Shown here: piece after piece, positions 1 to 21,396 of the stretch | Position numbering within the stretch: position 1 is the first letter of the stretch | How the letters are laid out: every line of letters starts with the position of its first letter | DNA from: Bugula neritina | Taxonomy: Eukaryota > Animalia > Bryozoa | Direction of reading: 5' to 3' | DNA length: 21,396 bases | Assembly: GCA_964035545.1 (NCBI GenBank) | Contig: CAXIUT010000034.1 | Coordinates: forward strand, 1 to 21,396 | Notes under the pieces: model-generated | Databases searched by the model: none | What the model was told of the DNA's origin: nothing | The model's input: the letters and a program-made list of their open reading frames with translations, nothing else | Made by a program: the position numbers and the translations under genes

Positions 1-696
1 TAACTTAATTAAGCATGCTAAGTTAAACTATGTGATATTCCTGATATGAAATATACTGCCAATGATCAGAACTAGCTCGGGTTGTAATCTCCAAGAGGTG
101 AACTTTGGGTTCGAGGACCTCATGTTTTTATGGGATATTATAAACAACCTGATAAAACAAGATAAACTATTACTGCTGATGGATGGGTCATGACTGGAGA
201 CGTTATTCAAATTATGCCCGTATCGAATGCATTCAAAATTATTGATAGAAAAAAAAATATTTTCAAACTTCAACAAGGATAATACATCGCTCCTGATAAA
301 GTAGAACAAGTCTATAAGAAATGTAATCTTATCAGTGATGCCTTCCTTCATGGATAAAGTATACAAAGCTTTTCAGTATTAATTGCCGTTCCCAATAAAC
401 CTTACTTTTAATCATTCGCACAAGCTAATAATATACCTGGAAGTTATTAATAACTTTGTCAAAATAAACAAATGAGAGGAATGGTTTTAAAAGAATTGAA
501 TGATTTGGCTAAAAGAGATGGACTTAACAGTTTAGAACAAGCCAAAAATATTTACTTCTAACCTGAAGGATTCGGCAATAAAAACATCATGACTAACACC
601 ATGAAAATGATCCGCCATGATGCTAAGAATTGTTATAAACCTCAAATCGATTCAATGTACTCTTAAGGAGACATCATGGCCAGCTTCAAGAAATGA
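1..696 (+). CDS. Long-chain-fatty-acid--CoA ligase (ACSL family), 5'-truncated by the window edge
   Basis: Frame 1 is open to TGA 694-696 with UAR=Glu. It reads CEVKLCDIPDMKY...PRGELWVRGPHVFMGYYK...DGWVMTGDV...IIDRKKNIFKLQQG(E=TAA 280-282)YIAPDKVE...GSYEELC, the C-terminal signature region of long-chain acyl-CoA synthetases. Confidence 0.93.
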
Positions 697-786
697 TATA
701 TCATCCATAAATAGTTATAAATAATTAAAATTATAGTCATTGATATCAAATCAGTCATTTATAAGTCATTAAATTCATAGAGATCA

Positions 787-3700
787 TCAATACCAACCAG
801 ATTAGCCCCACTCTTAACCACAATTTGGACACTTGCTACTAAAACTATTGGCAACAAACTGACAAAATGGACAAAAATATGAATTTTCAGGTTATTCTAC
901 TTTCATCTTTCTATCATTTACTGCATTATTGATATCATCGACCTCTGCAACTCCTGCAAATGCCTATTGAGCAGTTGGAAATTGATTTTAAAATTATTTT
1001 TTCTTTTATTGAGGTTGTTAAATATCCATCTCTTTACTTAACTTTTACTTCCGAAGGTTCAATATCCTTTTAATCTAACCTTATCCTACTTAACATATCA
1101 GAGATTTTTCAACATTATCGAAGTAGGGAAAATAAAATTAAAAGTATCCCTTTTATAAGTACAAAGTATAAGGAAAACCGCTTTTAAACTCAACTTTTAA
1201 CTTACTATTTGTTGTAAATTTCCATTAAATAATCCTACCTTGTTAGTTCTATTGTTAATCTATACCAACTATCACTCTGAACTCAGCCATAGCAAACTAT
1301 GACTCTTTTATATCAGTGACATTTTAAGGTATTTAATCTTTGAGGACAAAGTTTGTTGAAAAATCAAACGAAACAGGTGACCATTCACTATAAACTGGAA
1401 TAAATCCAACCAAATAAGGTTTGTTGTTAGCATTATGATGTTTCATTCTTTGCTAAGCATTTTATCCTGAATCAGATTCAACATTTTAAAATTTGTTAAT
1501 CATAGTAGCAATATCTTTAAGAGCACTTTACTTTTCTTATAAAGAAATATTTTGATGCATTTAGCTCGTTATCTTCAATGAATCATAGTTAAATTCAACT
1601 ATCCAGTCTGTATAGTTAGGATATGCTGGACATGGCCCTGGTAAATTTTAAATATAATGTGATATTGAAGGATTGATAGTCATCAACTTCAAAAGAGTGA
1701 TAATGCCTGTAAAAACAAAGTAATCTTGTTCTTTTCTGTTTGTATAAAGTAGTTAAAGGAAAGATAGGTAGATTTAATCTCCTTTTTTTTCAGATGAATT
1801 TTAATATCGACAATATCTATCATTTTGATTTTTGATAAGATACTATTCTCCTTCTTTTTAATATTTTTTCAATGCTAAAGGAACACCAAGCAACCTCTCA
1901 GTTCTTTATTTTTGAAGATAATCATCAATCATCAGCAATTGTTCCAAAATCTAAATAAAAATAAATGTACACTGACATAAATATAGATATATTATCTGTA
2001 TGATTGAATCTATTGATATTTTCCATGATATAGTTGATAATATTGTTCGTAAACTATGGATTATTTCTTGCACTAAAACTTATAATTAATGGTATCCTGT
2101 GATTGTCATATCTATCTCTAAACATCCTTCGATAGAATTAAAAGTTATTATAAGCTTTTCTTTGTAGTATAGCTTCTTCGCTATCAGGATTGACTTCTTG
2201 TTCAAATACTATCAACTCACATATTATCTATATAATCATCGAAACAGTGTTATGTTTCTGCATTGTATTTAGATAGAAAGGATAAGATGGAAACACTCCT
2301 TCAAGATGCGAATCACTTTGCATCAAAAGATGAATTAATCTTGGTCCAAATTTATTCACCTGAAACCATACTCCGAAACGCCTATCGATTTGAATCAACA
2401 TTTTAATCAGCTAAAAGAAATTAAACATCTTACTTGGATTCTTTCCCACTTACTACAAACCACTTAAGAATTTTTGAAGTAATTTTTGGATTATTTAGTT
2501 ATGAGGAAGAGGAAGCATGAAATTAGTACTAATACCACAACTAATAATCGATATCACTTTATACAAAATAGCTTTAGCAATGATTCTTACTTCTTGATCT
2601 CTGTGAATATAAATCATTTTGAATAGATTGCCTTATTTTTATTAAAGATACTAAACAGCCAATTGGTTGATAAAACTAGGTCTAAAATGACAGACATATA
2701 AGATAAATACTGATATTTTTTGAAGTTAAGAACTTTATTTACTACTTTTTTAATTATTATCTTGAATATCTCCATAATATTTTCCATCTAAATTAAGTTA
2801 TCTTCTTTGACATTCAAGTCTAAAATACCTAAAAATAACTTAAAAACTCATATCCAATTGCTATCTAATCTAATTAGGCAATCCCATAAAATTTTGATGA
2901 TAAGGTTTCATCAACTATAAAACATCTATGGTAAACTAACTAGGCATACTTATCCTATTAAGATTATCTTATAAAAATTTACTAAAAGATGGCTGCAAAA
3001 AAATCTTCTACTTCAACAAATCATAATTATCTCGATTAATCTCCTCCATAATAACCATATTACCCACCTTACTATCCAAACTCTCCTCCATATAATTCAA
3101 TTTCTCATAAATCAACATATAGGCATTATTTTTATCATTAGTTCCTTCACTCCAATTCCACCTATCAACTCGAGTATCATCAAATTTCATCCACCCCTAC
3201 TCACATTTAATCAATGAATAATAATGACCTCCCTATGAACTACCCACATGCACAACAAAACCCTTCAACTTGTATATCTATTTCTACGAACACTAATAAT
3301 TGAAATATTGTGATAGATTTAGTTCATTAGGAAATTAAATTGGATGGTCTAGCTTTATTTTATGCATAGACTATAGATCAAAAACCAAACGCTGAAGATG
3401 AATAAATAAAAAACGAGGCAATGAATTAAAACGATGGTATTTTTGGATCGTCTAAACCTTTGTATCACAAAAATCACAAAAATAGTCACAGATTATCTAA
3501 GTCTCAACAAATTTGTTTATACACTCTTAGATTGTCTTCAAGTTTTTTATTTCAACAGATAATATGTAAAATTATTACATCCTCTACTTTTTCTTAAAAC
3601 ATTTCTCACAGTTTATTATGTTCACCAAGGATCCCTTGAAGTTATTTGCCACCAAACTTTCATTATTAGTACCCTTCAGCCTCATCTATAACCTATCGAA

Positions 3701-6700
3701 TAATTGGTTCAAGAATTCATCAGCATCATGCTGCTATTTAGTATTGATAGGTTTGCCATTAAAATCAAGATAGTTAAGACAAAAATTTTAAGGAATAAGA
3801 TATATTCTTTGTCCATATGTCAACTGATAAAACATATATTGAAATTCTCTGAAAAAATCTACATTTTAATTAAGTTAGATAGCTATAATACCAGTTCTAA
3901 AAGGTATAATCATCTGTAGCTGCTGAATAACTGAATTAATGTAACATATGCAACCAAGATTAAACATACCCATTTTATTCTTACCCCTAACCACAGAATT
4001 TCTACTAAGTTTAAGATTGTCCATGATACTTGCCATGATCTTGAAATTAAAATCAAAAGGACAAATAGAATTACTCATATTATAAAGAATTTATCTGATC
4101 TATTCAGAAGAATTAGTCTCAAGAATAAATCTGATACTATTAATAGTGGATTCTTAGATGACTATAGAAGGGTTATATAGTTTTATATAATTGATAACTT
4201 TCAATTCTCCAAGTAGTATTTAGTCTGTCTCTTCAAAATGATTAATACTATTTTTGGAATATTATGATATATCTTTTTGAAATATTTTTGATATCTAAAA
4301 ATAGCGTTTATCATCTTATTAATAACTAAGAATTTTTGAAAGAACATTGAAGTATTCTTTACAATTTCTATACTTTGATTTTGAAGAATTATTTGTTATA
4401 TGAATTGAATAATATGATTCCTTAATACTTGGAACCACATTTGAAAGAAGTAAATAAAATGAGTTAAATATTGCCCTGATCTGATCATTCTAGTGGAATA
4501 TCATCTCATCAATAGTGTTAAATAATTTTATTGGCTGCTATTTTGATTGTCTCAAGATAAGATGAGCTACTATTGCTGTTGAATTTTATGCAATCCAGTT
4601 GTTTCCTTGAAGATTGTTGGTAGTTATAGCAAGATTGCATAATTTTTATATTATTTAAGTGAAAGATTATATTTTAGTGTTCTCAATAAAAGGTTAAATG
4701 TCAGCATGGCTAAGAGGACTAACATCTACATAGTTTATATTGAGTAAATTTGGTATTTTAGTCAGACTTTAACGTGATATCCTTCCCAAATTTTATAATA
4801 TAGTAATCAAAATATCATTTTTAAGATTAGAGAAGGACGTTCTTGTGAAGATCAACTCCAAAAATTGTATGTAAGCACTTTTAACAGAATATAAGTTGCT
4901 TGATTCCTTGAAACATACCTTCCATTTCTCATGATTATCCATTGGAATTTCATTAAAATAGATAGATTTCAAAAGAGTACTCAGATACCAATAATAAAGA
5001 TGGTTCCAATTTTCTTAAGAAAAGATTTATTCACTTTGTTCTTTGATAGCTTCTAATAATTTTTAATAGGTTGGTAATAAATTCAAAGTTTTGATAAGTT
5101 ATTCAGTAATTTTAGCTTTAATATTTTAATCTTTGCATGAGACAACTACATCTTTATATATTTTAAAGAAAATACCATAAATACCACCATCTTTAACTAT
5201 ATACTTTCTGAGTTAATGTTAACTTTTGAAAGATTATTCAAAACCTTTACTCTCTTAAAATAAACTTTGATAACCCAAATTGTTCAAGTTAGAAACAACC
5301 AAAGGAGAATTTTTCTGAGAAGATTGATAGTAGAAATTTAGCCATTACTAAAGAGAAAGATATTGTCCTGAACTACTATAAACACTAATTATTTATCTAA
5401 TTCTATAGTCATGGATTGATATTTCAGCTTGAATAGCTATTTTAAATATCTATGCAATATTTTAATTATAAAGTTTACCTTTTTATGCTGAAAATTTATA
5501 GTAAATCTCCTTCAAACAATCAGAAATTTCAGATCGAAACATACCATCTTTATCAAATAATTGACTCTTATCAAACCACTAGCAATCATTTGTTTAGTAA
5601 AGATCTACCGATATTTTCTTATAACCTGAAAAATTAGCAACTCTTTCCTTCATATCATTGAATTAAAGATATTTGTCTCCAAATTTTATCTTAGTTTTTT
5701 AAAAAGGTTGCTAAAAATGATTCAAAATCATACAAGTCACTTCGAATAAAGTATTATAACTTTTGACTTTTAGTTCATGCTAAGTTGTCTTATAATTTAG
5801 ATCATACCTGAAGACCTTTATCTATATTTAATAAGAATTATTCAGATATTGATAAGGTGGATAATCACCAAAACCTTTCTCATCTTCAGTTATCAATATT
5901 TATCTTGCCAAAATTAACCAACTAATAATGTTCAAAGGATCTCCATGACTTTATTCTAGCTATTCAATAACTTTTTTAAAAGTGATTTATTCTATTTTCA
6001 AAATTTATGGAGCTAAAGTATGTTTTGTGATGATATCTTGAGTTTGATAATATTATTTTGATATTAAAGGTTTGAGATTATTTCTTACATTAGGATTCAT
6101 AAGATGATATAAGTCTATAATACAATCTAAATCATGAGAACTTTTATGTTAATTATTTATCAAAGTAGAAATCATTGCTGTTTGTATTTATTCAGGATAG
6201 TATCTGATAAACTTAGCAAATTTATTATCTATTTTTATTAAATTCCAAAGTTATTTATGAGTAATAAGTTAATTATCCATTTATTAGTAACTTTATAATA
6301 GCAACATCAAGATCTTTAGATGCTTTTCTGTTTATTAAAGCTATAACTCATGAATTCTTTCTTATTTTATCAGTTTTCTTATCCCTTCATGAAGAGTTTT
6401 TCTACATTTGTTACCTATATTCTGATGATATGTCTTATCTCTCAGTTTAAAAATAAAATTCTATATCATCTGAAGATACAAAGAAGATTGAGGTTTTTTC
6501 ATCAGGAGTCTTAAAGGTGATAAAGCATTAGTATGATCATATACTCCTAGTTAAATTCCCATGATAAATATTTCATAGTAAAGAGTTATAGCTTATTTCT
6601 TGAGATTCTACCTTAGTTTTTCATAGTTTTTTTAGATTATAAGATATATTTTTTAAAGATTTTTTTATATTTAGTCAGGTGGAGTCAACAAAATAATTCT

Positions 6701-8044
6701 TTTTATCAATGAAAAAGTTTATTCATTGAAACAATTCGGTCTTGGAAGTTCTTAAATCTTTTGTAAAAGATAATTTCTATTCTTTTAAATATTATTTTCT
6801 TATAGTTTTTGAAGAGTATTAAAGAGTGATTTAGATAAATTTTAATGACATTTTTCAAGCAAATTAAAAATAAGATTGATTAAATAGTCATTAAGTGATT
6901 CATTTTTAGCCATGTATAGAAAGACTTACTCTCCTTTTGCAATTACTTCAGGATGATTATCAGCTCTAAATATTTAATCAAGAATCTTCTTATCTGCTAT
7001 AAATTATTTTATCTTTTATGTACTCACTGCAGAGGAAAAATAAACACTTTTACGACAAATTTATCCCAAAGTTTTAACTGCAAACAATTTCTTCTGAGAA
7101 ACTTCACTTTTCACAAATAAAATAATCAGTCTATTTTCTACCTACCAATGCCAAAGGTCCATATTAAATCCAGCATAGTCATTAAATCTTTAAGAAATAC
7201 TATTAACAGAAGCAGTTATACTTTAAAAATGACTTTTATTCAATAATTTTTAAACTTCCTTATGATCCAAAAGACTCAATATCTTCTATGAAACCTCTTT
7301 GATTATATTAAGCAAATAGAATGAATAAATTGGTGCATTTATATATTCTAGTAATTTTAGTAACTCAACTATGACATCCAAAGGTAGATTCATAAAGTGA
7401 GAGATAAAGTAGTTTTAAAATATCTCAGTAATAATTATTTAGGTTGCATTCATAAAAGTTTATGAAATACTTTATCTTTTTACTACCTTAAATGAGTTTG
7501 ATAAAAATTTAGCTATTATTTCATTATCAGCTGTAAAATATTATTTTGCCTATCCATGTTTCTTCTGATCAATCACATCACTCATAGCATCTTGATTGTA
7601 GTTAGCTATAATTGGAGGAGCTGCAGGACCAAAATAAGGAAGTTGCTAGGAACTTTAATCAGGTCCTGAATAAGGCAAAGCGATTGCTTCATTGCTATTA
7701 GTAGTTTTAATATTTTCTGAGGATTGTAAAAGATCTAAATTTTGTTGATTTTTAGCTTAGAACTTAATATCAGGATTGATAGCAGTTTTTATAAGTGTTA
7801 CCAACTCTGTCATTGGAACTTATTTGAACATACCACAAAGTAGTTTAACTATTCCTAGTATATAATCGGCTGAATCTGATTGTTTTGAGAGAATTGTAAT
7901 GTTTTATTAGATGACTTTCATGTTTTCTTTGATAGTTTTTGAGGTTTAAACTTTCTTGAGACGATCAACGAAGGCTTAGTAATCAATTTTCTTGGAGTTG
8001 TTCTAGGATGGTAGTAGAAAAATAGGAAACGATTCTTACTTCAT
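787..8044 (-). CDS. Large ubiquitin-specific protease (USP9X/USP24/USP34-like, peptidase C19), ~2411 aa, one 22-nt intron (1951-1972), C-terminal C4 zinc finger
   Basis: ATG at 8044. I read the frame by hand and found no in-frame TGA until the intron 1972-1951 (GTGTAC...TTTAG), whose removal restores ILEQLLMIDDYLQKERTERLLGVP. Motifs: Cys box GMFNLGCICYINSVIQQL, PINTKEQHDADEF (cf. USP9X NLREQHDALEF), EFPNELNL, His box VHVGSSEGGHYYSLIK, WMKFDD, NAYMLIYEK. Stop TGA 789-787 is followed by a second TGA. Confidence 0.92.
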
Positions 8045-8104
8045 ATCTTGAACTATTGTATAAAGAATTTATCAATATATATTAATGTTGATAATTATAA
8101 AACT
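8045..8104. promoter_or_regulatory. 60-bp divergent (bidirectional) promoter region
   Basis: An AT-rich spacer lies between head-to-head ATGs of the USP gene (8044, -) and the ESRP-like gene (8105, +). Positional inference. Confidence 0.55.
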
Positions 8105-9312
8105 ATGGATTATTTTCTGATCTTTCAATATGACTGCCTCTAATAATCCAAAGAAGGACTCCAACTTTCATCCATATAAGTCGAACTAGTCAACATCAAT
8201 GCAGATTAATTTGACCCTCAAAGCAAATTATCGTTTGCTAATTTAACTTAAGGACAATCTTTTGAAGAGTCTATCACTGCTATAACAAAGCTAATCAATA
8301 AATTAGTCCTCAATTTCACTAATGTGCAATTGATCGCATAGAATAATGACCTTTTTACTAATATTCTACCTCAATAGTTCAGTCAGAGAAAATTATCAAT
8401 GCCCTTTTATTTTACAAACTACGTCGATTGGCGGGTTCTTTGCCGCTAAAAGTTTGGAGTTGTTGCTCAGTCATTGCCTGAAATCGCCAAGTAGAAATTT
8501 AATGACAAAGACAACTTGAAATGATGGAGATCAATAACCACTTTAGCACGTTAAAAGCTATCCTAAAACGACTCAAAAATGAAGGATATCTTGAAGATAC
8601 AGACATACTATTTTCAAGGAAGCATAAAAGAACCAAATTGACAGAAAAATATTCATACTTTCGATGTTTGGGATTGCCTTTTCAAATATCGAAATCTTAA
8701 ATTGTAGAAAAGTTAATCGAACCAGAACGCTTCAACATCAAATCTTATGGACTAAGTTTGATAATATAGCATGGAAAGTTTTCAGGTAAAGCTGTTCTCT
8801 AAATTCCTGCAGCATTTACTGAAACCATTTTAAAGAAGCATCGAATGTTCATCGGGAAAAGATACATCTAGATCATCCAAGTCAGCCAGGAAGAGTACGA
8901 AAGCTACAAGTTGAAAGAAGAGAGATAGAAAGAGAATCATAGCCGGGATCCTTTTTCAAGAGGCGAAAGAAGAAAGAGAAGTCAATCAAGTTCGTCACCA
9001 TCTTATTCGCGGTCAAGGAGCCGAGAAGGGATCCAGGTTCACAGTTTGTTGAACGAGGTTGCAGTCAAAGTTCGTGGCCTTCCTTTTTCTTTGAATAACT
9101 GGGACATTGAGTAAATATTTAAACGATTCAATTTTATAAGGGGAAGTGTAAAATTGGGGTTTATGGGGGAGCGGAAAACAGGTTAGGCTGTTATATTATT
9201 TCCCAATCGTGATTAAGCCTAACGTGCCCTTTCTCTCCAAGGCTTAACTGTCCAAAGACGCTACCTCGAACTTAAGATAACTAGTAAAGACAATTATGAT
9301 CGTTTTAGATGA
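8105..9312 (+). CDS. ESRP/Fusilli-like RNA-binding protein: degenerate DEDDh-exonuclease-like N-terminus, two quasi-RRMs and an RS-rich linker, ~395 aa, intron 8491-8510
   Basis: ATG 8105; the 20-nt intron GTAGAAATTTAATGACAAAG removes the frameshift; TGA 9310-9312. qRRM1: FRCLGLPFQISKSEI...GKFSGKAVL...KHRMFIGKRYIE. qRRM2: VKVRGLPFSLNNWDIEEIF...RKTGEAVILF...RRYLEL. These are hnRNP F/H / ESRP / GRSF1-type motifs. Linker: RKRSQSSSSPSYSRSRSR. Confidence 0.8.
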
Positions 9313-9352
9313 TTCCATTATAATTTTGCATTAAGTTTATTGTTCTTAAAAG

Positions 9353-10720
9353 ATGGCTCTTTAACTAATCATTCAGTAGATCAAGGCTATTGGCAACTTA
9401 AAAGTCAAAAAAATAACTACTAACGAGGATTCATAGGAAGTAATTGATGAAGAAAGAAGGTTTCGAGTGAAGATTGGGACTTAACAATTCATATCGAAAT
9501 AGTGTGGAACATTTCTAAGTTCAAATCAAATTTTATTCAATGAACCATTCTCCTATTTATACGACAACATCTCACACTTACTTTTCATATAAATCTTCAA
9601 TAAACATCAATACTTAGATAATTCAGATTTAGACCAAGTACTCAATACTGAAATCGATCTATCAGATCTAACTAGTCTTAATGGAGATTACATTGAAACA
9701 ACTTTATTCGATATCAAAAGAGAAGCTGTTGGCAAGTTAATTTTATCAATCTAAACATTTAAAAAAGGACCTAAATATCATTAGAAAGTAAGCAGTAAAA
9801 TATTTTTCGAGGCAGTAAAGGAAGAATACGATCGTGTTCAGGCAAGCTAAGCATCAAAAAATATAAAAAATTTAATGGTAAATAATACTTTAGCTGATAC
9901 ACTAATGACAATAAGTAGTTTAACATTGATCTGTTAGAAAGAAGATATGTAGATATTTATGCGTGAAGGATTCGTGATGGTGAAATATGGTTTAACAATA
10001 AAAGCATTTAGTTCTTTAATAAAAATTCAAAGCAAATAAAATGCTAATTGGATGGATTATATGTAATTTATGAAAAATGATGGAGTCAAATTCTAATTTT
10101 TCTTTTTCCATTTTGATTAACTTGGCAATGTAACCTGCAAAGCTAAAGGATAAATCAAATATGTCATATTTGATTAAACAATTAATCTACACACTATAAC
10201 TCTATTTGATAAAAGGTCAAATAAGTATGGAGTATTGATGGTTAAATTCAATGAAAAAGAAGTCACTACTAAAGGAGCTATCAATAATAAATTTGATAAG
10301 AAACTTGCTCCTATAGAACCAGCTATTCCAGAGATCATTGAATAATTCAATAGATATAAATTTTAAAGTAAACATAATAATCATATTTTGTCATAGAAGA
10401 TGTGGGAATTGTAACAGCAAGAAAAAGCTCAACAATAGTAAAAAGAAAGACCATTAAATCCATAATAAAAAAAGAAAAAAGAAGAACATTCAAGATTTAT
10501 CAACTTTTTACAAAAATAAATGATAAGAATTTAAAGATAAATAGCAAAAAAATAACTTCATGGTAAAAAAGATGATAGAAAAAGTATGCTTTTACCTACA
10601 ATTGATAAAAAAGGAACAGATTCAAGAGTTGTAGAACAAAAAGGATAACGCTATAATCGTAAAATGAACAGCTCTTTTTCTACAAATTAAATGCCAAAAG
10701 TTAAATTACCTAAAGTATGA
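9353..10720 (+). CDS. Putative tandem C2-domain protein with a charged C-terminal tail, 455 aa, intronless
   Basis: Open frame from ATG 9353 to TGA 10718-10720. The beta-strand pattern is typical of C2 domains: LELIIQEIKA...FRVKIGTEQFISK...LFNEPFSY...LFIEIFNK...TEIDLSDL...LFDIKREAVGKLILSI. It recurs as GFVMVKYG...W...ITLFDKRSNKYGVLMVKF. The ORF is solid; the domain call is by eye. Confidence 0.65.
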
Positions 10721-10738
10721 TCTCTAAAAATATTTATA

Positions 10739-11566
10739 TCATCTTAAATTATCATCCATTAAATTTGTATCTTCAGGCTGTGAAGGACAACATTTTTACT
10801 TGATTTTTGTATAACCCAAATGAGGAAGCGACCATACATAATCAGCATAGTATATGATGTATTCAGAACTATGGAAACTTAGCATTCCGAAAAGAAAACC
10901 TCCGATTATATCGATGCTATAGTGAGTTCTCGATGCAACAAGCATCACCACCATCCAGAATATTTGGAACCAACAATATATTTTGACACAAAGATGTAGG
11001 TTTAGTTTAAGAGCTTAGAGAAGAAAGATGGTGGCTATTCCTGTATGACCAGAGAAATAGAAGTCTCTTGTGTGATCATAGGGTACCATAATTGAAGGAA
11101 ATGGTGGAGCTCTCCAGGCCATATTTTACGGAAAAGGAAAAACAAAAATATTCTTTATTAGTTGATATGTACAAGAGAAAAGGTTCTAAACACAAAAAAG
11201 AAGAGTGATGACATTGCAAGTCTGATATTATTTACTTTAAGCATCCTTAATATTGACTTATTTACCAGTAAATCATACCAGCTATTAGAGAAAAATCCAT
11301 AAACTACTGGCCAACCAAAGTTATTATCGAGATCTTATCATAGTACATAAAACGATTAATCGGGTATAGTAGCTAGTGAAAGAAGTCATATATGCAAGGT
11401 TTGGTCAGATCCATTCTGAAGATGATGCGATAGAGGAAGAAGCCAGCAGTTACTAAGAAGATAGGAATAAGTTTTAAGAAATATCCGTGTATCTGAGTGT
11501 ACCTTCTGAGTAGAGAACAAATTACTAAGTTGAAATTGAAGCTATTTTTTATAATGAACTTTGCAT
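10739..11566 (-). CDS. Sphingomyelin synthase-like / PAP2-superfamily multi-pass membrane protein, ~255 aa, three 20-nt introns (11506-11525, 11246-11265, 11153-11172)
   Basis: The spliced translation contains PFPENMAWRAPPFPSIMVPYDHTRDFYFSGHTG and VASRTHYSIDIIGG, the SMS/LPP catalytic motifs (D..FSGH, R.HY..D), plus several hydrophobic helices. ATG 11566, TGA 10741-10739. Confidence 0.85.
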
Positions 11567-12074
11567 CGGAGTTTTGATTTTTTTGAATTTACACGATTAT
11601 AATATTGGTTTATTTACTTTTATTCAAAAGAATAAATATAAATTAAACTCTTAAAAGATAGTTACATAAAAGAAAATCTTTCATTAATGATCCTGAAGAC
11701 TAAAAGAATGCTTTAGGTCAAAATATAAGAAAAATAAAATTAAATTTGGAAAAATAAGTATCAATAAATCTCTAAAATTATTGAAAAATATGATAGTTAA
11801 TCAATAGTAAGTTAAAAAATAGGACAACCTTTTTATTCCTCAATAATTTAATGATGATGCTAACATAAAATACTAAAAATGTTTTGACTATCACTAAATT
11901 TATTATCAAAAAAATATGAAGTTAGCAATCACTTTTTCAAAAAAGAAAGTTATCAGATAAGAAAAGAACTTGTCCTTTATCATTCTCTATCTTTTTAATA
12001 TCATATTCAAAGAAAAAAATCGAACAAAAAGAGAGAATTCATGTAAATAATAATTTATTAATATTATATTTCTA

Positions 12075-13928
12075 TCATTTTCTATTTCTTTCAAGAATTC
12101 CATGAATATTGGAATATTCTGCTTCTTTAATTTCCCAAAGATGAATAACTGAAGGATTAATATGCATTAACTTTTGTTTTAACTTTCGATTTTATTGCTA
12201 GATCATTCCATAATTCGAAGATTGATCTCTTAAATTAGCAGACATATCTCTCAATACAGCATTTTCTTTCATTTGTCTCTCTATCTAGGATCTCAAAAAT
12301 ACATTTTATTCTTTCATAGTCTTCAATTAATGCTCATATCGACTATAGTTCAGTTGAGCAGCTGATTGAACTTCACCTATCTTAGCTTCAGTTTTGGCAT
12401 CATTTTTTATCAAAATAGTATCTTTTTATTGAACTATTTGTTTATATTTTTGTAATTATTACATCAAATGTAATTTTTAATTTACTTATTTTTGAAATAG
12501 TTGCTATTTACTTCCTATCTTTTATTAATAATTTCTACTTTCCATTTTGATAGACTAAACTTGAAGTTTAAATCCTTCTATCATAAATTTTAAACCATCA
12601 TTTTATTTTCTTAACTCAGAATTTATTGCCATTATCTAATCTAATTACCCTCTCAATAACTTAAGTCCTACTTCCTGAGAAGGAGGAGTTTGAACTGATG
12701 TTTCTCCTAACTTTTTAACAAGTAAACTCAACTAATGCTTTTAATGCCTAATTCTATCCATTTATTTCTTTAATTACTATATCATTTTAGTATATTATTT
12801 CAATTAAACAATATTACTTTTTCTTTAATTTAACACTTTTATCTGATTTTAATAATCTTTTAACTTCCCCTAAATACCATTCATATAATTTTGCATTAAT
12901 ATTTTATCTTATTTCAATTGATTATTTTCAACTCTCAAATCAGCTATACTTCTCTTAACTACCTAAGATTCCACCATATCACTTTACAGGTTTTTTAATT
13001 AATCAACATAAGAAAAACTATCAGGCATTTTTTAAATCTCATCAAATGATTCTTTTACATTTTTTTGTGAAGATTCAATAAATCTAAGTATTTTAGAAAA
13101 TGATTTTTGAATCTATTACTATGTATCAAGATCATTTATTGTTATCTTTGTTCGCATCTTCAAGTTGCTATAGACTTTTTCATGATGGGTTGATAATTTT
13201 TTTATTTAGACTATTAAACTATCATATGGTAAGTTTAATTTCGAATGAGAAAGAGCTATAGGATTTTCACTCAATCCTTTTTGCATACTTGATTTCTATT
13301 TATTAACTTCTTCGTATTTTAGTCGATAATTTTATTTTTAAGATAACAACTATCTGATTTTCTGCTGAAGTTGTTGAATTTAATGATTAAGCTTTTTTAT
13401 TTATTAATTCTTTTTGTTTTTCTATTGTTGAAATTGCATGTTCATTCCTTTCACTACTTCTTCACCATGTAGATGTTGATTTGCGCGCGCTTACTGAGCA
13501 ACAAAATTGACTTTCTGTAAAAGAACATTTCTCTCACTCACTAGTTGCATTTAACTGTTACGTCTGACTTATAACTCCTGTTCTAGAACTTTTATTTTTT
13601 GATCTTGAAATACAAGTTTTTAATTAGATCTTTCTTTATCTTTTTACATCACCTTTCTCATTTTATTTAGTTCAGCTATTTTTTCAAGATTGACATTAGT
13701 AATATTTTTGATATAAGGTATATTCGCTTCTATATTTTAACTCATCTGTCTGAGTTAAGTTTGAGTTAAATTTGATGTTTATGCTTCATTTCTCAAAACT
13801 TTAAGTACCTAAAGCTGAGTCAGTTTAATTTTTTCAAGAGCATGTTTCAACTATGAAGTTGATTTCTTTTATTGTTTTTGTGGTATATGAGGCTAGCTTG
13901 AAAATGAATTGTTGTAAATAATACTCAT
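12075..13928 (-). CDS. Uncharacterised coiled-coil protein, 617 aa, intronless
   Basis: ATG 13928 to TGA 12077-12075, with no in-frame TGA seen. Composition is E/K/Q/L-rich and heptad-like (e.g. QDQKIKVLEQELEVRRNSEMQLVSERNVLLQK). No family recognised. Confidence 0.8.
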
Positions 13929-13951
13929 ATCTTAATAATACAACAATTTAA

Positions 13952-15784
13952 TCATTCGTATAGTATCCTTTTGATTCTTTCCACATTGTTAATTGCTGTC
14001 TTCTCAATGTTCATTTCTACTGCTTTTCCCACTAAAGAATGCTTCAAGCCTCCCTAGCTATCTTTCTTTGTACATATTCTCAATTTGTACTGTCCATACA
14101 ATCTCTTCTCAGCTTCTTCTCTCAAAAGATCCTCACTATAATGACTTAGATCTTAAATTGGAATTCCTTTGAATATTTCTTGAACAAACTCATCGAATGC
14201 TGTGGTCCATATTGATCCCGTAATATCTGATAATTCAATAGGAAGAATAAATTTTCTATGAGTTTTATCGTTATAATGACCACAGTGCATACACTTACTG
14301 AACTCATCTGTTCCTTTTTTGCATTTAGGATTGTTACAAGCTTAATAAAACCATTTACCCTTAAAACTAGTATGACTGAGCCACACTTCAAGGTCAGAAT
14401 AAATAGGATCCACATCAATAAAGCTCACTTCAGTTTATAATTATCTTATATTCTTTCCATACTTCTCTTTCCCATTAGTTGCGATCTCTTTGACGCTGTA
14501 GAAAGGTGAATAGTCATTTTCTGTTAGTTTATTTTAATAAGCTGAAAAAGGATGATTTGGGTGAGGTTTTATTTCTGACTTGAAGAGTGAATTGATAGAA
14601 CGTGTGTCTCTATAATCATTAACTTTAAAACTTTTGAGTTTAACTGTTTTATTGATCCAACTTTCTTCAATAACCATTTCTTTATTCCAAATAACAACTT
14701 CAATTGACTTTTTAATTTCAGGATCACCAATAATAAGAGCCTTCTTATAGATTGTTCTGCTATCTTTATCAAAACTTCTTTCTTATCCAATGCTAAGTAA
14801 AATTCCTACAATATCAAATTGTCTATCCAAATTCCAGGTATCATTAAGAATATCAACAAAGGACACATATGAATCTTTTGTATCTCTAGGAATAAGAGGA
14901 GTATCTTTAAGAGGAATAAATTGAGTATTTTTTGTAAAACTGATATTATATTTAGAATATTTCTATCCTCTATTCTGATTGTAACTTTCTTCTCTGATCT
15001 GTCCTCTTGATATTCTATAAATACCATAAACATGTATTATTTCATGATAGTCTTTAGCACAATCTCCAAACATAACTCCATCGATCTTCATCCCAGTTCT
15101 ATCTATCATAGTCATTGAAAATATCTTTGTTAGCTTTCCTGATTTACTGTTAAACTCTCTGTAAGATTTTTAAAGAACACGGACAACTATCTACCAAGCA
15201 CTTATGTCTGTAAACAAATCAGATATTTTATCAAAATTTTTAAGTTGATTTCCATCTAAAGATGATGGACTATTATCTTCACTCTAAACTTCAAGTTCCA
15301 TCATATCACCAGAGTTATAAACAGGCATTTTTTGAGTTGAATTTTGATAGTTGACAGGCTGAATAGCTTTATTTTTATTATAAGATATTTCCCTTTTATC
15401 AGTCATCATTTTATCTTTCTCCTAGAATTTAACTTCTTTCTTGGGAATACTAGCAGTTAGATCACTGTTAGAACGAGGATAAGATAGAGGTTTATAACTT
15501 AAGATCTCAATAAAGATTTTACTCGATTTGGTATGGGTTGTAAAAGAGTCTATTTCTATAAGGTATTTGTCCTAAGAGGGATGCTTTTGAGCATGTTTTC
15601 TGATGTCCATTTCTGGTTTATCGAGATCGATAATTCCTTTAGCTTTATCCTTTCCATCACTAATCTCTAGCTTGATAGCTTCATTGACATTTTTGAAATT
15701 GAAGACTTCAACAATGTACTTTTCATGATTACCACTTTTTTGTGATTGCATGTCTGCGATAGCGTTTTAGGTGCAAAGAGTCAT
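13952..15784 (-). CDS. RPA1: Replication protein A large subunit (RPA1/RFA1 family), 610 aa
   Basis: ATG 15784, TGA 13954-13952. N-terminal OB: IKLEISDG. DBD-A: ISDL...WEIVVRV...KIFSMTMIDRTG.KIDGVMFG...GIYRISRG. DBD-B: FDIVGIL...IGD...SIEVVIW. DBD-C with Zn ribbon: WFYEACNNPKCKK...KCMHCG...IELSDITGSIWTTAFDE. Orthology to RFA1 versus a ciliate paralog is not resolved. Confidence 0.88.
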
Positions 15785-15881
15785 TTAAGATAAATATTAT
15801 GAGCGGGATAAACCTTATAAACTATATAATAGACCGCTTTCATCGACTTTAAATATCATATTTCATATTCAATTTAAATCA

Positions 15882-16700
15882 TCAATCATTTTTCAACTCT
15901 TACTTTCCCTCTTTTCCCTTCAAATAACAATATTAACTATATTATGACTGATATACTTCTTTAGTTTGGATGAAATATTGATATACCTAAAAATAAAAAA
16001 TGACGACACCAATATAACTATTGACAACGTCAAATAAATATAAGATTACAAGTCGACCCACTTGAGGACTGGGTAGATTGGTCGATTGCATAGAGTATAG
16101 ACTAAATTATTTTAATAATACTTGCATTCATTGATGAGTAAAGAACAACTTAGCATATTACAATGAATATTCTCTATTTTTTGAAGCAGTATTTATTGAA
16201 ATAGAAATCAATTCCCAAGAGGACTAGAGGAACAACATGCAATAAGGCAAATAAAAAGAGTATTCCAGCTATATATCTTATAAAATACGTGGTTGTATTT
16301 TTCTATCTAGATCAAAAAGTAATCCCCAGTATAGAAGAGTTATAGGTACTGATAGACTAAAAGCTAATTCAAATATCACTTCAATCCAATATTTAAAATA
16401 ACATTTCCTTTTTTTTTAATTATTCTATGAGATTTTGAAGAGATCGTCTTGACAAATTAATCCAAAATATAACCAAGCTAGTTTAAGATCATGTAAGGTT
16501 AGATATTTAATCAGGATAAATATCGTTGGAGAGATTATAAGTTAGATAAAAACTAATATAGAAAGGATAACGAAGCTTATCCATCGAGTTAGTTTTAGTT
16601 TTTTTCTAGAACAGCATTGATCTCTTGATTCATGAATATCTCCAAGTTAGCTAGAATCGAAAAAATAGTTCCATAAGTTGTTCGAAGATGATCTTCTCAT
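15882..16700 (-). CDS. Multi-pass membrane protein, FAR-17a/AIG1/Rolling-stone-like, tandem paralog B, ~252 aa, three 20-nt introns (16269-16288, 16102-16121, 15937-15956)
   Basis: Spliced translation: MRRSSSNNLWNYFFDSSELGDIHESRDQCCSR...KYLTLH...IFELAFSLSVPITLLYW...LLHVVPLVLLGIDFYFN...YTLCNRPIYPVLKW. It is collinear with paralog A and shares three intron positions and phases. Ends TGA TGA. Confidence 0.8.
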
Positions 16701-16792
16701 TTAATATTTTATATTTAAAAATATCAATACTAATACATACTATAAAGAAAGATCGAATAAAAAATTAATACTATTTCATCAAAATGATTTTA

Positions 16793-17607
16793 TCAACTAT
16801 CAACTTAGTCCTAAATAACATCATGACCTGAAAACTATCTTAATAATAATAATAAAATACCTATTTAAACAATAATTAGAAGTAACAAACCTTAGAACAA
16901 GAAAAGTTACTATTACAATAGTATAGATAACAATAGCATAGATAAAAGAAATACTGTCATTCCATTTCAAAATAGGATAAATAGGCTACACTTTCAAAGT
17001 ATAAACTAAATAGATAAATTAGTACTGAAATTTATAAAGAGATAAGCTGCTCCAAATACAATAATAATCAATAATCTTGGCAACTTAAAAGTAAATCGAT
17101 TGAAAATCAAATCAATAAAGAGAAATATAATAGGAACAGAATGTTCTAAAATAAAAAGAATGAGATAAGCAGCTGAAATAAGAATTGATTACTTTTCAAT
17201 CTTTTCACATCATATGAAAACAACAAAAACCAATAAACTAAAGTAATAGGAACAGCAAAAGTGATTGCCATTTAGTAAAATAGTTCAACCCAATATTTAA
17301 GACTATTTTATCAACATTTTTACTTTAAACAAATACGCCCATTTTCAAATTTACTAAGAATAAAATCAAAAACAGCCAATCCAAAATACATCCAAGCAAG
17401 ATATAGTCCATGATGAGTCAGATATTCAACCACAACAAAAAAAGATTTGCTGATCACCACCTGCCAAAAATAAACTGCACTGATTAGCAACCATCCTATC
17501 AACCGAAACACCCATAATACGTTTCTAGAACAGCATTCAGTTCGAGGTTAGTGAATGTCTCCAAGTTACTTGCCAGAAAAGAAGTATTCCCACATCGATT
17601 GAATCAT
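16793..17607 (-). CDS. Multi-pass membrane protein, FAR-17a/AIG1/Rolling-stone-like, tandem paralog A, ~243 aa, four introns (17303-17323, 17173-17192, 17006-17025, 16839-16860)
   Basis: Spliced translation: MIQSMWEYFFSGKELGDIHEPRTECCSR...EYLTHHG...FYEMAITFAVPITLVYW...LEHSVPIIFLFIDLIFN...YTLKVEPIYPILKW. The YLT / VYW / H..P....D / PIYP.L.W pattern is typical of this superfamily. Confidence 0.8.
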
Positions 17608-17641
17608 TTTAAAATAATTCTTTAATAATAAATCAAACACA

Positions 17642-18072
17642 TCATCTATTACCAACATCTCCCAGTCCTCGAATTCTTCTTGCCAACTGCATATCTTTGC
17701 TCATTAGAGTTACTCTCTTAGCATGAAGAGAACAGAGATAAGAATCTTCGAAAAGACCAACCATGTAATTTTAGGCACTAACTTGAAGAGCCTCCATTCC
17801 AAAGAAGTCCAACGCTTCTTATCTTCAAGAATATCAGTACAAATCTCTTTCACTAGTTTGTGGAAAGTTGATTTTGGCATGAGAAGATCAGTTGAATTTT
17901 GAAGGCGTTTGATATGAGCTAAATGTGCATTTCTATTCTTCATTTTTTGTTGAAAAACAAATGGATTTTGACGCGCTTAGTGCTTCATTATCTATTTCTT
18001 GTTTGAAGTCGGTTTTAAAGGATTGAAACGTGGAACTCCGATACTCTTTCTTGAACCGCCCTTCTTATCCAT
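17642..18072 (-). CDS. Centromeric histone H3 variant (CenH3/CENP-A-like), ~143 aa, with a 1-nt frameshift at 17801-17803 (sequence error, pseudogene or recoding)
   Basis: ATG 18072, then a divergent basic tail and [41 protein letters not shown] second frame continues [45 protein letters not shown] to TGA 17644-17642. CenH3 hallmarks: H3 Q68 replaced (FHKL), RF->RW, loop 1 one residue longer, FEDTN->FEDSY. Confidence 0.82.
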
Positions 18073-18383
18073 TTTAATTTAAATTATCAGTTGTTTTGTC
18101 ATTCAAGTCAAATTAGTCAAAATATCACAAATCAAAAATATTCATAAATAAAATCCTTTGATGCTCTTTGAACTTTAATATCATCGTCAACTGATTTAGC
18201 AATAAATATTAAGATATTTAAAAGGAAAGTAATGCTAGCTAAATTTAATCAAAATGTTTATCACAGAGTTTAAATCTTAGATAAAATTAGAGAATATTTC
18301 AAGTCTTGTTTTCAATAGACTCATAATTCACATAGTTTCTTACATTAGAATAATTTAATAATAGATAATTAAAATCATACAAA

Positions 18384-19898
18384 ATGAATCTTATTACAAT
18401 CTTGCTAATCTTCACTTCCCTTCTTTTCACTCATTCTATCAGAGTCGATCCTTAAAACTCACTCTTCGTAGATCAATACAACAGATATAGCATCTTCCAT
18501 GGAGTCAATGCTGTCTACAAAACACATCCTTTTCATCCTAACCTAGTAGAATTCTCAACGAACAGCAGTCTGACCGACCATGATCTTTTGAACCTTAAAA
18601 ACTGGGGCATGAATGCCATCAGACTACACGCTGCCTGGTAAGGAGTTGAGCCTTAAAGAGGAGTTTATAATTATACATATGTAGAAACATTAAGATAAAT
18701 AGTCCAAAAATGCAATAAATTTGGTATCTCAGTCATTCTCGATGCCCATCAAGATTTGTTTACAAAGCAGTTTTGTGGTTAAGGATTACCTGTTTGGGTT
18801 GCTAAAAGATAAACATTTCCAGCACCTCTTAAAGTCAAACTCAGATATGACTAAAAGGGATTTCCTCTTATCGAAGACTGTCTTAAAATATAATTTGCTG
18901 AATACTATCTTACATATGATCTCATGAAATTCCAAAAAGATCTATTTTCAAATTAAAGAGGACTTCTCGATCATCTCTGTAAATTTTGGGAACTTATTAC
19001 AGCCTATGTAGGTAGTGAGCCCAACCTCATTGGATATTAATTTATCAACTAACCAATAGGAGCAGATGCTTATGTCAATCCAGGTGATACAATTCTTCCT
19101 GGAGAATCTAATAGTAAATATTTGTTACCAGCTTATAAAAGAATTTTACAATCTATAAGAAAACTTGATAAAAAGACTCCTATTTTCTTTGAACCAAGTG
19201 TTATCGATGTTTTTGGGGGAGGATTTGTAGATACTCCTGGAGGAAATGATCAACTATAAACTCAAGTTTTCAGTTATCATGTCTACTGCCCACTAGTGAC
19301 TAAACTTGGAGAACCTGTATCTACCAAAGTATGTCAAGCATTTGATGCTCTTGAAGTAGCTTCTAAATAACAAAATGTAAATTCAATGAAGATAGGTGGT
19401 TTTTTGACAGAATTTGGTGCTCTTTCAAACAGCATCAAAAGTGCAGAATAAATAACAACAATAACTGACTTCACAGAAATGCATTTTAGAAGTTGGACTT
19501 ATTGGCAATTTAAATACTACAATGATATCACAACTGCTGCTCGACCTGGGACTACCTAATCTTTTTACGATGAGTATGGAAATCTTCAAAGTAATAAAGT
19601 TAAAGCTCTTGCCAGACCTTATGCATATTCTATTTGTGGAATTCCAATAAGTTAGTCTTTCAAAAAAGGAGTATTTACTCTTAAATGGGTTGCTAGTGAT
19701 GATTGTTATAACAAAAAGACTTAACTCTTTATGAGCGACTCTTTCTATTATCCAGCTGGCATGAATGTAAAATTTACAAAAAATTGTGAAAATTGTTCAG
19801 TTAAACTACTAAAAGGATAATAATTAAATTTCTATGAAGTACATTTGAGTTCTAAATCACTGGGAAAGACTATATCAGTAACAATATCTCCAAAATGA
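18384..19898 (+). CDS. Secreted/lysosomal glycoside hydrolase family 5, endoglycoceramidase-like, 504 aa, intronless
   Basis: Signal-peptide-like MNLITILLIFTSLLFTHS, then FHGVNAVYK, WGMNAIRL..AWEGVEPERGVYNYTY and ILDAHQD...FCGEGLP. The acid/base motif is GYEFINEP (Glu=TAA 19050-19052). Further motifs: FFEP, SYHVYC, nucleophile FLTEFGA, SWTYWQFK, LARPYA. TGA 19896-19898. Confidence 0.93.
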
Positions 19899-19919
19899 TA
19901 ATGATATAAATCATAAGAA

Positions 19920-21069
19920 TCAATTTTACTAAATCATTTTATCTTCTTGAATATCAAGAACAAGCTATCCTTCTTCTTCCTCTTCAAGGCACATCTTTTC
20001 CTCTTTACTCTTATCAAAAGAAAAACCTAAATAAAATCATAATATACCTTCATAAGCCTTACCTTCCTCAGACTTAAGCGAAGCATCATTGTAGGATTAT
20101 ACCTAACATTGTGTAAATTCAGGATCAAAATTTGATACATCAGAATATGATTTAACAAGAGGAATAAATGGAGCTTTCAATTTTTTATTTTATAAAGCTG
20201 TCCAATTTATACTTTAAAACCATGGATGATTTTTTATTTCAGTTGACCCATTTTTACTGCCAAGGCGATTATCAGGTTTTTTCTGGAATAGCCCTTCAAG
20301 AAGATTTCTCAATTTATGGCTAACATAGGGAGGAATATTAGGATTACTAAATTTGATTTTATCGAAAAGTTAAGGTCGACTTTTGGAATAGAAAGGAGGC
20401 AAACCTACAACCATTTCATAGATCAAAGAACCAAGACACCACCAATCAACTGGTTTACCATGTCCTTGTTTATATAAAATCTAAGGTGCCAAGTATTCAG
20501 GAGTTCCGCAAACAGAATAAGCATTGCTATCTGCAACTTCCATTTTTGAAAGTCCAAAATCAGTTAGTCTGAGATACCCTGCCTCATCAATCAGAATGTT
20601 TTCAGGTTTTAAACTATATTATCAAAAATTTACTCTCGATAAATAATATCTCTGCCATGTAGATATTAGATAGCTAGAATGATTTGAGCTGCATAAAATT
20701 TGGTTCTGACTAAGGGTATAAGTACTGTTATTCTGAGAGTCTTTGCTTTTTCGAGAGAAGACCAAAAAGTTATCCACCTGGGCAGTATTCAAGAATGAAG
20801 AAAAGTTTTTTTTAATTTTGGAAAGAGTTGTAAAGTTTAACAATGAAAGGATGATTCATACCAACAAGGATGTTACGTTCTGTCATCACATGATTTTATT
20901 GTTTTCTTTTTTATATGTATTTTTTCTTGAGAATCTTCATAGCATAAACTTTATCTGAGTCTTCTCCTTTCTTCTTGACGAGGACCACCTTAGCATAAGA
21001 ACCTTTGCCAATAACAGAGAGAAGGTTAAATTTATCAAGAGTTAACAGCTGCTGACTGGTGATTTACAT
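19920..21069 (-). CDS. AGC-group Ser/Thr protein kinase (Akt/SGK/S6K-like catalytic core, no PH domain), ~362 aa, introns 20706-20725, 20614-20633, 20027-20047
   Basis: [51 protein letters not shown] (split by an intron), [19 protein letters not shown] (last E=TAG 20483-20481), [19 protein letters not shown] and hydrophobic motif YEGFSF. TGA 19922-19920. Confidence 0.95.
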
Positions 21070-21311
21070 CGGTAAAATAAATAATAGAATGGACTAGCAT
21101 AGAGATTGTCATTTATAGTCAAACTATATATTGAACTGAATATTTATTTTCATAGGAAATCATATTGATTTGAATATGGTATAATAATTAGAGTATTTTA
21201 GTTTCAATAAGACATATTTTAATCATTAAACTCATATTTATGATAATTAAAACTATTAATTTCAAAAACATTTATTTTCAATTGATAGTTGATAGTTTTA
21301 AATCATAACAT
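21070..21311. promoter_or_regulatory. AT-rich subtelomeric spacer holding the promoter/5'UTR of the AGC kinase gene
   Basis: 242 bp lie between the kinase ATG and the first telomeric repeat, and no other gene is evident. The promoter assignment is positional inference. Confidence 0.55.

Positions 21312-21396: not shown

Follow-up and report, generated by a model that had tools for sequence, protein, structure and literature searches.

Preference for U immediately after the UGA stop codon in a ciliate with the peritrich nuclear code and in its relatives

Results

Genes, genetic code and stop codons of the window

The window, the whole stretch of 21,396 nt analysed here, is a macronuclear chromosome end of a ciliate with the peritrich nuclear code (NCBI table 30), in which UAA and UAG specify glutamate and UGA is the sole stop codon. 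Long open reading frames (ORFs) are obtained only with TGA as the sole stop. TAA occurs at the invariant GH5 NEP motif (19050-19052) and TAG at the kinase APE motif, identifying both as glutamate codons. In ortholog alignments, which were scored with UAR as E so that the E counts carry this caveat, E is the top partner of both window TAA (233 positions; D next, 74) and window TAG (85 positions; D next, 25). ORFs of >2,000 codons encoding a large ubiquitin hydrolase (USP) extend without an in-frame TGA in the window, L001, organism D and L009, and long partial USP ORFs in four more contigs are likewise free of in-frame TGA of any context. The in-frame TGAs of the window lie within 21-nt introns, and no in-frame sense UGA was found in this analysis; one candidate, at L038:3412, was rejected, as introns shift the frame there. 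The features considered are as follows.

694-697, forward strand: TGA-T stop of an acyl-CoA synthetase gene whose 5' end lies outside the window
786-789, reverse strand: TGA-T stop of the large USP gene (UCH Pfam match; orthologs in L001, L006, L008 and L018), reading TGATGA and thus having an immediate in-frame backup
9310-9313, forward strand: TGA-T stop of gene 3 (terminal ORF 8506-9312, 268 codons)
10718-10721, forward strand: TGA-T stop of gene 4, a conserved gene
10738-10741, reverse strand: TGA-T stop of a PAP2-family gene (PAP2_C Pfam match), convergent with gene 4, the stops being 18 nt apart
12074-12077, reverse strand: TGA-T stop of a 642-codon coiled-coil gene (L004/L023 ortholog ends in TGAT)
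13951-13954, reverse strand: TGA-T stop of RPA1 (Rep_fac-A_C Pfam match; L004/L023 ortholog ends in TGAT)
15881-15884, reverse strand: TGA-T stop (TGATGA) of the membrane-protein gene 8, valid only if 15937-15956 is spliced
15937-15956, reverse strand: putative 20-nt terminal intron of gene 8, GTATATCAGTCATAATATAG, proposed from paralog comparison
16792-16795, reverse strand: TGA-T stop of gene 9, a paralog of gene 8, valid only if 16839-16860 is spliced
16839-16860, reverse strand: putative 22-nt terminal intron of gene 9
17303-17323, reverse strand: intron of 21 nt (3n) in gene 9, with an in-frame TGA-T inside it
17641-17644, reverse strand: TGA-T stop of a histone H3-like gene (L001 and L023 orthologs end in TGAT), with an in-frame backup TGA-T three codons downstream
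19896-19899, forward strand: TGA-T stop of a GH5-like glycosidase gene, with an in-frame backup TGA-T two codons on
19919-19922, reverse strand: TGA-T stop of an AGC kinase gene, 21 nt from the GH5 stop, with an in-frame backup TGA-T three codons on
20027-20047, reverse strand: intron of 21 nt (3n) in the AGC kinase gene, with an in-frame TGA-T inside it
21311-21396, forward strand: G4T2 telomere repeats marking the macronuclear chromosome end

The initial annotation had stated that all twelve genes end in TGA-T, and this is observed without exception, every coordinate being confirmed on its strand. Its chance estimate for 12/12, ~1e-5, agrees with the value obtained at a background of 0.40 (p ~2e-5). 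Gene models are solid for 10 of the 12 stops, which close terminal ORFs (60-642 codons) supported by Pfam matches (UCH, PAP2_C, Rep_fac-A_C, Pkinase and Histone) or by orthologs. The acyl-CoA synthetase ORF (1-696) is 60% identical to an L001 ortholog which likewise ends in TGAT, as do the gene 4 orthologs in L001 and L004 (62-69% identity). In the histone H3-like gene the match runs to the end of the Pfam profile, 8 residues short of the stop. An RRM-type label given earlier to gene 3 found no Pfam confirmation on the piece tested.

The stops of genes 8 and 9 depend on the putative terminal introns. Retention of 15937-15956 ends gene 8 at a TGA-A (15920-15922), and retention of 16839-16860 ends gene 9 at a TGA-T (16821-16823). 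The spliced tails of the two paralogs are similar, and because the introns share an identical position and phase in both genes they are plausible and, on paralog comparison, likely real. The premature stops within the two 3n introns had also been described as TGAT and are indeed so; splicing of the kinase intron restores an AGC hydrophobic-motif-like YEGFSF, as read from the sequence. Length histograms of GTA..TAG segments gave no usable intron peak, since TAG is a sense codon, and coding potential based on codon usage was too weak to delimit exons. Contigs matching 13930-19929 are DNA of the same or near-identical strains only (~1% different) and have no comparative power, yielding neither poly(A) sites nor splice junctions. 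A homologous-protein search with an RPA1 fragment and two scans of viral contigs gave no match.

The +4 base in related ciliates

At least six related ciliates, all UAR=Glu, UGA-only and syntenic with the window, were detected on metagenome contigs. Stops of the window and of these organisms, 41 in all, were curated from ORFs and orthology; a search of sequencing runs found no RNA run that contains the window. T occupies +4 in 24 of the 29 curated stops outside the window (p=6e-7 against 0.37), distributed as follows.

L001: 4/4
Organism D: 13/17
L037: 2/2
L038: 3/3
L008: 1/1
L018: 1/1

Over window and relatives together T follows in 36/41 stops and C (TGAC) in 1/41. U follows the UGA stop in about 85-100% of genes in the window organism and its relatives. 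The bias is retained in at least six other organisms despite UTR divergence, the UTRs of orthologous genes being unalignable past +4, and the common T is therefore maintained by selection rather than inherited.

Five organisms share an orthologous USP stop, three of them with the conserved ...MM* end, and in organism D it is TGA-A. The GTPase stop of organism D is also TGA-A, whereas two orthologs have TGA-T. The organism D helicase stop was at one stage placed at a TGA-A (L023:7735), an assignment rejected when the L037 ortholog revealed a 20-nt intron; the true stop is the TGATGA at L023:7923. A representative search with the organism D GTPase fragment, together with cluster look-ups, returned no identifiable genomes of UAR=Gln ciliates as Tetrahymena/Paramecium comparators. 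The U bias may be specific to ciliates with the peritrich code; the comparison here is with the literature, which gives just C avoidance elsewhere.

Background at +4 and specificity for true stops

The bias is specific to true stops. Considering every TGA on both strands of the window, T follows in 421/1044 cases (0.403); the value is 0.366 for TGAs ending ORFs of <150 codons in window and relatives (n=4,894) and 0.31-0.37 for out-of-frame TGAs within confident coding regions. T is thus non-randomly frequent at curated stops as compared with 0.31-0.40 at other TGAs. Comparison of the curated stops with the UTR itself gives the same result, the first 30-60 nt 3' of the stops containing T at 0.41-0.43 with +4 left out. 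Among positions -6 to +15 around the stops, none besides +4 is conserved.

A similar outcome was obtained independently of curation: ORFs of at least 400 codons end in TGAT in 17/26 cases versus 0.366 for short ORFs (p=0.003), and among the 9 non-TGAT ends, 5 are no true stops but a conserved USP frame break, whose +4 base resembles background. T is also frequent after out-of-frame TGAs located within the first 60 nt of the UTR (23/37), and part of the +4 signal could therefore reflect a UTR word bias.

In-frame backup stops

An in-frame backup TGA is present within three codons of the stop in 11 of the 41 genes. Within 9 nt of the stop, TGAs are enriched in frame (11 in-frame versus 4 out-of-frame, p=0.002), an enrichment which is marginal when immediate TGATGA cases are excluded (5 versus 4, p=0.05). 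TGATGA is found at 6/41 stops, approximately four times the rate predicted from composition, and 8 of the 11 backup TGAs are themselves TGAT. The frequency of backup TGAs points to leaky termination, and the frame-awareness of these UGAs points to translation rather than RNA processing.

Discussion

UGA is the leakiest stop codon. If every protein of a lineage must end on this leaky signal, +4 would be driven to U and in-frame backup UGAs would be kept just downstream of the stops. UGA-U would be expected to give the least readthrough among the four UGA-N signals; by analogy with yeast, C at +4 would weaken eRF1 sampling, A would favour misreading by Trp-tRNA, and G and C would favour Cys-tRNA. 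We assign a probability of about 0.7 to this reading, in which the +4 U arose because selection in a UGA-only lineage favoured the tightest UGA tetranucleotide. We infer both termination efficiency as the cause and the identity of the tRNAs competing with eRF1, and the yeast tRNA rules may not be transferable to ciliates.

The initial annotation had cited a purine at +4 as giving the strongest termination, which fails for UGA: readthrough in yeast follows the order UGA-C > A > G > U, UGA-U being the tightest, with near-cognate tRNA preference depending on +4 (PMC4748822). UGAU is also a strong context in mammalian cells (PMC5829715), and +4U lowers readthrough in E. coli and yeast (PMC5289835). 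As UGA-U is already tight or strong in yeast and mammalian cells, a special eRF1 requirement, as once suggested for these genes, is not needed to explain the bias. Of the proposal that UGAU is needed or strongly preferred, the preference stands but the requirement does not, since organism D ends USP and GTPase with TGA-A at conserved C-termini. What is retained in full is that the U is position-specific, tied to the stop codon and recurrent in relatives. Tandem UGA stops are likewise enriched in UGA-only ciliates (PMC6879139, PMC10553269). Counting against the preferred reading, selection elsewhere has apparently not produced a comparably strong U, as other UGA-only ciliates only avoid C (PMC10553269). 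The pattern fits an unusually strong new case of a known phenomenon and no new kind of mechanism.

Rather than forming a termination context, TGAT might belong to a signal that directs 3'-end formation, as already raised in the initial annotation, or mRNA stability in very short 3' UTRs. The convergent stops 18 and 21 nt apart, which imply tiny or overlapping UTRs, are consistent with it, as are the occurrence of TGATTTA within 15 nt of three window stops and the moderate enrichment of TGAT at out-of-frame UTR TGAs noted above. However, the only fixed base is the one abutting the stop, and the extended motif and variable spacing of such a signal are absent. In addition, downstream TGAs favour the reading frame, for which an RNA-processing signal has no need, and the in-frame TGAs within the two 3n introns, distant from 3' ends, are also TGAT. 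Combined, these observations make a 3' signal unlikely.

Alternatively, the U could be a by-product of selection for tandem TGA TGA, or of keeping GAA/GAG (Glu) out of the +1 frame at stops that are decoded slowly, with no direct effect on eRF1 or tRNA. The excess of TGATGA agrees with the former, and prevalent frameshifting in peritrichs, as worded in the title of a paper cited in PMC12411067, would agree with the latter. Against this, 30 of the 36 TGAT stops are not TGATGA, and U remains near 85% in the small set without tandem-stop genes. TGAC would avoid a +1 Glu codon equally well but is nearly absent. We consider a by-product origin as improbable as a 3' signal.

A stricter version of the preference would hold that the window's species in effect has a four-base stop codon, UGA-U, and that readthrough of UGA-A/G/C is frequent enough to matter biologically, for instance through a near-cognate suppressor tRNA-Glu(UUA), Trp-tRNA or Cys-tRNA. 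This seems doubtful; if true, the +4 base would be part of the code, and the 12/12 stops, the TGAT inside the 3n introns and the dense backups would all be accounted for. Extended to peritrichs, with an eRF1 whose altered decoding pocket truly needs UGA-U so that other UGA-N are substantially read through or even sense, the idea becomes quite improbable. It is in keeping with the uniformity of the window and with a deletion in the eRF1 GTS motif reported in the peritrich Carchesium (PMC10089648), but it conflicts with the conserved TGA-A stops of organism D, with the long USP ORFs of four organisms that lack in-frame TGA in any context and with the confinement of the window's in-frame TGAs to 21-nt introns.

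Chance, together with a biased selection from competing gene models, was tested and largely rejected as very improbable: although two of the 12 window stops depend on putative introns, and introns of ~20 nt create many alternative gene ends, one of which, that of the organism D helicase, had been curated wrongly, the ten robust window stops alone give p ~1e-4, the bias is replicated in the 29 stops of other organisms and in the uncurated ORF-length comparison, and the helicase correction went from non-T to T.

Selection for tight termination, the reading that we prefer, places these ciliates among systems in which the base after the stop modulates termination. In yeast and mammals (Beznoskova et al. 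2016, PMC4748822; Cridge et al. 2018, PMC5829715) C is the worst +4 base, but the genomic bias is modest; here, by contrast, U is near-fixed, with A and G depleted along with C. The +4U of bacteria (Wei and Xia 2016, PMC5289835) is in excess and has been tied to reduced readthrough and to competition by near-cognate tRNAs, but this involves RF1/RF2 and mainly UAA-ending highly expressed genes, in contrast to the eukaryotic eRF1 and exclusive UGA of the present case. Oligohymenophorea sp. PL0344, Paramecium and Tetrahymena share UGA as sole stop and near absence of C at +4, according to a passage of PMC10553269 that cites Salim et al. 2008; C depletion alone is described there, as opposed to near-fixation of U. 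Our literature search retrieved no report of a near-fixed +4 U and none whatever for UAR=Glu (peritrich-code) ciliates, in agreement with the earlier view that the preference is not known to have been described in this group. In-frame UGAs are enriched just past the primary stop in other ciliates with reassigned stops (PMC6879139; PMC10553269), at ~11.5-12.3% of genes within six codons, compared with 27% within three codons in the small sample studied here. Termination also depends on more than the triplet in Condylostoma and Parduczia (Swart et al. 2016, PMC4967479), where the outcome depends on the position relative to the poly(A) tail and UGA doubles as a sense codon, whereas here the neighbouring base provides the cue.

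The context of termination usually amounts to a weak statistical bias; in these ciliates it is near a rule. A clade possessing only the leakiest stop codon offers a natural system for asking how far +4 can offset a weak stop, and allows the generality of the yeast UGA-N rules, eRF1 sampling versus near-cognate Trp- and Cys-tRNAs, to be tested. Gene models in peritrich genomes are ambiguous because of ~20-nt introns and a single stop codon, and TGA-T with a nearby in-frame TGA helps in calling true gene ends.

During curation, the TGA-T rule flagged the wrong end of the organism D helicase, for which the L037 ortholog then gave the right one.

Genetic code and identity of the window

The window, 21.4 kb at 28% GC, terminates in telomere repeats:

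21311-21396, G4T2 telomere repeats at the window terminus

A sole stop, TGA, is the precondition for long ORFs in this sequence. The invariant Glu is encoded by TAG in the kinase APE motif and by TAA in the GH5 NEP motif, and E is the commonest ortholog partner of window TAA (233 positions) and TAG (85), indicating, as the initial annotation had proposed, that the code is the peritrich code in which UAR encodes Glu and UGA is stop. No in-frame sense UGA was found, the ubiquitin hydrolase (USP) ORFs of >2,000 codons being TGA-free in the window, in the related metagenome contigs L001 and L009 and in organism D, a relative assembled from several contigs. Stop-free pieces gave Pfam matches to UCH, PAP2_C, Rep_fac-A_C, Pkinase and Histone. 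A Logan contig from run X2 carries C4A2 telomere-like repeats past window position ~14411, within the RPA1 gene; either alternative fragmentation of the chromosome or chimeric assembly could explain this junction.

The base following the stop in the window

TGAT, a TGA stop with T directly 3' of the triplet (+4), had been described for all 12 genes, and every coordinate was re-read as TGAT (12/12). Ten of these stops terminate last ORFs of 60-642 codons with homology support. Background T after TGA is 0.403 over all 1,044 window TGAs, 0.366 over 4,894 TGAs closing ORFs of <150 codons in the window and relatives, and 0.31-0.37 for out-of-frame TGAs within coding regions. Stop-to-stop gaps in convergent gene pairs are only 18 nt (10721-10738) and 21 nt (19899-19919), implying 3' UTRs that are tiny or extend into the adjacent gene.

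Introns throughout the window are 20-22 nt, GTA...TAG/AAG. In the examples below, the last two are predicted terminal introns, on the splicing of which stops 15884 and 16795 depend:

1951-1972, 22-nt intron in USP
8491-8510, intron in gene 3
15937-15956, minus strand, predicted 20-nt terminal intron, required for stop 15884
16839-16860, minus strand, predicted 22-nt terminal intron, required for stop 16795

The latter two lie in genes 8 and 9 (15882-16775 and 16793-17610, minus strand), tandem paralogs encoding multi-pass membrane proteins, which have intron positions in common. Because the terminal introns occupy an identical residue position and phase and the spliced tails are similar, with Glu then an aromatic residue in both (...KLKNEYCYL..., ...CLNREFSGH...), the initial intron models likely hold. 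Without splicing, gene 8 would end in TGA-A (15922) and gene 9 in TGA-T (16823). The in-frame TGAT reported within both 21-nt introns of length divisible by three was also recovered (20027-20047, 17303-17323).

Replication in related ciliates

A search of sequencing runs turned up no RNA run containing the window, and the four DNA runs matching it all represent the same or near-identical strains. A metagenome scan using the USP Cys-box piece as query returned 22 loci; L001-L009 and L018 are UGA-only contigs, syntenic with the window, in which Glu is the main alignment partner of UAR codons. Organism D (~42 kb) was joined by contig walking from L027, L023, L006 and L033, and its chromosome end carries a C4A2 telomere. 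L037 and L038 were reached through a representative search for which the GTPase fragment of D was the query. Gene ends were curated from orthology, Pfam matches of called fragments and ORF length.

T at +4 among curated stops of relatives
L001: 4/4
D: 13/17
L037: 2/2
L038: 3/3
L008: 1/1
L018: 1/1
L009: 0/1

T thus follows 24 of 29 non-window stops (p=6e-7 versus 0.37; 1e-5 versus 0.43). With the window included, T follows 36/41 stops, versus a T content of 0.41-0.43 in the first 30-60 nt 3' of stops, +4 left out. Since orthologous 3' UTRs have nothing in common past +4, T at this position is maintained, not inherited.

In an uncurated test, TGAT closes 17 of 26 ORFs of at least 400 codons (background 0.366; p=0.003). 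Of the nine non-T ends, five are a conserved frame break in USP (window 787-8071 and orthologs), whose location is shared by all species and which corresponds in the window to the 1951-1972 intron; homology identifies it as intron read-through, ruling out a true stop. After this TGA the relatives have A, A, C, G and C and the window has T; as an internal control, these bases look like background. Combined, these sequence comparisons confirm the TGAT bias and its generality among related species.

Gene order is kept between the window and the metagenome ciliate contigs despite only 40-70% protein identity, with blocks shared with D and L001 comprising RPA1, a coiled-coil gene, gene 4 and USP, and H3-like, gene 4, USP and acyl-CoA synthetase. 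Dozens of JGI, ENA and Logan assemblies contain organism D.

U at +4 is preferred but not obligatory

The initial annotation suggested that termination needs or strongly prefers UGAU; the preference stands, but a need is contradicted by two D stops with ortholog support. Five organisms share an orthologous USP C-terminus, ending ...MM* in L001, D and L008; D closes it with TGA-A, and the other four (the window, L001, L008 and L018) with TGA-T. The D GTPase likewise ends in TGA-A, with a backup TGA-T three codons 3', and its L037 and L038 orthologs in TGA-T. Thus, U at +4 is not obligatory. Three other exceptions, without ortholog support, may be mis-calls (D GBP-like gene, TGA-G; D FHA-RING gene, TGA-C; L009, TGA-G). 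A further TGA-A, in the D helicase, was ruled out, as the L037 ortholog reveals a 20-nt intron and a true stop of TGATGA.

L009 is the sole relative without any TGA-T stop. At L009:4878-4880 (minus), an in-frame TGA-A separates a 205-codon zinc-finger-like ORF from a 290-codon ORF. The two ORFs may be adjacent genes, or the TGA may be a recoded codon or belong to a 3n intron that escaped recognition.

Nature and probable cause of the bias

From -6 to +15 around stops, no position besides +4 is conserved, which argues against a larger RNA motif. An in-frame TGA lies within three codons past the stop in 11 of 41 genes, eight of the 11 being TGAT themselves. The 9 nt after the stop hold 11 in-frame versus 4 out-of-frame TGAs (p=0.002), although the excess is marginal without immediate TGATGA cases (5 versus 4, p=0.05). 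Because downstream TGAs favour the frame of the stop, this frame awareness implies selection through the ribosome, against readthrough. A second caveat is that UTR TGAs out of frame also lean somewhat towards T (23/37).

The initial premise that a purine at +4 gives the strongest termination fails for UGA. Yeast readthrough follows the order UGA-C > A > G > U, C at +4 impairing eRF1 sampling, and Trp-tRNA is the favoured near-cognate at UGA-A, Cys-tRNA at UGA-G and UGA-C, and none at UGA-U (PMC4748822). In mammalian cells UGAU acts as a strong context (PMC5829715), and in both E. coli and yeast +4U reduces readthrough (PMC5289835). Enrichment of UGA-U is thus to be expected in a lineage restricted to UGA. 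Leaky UGA termination is known for ciliates (PMC6879139; PMC10553269), and the dense backup stops fit it. A special eRF1 requirement for UGA-U is possible given the GTS-motif deletion reported for Carchesium eRF1 (PMC10089648), yet is not needed; the bias probably stems from general rules of UGA-N decoding, acting under the pressure of UGA as sole stop.

Literature searches returned no description of enriched UGA-U for peritrichs or any other ciliate. The only bias described at +4, in PL0344, Paramecium and Tetrahymena, is avoidance of C (PMC10553269), whereas U follows 36/41 stops here. Extended stop signals are a known class, to which this bias belongs; in this literature-based comparison with other ciliates, the new elements are how strong it is and which lineage shows it.

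Follow-up and report, generated by a model that had tools for sequence, protein, structure and literature searches.

Peritrich ciliates (Campanella umbellaria, Carchesium polypinum, and others) use a nuclear code, NCBI table 30, in which UAA and UAG specify glutamate, UGA is the terminator, and all remaining codons are standard. This code has been published for the Peritrichia (PMC10553269, PMC11687900), and among ciliates, glutamate at UAR has been reported for this group only, with a single inferred origin (PMC10553269). The code of Tetrahymena, Paramecium, and Oxytricha (table 6) likewise treats both UAR codons as sense and UGA as the sole stop, but there they mean glutamine, as documented for Tetrahymena thermophila (PMC10553269). 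In Oligohymenophorea sp. PL0344, UAG is glutamate and UGA is a stop, whereas UAA is lysine (PMC10553269), and the trypanosomatid Blastocrithidia reads UAR as glutamate and UGA as tryptophan (table 31; PMC12153298).

We analyzed a stretch of 21,396 nucleotides, referred to below as the window, which ends in a telomere:

21314 to 21396, forward strand: telomere of (GGGGTT)n repeats, two of the units being GGGGGTT, read from the sequence; macronuclear chromosome end

As judged from the sequence, the window most probably represents a macronuclear chromosome end from a ciliate in which UAA and UAG are nuclear glutamate codons and UGA is the sole terminator (probability roughly 0.93). The code found here is the published peritrich code and not a new one; the two do not differ, and both are found in low-GC ciliate macronuclear DNA. 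Compared with table 6, UAR is glutamate in place of glutamine. Compared with the code of PL0344, which belongs to the same class as the window organism if the latter is a peritrich, UAA is also glutamate and is interchangeable with UAG. With Blastocrithidia, the window has glutamate at UAR in common, but UGA is not a sense codon here, and the DNA comes from a telomere-capped macronuclear chromosome of a ciliate, not from a trypanosomatid.

That TAA and TAG are glutamate codons is supported by three independent tests, namely the comparison with standard-code homologues, the differences between strains, and the codons found opposite them in a syntenic relative. They are not rare recodings; of all glutamate codons in the confirmed coding sequence, the two supply 57%, with TAA being the most frequent. 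The original prediction had stated that both codons encode glutamate, not glutamine, and that TGA is the only stop, and it is borne out by these tests and by the fact that all examined frames end on TGA.

Conserved glutamate positions in standard-code homologues

The comparison with homologues used the following genes:

18384 to 19898, forward strand: secreted GH5 glycosidase, 504 codons, intronless, 18 TAA and 1 TAG; homologue search, column counts, and profile test
20037 to 21069, reverse strand: AGC-family protein kinase, 330 codons, 11 TAA and 2 TAG, TGA stop at 20037-20039; three-frame reading, spliced model
8521 to 9312, forward strand: two-qRRM protein of the hnRNP F/H type, TGA stop at 9310-9312; alignments with hnRNP H, hnRNP F, and RBM12 structures
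1 to 696, forward strand: 3' portion of a gene resembling long-chain acyl-CoA synthetases, 12 TAA and 1 TAG in frame, TGA stop at 694-696; translation
1925 to 8044, reverse strand: giant USP9X-like deubiquitinase, intronless, with its first ATG at 8044 and a TGA stop at 1925-1927; UCH Pfam match on the Cys box

For the GH5 gene, column counts and a profile were based on 46 homologues, with the profile covering 16 TAA columns. The TAA at 19050 occupies the N-E-P position, where 43 of 44 homologues have Glu, and the TAA at 18780 faces Glu in 40 of 46. At a further site, the TAA at 19038, 35 homologues have Glu and 9 have Asp. The codon-versus-profile inference that had been suggested as a check, run here in the manner of Codetta on this gene, returned glutamate for TAA, with log-odds of +14.0 nats for Glu, -2.0 for Gln, and -4.4 for Ser (n = 16).

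The other genes were compared with solved structures, using stretches of 63-85 residues as queries with X in place of each TAA or TAG. For TAG, the comparison with standard-code homologues was a visual reading of roughly a dozen sites in these structure alignments, and not a large profile. The kinase TAG at 20483-20481 is the Glu of the AP-E position in both SGK1 and PKA, and kinase TAA codons match Glu of the solved homologues in GG-E-LF and A(L/I)-E-YLH; the TAA in RP-x-LF corresponds to Glu in SGK1 and Gln in PKA. In the two-qRRM protein, the RYI-E position, which is Glu in hnRNP H and hnRNP F, is encoded by the TAG at 8869-8871, and the structure alignments place a second TAG at the Glu of TG-E-A and a TAA at the Glu of SK-E-IV. 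The second qRRM of hnRNP H has Gln at AFV-Q-F, opposite a UAR codon. The acyl-CoA synthetase TAA at 280-282 lies in the QG-E-Y/F motif, where each of the four solved adenylation-domain homologues shown has Glu. The USP TAG at 3736-3734, just before QHDA-EF, faces Glu in USP9X and Asp in USP47.

All six sites that had been cited for the reassignment carry the stated codons in frame, i.e., TAA at 19050, 18780, and 280, and TAG at 20483 (reverse strand), 8869, and 3736 (reverse strand). One further claim, that the TAA of the USP "E-FP" motif marks a conserved Glu, did not hold, as this codon aligns with Thr or Val in the USP47 and USP46 structures shown.

Codon exchange, strain differences, and paralogues

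The remaining genes are:

9296 to 10720, forward strand: conserved gene, function not assigned, 59% identical to the orthologue of the syntenic relative; TGA stop at 10718-10720
12075 to 13955, reverse strand: coiled-coil protein gene, TGA stop at 12075-12077; 32% identical to the orthologue of the relative over 612 residues
13952 to 15862, reverse strand: RPA1 (replication protein A large subunit), 11 TAA and 6 TAG; Pfam REPA_OB_2 and Rep_fac-A_C; 42% identical to the orthologue of the relative
16131-16775 and 17314-17700 (within 16131 to 17700), reverse strand: two tandem membrane-protein paralogues, 42% identical over 95 residues in a self-BLAST

Pfam searches with stop-free pieces were used for gene naming and not for codon inference; matches were weak or absent because these pieces comprise just 38-88 residues.

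The relative is represented by a single syntenic locus (L001), obtained by a metagenome scan with an 82-residue piece of RPA1. In an exchange test with four genes and 2,976 aligned codon pairs, the window TAA codons (n = 149) were paired with GAR in 34%, with TAR in 29%, with Lys in 7%, and with Tyr in 5% of cases, and the window TAG codons (n = 47) were paired with GAR in 30% and with TAR in 28%. The GAA codons of the window (n = 123) had GAR partners in 38% and TAR partners in 20% of cases. TAA and TAG faced each other in 10 + 6 = 16 pairs, and Gln was outside the nine commonest partners of window TAA. In the likelihood test, Glu was the best assignment for TAA, with Asp at -61.8 and Gln at -81.1 nats, as well as for TAG, with Asp at -17.6 and Gln at -21.3 nats; when only sense partners were considered, Glu still led by 11.5 nats for TAG. 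Lys was outside the top five, and the direction from the relative to the window gave the same result. The USP orthologue of the relative is 44-47% identical over about 1,338 codons, with no TGA in either species. As the stop-masked six-frame BLAST mostly returned wrong-frame noise, its use was limited to two results in the correct frame, the USP alignment and the match of the RPA1 stops. A relative that is only 32-59% identical in protein has the same code, indicating that the reassignment characterizes a deep clade. In the window, the former stop codons are now the majority glutamate codons.

Differences between strains were examined with a contig from run X3, which differs at 88 sites over positions 2000-7060. 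Of the 87 differences counted for the run, 40 were listed, and 40 of these 40 are synonymous in the USP frame, including one change from TAG to TAA; a first-position change from TAA to GAA was not among these 40. The possibility of a pseudogene or non-coding DNA is ruled out by this synonymous-only variation together with the conservation of the orthologues.

Within the window, the tandem paralogues had been put forward as an internal control. The pair CAT GAA versus CAC TAA was correctly described, but the second pair is TCA TAG (16427) versus TTT GAA (17346) and does not contain the reported TAC TAA. Overall, the TAA and TAG codons of the paralogues have TAA, GAA (twice), CAG, TGT, and AGG as partners, with the CAG facing a TAA.

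Termination, rival codes, and lineage

In the confirmed coding sequence of this window, none of 4,732 codons is an in-frame TGA, whereas TGG occurs 37 times, and 10 of 10 examined reading frames of this one window terminate on TGA; no terminating UAA was observed in the window. The TGA-free USP frame at 1925-8071 contains 97 TAA, 40 TAG, and no internal TGA, against an expectation of about 40 TGA over its 2,048 codons (P about 7e-18), and the other two frames of the same strand contain 67 and 88. The GH5 stop TGA at 19896-19898 lies at the C-terminus of the homologues in an end-to-end BLAST, and in RPA1 the stop TGA at 13952-13954 and that of the relative's orthologue fall at the same point of the alignment. 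The frame at 9095-10720 (29 TAA, 8 TAG) ends at the same aligned position as its counterpart in the relative, and the frame of the coiled-coil gene at 12075-14003 contains 41 TAA and 17 TAG. Mechanistically, by analogy to known codes of this kind, TAA and TAG would be decoded by tRNA-Glu-derived tRNAs with UUA and CUA anticodons, and the release factor eRF1 would be blind to UAR. Neither tRNA genes (searched with ARAGORN) nor an eRF1 gene were found in the window or in the syntenic locus.

Glutamine is the commonest meaning of reassigned UAR in ciliates and has been proposed as ancestral in the Oligohymenophorea (PMC10553269), and Gln does occur in some of the compared sequences, namely at RP-x-LF of PKA, at AFV-Q-F of hnRNP H, and in the paralogue pair with a TAA opposite CAG. 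However, Gln is 16 nats lower than Glu in the GH5 profile and 81 (TAA) and 21 (TAG) nats lower in the exchange test, and the window uses TAA or TAG for the invariant glutamates of N-E-P, AP-E, GG-E-LF, and RYI-E, which argues against glutamine. The table 6 code of Tetrahymena and Paramecium is thus already refuted for the window, and we give it next to no weight. The split code of PL0344, with UAA as lysine and UAG as glutamate, is known from the same class (PMC10553269), and TAG as glutamate would, taken alone, agree with it. On the other hand, TAA is found at Glu columns and has Lys as a partner in just 7% of pairs versus 34% for GAR, and TAA and TAG interchange in the 16 aligned pairs and in one strain difference, which speaks against a split code. 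UAA as lysine is therefore likewise refuted for the window, with a negligible probability left. The Mesodinium code (table 29), in which UAR is tyrosine, was rejected as well, as Tyr makes up 5% of the TAA partners and is absent from the top candidates. In the window, decoding of TAA and TAG as Gln, Lys, or Tyr is rejected.

It is also conceivable that there is no dedicated stop, with UAR as glutamate and UGA as tryptophan internally but ending genes by context, as in Condylostoma and Blastocrithidia. Against this stand the 37 TGG codons without a single TGA in 4,732 codons and the absence of TGA from the 1,338-codon USP alignment, and selenocysteine or tryptophan at TGA was rejected in the window. 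The kinase frame shifts are due to a pair of GT..AG introns of 20 nt each (20725-20706 and 20633-20614), across both of which 73 residues align with PKA without a gap, and the USP gene begins at a conserved Met, so that read-through of the upstream TGA is unnecessary. We consider such a context-dependent code very improbable.

Glutamate at UAR could finally be real in a ciliate that is not a peritrich, and stop codons have indeed been reassigned repeatedly and independently in ciliates (PMC10553269, PMC11687900), which would allow an independent origin in another lineage. The single inferred origin of glutamate decoding, reported among ciliates for the Peritrichia only, argues against it (PMC10553269), as do the G4T2 telomere, the GC content of 29%, and the code shared with a diverged relative. 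Seven peritrich genomes range from 25.02 to 46.29 mol% GC, two of which, at 25.02 and 27.42, are close to the value found here (PMC12411067). We consider an independent origin very improbable as well. Taking together a ciliate outside the Peritrichia or on a deep unsampled branch, with a second origin of glutamate at UAR, and a lineage with occasional tryptophan at UGA, we arrive at a small chance.

The preferred reading of a peritrich-type code remains consistent with the other features of the window. The (GGGGTT)n end identifies ciliate macronuclear DNA, and the G4T2 telomere and the tiny introns together mark a ciliate. The G4T2 repeat of Tetrahymena, the same type as in the window, and of Paramecium belongs to organisms of the same class as the peritrichs. 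rRNA was not found in the window; by comparison with described peritrichs, a peritrich origin, the first option of the original prediction, would fit the telomere, the low GC content, the code, and the literature.

Annotation and the remaining codons

The practical value of these results lies in annotation, whereas biologically they are a clean confirmation of a known peritrich-type code. Translation with table 1 breaks every gene of the window into pieces of 15-80 residues, and table 6 miswrites about 6% of all residues and 57% of the glutamates as Gln, including those with a catalytic or structural role in N-E-P, AP-E, and GG-E-LF. The earlier warning that either table would corrupt catalytic residues was justified. 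Wrong-code annotation is a live problem, as in a 2025 study of seven peritrich genomes gene prediction relied on AUGUSTUS trained on Tetrahymena thermophila (PMC12411067).

The other 61 codons are standard: among the well-sampled sense codons, the GH5 profile (n at least 5) recovered 36 of 39 and the exchange test 29 of 31. The codons not recovered in these two controls were AAG, CTC, and GCC, together with ATG read as Leu and CAT read as Asn, which are either low-count or conservative cases. At variable columns, TAA and TAG pair with many different residues, as is expected of any glutamate codon.

Gene content and chromosome end

Taking TGA as the sole stop opens long reading frames on both strands of the window (GC ~29%), and each of them is rich in in-frame TAA and TAG. 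The following genes were assigned:

1-696: acyl-CoA synthetase, 3' part
1925-8044, minus strand: USP9X-like deubiquitinase (USP)
8521-9312: protein with two qRRM domains
9296-10720: conserved gene without assigned function
about 10739-11700, minus strand: PAP2-like membrane protein
12075-13955, minus strand: coiled-coil protein
13952-15862, minus strand: RPA1
16131-17700, minus strand: two tandem membrane paralogues
17713-17976, minus strand: histone-fold piece (weak Pfam core-histone match)
18384-19898: GH5 glycosidase
20037-21069, minus strand: AGC kinase

The 3' end of the window is a (GGGGTT)n tract that can be read in the sequence from 21314 to the final base; such a tract marks a macronuclear telomere of a ciliate and has the repeat type of Tetrahymena and Paramecium. 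Two GGGGGTT units interspersed among the repeats (21314-21396) may reflect natural repeat variation or sequencing error. The histone-fold piece is an 88-residue stop-free stretch whose Pfam match (E 2.3e-5) lies under the curated cut-off. In the frame of this gene, 60 residues (17650-17821) are 68% identical to L001 (about 8280-8872), a syntenic locus of an environmental relative on metagenome contig Ga0302186_10000831; the piece may belong to a divergent histone of H3-like or centromeric type.

The amino acid at TAA and TAG

For comparison with standard-code homologues, the GH5 gene was searched with a 61-residue stop-free piece, which matched 363 proteins at E<=0.001, and the whole gene, translated with X at TAA and TAG, was aligned to 46 matches of 300-800 residues. 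Glu occupies the N-E-P position of the TAA at 19050 in 43 of 44 homologues and the column of the TAA at 18780 in 40 of 46, while the column at 19038 contains 35 Glu and 9 Asp. Glu is also the most frequent residue at three more TAA columns (17, 26, and 21 sequences), and no TAA in this alignment of 46 homologues falls at a column dominated by Gln or Lys. Codetta-like log-odds, summed over 16 TAA columns, were +14.0 nats for Glu, -2.0 for Gln, and -4.4 for Ser. As a control, the same procedure recovered 36 of the 39 sense codons that had at least five columns. Run on this gene, the codon-versus-profile test assigns TAA to Glu.

Solved structures were compared using short peptides in which X stood for every TAA and TAG. 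The TAG at 20483 corresponds to the AP-E Glu of SGK1 and PKA, the TAG at 8869 to the RY(I/V)-E Glu of hnRNP H and F, and the TAG in the second qRRM to the TG-E-A Glu of hnRNP H and RBM12. At the TAG at 3736, USP9X has Glu and USP47 has Asp, and two further TAGs of USP are found opposite Asp/Glu and Glu/Val. As to TAA, the QG-E-F position of the acyl-CoA synthetase is Glu in all four adenylation-domain structures among the matches listed, GG-E-LF and A(L/I)-E-YLH are Glu in PKA, and SK-E-IV is Glu in hnRNP H and F. In loops, both codons align with assorted residues, as expected for surface glutamates. The USP E-FP site, which had been listed as a further Glu site, belongs to such variable columns; the observation of which it was part is confirmed as a whole, with two small slips.

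L001 carries orthologues of RPA1, the coiled-coil protein, the function-unassigned gene, and USP (32-59% protein identity), and these, too, are open only with TGA as stop. Across 2,976 aligned codon pairs, TAA of the window (n=149) is paired with GAA/GAG in 34%, TAA in 22%, TAG in 7%, Asp in 7%, Lys in 7%, and Tyr in 5%; TAG (n=47) with GAA/GAG in 30%, TAG in 15%, and TAA in 13%; and GAA (n=123) with GAA/GAG in 38%, TAA in 15%, and TAG in 5%. Because of this mutual pairing, TAA, TAG, GAA, and GAG form one exchange class. The partners of each stop codon were then scored for their fit to the distribution observed for each amino acid. Glu was best for TAA and TAG in both directions, which means that the code is common to two lineages far apart in protein sequence. 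For the window codons, Asp was 61.8 (TAA) and 17.6 (TAG) nats worse than Glu, Gln was 81.1 and 21.3 nats worse, and Lys and Tyr were outside the top five amino acids in this scoring. A leave-one-codon-out control recovered 29 of 31 sense codons.

Among the confirmed coding codons, Glu is encoded by 209 TAA, 75 TAG, 168 GAA, and 50 GAG, so that former stops account for 57% of the total; the most frequent of the four is TAA.

Termination at TGA and the extent of USP

The 4,732 confirmed coding codons of this window include 37 TGG and no TGA, and all 10 reading frames examined end on TGA. The TGA of RPA1 is aligned with that of its L001 orthologue, the GH5 gene is collinear with its homologues end to end and has its TGA at their C-terminus, and TGA is absent from both species in the 1,338-codon USP alignment. 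The largest frame (1925-8071, minus strand), that of USP, comprises 2,048 codons with 97 TAA, 40 TAG, and no TGA, where base composition predicts ~40 TGA (P about 7e-18); 67 and 88 TGA occur in the two remaining frames of this strand. The start Met of USP is conserved in L001, and read-through of the upstream TGA is not needed.

Strain variation was analyzed with contigs of public sequencing runs over 2000-7999. A 5.2-kb contig of run X3 spans 2000-7060 and differs at 88 of 5,061 positions (1.7%) without gaps. All 40 listed differences, of the 88, are silent in the reading frame of USP: 38 fall at third positions, two are first-position changes that retain Leu in one case and Arg in the other, and one of the 40 is TAG to TAA. 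It follows that the TAA/TAG-filled frame is translated and that purifying selection on it is strong; the data indicate that this selection is unusually strong across the 2,048 codons, including the poorly conserved N-terminal region. Minor-allele contigs of run X1 (4514-4571, 5450-5552, 5845-5915) have the same variants as X3. A TGA-delimited frame at 787-2211 (minus strand; 30 TAA, 8 TAG), with a zinc-ribbon-like Cys-x2-Cys ... Cys-x2-Cys tail, overlaps the 3' end of USP. As the differences at 2089-2165 are synonymous for USP and mostly non-synonymous for this frame, USP extends to the TGA at 1925, and the gene at 787-1924 (minus) must start below 1925.

Only the kinase gene has frame breaks that need explanation. 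These are two GT..AG introns of 20 nt each (20725-20706 and 20633-20614, minus strand), which end in TAG or CAG; with both removed, 73 residues align to PKA without a gap (E 1.5e-24). The 6.1-kb USP, RPA1, and GH5 genes have no introns; introns are very few and very short here.

Known codes and gene arrangement

In this window, TAA and TAG encode Glu and TGA terminates. The GH5 profile, solved structures, codon exchange with L001, and synonymous strain differences agree on Glu, which supports the original prediction, whose codon, frame, and context were correct at every coordinate cited. The phenomenon itself is already known: peritrichs read UAR (UAA and UAG) as Glu and stop at UGA, a code that is reported for Campanella umbellaria and Carchesium polypinum and whose origin is described as a single event within Peritrichia (PMC10553269, PMC11687900). 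Every testable feature of this code was found in the window. The ciliate code with UAR as Gln (table 6) fails, with Gln far below Glu in both the GH5 profile and the exchange scoring. The code of Oligohymenophorea sp. PL0344 (UAA as Lys) and that of Mesodinium (UAR as Tyr) fail on the low share of TAA-Lys (7%) and TAA-Tyr (5%) pairs and the ranks of both amino acids, and the Blastocrithidia or Condylostoma types (UGA as Trp) fail on the lack of TGA in the confirmed coding codons of this window; a single window may miss rare UGA-Trp sites. The organism is probably a peritrich, for which the indirect evidence is its type of telomere, a GC content that falls inside the range published for peritrichs, and a code kept across deep divergence. 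Going by publications on this code and related ones, UAR would be read by decoders that derive from tRNA-Glu and carry the anticodons UUA and CUA, and eRF1 would be restricted to UGA (PMC10553269); neither a UUA/CUA tRNA gene nor an eRF1 gene lies in the window or in L001. The value of the Glu reading is correct annotation.

Gene order is partly kept across the deep divergence from L001, with four common genes in related order; the qRRM and PAP2-like genes, absent from L001, lie between USP and the coiled-coil gene in the window. The TGA of RPA1 shares bases with the first ATG of the coiled-coil gene (ATGA, 13952-13955), and L001 likewise has ATGATT at the RPA1 stop (about 10836-10842). As this intergenic distance of zero is conserved, either the downstream promoter is inside RPA1 or both genes are co-expressed.
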